NCBI RefSeq assembly: GCF_963921235.1
Contig: NC_086097.1
Span: forward strand, 9,610,001 to 9,674,000
Direction of reading: 5' to 3'
DNA: 64,000 nt
DNA from: Mobula hypostoma
Lineage: Eukaryota
Shown: positions 1 through 64,000 of the stretch, in pieces
Position numbering within the stretch: the stretch's first letter is position 1
How the letters are laid out: every line of letters starts with the position of its first letter
Position numbers and translations under genes: made by a program
The notes under the pieces: model-generated
Databases searched by the model: none
Seen by the model: the letters and a program-made list of their open reading frames with translations, nothing else
Told to the model about the DNA's origin: nothing

Positions 1-1047
1 GACCTTCTCAGAATGGCAAGCAGTGACTAGTGGGGTACCGCAAGGCTCAATGCTGGGCCCCAGTTGTTTACGATATATATTAATAACTTAGATGAGGGAA
101 TTAAATGCAGCATCTCCAAGTTTGCTGATGACATGAAGCTGGGTGGCAGTGTTAGCTGTGAGGAGGATACTAAGAGGATGCAGGGTGACTTGGATAGGTT
201 AGGTGAGTGGGCAAATTCATGGTAGATGCAATTTAATGTAGATAAATGTGAGGTTATCCACTTTGGTGGCAAAAACAGGAAAACTGATTATTATCTGAAT
301 GGTGGCCGATTAGGAAAAGGGGAGGTGCAACGTGACCTGGGCGTCATTATACACCAGTCATTGAAAGTGGGCATGCAGGTACAGCAGGCGGTGAAAAAGG
401 CGAATGGTATGCTGGCATTCATAGCAAGAGGATTTGAGTACAGGAGCAGGGAGGTACTTCTGCAGTTGTACAAGGCCTTGGTGAGACCACACCTGGAGTA
501 TTGTGTGCAGTTTTGGTCCCGTAATCTGAGGAAAGACATTCTTGCTATAGAGGGAGTACAAAGAAGGTTCACCAGATTGATACCTGGGATGGTAGGACTT
601 TCATATGATGAAAGACTGGATCGACTAGGCTTATACTCGCTGGAATTTAGAAGATTGAGGGGGGATCTTATTGAAACATATAAAATCCTAAAAGGATTGG
701 ACAGACTAGATGCAGGAAGATTGTTCCCGACGTTGGGGAAGTCCAGAACAAGGGATCACAGTTTAAGGATAAAGGGGAAACCTTTTAGGACCAAGATAAG
801 GAAAAACTTCACACAGAGAGTGGTGAATCTATGGAATTCTCTGCCACAGGAAACAGTTGAGGCCAGTTCATTGGCCATATTAAAGAGGGAGTTAGATATG
901 GCCCTTGTGGCTAAAGGGATCGGGGGTATGGAGAGAAGGCAGGTACAGGATTCTGGGTTGGATGATCAGCCATGATCATACTGAATGGCGGTGCAGGCTC
1001 GAAGGGTCGAATGGCCTACTCCTGCACCTGTTTTCTATGTTTCTATG
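1..1047 (+). mobile_element. CR1-clade LINE, 3' part (RT C-terminal half and 3' UTR)
   Basis: GVPQGS and KFADD motifs near the start; ORF 226-975 with LVRPHLEYCVQFWS and RRLRGDLIETYKI; ends in (ttctatgt)n tail; premature stop near 223. Confidence 0.93.
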
Positions 1048-1980
1048 AGACAGGCTAGCCCCTATTGACATCAATGGAATTGGGGTTGAGAGGGTGAACA
1101 GCTTTATGTTCCTCTGTATAAACATCACTGAGAATCTCACGTGGTCTGTACATTCCAGCTGTGTGGTGAAAAAGGCACAACAGCGCCTCTTTCACCTCAG
1201 ACGGTTGAAGAAGTTTGGTATAGCCCCCCAAATTCTAGGAACTTTCTATAAGGGCACAACTGAGAGCATCCTGACTGGCTGCATCACTGCCTGGTATGGG
1301 AACTGTACTTCCCTCAATCGTAGGACTCTGCAGAGAGTGGTGCAGACAGCCTAGCACATCTGTAGATGTAAACTATTCAGGACATGTTTTTTTTTGTGTG
1401 CCATACTCTGCCAGAGCCTTGGCGACCACTTTTTTTTCAAGTGGTTGTCTTGGAGGAAAGATTCTGTGAGTGGTCCCCCACGTCCTTCTCACAGCGCATT
1501 TTTTTTTTTACGAGGCCGAGTTGTGAGCTCCACACTCAAACGGCACGGATGGAAAGCGTGCCCAGGAGCGGCCTGACTGGACTCGGGAACCTTCGCTCCG
1601 GAGTCTGGCGCTGATGTCACTGCGCTACTGTGCCATCAGAACATTTACAGGTGTGTAAAAGGGGCCCAAAAGATCAATGGGGACCCGGGTCACCACAACC
1701 TCAAACTGTTCCAGCTGCTACCATCCGGAAAACGGTACCGCAGCATAAAAGCCAGGACCAACAGGCTCCGGGACAGCTTCTTCCACCAGACCATCAGACT
1801 GACTAATACAGCTGACAGAACTGTATTTCTATGTTATATTGACTGTCCTGTTGTGATAATATTTATTATAAATTACTATAAATTGCACATTGCGCATTTA
1901 GACAGAGATGTAATGTAAAGATTTTTACTCCTCATGTATATGAAGGATGTAAGTAATAGAGTCAATTCAATTCAATCCAA
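1048..1980 (+). mobile_element. Rex1/Babar-type LINE 3' fragment, interrupted by a SINE
   Basis: VKKAQQRLFHLRRLKKFG...ESILTGCITAWYG (DUF1891-like RT tail); (attca)n tail; near-identical to 34718-35390. Confidence 0.85.
1386..1635 (-). mobile_element. tRNA-headed SINE inserted in the Rex element
   Basis: Minus strand starts GGCACAGTAGCGCAGTG (A-box-like) and ends in poly-A; imperfect TSD tcaggacat (1377-1385) / tcagaacat (1636-1644). Confidence 0.7.
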
Positions 1981-2062
1981 TTTAATGAGTGGCAACTGAG
2001 AGTTCCACCTGTCACCTCTCAGCCTCTGTCACTATTCCCAGTCTCCCCTCCTCCATCTACAA

Positions 2063-2826
2063 CAGCGGTCCCCAACCACCGGGCCGCAAAGCATGTGCTA
2101 CAGGGCCGTGAGGAAACGATATGAGTCAGCTGCACCTTTCCTCATTCCCTGTCACGCTCTGATGAACTTGAACATACTGTCCCATATTTGCCGGGACATC
2201 CCGTATATTGGGCTAAATTGGTTTGTCCCATATGGGACCGCCTTTGTCCCGTATTTCCCCCGCTAAGTTAGAGTGTTCCTATGAAACCGTTTGTGCCGAA
2301 ATGGCGTGAAGTGAAGAAGCAATTACCATTAATTTATATGGGAAAAATTTTTGAGCATTCCCAGACCCCAAAAATAACCTACCAAGTCATACCAAATAAC
2401 ACATAAAACCTAAAATAGCACTAACACATAGTAAAAACAGGAATGATATGATAAGTACACAGCCTATATAAAGTAGAAATAATGTTTGTACAGTATATTC
2501 AGGAAGACTGAGCTGAAACTGATTTGTGGGGAAAAAAAATCGGCATGTACGCGCAGGTGCATACACGTCACACATGCGCACAGGAGCCCGCGCGAGGCTT
2601 CATGGTCATGGTAGTCTTTCTCGGGGTAAACACAAATGTCCCGTATTTGACTGCCACTTTTGTCCCTTATTTGGGAGTGAGAAAGTTGGCAACCCTAACT
2701 GTAAAAACATGTTGAGGTGAGTTTAACCCTACCTGAACACCACCCCCACCCCCCAGGTTGGCCGGTCCGCAAGAATATTGTTGGTATTAAACCAGTCTGA
2801 GGTGCAAAAAAGTTTGGGGACCCCTG
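2063..2826. mobile_element. Non-autonomous hAT (Charlie-like) element with a nested hAT-like piece (about 2173-2698)
   Basis: TIRs CAGCGGTCCCCAA / TTGGGGACCCCTG; 8-bp TSD atctacaa / atctacag; inner piece ends GTTGGCAACCCTA and has gtcccg subterminal repeats. Confidence 0.8.
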
Positions 2827-2974
2827 ATCTACAGTACCTATCCTCCCTCCTCACCTGAATATACCTATTGCTTACCAGCTCTTCGCCTAACTTTTCTATC
2901 ACCACTTTATACTAGGTACCTCCCCTCTATCTTTCAGCTAGTGAAGGATCTTGACCCGTACATTGACTGTCCAT

Positions 2975-3400
2975 TTACTGTTCATTTATTGAGAGGAAGT
3001 GTGGAATAGACCCTTCCTGCCCTTCGAGCCACAATCCCTGATTTAATCCTAGCCTAATCATGGGACAACTTAGTGACCAGAGATGGACTAACCTACTAAG
3101 TGCTACGTCTTTCGACTGTAGGGGGAAACTGGAGCACCTGGAGGAAATCCGCTCACTCATGAGGAGAACGTACAAACTCATCACAGGCAGTGGCGGGAGA
3201 TGAACCAGGGCTGCTGGTACAGTAAAGCATTGTGCTAACCCCTACACTACCATGCTGCCACACAGAGATCACGCAGAGGAAACCCACAAAGCCATGGGAA
3301 AGATGTACAAACTCCTTACAGGTGGCGCCAGAGCTGAACTTTGAACCCCGATGCTCCATGTAATGGCATTGTGCTAACCGATATACTGTTGTGCCACCCA
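2975..3400 (-). mobile_element. V-SINE/HE1-like SINE plus a second partial copy
   Basis: tRNA-like head and V-domain-like core gagtttgtacgttctcc...tttcctccaggtgctccagtttcc. Confidence 0.7.
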
Positions 3401-3619
3401 GTATCTGTATCTGCAGGTTATTTTGTCTTCACCTTAATCTTTTAGTTCTATGTGCGGAAGACACCGTGTCTACTCAGTGGATTCCATCAGTAAGATTTCA
3501 ACAAGGGACAATATTTTAACAAAGACTAACTAAACAAACAATATTGTTTTAAAACAATTTTATTCAGTGTAATGAGAGACCAGTCTGGGATTGTGAGAGT
3601 GGAACTGATTGAGGAATAA

Positions 3620-3850
3620 AAAATGATAGGAGGCAAAGATGGAATAAATATTAAGAAACTTTACTCCACAGCAGAGACCTCTCAACTTAGAGAGCCGATA
3701 CTTCATCTAAGAGGTAGAAGATTGAGAGGAGATCTGAGGAAGAATTATTTTTTCAGTCAGGGGGTTGGTGGAATTTGGACTGTATTGTCTGAAGGTGAGG
3801 TAGAGGTAGAAACTCTCACAATCTTTAAAGTATGTAGTTGAGTATTTGAA
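3620..3850 (+). mobile_element. Degenerate CR1 3' fragment
   Basis: LRGRRLRGDLRKNYFFSQGV...IW similar to the CR1 ORF2 C-terminus. Confidence 0.6.
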
Positions 3851-4468
3851 TCAGATTAAATAATTCAAAAAGTATGTAATAAAAAGCTTATATGTGAAAT
3901 AATGACCATGAAACTACTGGATTTGTAAACTACAAGGAACCCACTGTGTTCATTTGCACCCTTCAAGAAAGGAAAGTTGACATCCCCTGTATCCTCATCT
4001 GTAAAATCACTGAAGTAGTTAACTGTTCTATCACATCAGGAACATAAGAATAGTCACCTATATACTACTAAAACTCTCATGCTCTGTCTGTCTGTTTGAC
4101 CTCCAATTAGCGCAAACAATGCATGACAGCGGCACTTTTTTTGGCTAAATCAAATTAAAATGCTCTAACTTACAGAATGCAGGCAAAGTTCAGGGTTATA
4201 TATTCGTATAAAATTGCTCATTCGCCAAACATCAACAGGCTGCCTTTAACCCGAGACCCAATCGGCCATCATGGAAATCGGGACGGCACAGCCCGACACA
4301 TGCGCCTGGCCAGCTTCAGCAGCACCTCACGATGTTCACAGAGCGGGCTCCACCTTCCATGGAGACTGCAACGCCACAGCCCAACGCATGCGCACCGCCA
4401 GCCTCAGCAGCTTGGAGGCTTTGGTGTTACTGCTTCCTATCTTCTAACAAGCATTAGGGTGAAAATAT

Positions 4469-7400
4469 ATGCATAGCCTAATTATGCTGCATGGAAAGAG
4501 AAGGGGGACATTATGGTCAAGAGATGACGCCAAACGTCATCGGGAAGTGGCAAGGAGAGGGAGAGAACAACAGTCGGATGAGGCCAGGGCTGCACGACTC
4601 CAGGATCAAAGAGTCAGGACAAAAAAGATGAGAGAAGACGAGACAAAGGAGGACAGGCATGCACGTCTCCAAAATGACAACAACAGGGAAGACTGAGGAG
4701 AGCACAAGAATTCAATCAGGCCAGGGCCGCACGACTCCAGGATCAGAGAGAAATAACAAATGGAAGAAGAGATGAAAAGATGAAGGATGAAAGGGCTGCG
4801 TGACTCCAGAATGACGAAAACAGGCAGAGAAGGAGGCGAGAGGAAGAGACAGAGGAGAACAGGAAAGATCAACTCGAGAATATGCGGCACAGAGTAATTA
4901 TTGCGAGAGTTGCTGAAGACGACAATGGCCGCTTTTGACGACAATACCTTAACAGAAAGAGCAAAGTCAAATGCACGGCTCGCATGCCGTCACATTTTAG
5001 CTGATGTTGGTTGGATGACCAGAGTATGCTCTCACTGTCGTGCCTTCCTATTCACTGGAGAAATGGCACATTTCTGCTGTATGACAGGAAAGGTCAGAAT
5101 AGGCAATTTGCAGCCTCTACCTAATGAACTCCTCAATTTGTACAGCAATGATGAACCTATTGCAAATGAGTTCAAGAAGAACATCAGACAATACAATTGC
5201 CTCTTCCAAATGACATCCTTTGGAGCCAAAGAAGTCATTCCAACTAGGAATCGATGGAATCCTTCTGTGATTATTCAAGGCCAAATAACCATATAACCAT
5301 ATAACAATTACAACACTGAAACAGGCCATCTCGGCTCTTCTCGTCCGTGCTGAACGCTTCCTCTCACCTAGTCCCATCGAGCTACACTCAGTCCATAACC
5401 CTTCATTCCTTTCCTGTCCATATAGCTATCCAATTTTACTTTAAATGACATTTGGAACCTGCCTCAACCACTTCTGCTGGAAGCTCGTTCCATACAGCTA
5501 CCACTCTCTGAGTAAAGAAGTTCCCCCTCATCTTACCCCTAACTCTCAACTCATGTCCTCTTGTTTGAATCTCCCCCACTCTCAATGGAAAAAGCCTATC
5601 CACATCAACTCTATTTTCCCCCTCATAATTTTAAATACCTCTATTAAGTCTCGTCCCCCCCAACCTTCTACACACAAAGAATAAAGACCCAACTTGTTCA
5701 ACCTTTCTCTGTAACTTAGGTGCTGAAATCCAGGTAACATTCTAGTAAATCTTTGCTGAACTCTCTCTATTTTATTGACATCCTTCCTATAATTCGGTGA
5801 CCAGAACTGTACACAATACTCTAAAGTTGGCCTTACCAATGCCTTGTACAATTTGAACATTACATCCCAACTCCTCTACTCAATGTTCTGATTTATAAAG
5901 GCCAGCATACCAAAAGCTTTCTTCACCACCCTATCCACATGAGATTTCACCTTCAGGGAACTCCACCATTATTCCTAGATCCCTCTGTTCTACTGCATTC
6001 TTCAATGCCCTACCATTTACCATGAATATCTTATTTTAATTAGTCCTACCAAAATGTAGCACATCACATCTATCAGCATTAAACTCCATCTGCCATCTTT
6101 CAGCCCACTCTTCTAATTGGCCTAAATCTCTCTGCAAGCTTTGAAAACCTACTTCATTATCCACAACGCCACCTATTTTAGTATCATCTGCATACTTACT
6201 AATCCAATTTACCACCCCATCATCCAGATCATTAATGTATATGACAAACAACATTGGACTCAGTACAGATCCCTGAGGCACACCATTAGTCACTGGCCTC
6301 CAATCTGACAAACAGTTATCCACCACTACTCTCTGGCACCTCCCATCCAGCCACTGCTGAATCTATTTTACTACTTCAATGTTAATACCTAATGATTGAA
6401 CCTTCCTAACTAACTTTCCATGTGTAACCTTGTCAAAGGCCTTACTGATTTCCATATAGACAACATCCACCACTTTACCCTCCTCAACTTTCCTAGTAAC
6501 CTCTTCAAAAAATTCAATAAGATTTGTCAAACATGACCTTCCACGCACAAATGCATGTTGACTGTTCCTAATCAGACCCTGTCTGTCCAGATAATTATAT
6601 ATACCATCTCTAAGAATATTTTCCATCAATTTACCCACCACTGACATCAAACTCACAGGCTGATAATTGCTAGGTTTACTCTTAGAACACTTTTTAAACA
6701 ATGGAACAACATGAGCAATACGCCAATCCTCCAGCACCATCCCCGTTTCTAATGATATTTGAAATATTTCTGTCAGAGCCCCTACTATATCTACTCTAAC
6801 TTCCATCAAGGTCCTAGGGAATATCCTGTCAGGACCTGGAGACTTACCCACTTTATATTCCTTAAAAGCACCAGTACTTCCTCTTCTTTAATCATCATAG
6901 TTTCCATAACTTCCCTACCTGTTTCCCTTACCTTACACAATTCAATATCCTTCTCCTTAGTGAATACTGAAGAAAAGAAATTGTTCAAAATCTCCCCCAT
7001 CTCTTTTGGTTTCACACATAGCTGTCCACTCTGATTTTATAAGGGACCAATTTTATCCCCCACTATCCTTTTGCTATTAATATAACTGTAGAAACCCTTT
7101 GGATTTATTTTCACCTTACTTGCCAAAGCAACCTCGTATCTTCTTTTAGCTTTTCTAATGTCTTTCTTAATATTCTTTTTACATTCTTTATATTCCCCGA
7201 GCACCTCATTTACTCCAAGCTGCCTATATATTTATTGTAGATATTTCTCTTTTCCCAAACCAAGTTTCCAGTATCCCTTGAAAATCATAGCTCTCTCAAA
7301 CTTTTAACCTTTCCTTTCAGCCTAACAGGAACATAAAGATTCTGTACCCTCAAAATTTCACCTTTAAATGACCTCCATTTCTCTATTACATCCTTCCCAT

Positions 7401-7600
7401 AAAACACATTGTGCCAATCCACTCCTTCTAAATCCTTTTGAATCTCCTTAAAGTTAGCCTTTCTCCAATCAAAAATCTCAACCCTGGGTCCAGACCTATC
7501 CTTCTCCATAATTATATTGAAACTAAATCTATCATTACATAGGACATTTAATTCCAGACCTGACCCAGCAAGCCCAATTCTTTCAAATTTACTATTTAAT
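4469..7600 (+). pseudogene. Helitron RepHel N-terminal remnant (STPR-like repeats, Cys/His zinc-binding-like motif); Rep and helicase domains deleted
   Basis: ORFs 4469-4696 and 4901-5296 plus in-frame continuation 7527-7600; stops and frameshifts between them. Confidence 0.8.
5287..7524 (-). mobile_element. CR1 LINE, 5'-truncated, frameshifted ORF2 with RT
   Basis: [21 protein letters not shown] and KYADD motifs; (ttatatgg)n tail; TSD aaat 5283-5286 / 7525-7528. Confidence 0.93.
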
Positions 7601-9074
7601 GTTCATTCTGGTCACATATTTGTCTTGCTATGTGTCTTTCTTCTTTAATAAGCTGGGTTTTTCTTCTTTAATTTCCAGATGAAAGAAATAGCAATAGCAT
7701 TCAGGAAAACTTAATGTTCATTCTGGTCACATTAGACTGCACTACCCTTCTCTCAAAGGGTGTCCCAACGGGTCACCCCGTTGTTTAGTTAAATGCAAAC
7801 TTTGGCACACTCCATGAGTGAGTGAGAGCCCTCCAGTATTTGCTCAGTGGTGCCCCCATGTGTTAGCTCTGTGCTGCCCTCTGTAATCACTCAGTGGAAG
7901 GACAAGCTGGACCAGGACAATTTATCATAAATCGACAGGCCATATTACTCAGAGACTTTGGCTGTATTAATTTTATCTTTGTGACTGTATCATTTTCTGC
8001 AGTTGTAACCATAAGTGCTATTTGTACTATGTACAGTATGCTGTGTGCTTTTGGAAATGTGTTTTGCATCTTGGCCCCAGAGGAACACTTTCATTTGGTT
8101 GTATTCACATATGGTTGAATGGTAATTAAACTTGAATATTTAAAAAAAATCTCTCTGGTCTCTAATTCTGTCAAAGTAGATATTTTCTTTAGCAATGAGC
8201 TGGTTTGATTAGTGTACCAAAGCAAAATATGCTTATTGGAAAAGCAACCCAATGGCAAGGAGGACATTTTAAATTGCTGAAAACCAGACCAGTTTTGCAT
8301 ATCAACAATTGGTGGTCAATATTCTACCAATTCCAACTAATATTTTGTTTCTTTGAGCTAGTTTCTACTGAGGAGTCACAATCATCTCAACATTTTATGA
8401 AACTGTGACACATATTCATTTTTTCTCGATCAGTGAAATAATAAATCACTTACATAATCACAGCTTTCTGTTCAGCTTTGGAGTTGATAAAGACATGTGA
8501 CATCACTGGCAAGACTTCAGATATCTTAGAAGTTTGGGATGTTAATAACACCTTTCTCACTCCTTACAGAACATTGGTAGGAATCACACCTTCAGTGTTT
8601 GCTTGATCAGCTTATTTGAATCCGTAAAATGTGTTTGAATTAACATTTCCACTCAACAGACTGTTAAGATATTTTCCCATTGTAATCGAATTCCAAGGTG
8701 GTAGTGTTCAATGAATTCAATGCCTGCATAAACACAGGAATAAAGCTGAGGATCTGGCTGAACAAATAGTGCTGATTGCCTGTAACTATGGTGATGAAGC
8801 GGGAAAATTTTTGAACTGCAGCCTTATTAACATCAGGAAAGGTATCGATGCCGTGTGCCCAATTGCCTTGGCCAACAAAAAACTAAGTGTCACAACCGCA
8901 GACTCTGCTGTGGGGTTTAAGTGCCCCCGCAGGTAGGCTACACAGAAACTTCAGTATTTGTACTCATGGGCAGGCACACTCCAACTAATTACTCTTTCAT
9001 TCTTACTATCTTCATTCATTCATTCATTCGTTCACTCTTCATTCTTTCATTATTCTTTCATTCTTATCTCTTAC

Positions 9075-9190
9075 TATCTCTTCTTTCAGTTAGTCCTGAC
9101 GAAGGGTCTCAGCCGGAAACGTCGACTGTACCTCTTCCTATAGATGCTGCCTGGTCTGTTGCGTTCACCAGCAATTTTTTTTTATGTGTG
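9075..9190 (+). mobile_element. Penelope-like element terminal fragment
   Basis: Matches the termini of the PLEs at 26190-26330 and 42245-42355. Confidence 0.8.
9091..9128 (+). ncRNA. Minimal hammerhead ribozyme motif (stem II mutated)
   Basis: tagtc-CTGACGA-agggtctcagccg-GAAAC-GTC-gactg. Confidence 0.55.
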
Positions 9191-9444
9191 TTACTCTTCC
9201 ATTATGGCGGTATTTAATTTGCTTCTTTTCATTGCAGTCTTGTCGAGACTTGACCAAAAGCACAGCATCACTTTGTATTTTTTCCTCACCTTCAGCCATC
9301 TTCTTACTTTGACTCCTTCCCCCTTCCTTTCCAGTCACGATGAAGGTTCTTGGTAATTATTCTACAGATTTATTAAGAATGCCTACTAGAAAATATATCT
9401 CCGGGGACGTATATGTACTTTGATAATGAATTTGAACTTTGAAC

Positions 9445-9890
9445 TTCTACCTGAGGCCAAGTTAATAGGCATATTTAAAGCAGAGATCGGTAAGTTCTTG
9501 GTCCTTAATTAGTCAGGGCTTCAAATGTTATGCTGAAAGGCAGAAGAATGGGAATGAGGGAGATGATAAATCAGCCATGATGGAGTAATGGTGAAGACTC
9601 GATGGGCTGAATGGCCTAATTCTGCTCCGATGTCCTGTGGTCCTATCAACCTTCACTCCATGCATGTTCCTGTTTCTGTCTAACTGTCACTGAAAAATGT
9701 CACTATCACATCTGCTTCCACTATTTCCCCAAGCAGCCCATCCCAGGTACTTGTCACACCCTGAGTGGAAAATCTTATCCCACCCCACACATTTCTTTTA
9801 AACTCTTCCCCCTCTCACTTTAAATACATGTTTTCTATTACTGGACATTTTTACCCTGGGTAAATGACTCTGACTGTCTACCTATGTCTC
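9445..9890. mobile_element. Two old CR1 3' fragments in opposite orientation
   Basis: 3' UTR motif gatgggctgaatggcctaattctgctcc on plus; reverse-oriented ORF2 end follows. Confidence 0.55.
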
Positions 9891-10182
9891 TCATTGATGT
9901 GTATTTAATATTTCAGTCATATTTGAGCAATATTATAAACATAATCATTATTTATTTGTTTAAATATGTCAGTACTGGTTGTAGGTAAAAGTAAATGAAT
10001 TGCATACATCATCATGCTACCTCGTGATACGTGTGTGCCTTGCTGAAAGTAAAAACTCATATTCCTGGCTCCTTAGTTTTCCTTTCAATGAGATAATGTT
10101 TCGGAGTTAAACTTGTAATCTTAGAGACTTTTATCAGTGGTTCCCAACCTGGAGTCCACAGACTCCTTGCTTAATTGTATTG

Positions 10183-10450
10183 GGTGGCATGGTAGCATAG
10201 TGCTTAGCACAATCCTTTACACTTCAATTCCTACCACTGCCTGTAAGGAGTGGGTATGTCCTCCCCCTGGCCACACGAATTTCCACTGCGTGCTGCAGTT
10301 CCCTCCCACAGTCCAAAGATGTACTGGTTGGTAGGTTAATTGGTCATTGTAAATTGCCCTGTGATTAGGCTTGGGTTAAATCAGGGGATTGCTGGGCGGC
10401 GCAGCTCGAAGGGCCGGAAGGGCCTATTCCACACTGTATGTCAACAAATA
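10183..10450 (+). mobile_element. V-SINE/HE1-like SINE
   Basis: ggtggcatggtagcatagtg head; core ...cccacagtccaaagatgtactgg; CR1-like tail gaagggccggaagggcct. Confidence 0.7.
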
Positions 10451-11644
10451 AACAAGGTTGGGAACCCCTGTATTAGGTCCTTCTTCAGCCTGTGACACTC
10501 CAGTGAAAACTGAAATCTCATAGATTCACTGCTGCAGCACTGAGGAGAGGCGAGTGGAGGTGGGGCAGGCAAGTTGGAAACTGGGCCTGAGGGCAAGGAA
10601 GCACCTGAGGTTTGATTGATTTAATTGGAAAGGTTGGGTTTGGGCTGAATCAAGGTGGCAGGGCTCAATTTGTGTTTTCTCTCTGCACAATGGATGTGTG
10701 ACGGTCTTACTTTTTTAAAAATTGGTTCTGTTTGGTTTCTTTGTTTTGTGACTGCCTGAAAGGAGACAAATCTCAAGGTTGTATAAAGTATACATACTTT
10801 GATAATAAAGGAACTTTGAACTTTGAGCAAGAGGAGAATGTGTTCTAGTTTCACTTCTGAGTCTTGAGCAACAAATACAAAGGAACGTTGCAGTGATTAC
10901 TGAAGAAACTGGACTGCATTTGGTGTATTCTTCATGTAAGCATACACAACAAATGTCCCATACCATTGTTTGAAGAGAGCCAAGGGATAACTACCTGGTT
11001 GCACTATTCCCATAATAGACTGAAAGCTCTTACAATCTTAGACTCTCGTGGAATAAATCACTGAAAGCAGCCAACCCAATCTTTAGTCCAAGTGGTGTCT
11101 GACACAGTTTTTTGTGTGAATAAGGATTAATTAAACACTCATGAGGCACATTATCACAATGAAATGAGACAGGGCAAACTCATTTTGTTCATAAAACCAC
11201 AGAGACGGCAAAAGCTTTGTAATTAGTCAACTGTTTAAGCCTTGCATCAAAGGTTCATTTTCTTTATTACAACAGTGACCATATTTCAAAGGTACTTCAC
11301 TGGCTGCAAAGCAATTTGGGTTGTCCTGAGGCCATGAAAGGAAAAAATGAAAGCAAATGTAAAGCAACGTGTTTTTAAGGAATTCTTTTCTGTATTTATT
11401 GTGTCCTGCAGCACTGAAGGCAAATATTCAGTCAATTGACCGACATGCTATCCCATGAGTTTTGTTCCCCATGCATTTCTTCTGGAATTATTTCATTTCA
11501 AATACTAAGGTAATTCACTTTGAAAGGGACTAATTGAATTTCTTTCCACCATCCTTACAAGCGGTGAGTTCCAAATGACAACCAAGCTGGGAAAAGGAAG
11601 TTTTCCCTTGTGTCCTTACTCTAAACTTCAAAATGACACTTGTC

Positions 11645-11865
11645 TATTTATTTGGAGTTACAGCACGGAAACAGGTCCATTTGGCCAACGAGCCACACCA
11701 TCCAGCAGCCCACCTATCTAACCGTAGCCTAATCACATGACAATTTACAATGAGCAACTAAGCTACTAATCGGTTTGTTTTTGAAATGTGTGAGGAAACT
11801 AGAACACCCACATATTCACAGGGAGGAATGTACAAACTCCTTACAGACAGCATCAAAATTGAATT
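11645..11865 (-). mobile_element. V-SINE/HE1-like SINE with its head lost at the CR1 junction
   Basis: Reverse complement of the same core and tail. Confidence 0.6.
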
Positions 11866-14540
11866 AGAAACATAGAAAACCTACAGCACAGTACAGGCCC
11901 TTGGCCCACAATACTGTCCCATACATGTCCTTACTTTAGAAATTACCGAGGGTTACACATAGCCCTCTATTTTAGTAAGTTCAATGTACCTATCCAGGAG
12001 CTTCTTAAAAGACCCTATTGTATCTGCCTCCATCGCTGTCAGCCCAGTCCATGCACTCACTACTCTCTGCATAAAAAACTTACCCCTGACATCTCCTCTG
12101 TATCTACTTCCAAGCACCTTAAAACTGTGCCCTCTCGTGGTAGCCATTTCAGCCCTGGGAAAAAGCCTCTGACTATCCACATGATCAATGCCTCTCATCA
12201 TCTTATACATCTCTATCAGGTCACCTCTCATCCTCCGTTGCTCCAAGGAGAAAAGTCGAGTTCACTAGGTTGAGTAAGGCATGTTCCGTAATCCAGGCAA
12301 CATCCATGTAAATCTCCTCTGCACCCTTTCTATAGTTTCCACATTTTTCCTGTAGTGAGGTGACCAGAATTGAGCACAGTACTCCAAGTGGAGTTTGAGC
12401 AGGGTCCTAAATAGTGCAACATTACCTCTCGACTCCTAAACCCAATCCCATGGTTGATGAAGGCCAATGCACTGCATGCCTTCTTAACCAGAGTCAACCA
12501 GCTTTGGGCATCCTATGGACTCGGACCCCAAGATCGCTCTGATTGTCCACACTGCCAAGAGTATTACCATTAATACTATATTCTGTCATCATATTTGACC
12601 TGCCAAAATGAACCACTTCACACATATTTGGGTTGAACTCCATCTGCCACTTCTCAGCCCAGATTTGCATCCTAGTCATGTCCCTCTGTAACCTCTGACA
12701 GCCCTCCACACTATTCACAACACCTCCAACATTTGTGTCATCAGCAAATTTACTAACCCATCCCTCCACTTCCTGAGCCAGGTCATTTATAAAAATCAAG
12801 AGAAGGAGTCCCAGAACAAATCCCTGAGGCACAACATTGGTCACCGGCCTCCGTGCAGCTTATGACCTATCTACAACCACTCTTTGCCTTCTGTAGGCAA
12901 GCCAATTCTGGATCCACAAATCAATATCCCCTTGGATCCCATGCCTCCTTACTTTCTCAATGAGCCTTGCATGGGGTACTTTATCAAATGTCTTACTGAA
13001 ATCCATATATGCTACATTTATTTCTCTATCTTCATCAATGTGTTTAGTCACATCCTCAAAAATTTCAATCAGGCTCGTAAGGCATGACCTGCCCTTGACA
13101 AAGCCATGCTGACTATTCCTAATCATATTATGCCTCTCCAAATGTTCATAAATCCTGTCTCTCAGGATCTTTTCCATCATCTTACCAACCACTGAAGTAA
13201 GAATCACTGGTCTATAATTTCCTGGGCTATCTCTGCTCCCTTTCCTGAATAAGGGAACAACATCCACAACCCTCCAATCCTCCGTAACCTCTCCCACACT
13301 CATTGATGATGAAAAGATCATCGCCAGAGGCTCAGCAATCTCCTCCCTCGCCTCCCACAGTAGCCAGGGGTACATTCAGTCCCTGAGACTTATCCAACTT
13401 GATGCTTTCCAGAAGCTCCAGCACATCTACTTTCTTGATGTCTATATGCTCAAGCTTTTCACTCCGCTTTAAGTCATCCCTACAATCGCCAAGATCCTTT
13501 TCTGTTGTGAATACTGAAGCAAAGTATTCATTAACTACCTCAGCTGTCTCCTCTATTTCCATACAAACTTTTCCACTGTCACTTGATTGGTCCAATTCTC
13601 TTATGTCTTATCCTCCTGCTCTTCACATACTTGTAGAATGCCTTGGGGTTTTCTTTAATCCTGCTCACCAAGGTCTACTCATGGCCCCTTCTGGCTCTCT
13701 TAATTTCATTCTTAAACTCCTTCTTCCTAGCCTTATAATCTTCTAGATCTCTATCATTAGCTAGTTTTTTGAACCTTTCATAAGCCCTTTTCTTCTTGAC
13801 TAGATTTACAACAGCCTTTGTACACCACAGTTCCTGTATCCTGCCATCCTTCCCCGTCTCATTGGAACGTACCTATGCAGAACTCCAAGCAAATATCCCC
13901 TGAACATTTGCCACATTTCTGACGTACATTTCTCTGAGAGCATCTGTTCCCAATTTATGCTTCCAAGTTCCTGCCTGATAGTTTCATATTTCCCCTTACT
14001 CCAATTAAATGCTTTCCCAACTTGTCTGTTCCTATCCCTCTCCACTATCACTATCTCCAAAAAGCTGTCCCACTGAGAGATACGACACCTGTTCAGATTC
14101 ATTTCCCAATACCAGATCAAGTACAGCCTCTCCTCCTGTAGGCTTATCTGCATATTATGTCAAGAAACCTTCCTGAACACACCTAACAAACTCCACCCCA
14201 TCTAAACCCCTCACTCTAGGGACATGCCAATCGATATCTGGGAAATTAAAATCTCCCACCATGACAACCTTATTATTATTATTACACCTTTCCAGGATCT
14301 GTCTCATTATCTGCTCCTCGATGTCCCTGTTACTATTGGGTGGTCTATAAAAACACGCTGTAGAGTTATTGACCCCTTCTTGGTCCTACCATCCACCCAT
14401 AGAGTCTCCGTAGACAATTCTTTCATGACTTCCTCCTTTTCTGCAGCCATGACACTATCTCTGATCAGCAGTGCCACGCCCCACCTCTTTTGCCTCCCTA
14501 CCTGTCCTTTCTGAAACATCTAAAGCTTGGCACTCTAAGT
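11866..14540 (-). mobile_element. CR1 LINE, decayed ORF2 (endonuclease to C-terminus)
   Basis: GVALLIRD (APE endonuclease), NYRPVILTSVVGK, DFSKTFDKVPH and KFADD; (ctatgttt)n tail. Confidence 0.93.
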
Positions 14541-14980
14541 CAGGAGTTCCCAACCTTTTCTGCACCATGGACCGGTTTAATATTGACAATATTTTGCGGA
14601 ATGGCCGCCGACCCGGGGTGGGGGGGGGGGCGGGGAGGGAAAGTTAATCACAACTGGAATATAGGTGATAAGTCAACTGCAAGTCACTTATAAGTGGCTA
14701 ATACACACAATTTCAATTCTAAAGAGGTTTATCTAAAGAATTTAATATTAAACACACAGTGCATATTTTCCTCGCATGAATATAGTGATAAGTCAATTAT
14801 AACAGCGGTCGCCAACCTCCGGGCCGTGGACTGATACATTGCCGCGAAAGAGTGCAGCGATGGATGGAACACACCCAGCACATCTTTAAGAAAAAAGCCG
14901 AAATAAACAAGCTAATTGATTAGGTGCCACCTGGCACATAAATGTCGGCCCAGATCAGAGGCGATTGCCGATTGCGCCCG
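14541..14980. mobile_element. One-ended Charlie-like hAT MITE
   Basis: CAGGAGTTCCCAACC... is the reverse complement of the right end of 2063-2826; second TIR-like CAGCGGTCGCCAACC at 14803. Confidence 0.65.
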
Positions 14981-17266
14981 GAGTGTGCAATAGGCATACA
15001 TTCTAAACACACACAAAAAAAAATCCTCCCATCTTTGGCCATCCTAGTATCCTATTCCTGTTTATCCATCACATCCTATAAAAAAACCCTGTACTCCTTA
15101 AGTAAGCTAAAAATACCCTAACCTGTGCTCTCTCACCCATGCCCAGCAACCCCTTTAATGTGAATTCCTGCACCCCCAATTCCCTTAGATTAATTCTCAT
15201 CATCTCTCCCTGTATCCCATACTTCCTGCAACTCAGAACTACATGTTCTACTGACTCCTCTTCCTGACATTCCTCACACAATCCTGTCTGGTGTTTACCT
15301 ATCATTTTCAATGTTTTGTTTAATGCACAGTGCCCTAGCCTTAACCTAGTCCACACAATTTCCTCTCTTCTGTTTCCATTACCTACCCTAGTAACTGCAA
15401 CACTCTTTTGTATTTGATATAAATAAATGCCTCCTTTTCCCCTCCCTGTCCCATTTTTCTTGCCACATTTGGTTGATTTTTTTCCCAGATTACACACTTA
15501 ACCTCTGCTTTACTGATAGTTATGTGCATTTCCACATTTTCTTTCTTTAATGCCCTCTTTGTCAACTCATCCACCCTCTCATTCCCCTTCACCCCTACAT
15601 GTGCTGGAACCCATAGAAATTTTACCTGACCTCCCTGATGTGCAATTCTTGTACTTTATGAAGTCCTTCAGTTAGTTGCATCTTGCCAACTGTTTGTGTG
15701 AAAAGACCTTAAATTTGCTAGAACTGAGGATGAATCTGAACATATCAATGCTTTGACTTGTCTGGCTTTCTGCACCCATTGCAACGCAACCAACACTGCC
15801 AGCATCTCCACTGTAAACACCCCTAACTTATTAGATGTTCTTCTGCTGATTCCAATTTCTTTTGCTGGTATTACCACCCCAAAACCCTGTCACTCCTGTT
15901 TCAGGTTCCTTCGCACCATCCGTATAAACGTGAGTATAATCACTATACTTTTCCATCACATGACAGTTAAATGCATTTACCAAATCAGTTTTATATCTTC
16001 CTTACCTTTTTACCTCTAACAAATGCCAGTCTATGTCAGGCCATACAAGATTCCATGGAGCTACAACTGGATAAACTACTGAAGGACTTATCCTCAGATC
16101 AAACACTCCACATTCTTTCACGATATCATTCCCTACCCGACTAAAGGTATCCCTCTGAAACCTCCCATTTTCCCAGCACTCCTGTAACACTCCTTTTGCA
16201 GGGTGAGAGTCATTGTGCCCCTGCAAGTTAGCCCAGTAGTTTGCCATCAGTTGCATCCTTTTTAGTTCCAAAGGCATTACTCCCATTTCTACATGTTGGG
16301 CTGACACTGGTGACATTTTAAAAGCCCCACTACACACTCTCAAAGCCTGAGCCTGAATCACATCCAGTTTCCTTATAAGAGACCTAGCCGCTGATCCATA
16401 TGCTATATTTCCATAGTCCAACACAGATCTTACTAAAGCCACATATATTCTCTTCAACGCTGGACATCTTGCTCCCCATTCCCTACCAGTCAAACATCTC
16501 ATCACATTTATTACTTTCTTACATTTCTCCTCAACTTTCCTGATATGGTCTGCCCATGTTAATCGTGAATCAAATATAACTCCCAGAAATTTAGATGATC
16601 CAACCCTTTCTAATTCAATCCCATACATCCTTAACTTCTTCCCTACCTCAATTCTTTTCCTGATAAAAAACACAGTTTGAGTTTTTTCTACTGAAAATCT
16701 ACACCCCCAATCATAACCCACTACACCACTTCATCAATTGCTCCTTGTAGTTTCCTGATTATATGCTCCGTGTTCCTGCCTCTTTTCCACAAGGCCCCAT
16801 CATCCACAAACAGTGACCTACCTATATCCACTGGTACCTTTGTGAAGATATCATTGATCATAATGATGAAAAGTAACAGGCTGATCACACTACCTTGAGG
16901 TGTGCCATTTCCCACTATGTACTGTTTTGATAATTCTGACCCAATCCAAACTTGAATTTTTCTACAAAACAAAAAATCTTTAATCCAATTAAAAACTCTC
17001 CCACCAACCCCCATCTTGTGCAATTTTAATTAATAATCCTTCCTTCCACATCATATCATAGGCTTTTTCAATGTCAAAATATACTGCAGCTACCAATTCT
17101 TTATTTGCCTGGGCCTTCCTTATTTCAGTCTCTACCCTTATCACTGAGTCCATGGAATTCCTTCCCTTTCTAAAACCACTCTGATAACTTGCCAGCATTC
17201 CCCACTTCTCAAGCTCATACAATAACCTTTCTGTTATCATCCTTTCCATTATTTTACATATATTAA
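14981..17266 (-). mobile_element. I-clade (Nimb/Loa-like) LINE with RT, RNase H and C-terminal CCHC; decayed and 5'-truncated
   Basis: QSGFRKGR, FDIEKAYD, GTPQGSVIS and LFVDD (RT); VYTDGAK, E, SDS and WVPAHVG..GNE..D (RNase H); TRLRLGH...CEEC...ESVEHVVLSC. Confidence 0.88.
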
Positions 17267-17446
17267 CCCCCAAAGCCTGTGTCTTGTTTTACAGCAGTTG
17301 GCATCCAGCTTAATGGTACATTACCACTACCCCCAAAGCCTTGGTAACCTGAGGCTTATAACTGCTAAGCCCCTCCCCCTAGACCAACCAAAGGCTAATT
17401 AACTCAATTATCCAATTAAAGATGGTATCCTCCACCATCAGCATAC

Positions 17447-17628
17447 CTGTGCAGGCTGCTGCTGCCTCTATTTGAGACAGCTCCATGCAGCAGCTCTGTT
17501 TCAGACCCAGTCACTATTACTGCTGGGGGTGAGTGTTTTACTGAGTGCGCCATGTGCCGTCTGTAGTCAGTAACGGGCCTTCGTCCCACTTCCATTTCCA
17601 ACATCATATCGCTGCGAAGCGGAGTTTT
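17447..17628 (-). other. Candidate host-gene exon
   Basis: Non-repetitive and CpG-retaining; acceptor ttttcattgcattcattgcag, donor CAG|GTATG; frame 0 open (KTPLRSDMMLEMEVGRRPVTDYRRH...). Confidence 0.45.
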
Positions 17629-18297
17629 CTGCAATGAATGCAATGAAAACTAAATTGCGGAATGGTCAATTTAAATGCCGGCCCAGATAGACTGAAAAGA
17701 CAGGGTGTCGGCTGGGATGAGAGCCGATTTTGCTTGTTCTCTACAATGGTCATTTCCGTGGCATTCAAGCTATGAGGACTGCCCTGTTTGCTGTGCTCTG
17801 TACCCGCTAATATGATGAAATGATTCGTGAGGATTTTGGCCAACTCGGGGCTGCTCCGGGATTCTGAGAACTCAATTCTGGTTCATAATGCTGCTGTACA
17901 CTTCAGTTGTTTGCATGATTCGTATTTTTTTTCTTTCTCTTGCACATCGAGTGTTGGTTTTATATTTTTATTCTTTTATTCTTTTTTTTCTTTAATTGGG
18001 TTCTTTTGGGGTTCTTGTTTTGTGAGCAAGTAAATTCCAATGTTGTATAACTTATACCTTGTTTGATGATAAATGTAGTTGAAACTTGAATCTAATAAAG
18101 TGGCCACTGAATGTGAGTCTGTGACATTACACCTGATTCTGAATTCTGATTCAGAAACCATTCTATTCAATGATTATTTTACCCGTTGTAGGATGTTAAC
18201 ACCAGCCAATCACTTTGGTGAAGGAAATCTTCAGCTGCAGTTTCAGCAGTGTTTTCCACAAATTCATTCCAACCGCCATCCTTTTTGTGTTGCTTAC

Positions 18298-18406
18298 TTC
18301 TGTTGTGACTGCAAATAAGTCGCGGGAGACCAGAGACTGACAGATGAAGAAGGTCTTGATTCATCATGGCAAGCAGTCATCGTCTTGAAGACTCTCTCAG
18401 TGAAAT
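18298..18406 (-). other. Candidate host-gene exon (alternative acceptor gives 18298-18336)
   Basis: Donor AA|GTAAGC; acceptor ctttgtgttttgaaag or cttcttcatctgtcag; open frames FTERVFKTMTACHDESRPSSSVSLWSPATYLQSQQ or SLVSRDLFAVTTE. Confidence 0.45.
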
Positions 18407-18999
18407 CTTTCAAAACACAAAGTGCATCAAGCTTCACACGTTCATGAAAAAGGTAACAGCAGGTGATTCAATATAAATTTAGTAACTACAATGACATTAT
18501 TTACTCCAATATTTTGAGTCTGGCATGTGATTGAACTGATTTGTACATTAATATATATAAATTTATTTATTGTAATTTATATATTTTTGTTATGCATTGC
18601 ATTGCTTCCACAAAACAACAAATTTCTTGCCGTTTGTCAGCGATATCAAAGCTTTTTCTAATTCTGGTTCTGATTCCTTCTCATTGTTTATATTTCTAAT
18701 CTGCAAATTTATACAGGTTTAAAATTAATACTATAGATTTAGTCACTTTAGTTTAGCCTTTTTTATATATTCCATGTTTCCATATCTGACATGCCTTTAT
18801 TCAGCTCTTCTTGTCGTCTTTCCAACTTTTGTGTATATTGATTGACTCAAGAGGCATTGGCAAGTGACGGTAAAGGCATCTACACCTGATCACGCAACAC
18901 AATCTCTTTAGTCAGGAAAACACAGCAGTGTATCCACTTGACTGGGGTGAGTGATTCTGCCCCTCACTCCCAAACACTACTATTCTAAGTGATTTTTAC

Positions 19000-20590
19000 A
19001 AGAGCAGTTTTGAGAGTCCAGGTGTGGTATTACTGTCTGGTGTGGGAATTGCACAGCATCTGACCGCAAGACCCTACGAAGATTGTGAAGATGCTGAGAT
19101 AATCATCAGGGTCTCTCTTAGAGTCATAGAAAAGTAACGCACAGAGACTGGCCCTTTGGACTATCTAATAGGCAGTTTGAACTTCCATTAACTGCCTATT
19201 TCCATTGACCTGCACCGGGACCATAGACCTCTACAGCCTTACCATGCATGTACCTATCCAAATTTCTCTTAAACATTGAAATCGAGCTTGCCTGCATCAC
19301 TTCCCACTTGTTCTGGCAACTCGTCCACATTCTCTCTATCCTCTGTGAAGGTATTTTCCCTCATGCTCCCTTAAACTTTTCACCTTTAACCCTTAACTCA
19401 TGACCTCTGGTTGCAGTCCTACCCAACATCAGTGGAAAAGGCCCATTTGAATTTACCATCTCTATACCCCTCATGATTCTGTATACCTCTATCAAATCTC
19501 CTGTCAATCATTTATGGTCCAGGGAATATAGTCCTAACCTAATCTTTCTATATAGCAGAGACCCTCCGGATCCAGCAACATCATTGTAAATATTCTCCTC
19601 CCATCCATGATATTTATCTGGAGCACTGCATGCGTAGGGACTTTAACACTGCCAGTGATCCCTTCCATCCGTCCAACAGGCAGGTGGTACTGTAGCAGTA
19701 GGACAAGGACTGTTTGGCTGGGAAGCAGCTTCTTCCCCAAGTCATAAGACAACTGAACTCATTGCTACCACCTAGGTCTCATCACATATGAAGGCCCAGT
19801 AGTGCTATATTGTTTGTTTTTTAAACTTGTGTCATAAATGCTCCTTACTACTTGTATATTTATTTGTGGTAATATTACTTTATATGCTGTGTGTGAGTTA
19901 TATGTACTATTTGTGAACCTCAAGAGCTGTGAGGTGATGTTACAGCTATATAAGACCTTAGTTAGACCCGACTTGGAGTACTGTGTTCAGTTCTGGGCAC
20001 CTCATTACAGGAAGGATGTTTATACTATAGAGAGAGCACAGAGGTGATTTACAAGGATGTTGCCTGGATTGGAGAGTGTGCTCTATGGGAATAGGTTGAA
20101 TGAACTTGGCCTTTTCTCCTTGGAGCGACAGATGATGAGAGGTGACCTGATTGAGGTGTATAAGATGATGAGAGGCATTGATCGTGTAGATAGTCAGAGG
20201 CTTTTTCCCAGGGCTGAAATGGCTAACATGAGAGGGCACAGTTTTAAGCTGCTTGGAAGTAGGTAGAAGGGGGATGTCAGAGGTAAGCTTTTCACACAGA
20301 GAGTGGTGGGTGTGTGGAATGCACTGCCAACGAAGATGGTAGAGGCAGATCCAAAAGGGACTTTTAGGAGCTTCTTAGATAGCTACATGGAGCTTAGAAA
20401 AATAGAGGGCTCTGTAGTGGGGAAATTCTAGGCAGCTTCTAGAGTGGGTTACATGGTTGGCACAATATTGTGGGCCGAAGGGCCTGTAATCTACCGTAGC
20501 TATTCTATGTTCTATGTTCTTAGTCCAGAGGAACATTGTTTCGTTTGGCTGTATACTTGTATATGGTTGAATGATATTAAACCTGAACTT
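19000..20590 (+). mobile_element. Old Rex-type 3' fragment carrying two CR1 insertions (about 19120-19590 minus; about 19915-20520 plus)
   Basis: ITVWCGNCTA-like segment and ttgaac tail; CR1 peptides LVRPDLEYCVQFWAP and RGDLIEVYK. Confidence 0.7.
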
Positions 20591-20749
20591 GTACATACTG
20601 TATCAAATACATTTGAAAAGGAACATGAGCCAGTTAATATTATTTCTATATTTAAAACAGCTTAAGCACTTGCAATGGTGTTCATCTCCAAGTGTCAAGT
20701 GGAAGATCTAACGGGTTTCACTCTGAGACCTCTAGCATCACAAAAACCA

Positions 20750-21205
20750 GCCTTCACATGTTGTGAAATAAGTTGTTTTGTGGCAGCAGTACCTTGCAAC
20801 ACATAATTATAAAAAACTATAAATTACATAAGAACTATATATATAAAAAGAAGAAAATTAAGTTAAATAAGTAATGCAAAAAAAAAAGAGGAAAAAGTAC
20901 TGAGGTAGTACATGGGTTCATTGTCCATTCAGAAATCTGATGATGGAGGGGAAGAAGATGCTCCTGAAATGTTGAGTGTGTGGCTTCAAGCTCCTGTACC
21001 TCCTCCCAGATGGTACCCATTGTCCTGGGTGATACGAGTCCTTAATAATGGATGCTGTCTTTATGAGGCCTCATTTTTTGAAGGTGTCTTGGATGTTGGG
21101 GAGGCTAGTGCCCTTGATGGATCTGGCTGAGATTGCAAAATTCTGTCTCTTTTTCCACTCCTGTGCTGTGGCCCCTCCATACCAGAAAGTGATAAAACCA
21201 GTTAA
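20750..21205 (-). mobile_element. Rex1/Babar 3' fragment
   Basis: Reverse complement of the Rex 3' ORF end and UTR seen at 23215-23850. Confidence 0.65.
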
Positions 21206-21888
21206 ATAGTCCTAATAGAGAAAGTTACAGATAGACTTGATGCAATTTTACCATTTTGTTATCCATTTTAGAAGGACTGATATTTGATATCCAATTTGGA
21301 AGTATTAAAACAGAGATCAAAACCAGGAAGTTATGTTGAGTCTTTACAAAATGGAGGTTCTCCATTGCAGTCAAACCAGGAAAGCAACTCACAATCACCT
21401 GGTGCCCAAAGGATGAGCAATAGATGTCACCAATGATGAACAGATCCTTTTAATTGATTAGAAAAAGGAAGATGGAACGAGTACCTAAAACAACTAACCA
21501 TATAACCTAAACTTGTTGGTAAGCCAGATAATATATTAGCTTAAGGATAAAATGAAAAAAACCTCATAGTTAGAAATATATTGAATGAAATCTGGCGCTG
21601 ATTTCAAAAGCAAAGGTATTACTTGATTAAGTGTAATGAGTTATTCAGAAAGAAAGGTAAAAGGTAATGCAATTGATGTTGTCTTTGGGTGATGTAAGTG
21701 TCTGCTTGGAAGTATACTAATCATAGTTGCACAAAGATAAGTGTTGGGACCATTTTTCTTTGTAATTTCTTTTTAAAAATTTGGACGTAATAATCAGAAG
21801 AGCAATTTTTAATCTTTGGAGTGCACCAAACAAAGGAGTGTAATTAATGCCAGAGGATTTTGTGATAAAATACCAGCAAATATTAATG

Positions 21889-22078
21889 CAAACAACAGGA
21901 ATTCTGCAGATGCTGGAAATTCAAGCAACACACATAAACGTTGCTGGTGAACACAGCAGGCCAGGCGGCATCTACAGGAAGAGTTCTCGACGAAGGGTCT
22001 CGGCCTGAAACGTCGACTGCACCTCTTCCTAGAGATGCCGCCTGGCCTGCTGCATTCACCAGCAACTTTTGTGTGTTG
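21889..22078. mobile_element. Fold-back mini-insertion made of two inverted PLE termini
   Basis: Inverted arms about 21927-21983 / 22023-22078; exact 14-bp TSD agcaaatattaatg (21875-21888 / 22079-22092). Confidence 0.85.
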
Positions 22079-22119
22079 AGCAAATATTAATGTACAGAAT
22101 TGACATTGATTTGGTAAAT

Positions 22120-22950
22120 TAATCAGAATCAGGTTTAATCTCATTGGCATATGTCCTGAAATTTGTTGTTAATGGGCAGCAGTACATTGCAGTACATAAT
22201 ATAAATTACTAAAATTAAATATTAATTACATAATATTAAATATAAATATAACTGTAAATTACAGTATGAAGTATATATATGTTAAATTAAATTAGTACAA
22301 AAAGAGAAAAGAAGAAAAAGGAGAGAGGTAGTGTTCATGGGTTCAATGTCCATTTAGATATATGATGGCAGAGGGGAAGAAGCTGTTCCTGACTCATTGA
22401 GTGTTGTCTTCAGACTCCTGTACCTTTTTCCTGATGATAGAAATTTCAATTTATTTGAAATTTGATTTATTAATTTCAATATAATCAATTTTTTGAAAAT
22501 ACCCAAATAGCTAGAGAGGCAAACTTGGTTTGAGGTACTGATAAATTAAAAAAACTGAAAAATTGGAACTATAATTTCGGAGAGGTTGAGAAAAGCAAAC
22601 CACATTATATTTAATTTTGTAAGGTTGGAAATGTAAAGACAGTGCGTCATATCATGCATATAGTGACAGTACTTACATTACTGTGTGAAATGATAGTCTC
22701 CACATTGTAAAAATTTCTACAAGTAGAGATGAAGGAGCAAGAGAGGACTTATATAAGAATACAAGAAACGGAATGCACTGTCAGTGATGATAGTAGAGAG
22801 GAATACAATAGGGTATTTTAAGAGAGCTTAGAAAAATAGAGGGCTATGCATTAGGGAAATTCTAGGCAGTTTCTAGAGTAGTTTAAGTAGTCGACACAAC
22901 ATTGTGGGTCAAAGGGCCTGTAATGTGTTGTAGATTTCCGTGTTTTATAT
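22120..22950. mobile_element. Rex 3' UTR (minus, about 22120-22440) and CR1 3' end (plus, about 22770-22950)
   Basis: Similarity to other copies in the window. Confidence 0.55.
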
Positions 22951-23214
22951 ATAAAAAAAGACGCAAGCACCATAGCTGGTCTTGTACCTGAATGTTTCTT
23001 TGTAAAGACGATGTTCGATCTATCAGGGAAGTCTGAACAGACTAGGACTCTTTTCCAGTGAAAAACAAATAAGCAGAGACGTGAGCTGGCGTTGATTTAA
23101 ATTAATGAAGCAGACTAGGCAGGATAGACAGAACAAAGACGTCTTTTTTAATATGGACCTTCACAAAGCAGGGGAGACACACATATTAGTGAGTCATGGA
23201 CAAATATTTGCAAG

Positions 23215-23850
23215 GTCTGGAAATGGTGAGCTGTTTCAAGTTTCTGAGTGTCAACATCTCTGAAGATCTATCTTGGGCCAAATATATTGATGCAATTACG
23301 GAGAAGGCACAACAGCGGTTATATTTTCTTAGAAGTTTGAGGAGATTTGGTATGTCACCAAAGACCTATGCAAATTTCTACAGATGCACTGTGGAGAGCA
23401 TTATAACTGGCTGCATCTCCGTCTGGTGCAGAGGGCCCACTGCGCAGAATTGAAAAAAGCTGCAGAGGTTTGCAGACCATCACGTATACGAGCCTCCCCA
23501 GCATTGAGGACATCTTCAAAAGCTGATACTTCAATCCAGTGACATCCACCATTAAGAACCCCCATCTCTACTCATAACTACCGTCACAGAAGAGGTACAG
23601 CAACCTAAAGGCAGGCATTCAATAATTTAGAAACTGTTTCTTTCCCTTTGCCTTCTGACTTCTGAACAGACAATGAAACAAACTATGAAGACTACCTCCC
23701 TATTTTTACTCTCCTCCTCAACAGTTTAGTTCTTCTATTTTTCAATATAAATTCCCGACAGTAATTTATAGTATTTTTATGTATTGTGCTGTTCTGCTGC
23801 CACAAAACAAAAAAAAATTCAATATGTCAGTGAGATTAAACCCGATTCTG
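23215..23850 (+). mobile_element. Rex1/Babar 3' fragment
   Basis: KAQQRLYFLRSLRRFGMS...ESIITGCISVW; (gattct)n tail. Confidence 0.8.
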
Positions 23851-23879
23851 AGTTGTTAGTAAACCATTAGTAAATGGTT

Positions 23880-25447
23880 CCTTAAGGTTGTCATAGCCAG
23901 GGTGGGTGTGGGGAGAAGCTCCCACTGCCTGTTAAATGCTCCCAATGGTGTGCATCTCAAATAGCCTCGAAAAACGAAGACCAGATCCTGGCCTTCACGA
24001 GTGATGTAGCTACTAAGCCCGGTGGAAATGTTTCTACTGACAGGACAAGGGACAAAGGCAAGTTACTGATGCCTTAAGACCATTTGCTTCAGGCGGATAG
24101 ACTCATCAGCCGCGGTTGGCTGCTCATCTTGGAGAAGGAAAATTCTGATCTAAAACCTCAGCTGTCTTGTGGCTATACCCACTCATGGGGAAGGCTTCGG
24201 GAGTAAACCCCAAGGGAAAAATCTGAAGCTGAAGTCCCTAGGCAGTCCTACATTGAGTTCAATGCTGACTGGCAACTCCTGCAATGCAGCTGGTGCTAAA
24301 CTGTGTTGATCTCTGCCATTCCATTGGATTCATCAGCTGCACGGAGAGGGGGAGCTTGCTATATGGACAAAAGCCTGCTCTCCATATCCTTCCGCTGTTG
24401 CTTGTATATCTTGTCACGTTAAAGAACCAGCGGAGATGGAAAACACTTTGGAGTCCAGTATTGCTATTAACTAATAATATTTATCAGTAACTACGCAAAT
24501 ACAGTAATATAAATGTAGATAAACCAAACAGGCTAGCAATGATTATATATAAGTCAGTGTGGAATATATACATGAAAACCAAGCTTCTTCAAGTCTAGGG
24601 GTAAATAGGCAGTCTTACGATGACAAGTAAAGTTCAGTTCAATTCATGGTTTTGAGTTGAGTAGTGATGGAGAGAGAAAGACGTAGAGATTTGAATCTTC
24701 AGGTGAGCTGGCGCTGTCGATCTTCTCGTTGTCCTCCGAAGTCCTTTAAAAGTCACCGACTGTTACCACAACAAAGGGAACCATTTTCCTGTGGTGGAGC
24801 TATCAACCCAGGCAAGGGTGGACACATGGACAACTCCCCACCAGTCAATCCCTTTTCTCACTGCAAGATCCACTGATTGATTCGCCTGATCGATCCTCCA
24901 AAATCCCACTTTTTCTGTGGGCACAACAAACCTCATTCAGTGTCGAAAAACATGTGCCTGAGGTCTATATCATCTGACCTCCTATTTATGTCACTGTACT
25001 GAGTACCAACTGTCATGCAAATAACTCCTCCTTCCTTTGGCTGTGTAAGAAATGTACAAGCAGGCAAATGTCCTTGGAAGTGTAAACACGCTGCCGAAAA
25101 ATCATAACATCGAATAACGCCACCCTCGGTCACCATAGCGACTTACGAGCTGTTCGGTACTCTCTCCGAACTCAGCAGAAATCCAAAAGTGAGTCTGTTC
25201 TTTCTCAGTCATTAAAGTGACAGTCCACAGGAAATATGAACCTTAGGGGTTCATAACACCATCTCAAAGCAGTCTTCGTCTCTCTCTCTCACTTAAAAAC
25301 AAGTTGTTGGTGTTAAATAACTCTCTCTCTCTTTTCAAAAGTACATTTCATTGGGGTAATCGAGCATAGTTCATAGGGGTAATCCAGGACCCTGTCACAA
25401 TCTCTAGACAGCTATGATGCAGCACCCATGGTCGACCCCAACCAACA
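23880..25447 (+). mobile_element. Non-coding RTE-like retroposon split by a solo LTR
   Basis: Colinear with 31640-32245 (minus) and 26486-26680; resumes after the LTR; the RTE label is inferred. Confidence 0.6.
24412..25399. mobile_element. Solo LTR (ERV1- or Gypsy-type), 988 bp
   Basis: TGTCAC...GTCACA ends (TG...CA); 4-bp TSD atct 24408-24411 / 25400-25403. Confidence 0.75.
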
Positions 25448-26333
25448 GACAGCCTCATTCCCCCCATCCCTCCCCACTGATCTTCCTACTGGCACTTATC
25501 CTTGTAAGTGGAACAAGTGCCACACGTGCCCTTACACTTCCACCCTCACCACCATTCAGGGCCCCAGACAGTCCTTCCAGGTGAGGCGACACTTCACCTG
25601 TGAGTCAGCTGAGGTGATATACTGCGTCCGGTGCTCCCGATGTGGCCTTCTATATATTGGCGAGACCCGACGCAGACTGGGAGACCGCTTTGCTGAACAC
25701 CTACGCTCTGTCCGCCAGAGAAAGCAGGATCTCCCAGTGGCCACACATTTTAATTCCACATCCCATTCCCATTCTGACATATCTATCCACGGCCTCCTCT
25801 ACTGTAAAGATGAAGCCACACTCAGGTTGGAGGAACAACACCTTATACTCTGTCTGGGTAGCCTCCAACCTGATGGCATGAATATTGACTTCTCTAACTT
25901 CTGCTAATGCCCCACCTCCCCTTCGTACCCCATCCGTTATTTATTTATATACACACATTCTTTCTCTCACTCTCCTTTTTCTCCCTCTGTCCCTCTGACT
26001 TACCCTTGGCCATCTTCTGGGTTCTCCCCCCCTCCCCCCGTCTTTCTCCCTGGGCCTCCTGTCCCATGATCCTTTCATATCCCCTTTGCCAATCACCTGT
26101 CCAGCTCTTGGCTCCATCCCTCCCCCTCCTGTCTTCTCCTATCATTTTGGATCTCCCCCTCCCCCTCCCACTTTCAAATCTTTTACTAACTCTTCCTTCA
26201 GTTCGTCCTGACGAAGGGACTCGGCCTGAAATGTTGACTGTACCTCTTCCTAGAGATGCTGCCTGGCCTGCTGCGTTCACCAGCAACTTTGATATGTGTT
26301 GCTTGAATTTCCAGCATCTGCAGAATTCCTGTT
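25448..26333 (+). mobile_element. Penelope-like element 3' part (GIY-YIG endonuclease and terminal region)
   Basis: CKWNKCHTC...VIYCVRCSRCGLLYIGETRRRLGDRFAEH...LQPDGMN; hammerhead-like CTGACGA...GAAA at 26208-26231. Confidence 0.92.
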
Positions 26334-26485
26334 GAGAGCCTCATTCTGCCATCTTCCGGTTCTGGAAAGAAAACAAAGCATCAAAGTAGTCACAATAAGA
26401 GCATGCAATCTCTACACAAAGCACTGAAGATCAGGACTGGAGCTCTGAGGCAGTCTAAGTGCAAGGCTACTATCTATTTTTATTC

Positions 26486-26680
26486 TTAACGCTGACTGGC
26501 AACTCCTGTGATGCCATTGCTGTCAAACTGGATCAGTCTCTGCATTTCCTTTGGATTCATCAGCTGCTTGGAGAGGGGGAGCCTGCTGCACGGGCAACAG
26601 CTTGCTCTCCATATCGTACTGCCCTGGCTTGTGCATGAAACTGGGATGCAACATCCGTGGTTGACCACAACCAACGGGGG
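26486..26680 (+). mobile_element. 3' fragment of the RTE-like retroposon family
   Basis: Similar to 24260-24410. Confidence 0.55.
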
Positions 26681-26729
26681 GGGGCTTATCTAAGCAAATC
26701 ATGTATAAAGTACAAGAGGCAATTCTTTA

Positions 26730-28446
26730 TAGAAAACATAGAAACATACAAAACCTACAGCACAAACAGGCCCTTCGACCCACAATGCCATGCCCAAAAT
26801 GTCCTTACTTTAGAAATTACCCAGGGTTACCCATAGCCCTCTATTTTTCTAAGCTCCAGGTATCTATCCAGCTCTCTCAAAAGACCCTATCATATCTGCC
26901 TCCACCACCTTTGGCAGCAGCCCTTTCGACGCATTCACCACTCTCTACGTAAAAAAACTTACCCTTGACATCATCTCTGAACCTACTTCCAAGCATCTTA
27001 AAACTGTACCCTCTCATGCTAGCCATTTTAGTCCTGGGAAAAAGCCTCTGACTATCCACATGATTAATGCCTCTCATCATCTTATACACCTCTATCAGTT
27101 CACCTCTCATCCTTGCTGTTCCAAGGAGAAAAGGCTGAGTTCATTCAACCTGTTCTCATAAGGCATGCTCCCCAATCCAAGCAACATCCTTGTAAATCTC
27201 TTCTGCACCCTTTCTATAGTTTCCATATCCTTCTTGTAGTGAGGTGACCAGAAATAAGTGCAGTATTCCACATGGGGTCTAATCAGTGTCCAATATAGTT
27301 GTAAGATTACCTCTCCACTCTTAAACTCAATCCCACGGTTAATGAAGGTCAATGCACTGTACGCCTTCTTAACCACACAGTCAACCTGTGCAGCAGCTTT
27401 GAGTGTCCTATGGACTCGGACCTCAAGATCCTCCACACTGCCAAGAGTCTTACCATTAATACCATATTCTGCCATCATATTTGACCTACCAAAATGAACC
27501 ACTTCACACTTATCTGGGTTGAACTCCATCTGCCACTTCTCAGCCCAGTTTTGCATCCTATCAATGTCCCACTGTAACTTCTCACAGCCCTCCACACTAT
27601 CCACAACAACCCCAACTTTTGTGTTATCAGTAAATTTACTAACCCATCCCTCCACTTCCTCATCCAGATCATTTATAAAAATCACAAAGAGTAGGCGTCC
27701 CAGAACAGATCCCTGAAGCACGCCACTGGTCACTGACCTCCAAGCAGAATATGACCCGTCTACAACCCCATGCTTCCTTACTTTCTCAATAAGCCTTACA
27801 TGGGGTACCCTATCAAATGTCTTGCTGAAATCCATATACACTACATCTACCTTCATCAACATGTTTCGTCACATCCTCAAAAAATTCAATCAGGCTCGTA
27901 AGGCACGACATGCCTTTGACAAAGCCACGCTGACTATCCATAATCATATTATGCCTCTCTAAAAGTTCATAAATCCTGCCTTTCAGGATCTTTTCCATCA
28001 ACTTACCAACCACTGAAGTAAGACTCACTGGTCTATAATTTCTCGGGCTATCTCTAGTTCCTTTCTTGAATAAGGGAACAACATCCACAACCCTCCAATC
28101 CTCCAGAACTTCTCCTGTCCCCACTGATGATGCAAAGATCATTGCCAGAGGCTCAGCAGTCCCCTCTCTCGCCTCCCATAGTAGCCTGGGGTACATCTCA
28201 TCCCGTCCCGGAGACTTATCTAACTTGATGCTTTCCAAAAGCTCCAGCACATCCTCTTTCTTAATGTCTATATGCTCAAGCTTTTCAGTTCGCTGTAAAT
28301 CATCCCTACAATTGCCAAGATCCTTTTCCATAGTGAATACCGAAGCAAAGTATTCATTAAGTATCTCTGCTATATCCTTCGGTTCCATACACACTTTTCC
28401 ACTGTCACGCTTGATTGGTCCTATTTTCTCACGTCTTATCCTCTTA
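26730..28446 (-). mobile_element. CR1 LINE fragment with RT and small internal deletions
   Basis: NYRPVSLTSVVGK, DFSKTFD and SGVLQGSVLG; same subfamily as 11866-14540. Confidence 0.92.
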
Positions 28447-28904
28447 TCTAGAGAGATATAATAATTGAGGACTTATTATGACCAAAATTAATATGTTTAA
28501 TCCAAAAAATAGGATAACACATCAGATGTAAAAGCTGATTGAATGAAGTGTGTTGAATGGAAGTTCAAGTGGATGATAAATGTTTGCTTAGACTGGGCAG
28601 ACCAGATGGGTTGTTGCAGAGTTGAAGGCTCAGCTGAAGTAATTCAATCACTTGATATGGAGAAACTCAAAGAGATTAGATGAAGAGAGGCAAAGTGTGT
28701 GTTAAAATTGGACTTGTTTGTCTGAGAGAGTTCCACAAGTAAACATAAATCCACTTCATAATCCAGATTTATCTACTCTAATTAGCATGCACCATAAAAC
28801 AATACATTCTGGATTTCCATCCGCAATACTACGGAACGGTTAGTAGCACATAAAGCACTAAAATATAATAGCAAACTTGAGAAAGTCTGCAGATGCTGGG
28901 AAGC

Positions 28905-29715
28905 AGATTTGGGCTCTTTATCTAAGAAAGGATGTTGGAAAGGATTCGAAGGAAGTTCATGAAAATGGTTCTGAGATTAAACGGCTTGTCATATGAGGAG
29001 CGTTTGAAGACTCTGGGCCTCTACTCACTGAAATTCAGAAAAACCTCATTGAAGTCTATCAAAAGTTGAAAAGCCTCGACAAAGTGGATGTAGAGAGGAT
29101 GTTCCCTATGGTGGGAGAGTCTGAGATCAGAGGACACAGCCTTGGAATAGAGGGGTGTCAAAAATGGTTCAACTACATAACACCTCATAGGCCTGGTTTT
29201 ATTCTCACAAATCAATGAATACATTGTAAAAAAAAAAAGATCACTCCCTACTTGTACATAGTTTTCTCCTTTTGCTTGTTCTTTCTTTCCTCTTCTTTCT
29301 GTAAGTGTATACCTCAGATAAATATTATGTGGAGATTTGTGGCAAATATGATTATATGATATATATGTACAATATCTGAAATACATCTTATGGAAATGTT
29401 TGTTTAATGATGAACTTCAATAAAAATTAAATTACCAAAACAAAATAAGGGTGTCCTTTTAGAATGGAGATGAAGGGAAATTTCTTCAGCTAGCGAGTGG
29501 AATTCATTGCCACAGGTGGCTGTGGAGACCAAGTCATTGGGTGTATTTAAGGCAGAGATTGAAAGATACTTGATTAGTCAGGGTACGAACGGATATGAGG
29601 AGAAGGCAGGAGGTTGGAGCTGGGAGGGAAAATGAATCATCTATGGTGAAATGGAGGAGAAGACTCAATGAGCCAAATCGCCTAGCTCTGCTCCTATATC
29701 TTATTGTTATATGGT
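28905..29715 (+). mobile_element. Old CR1 3' fragment with an insertion at 29160-29448
   Basis: CR1 ORF2 end and 3' UTR resume after the insert. Confidence 0.7.
29160..29448 (+). mobile_element. A-tailed LINE 3' end (L1/Tx1-like)
   Basis: AATAAA and A-rich tail; TSD gggtgtc 29153-29159 / 29449-29455. Confidence 0.55.
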
Positions 29716-29724
29716 TTAATCCAA

Positions 29725-30160
29725 ATCAACACATACAATGCTGGAGGAACTCAACAGGTCAGGCAACATATATGGAAATGAATAAACAGTCGACATTTTG
29801 AGCCAAGACGCTTCTTCAGGACTGGAAAGGAAGGGGGAGGACACCAGAATAAAAAAGATGGGGGGCGGGGTATGAGGCTAGCTGGAAGATGAGAGGTGAA
29901 GGCAGGAGGATAGGAGAGGTAAAGGACTGGAGAAGAAGGAATCTGATAGGATAGGAGAAAGGGAAGGAGGAGGGGACCCTAGGGAAGTAATGGGCAGGTA
30001 AGAAGAGGTGAAAGACCAGAGTGGGGAATAGAAGAAGAGGGGCGGGGAGGGAAAAAATACCAGAAGGAGAAATCGATATTCATGCCATCAGGTTGAAGGT
30101 TACCCAAATAGAAAAAAAGATGTTGCTCCTCCACCCTGGTTGATGCCTCATCTTGGCACA
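29725..30160 (-). mobile_element. Old PLE 3' fragment
   Basis: EEQHLFFYLGNLQPDGMNIDFS; decayed hammerhead core. Confidence 0.75.
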
Positions 30161-30311
30161 AAACATAAAATATTTTGAATGAATGAATACCTGAAATCTT
30201 TGCATAGTGGGAATCAAATTAGGTAAATTATGTGTTCTTGGGGAGCGAGAAACACTTCCAGACTTTCAGCTTCAATAATCTCTTTATTTTCTGACATGGT
30301 TCATCACTTAC

Positions 30312-30334
30312 TTAATTCTATTTTGAGAGAAGAG
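30312..30334 (-). other. Candidate 23-nt microexon
   Basis: tttgcttcttcccacag|CTCTTCTCTCAAAATAGAATTAA|gtaagtg. Confidence 0.3.
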
Positions 30335-30739
30335 CTGTGGGAAGAAGCAAAGTATCCATTTCCTCACCTTCAAGGATTTGGAATTCTCCAACAGGTACTC
30401 AATAATGTGGAAGATATTAAAAGCCAATTTGATGTTTCATTATTCTATGATCATTGTGAGCTACTGCCCTGATATAACTCCCTCTGCAGTTCAATGTCAT
30501 ATGTCTTTTTGAAAAATATTTTGAATATCTCATTTTACCACAGAGGTTTGTGCATTATTATCTTTCAATGACTTCTATCTCAGAATATGCATTGGAATAA
30601 ATATCTTCAAGTAATCCATTCATTTACAAGGATTTATAAAGTGTTCCTAACACAAGATTATGCAAAAAGATTTTATCATAATTACCCAAGAGGTGTCCTC
30701 TAAGAGTCAGCAAGATGAAGCAAAATGCCAATTGACTTC

Positions 30740-31345
30740 AGGAAAATCCTACAACGAGTAGTGAATACAGTCCAGTCCATCACCAGTAAAGGTCTCTCAC
30801 CTATTGATTACATCTACATGAAATGCTGTTGCGGAAAGCAGTATCCATCATCAGGGACCTCATCAACCATCACCCAGGACATGCTATCTTCTCACTGCTG
30901 TCATCAGGAAGAAGGTATGGGCGTTCTGGGACCCCCTCCACCAGGTTCAGGAGCAATTACTACTACTCAACCATCAGGCTCTTGGAACAAAAGGGATAAC
31001 TTCACTCCACTTGCCCAATTATTGAAATGTTCCCATAACCAATAGACTTACTTTCAAAGACTCTTCATCCTATGTTCTCAATATTTATTGCTTACTTATT
31101 ATTATCTTTTTTTTTTGTATTTGCACTGTTTGTTGTCTTCTGCACTCTGGATAAATGCCCAAATTGGGTGGTCTTTTATTGATTCTGTTATGGTTATATA
31201 TTATTATTATTATATTATTATATTATTATATATTATTATGGTTATTATATTTATTGAATATGCCCACAAGAAAATGAATCTCAGGGTTGCATATGGTGAT
31301 GTATGTGTACTTTGATAACAAATTTACTTAGAACTTTGAACTTTA
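30740..31345 (+). mobile_element. Rex1/Babar 3' fragment
   Basis: RKILQRVVNTVQSI; (ttgaact)n tail. Confidence 0.7.
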
Positions 31346-31639
31346 GATAATTAGCTAAAAATGCAAACTTTTCAGCAGCTTTTTTTGTGATTCTGCTTGA
31401 TTATATTGCAAAGGTTTCCTACATTTTAAATTCACTGTACATCAAATGCTTCATTGATTGTAAAGACCTGTTGGTTTCCTTTGATCACGAACAATCTAAG
31501 TTAAGTACATGTCTTCATTTTACATAATACTTCTCTGGTTTAATAGAACAGTTATGTATGAAGTGATTGCCACTTCATCAGTTTGAAACTTGACATTACT
31601 TCACATTTCGAAAGTCCAATGATCAATAATGTCATTGAT

Positions 31640-32245
31640 TAAGATGATGAGGCCTCCGTAGGTCACGGTCAACCATTAAGGTTGCATCCTATCTGTCTAG
31701 GTACACATGCCTGCACAGTATAATATGGAGAAGCAAGATGTTGCCCATGCAGCAGGTTCCCTCTCTCCATGAACCCAAAGGAATGGCAAGAGACCAAAAC
31801 AGTTTGGCACTAGCAGCGTCACAGGAGTTGCCAGCCAGTGTTGAACGCAATGAAGGACTGCCTTAAGGGCTCTTGCTCTGGATTTCTCCATTGGCGTTTA
31901 TTCCTGAAGCATTCCCCATGAGTATGTATAGCCACAAGGCAGCAAAGGTTTAGATCGGAGTTTTCCTTTTCCTAGTTAAGCTGCCAACCATGGCTGATGA
32001 GCCCATCTGCTCAAAGCAGCTGGTTTTAAGGTGCCACTAACCCACCCTTTCCCTTTCTTCTGTTAGTAGAAATAGTTTTGCCAGGATAACTAGCTAAGTC
32101 ACATGTTAAGACCAGGAGTGAACTTGATTGTCGGAGGCTATTTGAGATGCACACTACTGGGAGCATTTAGTAGGTGGGGGGGCGGGGGGATGGGCTTGTC
32201 ACCAATACCACTTACCACCCCCCACCCAGCAATAACAAAATTAAG
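31640..32245 (-). mobile_element. Non-coding RTE-like retroposon, second copy
   Basis: Reverse-complement similarity to 23880-24410 plus 25404-25447. Confidence 0.6.
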
Positions 32246-32631
32246 GAAACATTGATTAAGGTAGTCATTCACACTTAGTATGAACCAGAAGTAATACAAT
32301 GAGATTTAAGATAATTGTGCTCCTGTTCAGCTTTCAGTCACTTACCTCTTCCAATTTTATTTGGCTTTTAGAGTCTTAACTTTCCAATATATTAAATTAA
32401 ATATCAATAAGCTTGACAGTTTTGTTTTATAATCACTCTCAAAAGTTCAAGCACTGGAGTCTTAATGTCTGCTATGCTCTAACTTCTAGTATTTTCTCCC
32501 CTCTCCTCCTTCTCTCCTCTCTTATTCCCCATTTTGGCTCCACACTTACCTCTTCTCTTCTTCTTTCCCATCTATCTTCACCCGCTTGTGCTTCTCCTTT
32601 TCCCCTGTCTCTCATGGTCCACTCTCCTCTC

Positions 32632-34620
32632 CATATAACCATATAATAATTACAGTACAGAAACAGGCCATCTCTGCCCTTCTAGTCCGTGCCGAACTCT
32701 TACTCCCACCTAGTCCCACCGACCTGCACTCAGCCCATAACCCTCCATTCCTTTCCTGTCCATATATCTATCCAATTTAACTTTAAGTGACAACATCGAA
32801 CCTGCCTCAACCACTTCTGCTGGAAGCTCGTTCCACACAGCTACCACTCTCTGAGTAAAGAAGTTCCCCCTCATGTTACCCCTAAACTTTTGCCCCTTAA
32901 CTCTCAACTCATGTCCTCTTATTTGAATTTCTCCTACTCTCAATAGAAAAAGCCTATCCACGTCAACTCTATCTATCCCCCTCATAATTTTAAATACCTC
33001 TATCAAGTCCCCCCTCAACCTTCTACGCTCCAAAGAATAAAGACCTAACTTGTTCAACCTTTCTCTGTAACATAGGAGATGAAACCCAGGTAACATTCTA
33101 GTATATCTCCTCTGTACTCTCTCTATTTTGTTGACATCTTTCCTATAATTCAGTAACCAGAACTGTACACAATACTCCAAATTTGGCCTCACCAATGCTT
33201 GTACGATTTTAACATTACATCCTAACTCCTTTACTCAATGCTCTGATTTATAAAAGTCAGCATACCAAAAGCTTTCTTCACCATCCTATCCACATGAGAT
33301 TCCACCTTCAGAGAACTATGCATCATTATTCCTAGATCCCTCTGTTCTACAGCATTCCTCAATGCCCTACCATTTACCATGTATGTCCCATTTTGATTAG
33401 TCCTACCAAAATGTAGCACCTCACATTTATCAACATTAAACTCCATCTGCCATCTTTCAGCCCACTCTTATAACTGCTGAAATCTCTCTGCAAGCTTTGA
33501 AAACCTATTCCATTATCCACAACGCCACCTTATCTTAGTATCATCTGCATACTTACTAATCCAGTTTACCACCCCATCATCCAGATCATTAATGTATATG
33601 ACAAACAACACTGGACTTAGTACAGATCCCTGAGGCACACCACTAGTCACCGGCCTCCAATCTGACAAACAGTTATCCACCACTACTCTCTGGCATCTCC
33701 TATCCAGCCACTGTTGAATCCATTTTACTACTTCAATATTAATACCAAATGATTGAACCTTCCTAACCAACCTTCCGTGTAGAACCTTGTCAAAGGCCTT
33801 ACTGAAGTCCATATGGAAAACATCCACTGCTTTACCCTCGTCAATTTTCCTAGTAACCTCTTCAAAAAATTCAATAAGATTTGTCAAACATGACCTTCCA
33901 CGCACAAATCCATGTCGACTATTCCTAATCAGACCCTGTCTATCCAGATAATTATATATACCATCTCTAAGAATGCTTTCCATTAATTTACCCACCACTG
34001 ACATCAAACTTACAGGCCGATAATTGCTAGGTTTACTCTTAGAACCCTTTTTAAACAATGGAACCACATGAGCAGTATGCCAGTCCTCTGGCACCATCCC
34101 CGTTTCTAATGACATTTGAAATATTTCTGTCAGAGCCCCTGCTATTTCCACACTTACTTCCCTCAAGGTCCTAGGGAATATCCTGTCAGGACCCAGAGAC
34201 TTATCCACTTTTATATTCCTTAAAAGTGCCAGTACTTCTGCTTCTTTAATCATCATAGTTTCCATAACTACCCTACTTGTTTCCCCTACCTTACACAATT
34301 CAATATCCTTCTCCTTAGTGAATACCGAAGAAAAGAAATTGTTCAAAATCTCCCCCATCTCTTTTGGTTCCACATATAGCTGTCCACTCTGATTCTTTAA
34401 GGGACCAATTTAATCCCTCACTATCCTTTTGCTATTATTATAACTGTAGAAACCCTTTAGATTTATTTTCACCTTACTTGCCAAAGCAACCTCATATCTT
34501 CTTTTAGCTGTTCTAATTTCTTTCTTAAGATTTGTTTTACATTCCTTATATTCCTCGAGCAACTCATTTTCTCCAAGCTGCCTATATTTATTGTAGATCT
34601 CTCTCTTTTTCCGAACCAAG
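32632..34620 (-). mobile_element. CR1 LINE (RT) inserted in an old PLE pyrimidine-rich tail
   Basis: 286-aa RT ORF 33513-34373 and C-terminal ORFs; close paralogue of 5287-7270. Confidence 0.94.
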
Positions 34621-34717
34621 CTTCCAATTAGATTCTTTCTTTCCCAAACCTTTACCTTTCCACCCACCTATCATCTCCCAGCTTCGCACTTCATTCCCCC
34701 TCCCCCACCCAACTACC

Positions 34718-36945
34718 TGAACTGAATTGAATTGACTTTATTTCTTACATCCTTCACATACATGAGGAGTAAAAATCTTTATGTTACATCTGCATCTAAA
34801 TGTGCAATGTGCAATCATAGTAATTTATAATAAATAGAACAGTCAATGTAATATAGAGTACACTCAAGTCAGCATGAGTTAATCAGTCTGATGGCCTGGT
34901 GGAAGAAGCTGTCCTGGAGCCTGTTGGTTCTGGCTTTTATGCAACGGTACCATTTCCAGGATGGGAGCAGCTGGAATAGATTGTGGTTGGGGTGACACGA
35001 GCCCCCAGTGATCCTACAGGCCCTTTTTACACACCTGTCCTTGTAAATGTCCTGAATCATGGGAAGTTCACAACTACAGATGCGCTGGGCTGTCTGCACC
35101 ACTCTCTGCAGAGTCCTACGATTGAGGGAAGTACAGTTCCCATACCAGGCAGTGATGCAGCCAGTCAGGATGCTCTCAATTGTGCCCCTGTAGAAAGTTC
35201 TTTGGATCTGGGGGCCCATACCAAACTTCCTCGACCGTTTAAGGTGAAAGAGGCGCTGTTGTGCCTTTTTCACCACACAGCTGGTGTATACAGACCACGT
35301 CAGGTCCTTTGTGATGTGGATGCTGAGGAAGTTAAAGCTGTTTACCCTTTCAACCCCAGATCCATTGATGTCAATCGGGGTTAGCCCATCTCAATTCCTG
35401 CTGTAATTCGCAACCAGCTCTTTTGTTTTTGCGACATTGAAGGAGAGGTTGTTTTCATGACACCACTGTGTCAGAGAGATGACTTCTTCCTTGTAGGCCA
35501 CCTCGTTATTGTTTGAGATTAGGACAATCAATGTAGTGTTGTTGGCAAATTTAATTAGCAAATTGGAGCTGTGGGTAGCGGTAGTCATGGGTATACAGGG
35601 AGTAAAGGAGGGGACTCAGTATGCAGCCCTGAGGGGCTCCTGTATTGAGAGTCAGAGCGTTGGAGGTGAGGGAGCCCACTCTTACAACCTGTTGGCAATC
35701 TGACAGGAAGTCCAGGATCAAGCTGCACAAGGCAGGGTGAAGGCTGAGGTCTCTGATCTTCTTGTCGAGCCTGGATGGAACTAACATGTTGAATGCTGAA
35801 CTGTAGTCCAAGAATAGCATTCTCACATAAGCATCCTTCTTCTCCAGTTGAGTAAGGACAGTATGTAGAGCTGTGGCTATTGCGTCATCTGTTGACCAGT
35901 TGTGTCGGTAGGCAAATTGTAGGGGATCCATTTTGGGTGATAGCAATCTGCAGATGTAATCCTTGACCAGCCGCTCAAAGCATTTGCTTATTATTGAGGT
36001 GGGTGCAACAGGACGCCAGTCATTCAGGCATGTTACTTTGGTCTTTTTTGGTACAGGGACAATGGTGGATAATTTGAAGAAGGAGGGAACTCTACACTGG
36101 GAGAGGGAGAGATTAAAAATGTCTGTAAACACACCTGCCAGTTGTGCTGCGCACATCCTGAGTACTCGCCCTGGGATGCCGTCTGGTCTCGCAGCCTTGA
36201 GACTGTCCACTCATTGGAAACACCTGCGAACCACAGCCTCAGAGATGACCAGCTTGCAGGTTGTAGCGGTGGCTTTCCTTGGAGGCTCAGAGTTAGCGAC
36301 ATCGAACTGGGCATAAAAGCCATTGAGCTCACCTGGGAGAGGGGCTGCGATGTTGGCAGCACCACGACGTTTGGCTTTGAAGTCTGCGATGGCATGCAGC
36401 CCTCATCACGATATTAATTTGTTGTATATCTTGACTCAGTCTTGTCCCTATATTGTTGTTTTGCAGCCTTGATAGCTTTGCGCAGATCATAGATGCTTTT
36501 TTTGAGCTCTAGTTGATCACTAGCGATGTAGGCTTTATGTCGCTCTGTAAGTGCTGCTTACACAGAACTGTTGACCCAGGGTTTCTAGTTTGGGAAGACC
36601 CTGACCGACTTCTGGGGGATAAAATCGTCGATGCACTTCCGGATGAAGCACATGACTCCATCAGTGAACTTGGAGACATCCTCATCATGAAAGACATTCC
36701 AGTCGACATCATCGAAGCAGTCCTGTAGCACGGAGGCCAATTGGTTGGACTAACAGTGGACAGTTTTGACAAGCAGGATAGAAAAGTGATCTGATTTTCC
36801 AGAAACTGGGTGAAGGAAAGCTTTGTAAGCATTGCAGAAAGGAGTGTAGCAGTGGTCAAGTGTGTTATCTCCACGAGTGCTCACCTGAATGTGCTGACAA
36901 AACTTTGGAGAGACTTCCGTCAGCGACACTCGATTTAAGTCACCT
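34718..36945 (-). mobile_element. Rex1/Babar LINE (endonuclease end, RT, DUF1891-like tail), frameshifted
   Basis: [36 protein letters not shown] and [20 protein letters not shown]; (attca)n tail. Confidence 0.92.
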
Positions 36946-38120
36946 CAACTGGCTTCACCCATCTCCTCCTAGCTTGTACTCCATCCCCTTCCCTCAATTT
37001 CTTCCCCTTTTTGATCAATTTTAATAAAGGGTCTCGCCCAAATCCTTGTTTCTTTATTCATTTCCATAGATGGTGCCTGACCTGTTGAGTTCCTCCAGCA
37101 TTTTGTGTGTTACTACAGTTCACACATTATTCTTTTCTATTTACTAATCATAGTCAAATAGTACATTAGTTCTACTAAAGTAAAGAAACAATCATAAATT
37201 AATCATTAGTTTCAAAATGTTAAAATTCAACATGAAAGATTAATAAAAGGTGTTATTGTAATTAAATGATTACACAGCATTTGCAGATGTAAATTTAATA
37301 TGTTCACATCTTACATGTGAAATACTGTAATGTTCATGTAACATTTCATTTTCTAAGATCATTTGGTAAAGAACTTGTTTTACTACACCCAGAAATATTT
37401 TTGGAATCTCAGTGGATTGAACAGTGAAAACTCAACAAGGAATTTATTTCTGCTTTTAAAGCTTTTCTTCAGTTTTCCCCTCTTCAAGTTACAGAGAGAT
37501 TAGTATTATTGGCTGAGTGAAAGAGAGAAGAGATGATAATTGTGCACTGACTCACCTAGATCTTAACTATAAGAACAGGAAGCAGAGATCCCCTGGAGAT
37601 ATTGTGCCTGAAATCCTCTTGTAGCTTGGCAGGAAGAACATAAATCAGAATTTAGAATACAAAATGCTGGAGGAACTCAGTAGACCAGGCAACATCTAAA
37701 CAAAGGAATAAACAGTCATCATTTCAGGATGAGACCCTTCATCATGACTGGAAAGGAAGGGGGAAGAAGCCAGGATAAGAAGACCGGGGGAGGAGACAGA
37801 CTGCTTGCTACAGATGTGAAACTAAGTGAGTGGGGGAGGAAGGATAAAATAAAAAGCTGGGAGGTGATGGATGGGAAAGGTAAAGGGGAGAAGAAGACAG
37901 AATCTGATAGGAGAGGAAAGTGGACTGTGGGAGGAAGGGAAGGATGAGAGGCACAAGGGACAGGTGATAGGCAGATAAGGAGAAGAAAAAAGATAAGAGG
38001 GGAGCCAGAGTGGGGAATTGAAGAGGAGGGAAGGGTGAGGGGGAACATTTACTGGAAGTGGAGTAATAGATGTTCATGCCATCAGGTTGGAGGCTACCCA
38101 GACAGAAAAAAAGGTGCTTT
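36946..38120. mobile_element. Old PLE terminal remnants (plus about 36946-37110; minus about 37660-38120)
   Basis: gagttcctccagcattttgtgtg terminus; LQPDGMNI-coding segment. Confidence 0.6.
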
Positions 38121-38344
38121 CATTCAGATTTAAGAATGTTGCAGGAACACTTTTATTTTCTTTTATGGAACATCGGCATCACTAATATTCCCGGTTTTAA
38201 TGCCATTCTTCATTTGCTCTTAAACAAGTATTGATGAGTCAGGTTGTTAACCATCACAGTGTCTGTGGTGAAGGGAATTCCAAAGTGTTGAAAGTTGTTC
38301 TAGCAATTAGAAATTCAATTGAGTGATTTCATGATCTGGCCTGA

Positions 38345-39450
38345 AGGTCAGCAGTGGAAAGAGTGAGCAGTTTCATGTTTCTGGGTGACAACATCTCTGA
38401 AGATTTATCCTGGGCCCAACTTATTGTTGCAATTACAAAGAAGGCACAACAGCAACTATATTTCATTAAGAGTTTGAGGAGACTTGGCATGTCATCAAAG
38501 ACCTTCGCAGATCTCATGTATCATGGAGAGCATTCTAAATGGTTGCAACACACTGTCTGGTATGGTGAAATCACTGCACAAGATCATAAAAAGCTGCTGT
38601 AATCTCAGCCAGCTCCATCAAGGGCACTAGCCTACTAGGCATCAAGGACATCTTCAAAGAGCGTTACCTCAAAAAAATGTGGCATCCATCGTTAAGGACC
38701 CCTATCACCCAGGACATGCCCTCTTTTAATTGCTCCCATCAAGGAAGAGCTGCAGGAGCTTGAAGAGACACCACTCGACATTTTAGAAACAGCTTTTCCC
38801 CTTCAACCATTATATTTCTCAATGGACAATGAACCCATGAACACTACCTCAATGCTCTCTTTTTGCATGACTTAATTTAAGTTTTAACAATATATTTCTT
38901 ATTGTAACTTATAATTTTATTATGTATTGCAATGTACTGCTGCCACAAAACAACAAATTTCATGACATATGCCAGTGATATTAAACATGACTTTGATTCG
39001 GACTCTGAGGTGTTCTGTGTAATAGCAAAAGAACATTGTAGGAAGTGTGGCAGTCCCAGGGACGACTGGGCCATCATCACAGGAACAAAACCAAAAAAAT
39101 ATGTTCTAGTATTCAGCTAATCAGGTGGCAACTGTGCAGGTTGTGGGCATGGGGGACCGAGTGTGAGAATATGAAAGTGAGTGAGTGTGAAAGAGAGAGA
39201 AAGAAAATGTGGTTTAATATCACCAGGATATGTTGTGAAATTTGTTTTCTTTGTCACAGCGGTACATTGCAATACATAATAATAGAAAAATTTGTGCAAA
39301 ATTTAAAAAAAGAGTAGTGAAGTAACGTCCTTGGGTCCATTGTCCATTCAGAAATAGGATGGCAAAGGGAGGAACCTGTTCCTGAAACACTGAGTGTGTG
39401 TCCTTTGGGCTCCTGTACCTCCTCCTTGATGGTAGCAATATTAAGGGAGA
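38345..39450. mobile_element. Rex1/Babar fragments (plus 38345-39005; minus about 39205-39450)
   Basis: ERVSSFMFLG..ISEDLSW...KKAQQQLYFIKSLRRLG. Confidence 0.75.
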
Positions 39451-42244
39451 GGGACAGGAGACAGGAGGAGATGGACAGTGGGACAACAATCTTATTCTTA
39501 TGGAACAATCTTTTCCTTTCCATGCCAGGGCTCCATGTTAGTACATTTGACAGCTAGGATGGAAAAGTCAGGACTCAAAACTGAAAACTCATTCTCCTTT
39601 GTGCTCGTGTACTTGAAATGACATTAAACAATCTTGAACATAGAACTGCTTGACACACAATCCATTTGTGTTTCAAGCACTTTCTAGCAAAGTGAAGTTG
39701 TGCTAGATGCTTAGTGTCAAGATATAGAGAACACTTCTGGCTAAAGAAATTCCTCCTCAGCTGTGCTCTAAATGGACATCCCTTGTCTCAGGTTGTGACC
39801 TCTGGTCCCAGACTTACCTGCAAAAGGAAACATCCTCCCTACATTCACTCTATGCAGATCTTTCAGTATTTGATAGGTTTCAATGAGGTCCTCCCTCATT
39901 CTTCTAAGTTCCAGTGAGTATAGGCCCAGAGTCATCAAAGGCTCCTCATATGTTAACCCTTTCATTCCTGAAATCATTGTCATGAATCCCCTCTGGGCCC
40001 TCTCCAATGTCAGCACATCTTTTATTAGATAAAGGGCCCAAAACTGCTCACAATACTCTAAGTCTGACCAATGCCTTATAAAGCCTCAGCATTACATCCT
40101 TGTTCTTACAATATATTCTAGTCCTCTTGGAATGAATGCTAACATTGCATTTGCTTTCCTTATTACTGACTCAACCTGCAAGTTATTCTTTTGGGAATCT
40201 TGCACGAAGACTCCCAAGATCCTTTGCATCTCTGATTTTTGAATTCTTTTTCCCACTTACAATATAGTTTTTCGAAGAAAGTGCATGACCATGTACCTCC
40301 CCATATTATCTTCCATTGCCACTTATTTGCCCTTTCTCCCAATCTGTCTAAGTCCTTCTGCAGATTCCTTGCTTCCTCAACACCTATCCCCCTCCACCTA
40401 TCTTTGTAGTGTCCACAAACCTGGCCACAAAACAATCAATTCCATCATCCAAATCACTGACATATAACACAAAAAGCAACGGTCCCAACACAGTTCCCTG
40501 TGGAACACCACTAGTCACTGGCCAGCAACCAGAAAAGGCTCGCTTTATTCCCCGTCTTTGCCTCCTACCAGTCAGCCAAAATTCTATCCATGCTAGTATC
40601 TTTCCTGTAATACCATTGGATCTTATTTTGTTAAGCAGCCTCATGTGTGGCACCTTGTCAAAGGTCTTCTGGAAATCCAAGTAATCCACAACCACTAACT
40701 CACCTTTATCTATCCTGCTTGTTTTTCCCTCAGATACTTCCAACAGATTGCTCATGTAAGATTTCTCCTTAAGGAAACCATGCAGACTTTAGCCCTTTCA
40801 TATCACTTCTTTCAAAGATTTCCTTCGCTTCAAGCTCTCTAATCAAATCTAGTTCATGACACAACAACCAATTGAGAATAGCCTTTCCTCTAGTGGACTC
40901 AACCACAAGCTGCTCTAAAAAGGGTGCTCATAGGCATTCAACAAGTTCACTCCCTTGGGATCCAGCACCAACCTGATTTTCCCAATCTACCTGCATATTG
41001 AAATCTCCCATGTCTATCATACCAATGCCGTTTATACATGCTTTTCTATCTTCTGTTGTCTTCTGTAGCTCATATCCTGACTGCTGTTCAGAGACCTGTA
41101 TATAACTCCCATCAGGGTCTTTCTACCCTTGCAGTTCTTTAACTCTGCAAACAAGGATTCTGCATTATCCGATCCAATGTTACCTCTTTCTAAGGATTCT
41201 ATATCAATTTTTACCAAAAAGCCACCCCACCCCCTCTGCCTACCTGCCTGTCCTTTTGATACAATGTGTATTCTTTGACATTAAGCCCCTACTATGATCT
41301 TCTTTCTCCATGACTCAGTAATGCCCACACATCATATATGGAAACCCCTAACTGTACTGCATCACCTACCTTATTTTGTATACTGTGTGCACTCAAATAT
41401 AAAACCTTCAGTCTTGTATTCATTGCCCTTTTTGATTTTTCCGTCATAAAACACTGGAACTCATCCCACTGACTGCAATTTTGCTCTATTATATGCCTGT
41501 TTTTTCCCACAGTTTCACTGCACCCTGAATCTACTTGTATACCAAATGTCCTATCCTCAGCCCAATCACTGTACTTCCCATCCCCCTGCCAGAGTAGTTT
41601 AAAACCTCGCCAGCAGCTCTAGTAAATTTCCCCCAAGGTTATTGGTCTCCTTCGTGTTCAGATTGTAGCCCTTCCATTTTTACAGGTCATACCTTCCCAA
41701 GAAGAGATCCCTATGATCCAGAAGTCTGAAATCCTGTCCCCTGCACTAATTTCTTAGCCTTGCATTCATCTGCCAAATCCTCCTATTCTTACCCTCATGG
41801 ATGCACAGCACAGGCAGCAAACCAGAGATTACTATCCTAGAGGTTCTGCTTTTCAGCTTTCTACTTAACTCATTATATTGTATTCACTCTTCAGGACCTC
41901 TTCCCCTTTCCCACCTATGCTGTTGGCACCAATATGTGCCATGACTTCTGGCTGAACACCTTTAGAATGTTGTGGACCTGATCCAAGACATCCCTGACCC
42001 TTACATTTGGGAGGCAAAGTAGCATCTGGGTGTCTTTTTCAAAGCACAGAATCTCTTGTCTGCTCCCCTAATTATAGAATCCTCTGTTGCTACTGCGCTC
42101 CTCTTCTCCCCACCTTCCCCTCAGAGCCACGGAGCCAGAGCCCTGTGTGCTGCCGCTTCTCCCCGGTAGGTCATTTCCCCCACACCCCCAACAATATTTA
42201 AAGCGGTATATTTATTATTGTGGGAAACAGCCACATGGTTACTG

Positions 42245-43499
42245 CAACACACATCAAAGTTGCTGGTGAACGCAGCAGGCCAAGCAGCATCTATAGGAAG
42301 AGGCGCAGTCGACGTTTCAGGCCGAGACCCTTCGTCAGGACTAACTGAAGGAAGAGTGAGTAAGGGATTTGAAAGTTGGAGGGGGAGGGGGAGATGCAAA
42401 ATGATAGGAGAAGACAGGAGGGGGAGGGATAGAGCCGAGAGCTGGACAGGTGATAGGCAAAAGGGGATACGAGAGGATCATGGGACAGGAGGTCCGGGAA
42501 GAAAGACAGGGGGCGGGGGGTGACCCAGAGGATGGGCAAGAGGTATATTCAGAGGGACAGAGGGAGAAAAAGGAGAGTGAGAGAAAGAATGTGTGCATAA
42601 AAATGAGTAACAGATGGGGTACGAGGGGGAGGTGGGGCCTAGCGGAAGTTAGAGAAGTCAATGTTCATGCCATCAGGTTGGAGGCTACCCAGACGGAATA
42701 TAAGGTGTTGTTCCTCCAACCTGAGTGTGGCTTCATCTTTACAGTAGAGGAGACCGTGGATAGACATGTCAGAATGGGAATGGGATGTGGAATTAAAATG
42801 TGTGGCCACTGGGAGATCCTGCTTTCTCTGGCGGACAGAGCGTAGATGTTCAGCAAAGCGGTCTCCCAGTCTGCGTCGGGTCTCACCAATATATAAAAGG
42901 CCACATCGGGAGCACCGGACGCAGTATATCACCCCAGTCGACTCACAGGGGAAGTGATGCCTCACCTGGAAGGACTGTTTGGGGCCCTGAATGGTGATAA
43001 GGGAGGAAGTGTAAGGGCATGTGTAGCACTTGTTCCGCTTACACGGATAAGTGCCAGGAGGGAGATCAGTGGGGAGGGATGGGGGGGACGAATGGACAAG
43101 GGAGTTGTGTAGGGAGCGATCCCTGCGGAATGCAGAGAGAGGGGGGGAGGGAAAGATGTGCTTAGTGGTGGGATCCCGTTGGAGGTGGCGGAAGTTACGG
43201 AGAATAATATGTTGGACCCGGAGGCTGGTGGGGTGGTAGGTGAGGACCAGGGGAATCCTATTCCTAGTTGGGTGGTGGGAGGATGGAGTGAGAGCAGATG
43301 TACGTGAAATGGGGGAGATGCGTTTAAGAGCAGAGTTGATAGTGGAGGAAGGGAAGCCCCTTTCTTTAAAAAATGAAGATATCTCCCTCGTCCTAGAATG
43401 AAAAGCCTCATCCTGAGAGCAGATGCGGCGGAGACGGAGGAATTGCGAGAAGGGGATGGCGTTTTTGCAAGAGACAGGGTGAGAAGAGGAATAGTCCAG
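42245..43499 (-). mobile_element. Penelope-like element, 5'-truncated (RT C-terminal region, GIY-YIG, terminal region)
   Basis: IPFSQFLRLRRICS...ERGFP; VIYCVRCSRCGLLYIGETRRRL; 10-bp TSD atggttactg 42235-42244 / 43500-43509. Confidence 0.94.
42306..42343 (-). ncRNA. Minimal type I hammerhead ribozyme motif with intact core
   Basis: tagtc-CTGACGA-AGG gtctcgg CCT-GAAA-CG-TC-gactg; palindromic ACGT in place of stem III. Confidence 0.75.
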
Positions 43500-43965
43500 A
43501 TGGTTACTGGCTGCCTATTTCCCCTTCCCTCTCCTGACAGTCACCCAGTTACATATCTCTTGACAATTAAAGGTGACTACTTCCTTGTAGCTCCTATCTA
43601 TCACCTCCTCAGTTTCCCATACGAACCAAAGGTAGCTGAGCTTCAGTTTCTTATCATGGTCTCTCAGAAGCTGCAGCTTGGGGTACTTCATGCAGATGTA
43701 GTTATCAGGGAGACAGGAGGTCTCCCAAGGTTCTCACATCTCACACAATGGACATACCACCAACACTGCGCCCATTTTCAGTTCTCAGTTGACTAGGTAT
43801 GTACTAACAAAAAAAAACTTACTAGAAATTAGTCTGCATCTGTAGTTGCCCAAGCTTGTTCTCACCTAAGCCTGTTTAGCCAAAGCAGGAAACTCTAACA
43901 CTGCCCTATTCCAAAAATGGCAGCTCCATCAAAGATGAATAAACAACTTTTGGTGACCAGCTTGT

Positions 43966-44537
43966 TGGTTGGTTGGTTGGTTGTCCATTGTTGACATCGA
44001 TGAGGACCTCGACCCCATTATGATGGTGTCAAGACTAGCGCATGATTTGGATTTAAGTGAGGGAGAGTTGCGCAGCATCAGCCTCACTCTCTCTTCCCAA
44101 TTCCCATCTGGGTCCAGTGGCAAGACAGAGTCTAGACAGCTGGAGATGGGACTAGGCGCAGTGGATGACCGGGACATCTTCTGTGTCTTGTCCTGCTCTA
44201 CACGTTCCACGACGCTTGCAGAGACTGCCTTCTTGACCGTTGGACCTTCCATAGGTCTCGTCCGCTCAATCTGCTGGAGTCGGTCTTCACATGCTGGGAT
44301 AGACAACTCCCTATCTCACCGAGGGTTTGAGACTCGTCGGCTACCCTCACCTGGTTTAGCCGGCTTGTCGAAGCCGTTGCCCGGGGTGTGGCCGCTGTCG
44401 CATGCAAACAGCTACGGGGAGCCACAGGTGAGAGCTGAGTGCCAGGTGGGGACCAAAGGTGGACTAACCGCCCTGAAAAGAACGCGACATGTTCCCCCAC
44501 CAGAGGTGCTACCCCTCCCTGACAGCCCATACACCCC
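43966..44537 (-). mobile_element. Non-coding retroposon (RTE-like, inferred) with (CAAC)n tail
   Basis: TSD cagcttgt 43958-43965 / 44538-44545; microsatellite tail; CpG-rich, so probably young; no tRNA head. Confidence 0.8.
44344..44537 (-). ncRNA. HDV-like self-cleaving ribozyme (predicted by hand)
   Basis: P1 GGGGTGT/ACACCCC; P2 CTCTCACCTG/CAGGTGAGGG; P3 GGC/GCC; L3 TCCCCGTA plus hairpin; GG-GCAA; P4 CGGCTT/AAGCCG; J4/2 GCTAA. Confidence 0.75.
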
Positions 44538-44649
44538 CAGCTTGTACTGCATCAATGTTAGCTGATCAATTTTTTTGATCTTTAAAAATTAATCTACAAA
44601 CCGACAACTTTCATTCACTGAAGTACTTGAAATATCACCCTGGTCTTTA

Positions 44650-45450
44650 GAACGTAGAGACGTAGAACACAGAAAATCTACAGCACAATGCAGGCCCTTC
44701 GGTCAACAAAGCTGTGCCGAACATGTCCTTAACTTAGAACAACCTAGGCTTAGTGATAGCCCTCTACTTTTCTAAGCCCCATGTACCTGTCCAGGAGTCT
44801 CTTAAAAGACCCTATCATTTCCGCCTCCACCACCGCCGCTGGTAGCCCATTCCACACACTCACCACTCTCTTACCCCTGACATCTCCTCTGTACCTACTT
44901 CTAAGCACCTTTAAACTATGCCATCTCGTGCTAGCCATTTCAACCCTGGGAAAAAACTGACTATCCACATGATCAATACCTCTCATTATTTTGCACACCT
45001 CTATCAGGTCACAACTCATCCTTCGTTGCTCCAAGGAGAAAAGGCCGAGTTCACTCAACCTATTCTCATAAGTCATGCTCCTCAATCCAGGTAACATCCT
45101 TGTAAATCTCCTCTGCACCCTTTCTATGGTTTCCACATCCTTCCTGTAGTGAGGCAACCAAAACTGAGCACAGTACTCCAAGCGGGGTCTGACCAAGGTC
45201 CTATATAGTTGCAACATTACCTCTCGGCTCTTAAACTTAATCCTCCGGTTAATGAAGGCCAATGCACCGTATGCCTTCTTAACCACAGAGTCAACCTGTA
45301 TAACAGCCTTGAGTGTCCTATGGACTTGGACCTCAAGATCCCTCTGATCCTCCACACTACCAAGAGTTTTACCTTTAATGCTAAATTCTGCCATTATATT
45401 TGACCTACCAAAATGAACCACCTCACACTTATCTGGGTTGAACTCCATCT
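44650..45450 (-). mobile_element. CR1 3' fragment
   Basis: 242-aa ORF with LVRPRLEYCAQFW and DLIEVCKIMRG. Confidence 0.92.
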
Positions 45451-45928
45451 TCCACGGTGTCACGGTGTCATGTGGCATTATTATGCTACATGAGGACTAG
45501 AAAATAATCTTTTCTGTCAGGAGAGAATAACCCACCTTCCTTGATATTCTGTGGAATTGCCATCACCAAATCACTACGATCAATACAACCATAGCATAAA
45601 TTTTCATGAAAGCTAATCAGACCAGCTATTTTGGCTATAAGAGAAAACGAGAGAGTGTAGATCCTGCAATAATAATTTCTGACTCTCCAAGACATTTTAA
45701 ACATTCTCAAGAAACAGGGCTGAAGTATGATCGAATATGATACACGGTACGCCATATTTAGTTTAACTTCAATGATATCAAAAAGCTCCACAACTTCCAT
45801 GGAAAAATATGTGTCTAACAGTCTTCTTAATTGGCATCCCATATGCCATTCTAAAAATTTAATTTCTCTATCACCAGGACATAATGGCAGCAATAAGCAT
45901 TTTCTCAACATGCACTGGGGCGACTCAC

Positions 45929-45954
45929 CAATACTTCTATGGTACTAGTGTCCT
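45929..45954 (-). other. Candidate small exon
   Basis: Strong donor TTG|GTGAGT, pyrimidine-rich upstream sequence, open frame (E)DTSTIEVL. Confidence 0.2.
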
Positions 45955-46574
45955 CTTAGTGATGGTAAGGACAAAGTCAGCAGGGAGAACATCACATTCT
46001 CCCCTTATTCACATGCCAATCTGCTTTGGAAATACATTGTTACTCCTGGAACTGCTCCTGCTGCTAAGGATTATAATAGGTTTCGAAGTGCATCGTTACT
46101 ATTTTACCAAGAACAATTAAAAATGGGCATTAAGTGCTGTTCCTGTCGGTAATTACTCATTCTGTAAATGCAATAGCTTTAACATTCAATAATTCACTAC
46201 GTCTCAGACATTAAAAGAAATTGGAAGGAATTATGTGAAGCATTAACATCAATCTTTTCTTCACTGAAGCTTAATTTTTAGATGATTAAAACACATCACT
46301 ATTAGTCAAAATTAGACTGCTGCATACAATAAAATGTAAGTTTCAATATGCACCCAAATTAACAATGTTATTACCATGACTCTCACGGATGCTAACTCTT
46401 TTCATAACATAGTCTGGCAGTATAGCAAACATATTTTATTATGTTTCAATTAAAAAACCTGAATTATGTAACATTTCAAGCAAAAAAAAGTCTCTCAGGG
46501 TTTTTATTGGCCTGTTTCATTCAGGACATTTTCAGGGAGCGAGATCTCAAAAAGACAGCATTTATCATAATGGA

Positions 46575-47240
46575 GAGCACAATGGTTTAAGGTGCAGGTG
46601 ACCTGGGTTCCACCCCTGCCACTGCCTGTAAAGGGTGTATATGTTCTCCCATAACCACGTGAGTTTCCTCCAGGTGCTCCAGTTTTTTCTCACAGTCTGA
46701 AGACATACCAGTTGGTAGGGTATGGGTCATTATAAGTTAGACCATAGACCATAAGACAGAGGAGCATAAGTTGGCCATTCGGCCCATCAAGTCTGCTCCG
46801 CCATTTTATCATGAGCTGATCCATTCTCCCATTTAATCGCACTGCCCCGCCTTCTCACCATAACCTTTGATGCCCTGGCTACTCAGATACCTATCAATCT
46901 CTGCCTTAAATACACCCAATGACTTGGCCTCCACAGCCGCCCATGGCAACAAGTTCCATAGATTCACCACCCTCTGGCTAAAAAAACTTCTTTGCATTTC
47001 TGTTCTGAATGGGCGCCCTTCAATCCTTAAGTCATGCCCTCTCGTACTAGACTCCCCCATCGTGGGAAACAACTTTGCCACATCCACTCTGTCCATGCCT
47101 CATAAATTGTCTCATGATTAAACGAAGGTTACATCGGCGGCGGGGGGGCGGGTGCAGGGGGGTGGGGTGTTGCTGAGCAGTTTGGCTCAAAGGGTCGGAA
47201 GGGCCTATTCTGCACTGTATTTCAATACATACATTAATAA
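46575..47240 (+). mobile_element. V-SINE/HE1-like SINE split by a CR1 3' end (about 46740-47100, minus)
   Basis: SINE core 46620-46730 and tail 47100-47240; CR1 peptide FFSQRVVNLWN. Confidence 0.75.
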
Positions 47241-47788
47241 ATAGACTTTCTGTAATATTAAACATTGTATTGTACCACTGCCGCATAACAACAAATGTCA
47301 TGATATATCCCGGTGATATAAAACCGGATTGTGATTCACCTACAAAGTGACAAGCAGATTGTCTGCATTATTAAGTTTTCTGACTCCTCACTGACTCACT
47401 CCACCTTGCCATACAATTTACCAACTTTAAATAACAACAGAAAATATTGTAAATGTTCAGCAGGACAAATAGCATCTATGGAGGGAGAAGCTACTAATTG
47501 CCGATATTTTGCTGACAAATGAAACTGATTTCGAATGGCACTCCTGGCATTTCACCATTTAACTAGAGGTAAGTGTTTAACTCTGGCACACTCATTGCCA
47601 TGTGCAGTAATGGCAAAACCATTGAACGAGTGAGAAAGGCAAATTTGTAATTCTCACTGTTGCAGGACACCACATAGAAATCAGCATTTTGCATTGGAAT
47701 TTTTAGACAAGTGCAGCATCTGTGACTATATTAATTCAATTGGGAACTATTAGACCTGGGGAAGAAGAAACATAAATGGTGGGAGGAG

Positions 47789-48450
47789 AAGACGGCGGCA
47801 CGACGCAGTTCGCAGCAGCCACTCCGGTGGTGATGTCTGTTATTTGTCAGGTAGGGTGCCGTGCACAATCCTGATTTGATGGATACGGACGTGAGAACAC
47901 GGAGAAACTTCTGGTGAAACTTCTGAAATGCCCGCTTCGCTGCTGCTGCTACTGTGTGATCCAGAATCTCCAGAGGAGAAGGCCCCGAGTCCTCAGCTTT
48001 GCTTGTTGCTCGGCGGCCGGGGCGGGTTCGAAGCGCTTGGCAGAAGATGGTGCTCGGAGAGGCTGTATCGGAGGGGCTGGTCAGAGGCTCGAAGTTTTCC
48101 GATGGACTCAGAGTCCGCTGTGGTCGGGTGCTTCCAATGCATCAGCAAGTTGTTGGCGCTTGGAGGTTCATGGCAGGGAGAGTTTCTCCCCTCTGCCGCC
48201 TGCATTAGATGATGAGTCGATCGGGACTTTGAGACTTTTTTTTACTGTGCCCATGGTCTGCTCTTTATCAAATTATGGTATTGCTTTGCACTGTTGTGAC
48301 TATATGTTATAACTATGTGGTTTTGTCAGTTTTAGTCTTGGTTTGTCCTGTTTTTCTTGTGATATCATTCTGGAGGAACGTTGTATCATTTTTTAATGCA
48401 TGCATTTCTAAAAGACAATAAACGAGGACTCAGTGTCCTCATAATCTAAT
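47789..48450 (+). mobile_element. GC-rich non-autonomous retroposon with (taatc)n-like tail, copy 1
   Basis: Colinear with 60190-60845; starts AAGACGGCG. Confidence 0.7.
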
Positions 48451-48574
48451 AATAATCAAATTGTTTTGATTTAATTATTGCTGTTTCTTTTTTACCTTAC
48501 TGACGTTAATGCTTTCATTTTTGTGATTATTCTATTTATAATAGCCTCTTGTACATTTCTAGTGCCATTTAATA

Positions 48575-50760
48575 TTACCAGAGTTCAAAGTAAATTTATT
48601 ATTAAAGCCCATTATGTTACCGGATACAGCACTGAGATTCATTTTCTTGCAAGTATGCTCAATAAATATGTAGAATGGTAACCATAACAGAATCAATGAA
48701 AAACCTCACTACCAAATACTAAAAGAAAGAAATAACGATAAACAATAAATATCAAGAGGGTGAAATGAAGAAACTTTGAAAGTGAATCCAGTTTTCGGGA
48801 ACATTTCAATATCGGGGTAAATGAAGTTGAGTGAAGTTGTCCCCTTTGGTTCACAGATCATTGAAAGATATTAACTGTTCCTGAACTTGGAGGTGTGAAT
48901 TCTGAGTCTCCTGTACCTTCTTCCTGATGGCAGCCGCAAGAAGAGAGCATTCCTGAGTGGTGGAGTCCCTGATGACGGATGCTGCTTTTCTGCGACAGTG
49001 TTTCACGTAGACGTGTTCAATGGTGAGAGGGTTTTACCCATGATGGACTGGGGTGTACCCATTACACTTTGTAGGATTTTCCATTCAAGGCCGTTGGTGA
49101 TTCCCTACTAGGCTGTAAAGCAGCCAGTCAATATACTCTCCACTACACATCTATAGAAATTTCTTGAAGTCTTAGATGGCCTGCCAAAACTTCGCTAATT
49201 CCTAAGGAAGTAGAGATGCTGCCATGCTTTCTTCATTATTACAGTTACATTCTGGGCCCAGGACAGGTCCTCTGACGTAGTCATACAAAGGAATTTGAAG
49301 TTTCTGATCTTCTCCAGCTCTGATCCTTTGATGAGGGCTGGCTCATGGACCTCTAATGACCTTCTTCTGAAGTCAAAAATCAGCTCCTTGATCTTACTGG
49401 CATTGAGTAAGAGACTGTTGTTATGGCACCACTCAGTCAGATTTTCAATCACCCTCCTAGATTCTGATTTGTCGCCACCTTTGATCCGGTATCATCAGCA
49501 AACTTGAATAAGGCATTGGAGTTGTGATTAGCCACACAATCATAAGTTTGCAAAGCTCAAGGCAAAGGCTGCAAAGGTTTTAGGGAATGTTGGTGATGGG
49601 GCCTCCTTGCTCTCATCACTGGAGATACTGGTGTAGCCTAGGCCAGTGGAATCCAGGAGATTCAAGGTTAAAAATTTTAAATTCTTTAGTGCCATTTCCA
49701 GTGAAATGTGAAGGAAAATGAAATAATTCTTACTCAGGATCCAAAGCAGTACAAAAAAAATGCTATAAGATGAAAAACGCAATGAATACGAATACATAAG
49801 ATAGCTTATATACTTACAGTAAATTGCTTATATCTACAGTATAGAAGTAGAAGAGTGTCTGCACATAAGTTGGCTCTGACATGAAACAATAAATAGTGGT
49901 GCCTGGGAGTGTGATGGGGTGGGTTAGCAGGTGGAGGTGTTGATCTAGCTCGCTGCTTGGGGAAAGTAACTGATTATGAGTCTGGTGGTCCTGTTGCGGA
50001 CGCTGCCTAGCCTCCTCCCTGATGGGAGTGGACAATCAGTCCATGAGCAGGGGAGTGGGATCCTTCGTGATGTTACTGACCCACTTCTGGCACCTTTCTG
50101 AATTTATGCCCTTGGTGGTAGGCTGGTGTCGGTAATACATTGGGAAGTTTTGACTACCCACTGTATAACCTTCCTGTCAACCGCAGTGCAGTTTCCTTGC
50201 CATGAAGTGTTAGGATGCTCTCCTCTGTACATCTTTAAAATGACATGAGTATAGGTATACAAAGTCCAACTCGCTTCAACCTCCTCAGAAAGGTGTTGGT
50301 GAGTTTTCTTGACTGGATAGAGTGTGTTCTGAGACCAGACGATGTTGTGTAAGCTGTGCACTCCTAGGAGTTTGAAACTAGTTGTAGTTTCCACTGACGT
50401 TCTATGTAAAGAGAGGTGTGAGTGGTGTGAGTGGTGTGGGTTCTCCTGAAGTAGAGAACCATCTTCTTTGCCTTGTTGACATTAAGGAATAGGTTATTTT
50501 CCTGGCACCAGGAACTTTTCCACCTCCGCTCTGTAAACCATCTCATTGAGCCCCACCACTGTCATGTCATCAGCAATGTGACAATGTGGTTGCCTCGGTG
50601 CATGGCTGTGTACTCATGTGTGAGTGGAGAGTACAGCAATGTGCTTAGCACCCAGCCCTGACGGCACCAGTGTTGAGGATTACAGGGAGAGAGGAATGGT
50701 AGTGCATCCTGAGTATCTGAGGTCTGTTGGTTATCAAGTCCAATGCCTCGTTGTACAGCA
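48575..50760 (-). mobile_element. Two decayed Rex1/Babar fragments (about 48575-49545 and 49775-50760)
   Basis: LTEWCHNNSLLLNASKIKELI; WCQENNLFLNVNKAKKMV. Confidence 0.75.
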
Positions 50761-50804
50761 GTGAGGCGCTGGCTGTCCATTCTATCTACCTCTTAATATC
50801 TTGT

Positions 50805-51705
50805 ATACAAGATATGTAGTGTATCTAAGTTTGCTGATGATACCAAATTGAGTGGAAAAGCAAATTGTGCAGAAGGAGAGTCTGCTGAGAGATATAGATA
50901 GGTTAAATGAGTGGGTAAGCATCTGGCAGTTGATAATGTTAGTAAATGCAAGGTCATCCACTTTGGAAGGGAAAATGGAAGAGCAGATTATTATTTAAAT
51001 GGTAAAAATTGCAGCATGCTGCTGTGCAGAAGGACTTGGGAGTGCTTGTGCATGAATCATAAAAGGTTGGTTTGTGGGTGCAGCAGGCAATCAAGAAGGC
51101 AAATGGGATGTTGGCCTTCATTGCTAGAGGGAACGAATTTAAGAGCAGGGAGGTTATGCTGCAACCGTACAGGGCACTGGTGAGTCCGCACCTGGAGTAC
51201 TGTGTGCATTTCTGGTCTCCATACTTGAGGAAGGATATACTGGCTTTGGAGGCAGTGCAGAGGAGGTTCACCAGGTTGATTCCAGTGATGAGGGGGATAG
51301 ACTATGAGGAGTGATTGAGTTATCTGGGACTGTACTCGCTGGAATTCAGAAGAATGAGAGGGGATCTTATATAAACATATAAAATTATGAAAGTAGTAGA
51401 TAAAATAGAGGCAGGAAAGTTGTTTCCACTGATAGGTGAGACTAGAACCAGGGGACATAGCCTCAAGCTTCGGAGGAGTAGATTTAGGATGGAGATGAGG
51501 AGGAAATGCTTTACCTAGAGAGTGGTGAATCTGTGGAATTCTCTGCCCAATGAAGCAGTGGAGACTACCTCAGTAAATATAGCTAATACAAAGTTGGATG
51601 GATTTTTGCATGGTAGGGGAATTAAGGGTTATGGAGAAAAGACAGGTAGGTGGAGATGAGTCCATGGCCAGATCAGTCATGATCTTATTGAATGGTGGAG
51701 CAGGC
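50805..51705 (+). mobile_element. CR1 3' fragment
   Basis: KFADDTK; KKANGMLAFIARG...PHLEYCVHFWSP. Confidence 0.88.
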
Positions 51706-51707
51706 TG

Positions 51708-52905
51708 AACAGGATGCTGCTCATCGACTATAGCTCAGCCTTTAATACTATCATTCCCACAATCCTGATTGAGAAGTTGCAGAACCTGGGCCTCTGTACT
51801 TCCCCCTGCAACTGGATCCTCAACTTTCTAACTGGAAGACCACAATCTGTGTGGATTGGTGATAACCTATCCTCCTCGCTGACGATCAACACTGGTGCAC
51901 CTCAGGAGTGTGTCCTTAGCCCACTGCTCTACTCTCTCTATACCGTGACTATGTGGCTAGGCACAACTCAAATGCCATCTATAAATTTGCTGACAATACA
52001 ACTATTGTTGGTAGAATCTCAGGTGGTGATGAGAGGGCGTACAGGAGTGAGAGATGCCAACTAGTGGAGTGGTGCCGCAGCAACAACCTGGCACTCAACA
52101 TCAGTAAGATGAAGGAGCTGATTGTGGACTTCAGGAAGGGTAAGATGAAGGAACACATACCAATCCTCATAGAGGGATCAGAGGTGGAGAGAGTGAGCAG
52201 TTTCAAGCTCCTGGGTGTCAAGATCTCTGAGGATCTAACCTGGACACAACATATTGATGTAGTTATAAAGAAAGCAAGGCAGCAGCTGTACTTTATTAGG
52301 AGTTTGAAGGGATTTTGCATGGCAACAAATACACTCAAAAACTTATATAGATGTACTGTGGATAGCATTCTGACAGGCTGCATCACTGTCTGGTACGGGG
52401 GCGGGTGGTGGTGGGGTGTCTACTGTGCAGGACTGAAAGAAGCTGAAGAAGGTTGTAAATCTAGTTACTTCTACCTTGGGTACTAGCCTACAAAGTACCC
52501 AGGACACATTCAGGGAGCAGTATCTCAGAAAGGCAACGTCCATTTTTAAGGACCTACAACACCCAGGGCATGTCCTTTTCTCACTGTTACCATCAGGTAG
52601 GAGGTACAGAAGTCTGAAAGCACACACTCAGTGATTCAGGAACAGCGTCTTCCCCTCTGCCATCCAGTTCCTAAATAGACATTGAACATTTGGACACCAC
52701 CTCACTTTTTTTAATATACAGTATTCCTGTTTTTGCATGTTTTTTAATCTACTCAATATACATATACTGTAACTTGTTTATTTATTTATTTATTTATTTA
52801 TTATTTTTTTTAAACTTTTTTCTCTTCTATATTATGTATTGCATTGAACTGCTGCTGCTAAGTTAACAAATTTCACGTCACATGCTGGTGATAATAAACC
52901 TGATT
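51708..52905 (+). mobile_element. Rex1/Babar RT 3' fragment
   Basis: [39 protein letters not shown] and KKARQQLYF. Confidence 0.9.
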
Positions 52906-52954
52906 CGCTGAAGATTATAAGTTTTATATAAGGAACTGAAATGAGAGAGAACAA

Positions 52955-54230
52955 CTTCAACTTCAAATTTAGTTTATTGCCATTCAACCGTACACATGCA
53001 TATCACCAAATCAAACAACATTCCTCCAGACCAAGATGCACAACACAATACATAAAACTCACACACAGCACATGAAGTAATATTACCATTCATAAATTAA
53101 CAACTAATAAGGTGCATTTGCAATGCAAGTTAAAAAATAAGTAGTATATTGTTACTGGCACTTCTCACGTGGGGAGACTTGGGTGGTGGCAGTGAGTTCA
53201 GTAGTCTCATTGCCTGGGAGAAGAAGCTGCTTCCCATGCTAACAGTCCTTGTATGAACGCTACACTACCCACTGTCTGATAGTAAGAGGTCAAAGAGATT
53301 GTAGGACAAATGGGAGGGATTATTGACAATTCGAAGGGCCCTATGTATCCAGCGCTCCTGATAAATATCTCTGATGGATGGAAGAGGGACCCTGATGAAC
53401 CTCCCAACCATCCTCGCAATCCTTTGTAGATTCTTGCAGTTAAATGCCTTGCAATTTCAGTACCAGACTGTGATACAGCTGTTCAGGGCATCAGTGATGT
53501 TCCTGTAAAATTCAGTTACAATGAGGGCAGGAGTGGGGATTCTCACTCACCTCAATCACCTCAGGAAGTGGAGAAGCTGCTCCAAGTACTCAGTGACTGT
53601 TTTATTGCATTGAATGATTTATCTAGACATTGCAACTTTAATGAATTATTAATCTGTGTGCTGTGAGATATATTTGTGTGTAGTTTAATTGGCAAATGCA
53701 CTCATTTAAAACTCTTAATCAGAGACCTACATTTGACCTGACTTGCACAATTTCAAATTTACTGGAAGTGGCTGTGAAAAATGCAAGGGCATTTCATTCA
53801 TCATCAGGCAAGAGTATGCCAGCAGCTTGTAATCAAAAGGCAGCAACAAAATCTCCATCTTCAGGACAGGATAGTATGGAGGAAGATGCCAGAATAAAAA
53901 GTTGGTGCAAGGGAAGAGAAGGAGACCAACTAGGTGATAGGTGAAGCCAGGTGGATGGGGGAGGAAGATGAAGAAAGGAGCTGGGAGCTGATAGATGGAG
54001 AAGTTAAAGGACTGAAGAAAAAGGAATCTGATAGGAAAGAGAGTAGGCCATGGGAGAAAGGGAAAGAGGAGACATCAGGGAGAGGTGATAGACAGGGTGA
54101 GGAAAAGAGGTAAGAGGCCAGACGGGGAAATAAAGAAGGCAGAAGGGAAAAGGGGTAAAAAATAACTGAAGTTGGGAAATATTGATGTTCATGCCATCAG
54201 ATTACAGGCTACCCAGATAGAATATGACTG
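52955..54230 (-). mobile_element. Old Rex 3' fragment (about 52955-53580) and old PLE tail (about 53855-54230)
   Basis: Similarity to other copies in the window. Confidence 0.55.
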
Positions 54231-54404
54231 AATAACCAAAGGATGTTTTCAATGTGGATAACATAAATCTGATTCTAATGATGAAGAGTGAGATTTGTAT
54301 GGTATCTATATTAAAAGAAGCAACAAGATTTCAAGGCAAGTAATTAGGCAGCGGTAACGTAACAAATCAAAGAGGGAGCATTGAGGAATTAATCAATCAA
54401 TTTA

Positions 54405-54480
54405 TTTATGTATGTATGTATGTATGTATGTATGTATGTATGTATGTATGTATGTATGTGTATATTTATTTATTTATTTA
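54405..54480. repeat. (TATG)n / (TATT)n microsatellite
   Basis: Direct observation. Confidence 0.95.
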
Positions 54481-54654
54481 TGCAAAATTAAAACTAGGAT
54501 TTATATCATTGGGGCAAACAAGGCCAGCACATTATACAGATATATTGATTCATTTCTTGCATGTTCACTGTCAATGACTTGCATGAATAGACACATATAA
54601 TTCTTTGAACATTCATGCCATTGATCTCTCACCATTTAAAATACTTTATTTATT

Positions 54655-55510
54655 TATTTTTAGTCAGTATTTTTACTTAGAGATACAGCATGGAACAGGT
54701 CCACTGATCTGTGCCGCCCAGCAACATATTGATTTAACCCTAGCCTCATGACAGGACAATTTATGATGATTAATTAATCTACTAACTGGTATATCTTTGG
54801 ACTGTGGGAGGAAACCGGAGCACTGGAGGAAACTCTTGCGGTTATAGGAATGAAAGTTCAGGACTGTGCAAAACTCTTAGGCACATATACAGTAAGTAGG
54901 TAAGGGGCCTAAGACTTTTGTGCCGCACTGTATTTGTCAATGTGGAGCCGAGTATACATTCGTAAACCTGGCAGGAGCAGAGAAAAAGATGTTGGGAACG
55001 GTGAGGGTGGAGCACCACGAGAGGTGTGTGGCAGGTGGCGGACGAGGAGTTCCAGCGGGCAGGGGTTGGAATGTGTATGAAGACACACCCAGCCCTGAGA
55101 TACCAGGGAAGGTCATTTGATTCCAAACAATTGGCTTATTGATCATTACAGAATGTCTCTCTGGTGCTTCCTGCTCCCTCCCCTCTCCCTTCCCCTTTTC
55201 CCAACCATGATTCCCCTCTCACTTGCCCCTTCCCATTCTCAGACCAAAACAGAGACTCATATCAGAATCAGGTTTATCATCACTCACATATGTCATGGAA
55301 TTTGATTTTTGTTGTAGCAATAGTACAGTGCAATATATAAAATTACTAGAGTACTATGCAAAAGTGTTATTCATCCTAGCTATATACAGTATATGTGCCT
55401 AAGACTCTTACACAGTACTGTATAAACTGGCTTACCGTGGAATTGATCTCCAAACTCCAATGCCCTGAGTTGTGCCAATATTCTGTTAACCACTATGCTA
55501 CTGTGGCGCC
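54655..55510 (-). mobile_element. V-SINE split by a composite insert bounded by two about 70-bp Tc1-like palindromic MITEs
   Basis: SINE core and tail 54655-54840, head about 55430-55510; palindromes at about 54860-54932 and 55350-55422. Confidence 0.55.
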
Positions 55511-55913
55511 CTTTTATACTTTCTTTACCTATGTACCTTTGATTTTTTCCATATTATACTCCATCTGCCATATCCTTGTCCATTAGCTCACCCTGCCTAA
55601 ATTCCCTGAAGTTCTTCTACATCTTCCTCACAGTCCAGGGTACTACTACCACAGTATCATCAGAAAATGTGATTCTCTTACTGTTGAAATCCTCATCCTA
55701 ATCATTGGTTTAATTTGCTGAGAGCTGGGGCTCTACACTGCTTGCTTGCGGCATCTCGTTAGTCATAAACTCCTGCCCAAAAATTCTTCAATTTCTATTG
55801 TTCAACAAATCCTTAATGCAGAATTCAGAATCAGAATCTTGTTTGTAATCACTGTCCTGTTGTGAAACTTGTTATTTTGTGGAAGCAGTAGAGTGCAAGA
55901 TATGAAATGTTGT

Positions 55914-56240
55914 TGTCACGGTCCCAACTGTACAGTGGCAGGCAGCCAAGTTTCGGCGTTCCAATTCCCAGAAGTATGGTTAGCTGCCGCTGTCCCTTTT
56001 AGACTCAGACTGTCAATTATTGCCTGCGACATTCCTCCATGGAAAGTCTGTGCTTAAAGGCCTTGTGCTGAGCATTCAGTGCTCAATTGTAGAAGGTTCA
56101 TTTCTTGTCTACAGTTTGTGATTTGGCCTTTTGATTTCATTTGTGTTGTCTTGTTTGTTTCAAGTCTGAATCTGAGTCAATTCTGGACCTTACTTACCTC
56201 TTCACTTAGGCTCACCACCATCCATGGCTGTCTCATTATA
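55914..56240. mobile_element. Possible short solo LTR within a Rex 3' UTR
   Basis: Starts TGTCACG, ends TTATA; flanks gttgt / gttgc. Confidence 0.35.
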
Positions 56241-56594
56241 GTTGCTATAACATATAATAAGTGATATATAACTAATAAATAGTGCAAAAAGAAAGCAAAA
56301 CTGTGAGCTAGTGCTCGGGGTTCAGGGAGGTGATCGTGGAGGGGAAGATATACTTCATAAAAAAAATGTTAATTGTACATCTTCAGGCTCCTGTACCTCC
56401 TCCCTGATAGTAATAATGTGAAGAGGACAGGTCCTTATTGGTGGCAGACATTAACGATGGATGCCACTATAGAATCAGGTTTATTATTAGCGGTACGTAT
56501 TGTGAAACTATTAATTTAGCAGCAGCAGTAAAATGCAATATATGATAACATAGGAAGAAAATAAATAAATTACAGTAAATATATGTGTGCAAAT

Positions 56595-56598
56595 ATAT

Positions 56599-56636
<38 letters not shown>

Positions 56637-56645
56637 GAGAGTGTA
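56595..56645. repeat. (TA)n(GT)n(GA)n compound microsatellite
   Basis: Direct observation. Confidence 0.9.
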
Positions 56646-57069
56646 TATTAAATAGATCAAAAATAGTACAAAATCAGAAGTAATATCTATTTTCTAATAA
56701 GTGAGGTGTTGTTCATGAGTTCAATATCCATTTAGGAATCAGACGGCAGAGAGGAAGAAGCTGTTCCTGAATCACTGAGTGTGTGCCTTCAGGCTTCCAT
56801 AACTCCTTGTGGTACTATCTGAAATATTCTTCCTTTCCTATTTCTTTACCAAATTGAACATGCCGGTATTTTACATCCAATACTGTATTTTTAATTAAGA
56901 TACAAGATACTGCATATACTGGAATCTGGAACAAGCTCCTGGAGGAACTCAGCAGGACAGGCTGCTTTTGTGGAGGGAAATGGACCATTGACACCTTGTG
57001 TCTCTGGAGCTGTAATCTCAAGCTCCAGCTCATGTGCTACAGTTGCAGTGGGTTTGCAGATTCACTTCT

Positions 57070-57975
57070 GTTCAAAGTTCAAAGTAAATTTATTATCAAA
57101 GTACATTTATGTCATCATATACAACCCTGAGATTCATTTTGTTGTTGGCATTCTCAGTAAATACAAAGAAACTTAAAAATCACACACAACAAAGACAGAC
57201 AAACAACCAAAGTGTAAAAGGCAATAAACTGTACAAATACAAAAATAGGGGAAAAACAAGATAATAATAAAACCGGTCACCATCATTATGTGCCATGTCA
57301 TAGAATGTGGAGGATCATGGTCTTTCCATGTCCATGATTGTTCTTGGCAAGTTTTTCAACAGAAGTGGTTTGCCATTACTTTCTTCTGAGCAGTTTCTTT
57401 ACAAGACGGGTGACCCCAGCCATTACCAATACTCTTCAGAAATTTTCTGCCTGGTGTCAGTGGTCACATAACCAGGACTTGTGATATGCACCAGCTGCTC
57501 ACACGACCATCCACCACCTGCTCCCATGGCTTCACATGACCCTGATATGGGCCTAAGCAGGTGCTACATCTTGTCCAAGGGTGACCTGCAGGCTAGCAGA
57601 GGGAAGGAACACCTTACACCTGCTTTGATAGAGATCTGTCTCTGTCCCACCACCGTAATAATAAATAAATAAGCAACAAATATTGAGAACATGAGCGGTA
57701 GAGTCCTTCAAAGTAAGTCCATAGGTTAAGGAACACAGTTCAGTGTTGGGGTGAATGAAGTTGTCCCCTCTGGTTTAAGCAGCTGATGGTTGAGGGGAAA
57801 TAACTGTTTCTGAACCGGATGGTGTGGGCCCTGCGGTTCCTGATAACGGCAATGAAAAGAGAGTGTGGCTTGGATGGTGGAAGTCCTTGATGATGGATGT
57901 TGCTTTCCTGCAAAAGTACTTCCTTAGATGTACTCAACAGTGAGGAGGGCTTCACCTGTGATGGACTGGACCATA
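57070..57975 (-). mobile_element. Rex 3' fragment containing a short retroposon
   Basis: (ttgaact)n tail on minus; RFRNSYFPSTI. Confidence 0.65.
57272..57655 (-). mobile_element. Short non-coding retroposon
   Basis: TSD taataataaa 57262-57271 / 57656-57665; ggcaaaccacttc motif near the 3' end. Confidence 0.6.
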
Positions 57976-57989
57976 TCCACTACTTTTCC

Positions 57990-58740
57990 CTTATTCCTCT
58001 GGCACCTTCCATATACACTTTCCCCTCTGCCACCCTCATGATCTGCCTATCACCCACACTTTCCTCCCTTTGATTCCACACCTTATTCCCTTTATTCCAT
58101 TGCCTAGTCTTCTGCCCTATCAGATTCCATCTTACTCAGTGCTTTGTCTCTTCTACCTGTCACTTCCACTCCACCCCTCCACCTACACATCTTCTGCCTT
58201 TCACCTATCACCCTCCAGCTTCTGATCCCCACCACTCCCCCAAGTCTTGGATTCTGGCTTCTGCCTGACTCCTTTCCAATCCCGGTGAAGTGTCTCAGCC
58301 TGAATCATTCACTGTTTATTCTGGGTTCTTCCAGCATTTTGTGTGTGTTGCTAAGATTTCCCTTGCTGATGTGATGAAAACTAGATGTGGAGAGAATGTT
58401 TCCAGTAGTGGGAGAGTATTGGACCAAAGGACACAGCCTCAGAATACAGGGTGTCCCTTTTGAAAAGAGATGAGGAGGAATTTATTTAGCCAGAGTGTGA
58501 TGAATCAGTGGAAATCATTGCCACAGATGCTATGACTTGGACAAATGCTATCCAAGTCACTGGACATATTTTAACCAGAGTTTGATATGTTCTTGATTAG
58601 CAAGGGCATTAAAGGTTACTGGGAGAAGGCAGGAGAGTATTAGAAGGATGATGAGAGTATTAGAGTCATGATGGAATGGCAGAGTAGACTCGATGTATCG
58701 AATGACCTAATTCTGCTCAAATGCCTTATGTTCATATGAT
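57990..58740 (+). mobile_element. Old PLE tail (about 57990-58350) and CR1 3' end (about 58380-58740)
   Basis: Similarity to other copies in the window. Confidence 0.6.
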
Positions 58741-59139
58741 TAGCGCAGATAGCCCTGCAAAGAAAATGTAAATGATTATCGTGTCACCTCTTCAGGCTGA
58801 TGTCTGGGGAACTGCTGTATGTTGGTGTTAAGCATTGGAATGTAGAGACAATCATTTTCCCTGGATTGAAGACTAGGAATTTGTCTCTCTGTCAGCAATG
58901 TCCCTTTTGCCTGTGTGGTTAAAACCTGCTTTCCCCAATCTACTGAGCAATAGGGAAGTTGCTGTTTTGATGCAACTTTCCATTGGTAACTTTGCTCATC
59001 TTCCTGCAGCTGCTCACCCAGTGACTCATGTCCCTCAGCCTCCAAGTCTGTTTGTTGCTCTTTTTCCAGACCCTCCTGCTGTCTTCGAATCACCAGGTTT
59101 TGCAGAAGACCAAAAAGATTTACTAACTCCTTCATGGAT

Positions 59140-60122
59140 TGTCCCAAGCCTAGCTGCAAAAGCAGGAGGGTTGGACATGGGGCTAGCTACCCCATCCCAT
59201 AAAAACCTACTGCTGTAGAAACACCAATAGAATCTTCAAAGACCTCATTCCTGGGAGAGGAAGGATCTTTGAAAACAGGCTACACCTGGACACAGCGTGA
59301 AGAACTGGACCAGGACAGAGGACCTTGGTGAGCTGTTCCTGGTGGCCGATGCCCCAGTAGGAGAAATGGGCTTAATTAAGTAATTAATGAGATTTGCTGC
59401 AATAAATCGTCTGCTCAGGCTCTTATTATAGCAGCTTTAAATAATTCCCTCAGTATAATTACATCACTCCAAGAGGATCACAACCTGGTTTAGAGGCTTG
59501 CATTCCTTAATGACCTGGAGAGCTGTGTTAGCTGGAGTCAGGTCTTTATGCTTTGGCTCTTGGTAGGGTCACCCTTTCCACATATGTCAAAGGATAGAGA
59601 CCAGACTAGTCCTTCACGTTCGGAGTTACAGCTCAGTGCTAACATCACTGATCGGTCATAGAAAAGCAGTGCCCATTATTGGGGATCCCCATCATCCAAA
59701 TCATGCTCTCTTCTCACTGCTGCCATCAGGTATGAGGTAAAAGAGCAGTCAGGACACACTCCATCAGGTTCAAGAACAGTTACTACCCCTCAACCATTAG
59801 GCTCTTGAAAACAGGAGATATCTTCACTCAACTTCACTTGCCCCATCATTGAAATACTCCCACAACCAATTAGCTCATTTTCAAAGACTCTTCATCTCAT
59901 GTTCTTGTTCTTTATTGCTATTCATTTATATTTGCATTTGCACAGTTTGGTTTCTTCTGCACTCTGGATGAACGCCCTAGTTGGGTGGTCTTCCATTGAT
60001 CCTGTGATATTTACTATTCTATAGATTTGTTGATTATGCCCACAAGGAAACAAATACCAAAGTTGTATATGGTGACATATATGTACTTTGATAATAAAAT
60101 TTACTTTGTACTTTGAACTTGA
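59140..60122 (+). mobile_element. RTE-like UTR remnants (59140-59660) and Rex 3' fragment (59660-60122)
   Basis: gggttggacatggggcta and ggtagggtcaccc motifs; Rex UTR colinear with 30840-31345. Confidence 0.55.
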
Positions 60123-60189
60123 GTAAAACAAAACTGTTACAGGAAAAGCAATGGAGAATCTTTCTATATCTGTGAGTAGCTGTATTCTG

Positions 60190-60845
60190 TGCGCGGCCAC
60201 TTCGGAGGTGATGTCCGTTATTTGTCCAGTAGGGGATCATGCACAATTCTGATTTGATGGAGAGATAGAAGTGAGAGTATAGAGGAACATCTGGAAAACT
60301 TCTGAAATGCCCACTTTGTTGCCGCTGCTACTGTGTGGTAACCGGAATCTCGGGAGCAGAAGGCCCCGAAATCCTCGGCTTTGTGAGTTTCAGCAGCCGG
60401 GATGAGGTCAAAGGCGCTTGGCAGAGGATGGTGCTCGGGAGGCTGTATCGGAGAGGCTGGTCGGAGGCTCGAAGTTTTCGGACGGATGGACTCAGTGTTT
60501 GCTGTGGTCGGCTGCTTCCAAGGCATTGGCAAGTTGATGGTGCCTGGAGGTTTATGGCAGGGAGTTTCTCCCTTTTGCCACCTGCTATCGGGGACTCAGG
60601 AGTCGATCGACTCGGGGACTTTTGAAACCTTACTTACTGTGCCCATGGTTTGTTCTTCATCAAGTTATGGTACTGCTTTGCACTGCTGTAACTATATGTT
60701 ATAATTATGTGGTTCTGTCAGTGTTAGTTTTTGGTTTGTCTTGTTTTCTGTGATACCACTCCGGAGAAACATTGTATCATTTCTTAATGCATGTATGCAT
60801 TTCTAAATGACAATAAAAGAGGACTGAGTATTCTCATAATCTAAT
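60190..60845 (+). mobile_element. GC-rich non-autonomous retroposon, copy 2
   Basis: Colinear with 47815-48450. Confidence 0.7.
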
Positions 60846-61519
60846 ATTCCTGAGTCTCCACCAGGTACTTGCATGGCAAACAGTAGTGAAAACTGAGCTA
60901 CTGATATAAAGAAGGAAGCACTGAATACTGTCAAAGATGGAGGACCTTCATTGCTGCCCTAAATACCAGCAGCATAATAAGCAATAAATAGCTAAACAAG
61001 TATGAAAGTGTAATTATATAACTTTCCAGCTGAGGTGTATCTCTCTAGATGTATGCAGCAGTTAGTTTGTTGGAGATGGTCTGGAGAGCAAACTATTTAA
61101 TTCCAGCCTGTCGTACAATTAATTTAATAACAGACAACTATGTATAAAATGCATCGAGGTCACTCTGCAAGATGGTGCATGCATATTAAATTTCCCATGA
61201 GGTTTAAAATCTCTTTGATTATATTATGCCTGAACGAATTACTAGTGAACTATGCTTATAAAAGTGTGTCTATCAATAAGCAGCAGAGCTTTTCCATTGA
61301 AGTCCTTGACATTTACTCAGTTTTGCCCTGAACTGAGGGTAAGGCTGTGATCTGCTCCAGCTGCTCCAGGCTTCGTGTCTGAGGACTCACTTTCATTCTG
61401 AATGCTATCTGTTTACTTTTATTGTTTGCATGATTTGTATTTCTTTTCTCTCTGCATACTAGGTGCCTGACGGTCTTCTTTTTTGATGGCTTCTTTTGGG
61501 TTTCTTTGTATACGTTATA

Positions 61520-61821
61520 GTTAATAATAGGCATCCGTTAGTCTCGTGAGACCATGGATTTGCACCTTGGAAGGTGTCCAGGGCACAGGCCTGGGCAAGG
61601 TTGTATGGAAGAGCGGCAGTTGCCCATGCAGCAAGTCTCCCCTCTCCATGCCACCGATGTTGTCCAAGGGAAGGGCATTAGGACCCATACAGCTTGGCAC
61701 CGGTGTCATCGCGTGGTTAAGTGCTTTGCTCAAGGACACACACGCTGCCTCAGCTGAGGCTCGAACTAGCGACCTTCAAATCACTAGACGAACGCCTTAA
61801 CCACTTGACCACGCGCCAACC
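61520..61821 (-). mobile_element. tRNA-headed SINE with CORE-like segment and RTE-like tail
   Basis: A box TGGTCAAGTGG, B box AGTTCGAGCC, tgtgtccttgagcaaagcacttaacc; TSD cgttata 61513-61519 / 61822-61828. Confidence 0.8.
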
Positions 61822-62984
61822 CGTTATATATGTTATACAACATTGACAAATCTCAAGGTTGTATATGGCATACATACTTTGATAATAAATACACTTTGAA
61901 CTTCGTCTTTTTTGCTTTTATTGTTTTTTTTCTTGGATCCATTCAGACAAGCCTAATCTAGGACACGTGCATGTATTTCTGAAGGTAGCACTTCACTAAG
62001 GGAGTGTGACTAAACCATGGAAGTCAACATGGCCACAGATCTCTTAATGATAAAGCCATGGTACTCTGGCAAGTATTTCTCATTACCTCCCTTAGCAATA
62101 TGGTTTAATAAGAAAGTCAAAGATGTTATATTGCAATCATAAAACTGCCAAGTTGATCCAAGGAAGAATGACCTATATCATTAAGGCCACTTTAGTATGG
62201 TTAATGTCATAACATTTGAATATCTTTTGAACATGGTTTAAGCATTACTCAAATTTCTACATTTTAGTAAAATTATCTCTTCTCAATTATATGCTGTAAT
62301 TTTTGATAACGTTCTTTGCCATCAATGTTTAATAGAAATTTGAACAAAAACTCATTTATTAAGATTTACTTGAACGATGATGTTTAAATGGAATTTTTTC
62401 AATCTTTGGCGGAACTAAAGAGCTAGTCAGCTGGAGAGATATATTCTGAATATATTTTAATTCAATATTAACATAATTTTCTTTCCTGACATTTTTACCA
62501 CTGCTTCTGAACAATTATCATATTATCTGCCTATAATCCAGTGAACCTACACATTGTTGTATGTCCTTTTCTCCCTATTTCAGATAAGTTGAATTGAAAA
62601 ATTCTTTTTACCCGCATGGTGAAGAGATGACCTTTAATGAACAATTGCTTACAGCTATTTTTAAAATGAAATACAGAAAGAAGGTAATTTAAAGCTTGTA
62701 TGCATGTCTCTGATGACATCAAACTCTAAAAGGTTAAATTGAATAGAGAGGTTCAAGGAACAGAGAAAGGATTTCAGCATTTCTTTTTAAATAGCCAATT
62801 TTACTAAAAATGCAAAGAACAGGATCTGGAGTATGTCACAAAGCCCTTCAATTCTGTCTGCCATTCAGTGAAGTCAATGCAAGCCTCTTTCCTGTCCTCA
62901 ATTTCTATTTAATTCCCATAGTCCTTGATTCTCCAAAAGGTTAAAACTCTACATGTGGTGTCTTTGAGTGGCAAACCATATAGC

Positions 62985-63810
62985 ATTCTTACTGGCAGCA
63001 TCACCATCTGGAACGGGTGGCTACTGCGCCGGATCGAAGTAAGCTGCAAAGAATTGTGAACTTAGTCAGCTCCATCGTGAGCACTAGCCTCAGTAGTATC
63101 CAGGACATCTTCAAGGAGCAATGCTTCAGAAAAGTGGCATTGATCATTAAGGACCCCCATCACATTTCTTCCAACCATTGTGTGAAACACAATAGTACAC
63201 ATAGCATGCACTACACACAATAAGAAAGTTAGGATAAAATCTACAGAAGAGTTATGCATAAATAAACAAATTAAAGTGCATAAGTTAAATATTTTGAGGT
63301 AGAGAGCAGATTACCCTTCGAATTCAATGAAGCAAAGACTCCAGAAGCCTAATGGCTCGGAGGAAGAAACTGTTTCCTATTTTGACCATTCTTGTTTTTA
63401 TGCATTGGTCTCTCCTGCCTGATGGTAGAAAGTCAAAGAGGATGCTGGATGGATGGATGGGATATTTAATAATACTAAGGGCCCCTGTGTATGCAGCGCT
63501 CCTGATAAATATCCTGATAGATGGTAGGGAGACTTCTATGATTCTTTCAGCTGTACTTGCAGTCCTTTGTTGAGATTTCCAGTTTGATGTTGGCTACTCC
63601 CATACCAGGCGGAGATGCAACTTGTCAGGACACTCTCAGTAGTGCTCCTGTAAAATTTAGTTTAGAAGGGGGAAGGGGAATCTCGCCTGCCTGAATCTCT
63701 TTTTGAAGTGGAGGTGTAGCTGTATCTACTTGCTCAGGGAGGTGACATTACGGGACCAGGTGAGCTCATTCATGGTGCGAACTTCTATAAACTCGCTGTA
63801 GTTAACTCAC
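62985..63810. mobile_element. Tail-to-tail Rex fragments
   Basis: DRSKLQRIVNLVSSI on plus; reverse-oriented 3' region follows. Confidence 0.6.
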
Positions 63811-64000
63811 CCTACGGAGCCTTACTGATGACACCAAAATCTTGCAAAACATTTTAAGAGTTTTTTTTTCACCGCCTGTAAAGCCCAGGGTTCAGTTTTA
63901 TTTTTTAAGGCAATTACTTGATAGTTACTTTAGAGTTCAGCTAAAATGCTCTTTCTTGTAACTTGTTTTGGAAAAATAACCCTAAATCTGTCAAGCCCAA

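Follow-up and report, generated by a model that had tools for sequence, protein, structure and literature searches.

The minus strand of the window, by which we mean the whole 64,000-nucleotide stretch of Mobula hypostoma DNA that was analysed, carries a 572-bp insert (44537..43966) that is a retroposon copy, and the head of this retroposon is homologous to the 5' end of a reverse-transcriptase LINE in the same genome. We consider it likely that the insert is a non-autonomous, non-coding non-LTR retroposon with an HDV-like head derived from the ribozyme at the 5' end of an RTE-like LINE, released by self-cleavage and mobilised by a LINE. Non-autonomous elements headed by ribozymes are already known in kind, namely R2 SIDEs, R2/R1 hybrid SIDEs and NARTc; what is new here is a dispersed, high-copy case with an extension of L3/P3.

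For catalysis, co-transcription by read-through and the identity of the mobilising LINE we infer the following course. The element, which has no recognisable promoter of its own, would be transcribed inside longer host or neighbouring transcripts. Its head would fold and cut just 5' of G1 (window 44537), leaving an RNA that starts exactly at the first element base and whose compact fold would act as a protected 5' end. The reverse transcriptase of a LINE would recognise the 3' hairpin together with the (CAAC)n tail, and target-primed reverse transcription would copy the RNA into a new site, creating target duplications (TSDs) of 6-13 bp.

The insert and its family

The original prediction of a 572-bp minus-strand insert with an 8-bp TSD and a (CAAC)n tail is borne out by direct reading of the sequence (Table 1), in which the tail is CAACCAACCAACCAACCA. 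The TSD is 8 bp as read and 9 nt when the element's first G is counted in, as in the repeat search. Its boundary is indeed ambiguous, as had been noted, but by 1-4 nt and not by 1 nt, because the repeat begins with ACAA, like the tail.

The family to which the insert belongs (family A) is very abundant, numbering thousands of copies in this chordate genome of 3.5 Gb: a first look returned 4125 candidates, and all of those scored (40/40) were 95-100% identical. Divergence in family A is about 4-5%. Of 30 fetched copies, 27 show an exact direct repeat, at least 6 nt long, spanning the insertion. The same head occurs in two older sister families, B and C, a body of ~350 nt is common to all three, and target duplications in this superfamily measure 6-13 bp. 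Family A has open frames of 190 codons (antisense) and 116 codons (sense, running into the tail), neither of which has a Pfam match; we rejected it as a coding element, since every frame is interrupted by stops in the family B consensus and in a family C copy. The TSDs, the tails, the copy number and the loss of the open frames in a sister family agree with the non-coding retroposon family that had been proposed.

Table 1. Features of the element and its flanks, in window coordinates.
Feature	Position	Strand	Remarks
5' copy of TSD	44538..44545	-	ACAAGCTG, direct repeat; same 8-mer after the tail
Non-coding retroposon, 572 bp, family A of the SINE/SIDE-like superfamily with putative ribozyme head	43966..44537	-	Copies, junctions, TSDs
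P1 5' strand GGGGUGU (DNA GGGGTGT)	44531..44537	-	Starts with the element's first base, G 44537, the predicted +1 of cleavage
J1/2, 96 nt	44435..44530	-	Conserved blocks; second GGGGUGU at element nt 10-16
P2 5' strand, 10 nt	44425..44434	-	DNA CTCTCACCTG, RNA CUCUCACCUG
P3 5' strand GGC	44421..44423	-	Pairs with GCC 44392-44390
L3 core	44413..44420	-	DNA TCCCCGTA, RNA UCCCCGUA
19-nt hairpin GCUGUU-UGCAUGC-GACAGC, 3' side of L3	44394..44412	-	DNA stem GCTGTT/GACAGC
P3 3' strand GCC	44390..44392	-	
P1 3' strand ACACCCC	44383..44389	-	LINE: AUACCCC facing GGGGUAU
P1.1 GG	44381..44382	-	Partner CC at 44419-44418
P4 hairpin CGGCUU-CGAC-AAGCCG	44361..44376	-	
J4/2 GCUAAAC (DNA GCTAAAC)	44354..44360	-	Candidate catalytic C at 44359
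P2 3' strand, 10 nt	44344..44353	-	DNA CAGGTGAGGG, RNA CAGGUGAGGG; LINE equivalent CACGUGAGGG
Two more stem-loops just 3' of the putative ribozyme (element nt ~197-243)	44296..44341	-	Kept in families A, B and C
3' domain	43966..44033	-	Long hairpin, then terminal small hairpin ending GATGGAC, then (CAAC)n tail
3' copy of TSD	43958..43965	-	ACAAGCTG, directly after (CAAC)n tail

Pairing of the head

The head (element nt 1-194, ~195 nt) can be read directly on the minus strand as an HDV-like nested double pseudoknot, and every part that had been predicted lies in its place, with all coordinates right. P2 (10 bp) crosses P1, its 3' strand following J4/2. The U, CC and G of L3 occupy what we take to be the positions of HDV U20, C21-C22 and G25, and the C of J4/2 is a candidate catalytic residue by its position. 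The sequence GGGCAAC, previously likened to that of genomic HDV, turned out not to be conserved, as family B has UACA at J1/4 and the LINE has UAAA.

Within J1/2, which single-sequence folds predict to form a domain of its own, families A, B and C all keep the blocks GGAGGGGTAGCACCTCT and TTGGTCCCCACC, which can also be recognised in the LINE. The second GGGGUGY at nt 10-16 is able to pair with the 3' strand of P1, a competing fold that speaks against the ribozyme reading. In family C, C7 faces A149, so that P1 is 6 bp there.

Copies begin at the first base of P1

Homology starts at G1 of P1 in four lineages, that is, in families A, B and C and in the LINE. In a sample of 30 family A, 39 family B and 20 family C copies, the mean majority-base frequency is 0.41-0.42 over the 20 nt upstream versus 0.84-1.00 at element nt 8-27. 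Differences from GGGGTGT in the first 7 nt are absent or confined to nt 1-2 in 23 of 30 copies, and 20 LINE 5' ends either start at GGGGTAT or miss 1-3 nt. The expected pile-up of 5' ends at G1 is therefore found in three short families and one LINE, and the counter-evidence that the original prediction had named, family 5' ends lying well upstream of P1, was not seen in any copy of the four lineages examined.

Covariation and conservation of the core

When 42 cores are aligned with a covariance model, 94.1% of the 976 cells are paired; sliding the partner lowers this to 30-49%. Changes on both sides occur in five pairs, and none of 500 shuffles reaches the covariation score. These counts lean toward the modelled structure, because alignment A3 was fitted to it; the rows are mostly top-scoring or pattern-selected copies, and the covariation rests on few independent events among four lineages. 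MAFFT alone misaligned P2, P3 and L3 of the LINE against the short families, and alignment A1 was therefore used for P1 only.

Across 73 heads, 88.4% of 498 cells of P1 (7 bp, nt 1-7 with 149-155) are paired, versus 31-62% with the partner slid. Between the short families and the LINE, pair 6 of P1 changes from G-C (45 rows) to A-U (18 rows), giving the consensus forms GGGGUGU/ACACCCC and GGGGUAU/AUACCCC. P2, with 96.8% of cells paired, differs between the same groups at columns 12/100 (C-G in 20 rows, G-C in 15 and G-U in 4), with ..CACCUG/CAGGUG.. standing against ..CACGUG/CACGUG.. in the consensus. Pair 76/89 of P4 is C-G in 18 rows, G-C in 8, U-G in 6 and U-A in 3; at consensus level it is G-C in families A and C and C-G in family B and the LINE (CGGC../..GCCG versus CCGC../..GCGG). 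The covariation of P1-P4 that had been proposed as a check thus holds for P1, P2 and P4, which show compensatory changes between lineages, but P3 and P1.1 are conserved. GGC/GCC of P3 occurs in all four lineages (95.9% paired, no two-sided change), P1.1 is C-G in 38/39 and 34/40 cells with letters and invariant at consensus level, and in the 42 cores lineage-level covariation is absent from P3, P1.1 and the L3 hairpin, which are conserved only.

All lineages agree in the U, CC and G of L3, the GG of P1.1 and the GCUAAAC of J4/2, and variation is found at two non-critical positions of L3 and in J1/4. L3 reads UCC-CC-G, UCC-AA-G and UCC-UC-G, and UCC-AA-G in the LINE, so that only the two middle positions vary. 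GCUAAAC is identical in the four lineages, and the pairings and the position of the candidate catalytic C are conserved in the consensus, as the original prediction required. Family consensuses are identical at 82-89 of 91 nt of the core (90-98%) versus 64-80% in its flanks (66-78 of 97-98 nt in J1/2 and 28-35 of 42-44 nt downstream), while individual copies have decayed alike in core and J1/2 (11.4 versus 13.3% in family B, 4.9 versus 5.2% in family C). As far as comparison of sequences goes, this demonstrates RNA-level selection on P1, P2, P4 and the putative catalytic-core residues, which continued past the gain of the hairpin. The G1 ends, the compensation in P1, P2 and P4 and the invariant core residues together support an HDV-like ribozyme at the 5' end.

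Two other candidates were rejected. The first was a fourth covariation event, A-U for G-C at P4 pair 163/176 in 13 family A copies, which we attribute to independent decay: both changes are CpG decays, the copies do not group cleanly as a subfamily, and G-C persists in members of the older, enriched subgroup found elsewhere. The second was the stem TGTGGC/GCCACA, which had been noted as a competitor; the LINE can form only 4 bp of it, and position 150 covaries with position 6 (P1) and not with 113.

A LINE with a related head, and the 3' end

The LINE in the same genome is ~3.35 kb long, carries a reverse transcriptase and has the homologous ribozyme as its 5' end. One copy, measured from 5' end to tail, runs for ~3.35 kb between diverged TSD copies and carries RVT_1 (Pfam, E 3.3e-11 and 7.4e-07). 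A covariance model made from the short families finds 21 of 21 LINE loci at 31-51 bits; by blastn, the match between the short families and the LINE is limited to the core, over 44-48 nt at 79-89% identity. From its length, its single-ORF layout and its N- and C-terminal motifs we assume that the LINE is RTE-like, Pfam having confirmed the reverse transcriptase only. For an endonuclease, Pfam gave no match on the broken ORF fragments and a PDB sequence search none, while Atlas gives a weak Exo_endo_phos lead (0.86-0.87).

The 3' ends tell a different story from the 5' ends. No similarity between the 3' ends of the short elements and the LINE was found by blastn, and local alignment was no better than for shuffled sequences (419/500 and 155/500 shuffles score as high); the LINE tail is (CAAGG)n, as against (CAAC)n in the short element. 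Two low-sensitivity pattern searches for the family A 3' domain preceded by foreign upstream sequence gave 0 matches, as did a low-sensitivity pattern search for a hairpin-less ribozyme with the P1 and P2 of the short families. The 3' domain was read from the 3' ends of families A and B. Its long hairpin is recognised as a self-complementary match at consensus nt 505-530, and the family consensus is CTCGACACCAT-CATA-ATGGTGTCGAG, from which the window copy differs at two positions. The proposed search for an autonomous LINE sharing both ends has therefore yielded a LINE with a related ribozyme, but one that shares the ribozyme core only and not the 3' end. As in a SIDE, the 5' end is, judging by sequence, homologous to the putative 5' ribozyme carried by an autonomous LINE of this genome; the corresponding homology of the 3' end to the 3' UTR of an identified LINE is apparently lacking. 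The ribozyme and the 3' end seem to come from different LINEs.

The hairpin within L3

The extra hairpin in L3, which had been called atypical, is an insertion of 19 nt common to the three short families, because the homologous LINE has a canonical L3 of 7 nt (GGC-UCCAAGC-GCC, a plain closed loop). It is present in 21 of 21 short-element rows and in 0 of 21 LINE rows, its helix is paired in 100% of cells, and 18-19 of its 19 nt are identical between family consensuses. In the short families, 28 nt including the 6-bp hairpin thus lie between the P3 strands in place of a closed loop of ~7-8 nt. Equivalently, the hairpin is an extension of P3 that makes L3 an internal loop of 8 nt/1 nt. We know of no precedent for a hairpin inside L3, and it might weaken or abolish catalysis; it may also be tolerated or even useful in the short families, the only ones to have it. 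In the clade that bears the hairpin, P4 flipped from C-G to G-C and the L3 AA became CC or UC while the critical residues stayed untouched; the constraint therefore outlasted the insertion. Whether the hairpin-in-L3 form is an active, unrecognised subclass of HDV-like ribozymes, with a coaxial extension of P3, that gives vertebrates portable, promoter-independent heads combinable with the 3' end of another LINE, we judge to be evenly balanced. If it is, SINE-like families of many thousands of copies would have been missed both by SINE classifiers, whose criterion is a Pol III head, and by ribozyme descriptors.

The same hairpin, which breaks into the catalytic loop and is missing from the LINE version, is one argument for an alternative that we regard as unlikely, namely that the LINE-derived fold was kept after the hairpin killed or crippled cleavage, and now does another job (5' protection, binding of a mobilising protein or RNA localisation), with transcription starting at G1. 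The conservation of J1/2 blocks across lineages, which could be promoter or protein-binding elements, fits this alternative, as does a report, for R2-based templates, of a cap-like effect of the double-pseudoknot fold against 5' exonucleases (PMC13708176). It does not account well for the residues needed for catalysis or the active site only (L3 U, CC and G, P1.1 GG, the J4/2 C and then UAA), which are fixed in three families that have diverged by 20-36% elsewhere in the head. Moreover, every lineage opens directly with the 7 nt of the P1 5' strand, which is predicted by a cleavage product and not by a start site.

Promoter and database scans

Nothing resembling a Pol III-type head was found, in agreement with the original prediction: ARAGORN reports no tRNA-like gene in 43800-44700, Rfam gives no tRNA-, 7SL- or 5S-like match, and no A or B box is conserved across families A, B and C in the consensus alignment. 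The tRNA-, 7SL- or 5S-like head with A and B boxes that strictly defines a SINE is hence absent, and the lack of such a head also counts against the scenario of a retained but inactive fold transcribed from G1. We think it improbable, and clearly more so than that scenario, that transcription from G1 is due to an internal promoter for Pol II or Pol III lying in nt 8-103 and that the ribozyme-like pairings are incidental to a structured leader. Thousands of copies do suggest efficient expression, and in L1Tc/NARTc an internal promoter and a ribozyme are reported to be combined in the same 77 nt (PMC3383444). Promoter and ribozyme could coexist, which makes this only partly a rival to the ribozyme reading. 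The compensatory changes in three helices are evidence for RNA structure, however, and not for a DNA motif, and the B-box-like candidate of family A (GGTTAGTCC) is lost in B and C.

No HDV-type Rfam model (HDV_ribozyme, CPEB3, drz-Agam etc.) matched the window region or 5 LINE heads, at gathering score or at E up to 10; the matches were chance-level and non-HDV, or none. This silence is expected from a J1/2 of 96-100 nt and from models without pseudoknots. The idea that standard descriptors miss the element owing to its L3 insert is accordingly right in that Rfam misses it, but the LINE, which has no insert, is missed too, and a J1/2 of ~100 nt alone suffices. A relaxed HDV descriptor, written to fit the window element, gave 2 off-target matches in 617,294 bases on both strands. 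The 200-nt head is no more stable than its shuffles (z = 0.14), a test made uninformative by the pseudoknot; the MFE and centroid structures of the head nevertheless include P2 and P4. Chance resemblance, in which a GC-rich retroposon head happens to permit HDV-like pairings, could appeal to that z value and to the silence of Rfam, but is rendered highly improbable by the homologous core at the 5' end of a LINE with a reverse transcriptase, by the lineage-level covariation and by the low false-positive rate of the descriptor (~2 per 617 kb).

Comparison with known ribozymes and retroposons

The putative ribozyme shares with those of genomic HDV and CPEB3 a P1 of 7 bp, a P3 of 3 bp, the L3 pattern U-C-C-N-N-G, a 2-bp P1.1 with GG, and C-N-A-A in J4/2 before P2; the UCCUCG of family C L3 is that of genomic HDV. 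It differs in its L3 (28 nt with an internal hairpin versus a closed loop of 7-8 nt), in its J1/2 of 96 nt, in not being matched by any Rfam model, and in its G1, which pairs with C in the short element whereas it lies in a G-U wobble in HDV.

HDV-like ribozymes have been described at the 5' ends of RTE, R4/Dong, R2, L1Tc and Baggins LINEs (PMC3774820, PMC6765202), and those of RTE, R4 and L1 (L1Tc) are reported to cut precisely at the element's 5' end (PMC3774820). The same source describes the L3 G and U as a conserved reverse-wobble pair of HDV-like ribozymes and documents the importance of the G (PMC3774820). The window element resembles these LINE ribozymes in its nested double pseudoknot, with P1 starting at the first element base and a long, variable J1/2, and presumably also in being a promoter-less element freed from a co-transcript; it differs in having no ORF, a 19-nt hairpin in L3 and a 3' end unrelated to that of the LINE found.

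A close parallel exists with the SIDEs of Drosophila, described as a ribozyme plus a 3' end, in some cases the 3' end of another LINE (PMC3414825). Both R2 SIDEs and the R2/R1 hybrids are likewise short and non-autonomous, with the 5' ribozyme of a LINE and a LINE-recognised 3' end, and in the hybrids, as seemingly here, the two come from different LINEs (PMC3414825). By that account, these SIDEs are also not transcribed by Pol III and form old lineages with ribozymes evolving under constraint, but they are low-copy, specific for an rDNA site and processed from the 28S co-transcript (PMC3414825). The superfamily of the window element, in contrast, is dispersed genome-wide in a chordate, has variable targets and thousands of copies per family, and combines a ~350-nt body common to three families with a modified L3. 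In NARTc/L1Tc (Pr77-L1TcRz) of trypanosomatids, a minimal ribozyme of 77 nt is described as doubling as an internal promoter (PMC3185411, PMC3383444), whereas the head here is ~195 nt long with a large J1/2 and the L3 hairpin. The hammerhead Sm-alpha of schistosomes and the twister variants in S. mansoni non-LTR elements provide further cases in which a short non-autonomous retroposon is headed by a self-cleaving RNA, as is putatively true of the window element, but as reported they belong to other ribozyme classes, are transcribed by Pol III and work from tandem copies (PMC6765202, PMC8501958).

Should the head cleave, this would mean that HDV-like ribozymes can accommodate a helix within L3, the one region that search descriptors treat as fixed in size, and such a class may have been missed. 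The element would then add a high-copy, dispersed chordate case to the few non-autonomous retroposons that use a ribozyme and not a Pol III promoter, the expression of which would then hinge on read-through transcription of the host, and host transcripts could be cut at thousands of self-cleaving sites lying in introns and UTRs. Without cleavage, the element would still clearly exemplify a ribozyme fold that has been kept for a second function. A LINE with a canonical L3 and three short families with the insert form a natural test set for L3 geometry versus catalysis.

RNA structure may also be kept beyond the ribozyme-like head. In the two stem-loops that follow it, the consensus alignment of the short families reads CCGA/UCGG in A, CCGG/CCGG in B and CCAA/UUGG in C, differences that are compensatory.

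The insert and its dispersed copies

Reading the minus strand directly, we found a retroposon insert whose 5' head contains every pairing that the original prediction had assigned to an HDV-like double-pseudoknot ribozyme with a 19-nt hairpin inserted in L3, each exactly where it had been placed.

Positions of the features in the window
Feature	Position	Strand	Remarks
Retroposon insert	44537..43966	minus	572 bp
Direct repeat	44545-44538 and 43965-43958		ACAAGCTG; flanks the insert on both sides
Insert 3' end			CAACCAACCAACCAACCA
Catalytic-C candidate	44359		by position in J4/2
Duplicated P1 5' strand	44522-44537	minus	element nt 1-16
Two stem-loops directly 3' of ribozyme	44296-44341	minus	element nt ~197-243; outside the HDV fold
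Antisense frame	43957-44565	plus	190 codons
Sense frame	43929-44315	minus	116 codons
GIY-YIG endonuclease-domain fragment	42639-43514	minus	Pfam E 1.5e-4
GIY-YIG endonuclease-domain fragment	25383-25907	plus
CR1/L2-like LINE ORF fragment	44750-45496	minus
CR1/L2-like LINE ORF fragments	226-975, 27107-28472, 32710-34409, others

With the insert as query, a search of the assembly (3.48 Gb, 200 contigs) returned 4125 first-look candidates for the family to which it belongs, family A, and all 40 scored matches were nearly full length and 95-100% identical. At 30 fetched loci, which as the best-scoring matches are biased toward full length, the flanks are mutually unrelated, an exact direct repeat of 6-13 nt spans the insertion in 27, and the tails vary in length and consist of (CAAC)n or (CAA)n. 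The first 7 nt are perfect in 18 of these loci, and the majority base has a mean frequency of 1.00 in nt 8-27 versus 0.42 across the 20 nt that precede the element. The expectation that the 5' ends of genomic copies fall at G1, the first element nucleotide, is borne out: in 23 of the 30, differences are confined to nt 1-2 at most, the remaining loci lack up to 7 nt at the 5' end, and none extends upstream of the element start.

In most family A copies the antisense frame is free of stops through the whole element, and the sense frame enters the tail without a stop. A coding role was rejected, as both frames lack a Pfam match and are not preserved in a related family, B.

Related short families

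Contigs of four public runs aligned to the region contain a related form that has mainly element nt 77-199 in common with the window's element, with other letters in P4 and L3. A pattern search of the assembly requiring both partners of one P4 pair to be changed matched 29 places (0 for the reversed-pattern control), among them members of two older families, B and C. Family B elements are about 537 bp long; their search returned 6706 first-look candidates, and copies match the query at 80-84% identity. For family C there were 4650 candidates, with copies at 83-96%. Both share homology with family A, at 68-77% identity, across approximately their first 380-510 nt. The 3' ends of all three are alike: GATGGAC closes a small terminal hairpin, and CAAC-like repeats come next. 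The 118 heads collected were sorted into 46 A, 50 B and 22 C.

Two independent family B copies, L043 and L059, are interrupted by the same unrelated repeat, starting AGATTAGATTATGAGGACAC, at points within ~10 nt of each other (about element nt 215-230), which reflects either a target preference of the inserted repeat or a chimeric subfamily. One family C copy (L034) has a tRNA B-box-like motif, GAGTTCGATCC, in a stretch near its 3' part (element nt ~505-560), and several family C copies show a ~50-nt variable piece followed by a conserved 78-nt end.

A LINE with a homologous head

A pattern combining the 3' end of the core (element nt 104-194, the head without the P1 5' strand and J1/2) with five positions all required to differ from the short families gave 7 matches, one of which, L119, runs on into an ORF. 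The 5' region of L119 had 823 first-look candidates in the assembly, and among 39 non-self scored matches 34 begin at one query position and 2 more one base further in. In 20 fetched 5' ends the real start of the LINE, GGGGTAT, lies 47 nt further upstream and is preceded by unrelated flanks. One copy, about 3.35 kb long from GGGGTAT up to its (CAAGG)n tail, is bracketed by a direct repeat that has diverged and contains reverse-transcriptase domains (Pfam RVT_1, E 3.3e-11 and 7.4e-07). Judging by length, layout and motifs, this LINE is probably RTE-like; an endonuclease was not confirmed by Pfam on its broken frames.

The autonomous LINE sharing both ends, for which a search had been proposed, was found in part. 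The ribozyme core is shared, with only 44-48 nt in common, whereas the 3' end and tail are not: alignment of the 3' ends was no better than shuffles, and the tails are (CAAGG)n versus CAAC-type. Three targeted patterns for a mobilising LINE gave 0 matches in the assembly.

Together with three further places on contig C5, L119 makes up a small subgroup that is without the first 47 nt of the head and has CAGGTGAGGG, equal to the P2 3' strand of the short families, against its own P2 5' strand, CTCTCACGTC; it is a decayed or 5'-truncated variant of the LINE.

Comparative anatomy and covariation of the head

Consensus heads of the four lineages were compared in a structure-aware alignment.

Parts of the ribozyme head in the consensus of each lineage
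Part	A	B	C	LINE
P1	GGGGUGU/ACACCCC	GGGGUGU/ACACCCC	GGGGUGC/ACACCCC (last pair lost)	GGGGUAU/AUACCCC
P2	CUCUCACCUG/CAGGUGAGGG	CUCUCACCUG/CAGGUGAGGG	CUCUCACCUG/CAGGUGAGGG	CUCUCACGUG/CACGUGAGGG
P3	GGC/GCC	GGC/GCC	GGC/GCC	GGC/GCC
L3	UCCCCGUA + hairpin + G	UCCAAGUA + hairpin + G	UCCUCGUA + hairpin + G	UCCAAGC, no hairpin
P1.1	GG	GG	GG	GG
J1/4	GCAA	UACA	GCAA	UAAA
P4	CGGCUU/AAGCCG	CCGCUU/AGGCGG	CGGCUU/AGGCCG	CCGCU/GGCGG
J4/2	GCUAAAC	GCUAAAC	GCUAAAC	GCUAAAC

Both-sided compensatory change between lineages is seen in each of the three variable helices, P1, P2 and P4. The HDV active-site residues do not change among the four lineages, the changed L3 and J1/4 positions are those without an assigned role, and J1/2 is 96-100 nt long throughout. 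The L3 G and U correspond to the reverse-wobble pair conserved in HDV-like ribozymes; in a study of R2 ribozymes, a wasp ribozyme that had lost this pair no longer cleaved (PMC3774820).

A covariance model built from 16 short-family cores (nested helices only) recovered all 42 sources offered, scoring 21 short-element loci at 99-124 bits and 21 LINE loci at 31-51 bits; in its alignment the hairpin is cleanly deleted from the LINE. The resulting alignment of 41 distinct rows is fitted to the structure it tests. With P1.1 counted among its 27 pairs, 94.1% of 976 cells are paired versus 29.7-49.0% with the partner slid 1-3 columns. Both-sided change occurs in 5 pairs, a number reached by 30 of 500 shuffles, and the covariation score and the number of double-changed cells were each reached by 0 of 500; the rows being related copies, these figures correspond to a handful of covariation events, not dozens. 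For P1, a separate MAFFT alignment of 73 heads gave 88.4% paired cells versus 30.8-61.8% slid, pair 6 being G-C in 45 rows and A-U in 18. Its rows (20 A, 25 B, 8 C, 20 LINE) are heads whose match to the family A consensus head reaches nt 1-2; heads whose 5' match was shorter (13 A, 18 B, 14 C), heads over the set maximum (13 A, 6 B) and one split copy, L049, were excluded.

Our own HDV descriptor, relaxed so that J1/2 could reach 250 nt and L3 could span 7-30 nt, matched intact copies at their heads and just two further places in 617,294 bases scanned on both strands, which measures the background rate only, since the descriptor was built to fit the window's element. Rfam models matched neither the short-element head nor the LINE head with its canonical L3.

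The P1 5' strand is duplicated across the short families, as GGGGTGT-AT-GGGGTGT in A and B and GGGGTGC-AT-GGGGTGC in C, so that in C both copies have changed together. The second copy is also able to pair with the P1 3' strand, and the descriptor took it in heads with damage in nt 1-7. Folds of single sequences pair it with bases just before P2, and it may represent an alternative fold or switch. Families A, B and C all retain the two stem-loops 3' of the ribozyme, and their differences there are compensatory (e.g. CCGA/UCGG, CCGG/CCGG, CCAA/UUGG).

Selection on the core

Between family consensuses, 82-89 of 91 core positions are identical, as are 18-19 of the 19 hairpin positions, 66-78 of 97-98 in J1/2 and 28-35 of 42-44 in the 41 nt downstream of the core. 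Individual copies decay about equally in core and J1/2 (B 11.4 vs 13.3%, C 4.9 vs 5.2%, A 2.5 vs 4.8%, the core figures being lowered because some rows were picked by an exact core pattern), and the core was therefore protected in the source elements and not by a low mutation rate. Family B retains LINE-like states (L3 AA, P4 C-G, J1/4 UA.A), so the lineages of A and C already bore the hairpin when P4 flipped and L3 changed, which argues that the hairpin form remained under the same constraint.

Comparison with known systems

The original prediction, of a retroposon headed by an HDV-like ribozyme with an extra hairpin in L3, is correct in its observation, and its interpretation as a SINE-like family that would cut itself out of read-through transcripts appears correct as far as sequence evidence reaches. 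The strategy of families A, B and C is already known and is no new kind of system; their structural and genomic form is new. Published work reports that RTE, R4 and L1 (L1Tc) ribozymes cleave at the exact 5' end of the element (PMC3774820), that RTE and Baggins elements have HDV-like ribozymes and no promoters and are transcribed by read-through, and that some non-autonomous SINEs employ hammerhead or HDV-like ribozymes (PMC6765202, a review). R2 SIDEs (PMC3414825) and NARTc (PMC3185411, PMC3383444) are documented non-autonomous ribozyme carriers, and the regions that the R2 ribozyme study treats as variable in size are J1/2 and L4 (PMC3774820). By analogy with the R2/R1 hybrid SIDEs (PMC3414825), which join the ribozyme head of one LINE lineage to the 3' end of another, such a head can presumably ride on a foreign 3' end. 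Our literature search turned up no paper that centers on an insertion in L3 or on a vertebrate family dispersed as these are, which is weak evidence, as most subscription papers lay outside its coverage.

Neighboring elements

The GIY-YIG fragments look like remains of Penelope-like elements, and one of them sits on the insert's strand, ~450 nt downstream. Many CR1/L2-like LINE ORF fragments are present. For a LINE protein from the window, most Atlas neighbors come from chordates. The fragment at 44750-45496, on the insert's strand, terminates in a (TGAA)-like tail some 60 nt upstream of the insert, which thus landed just past a LINE 3' end.
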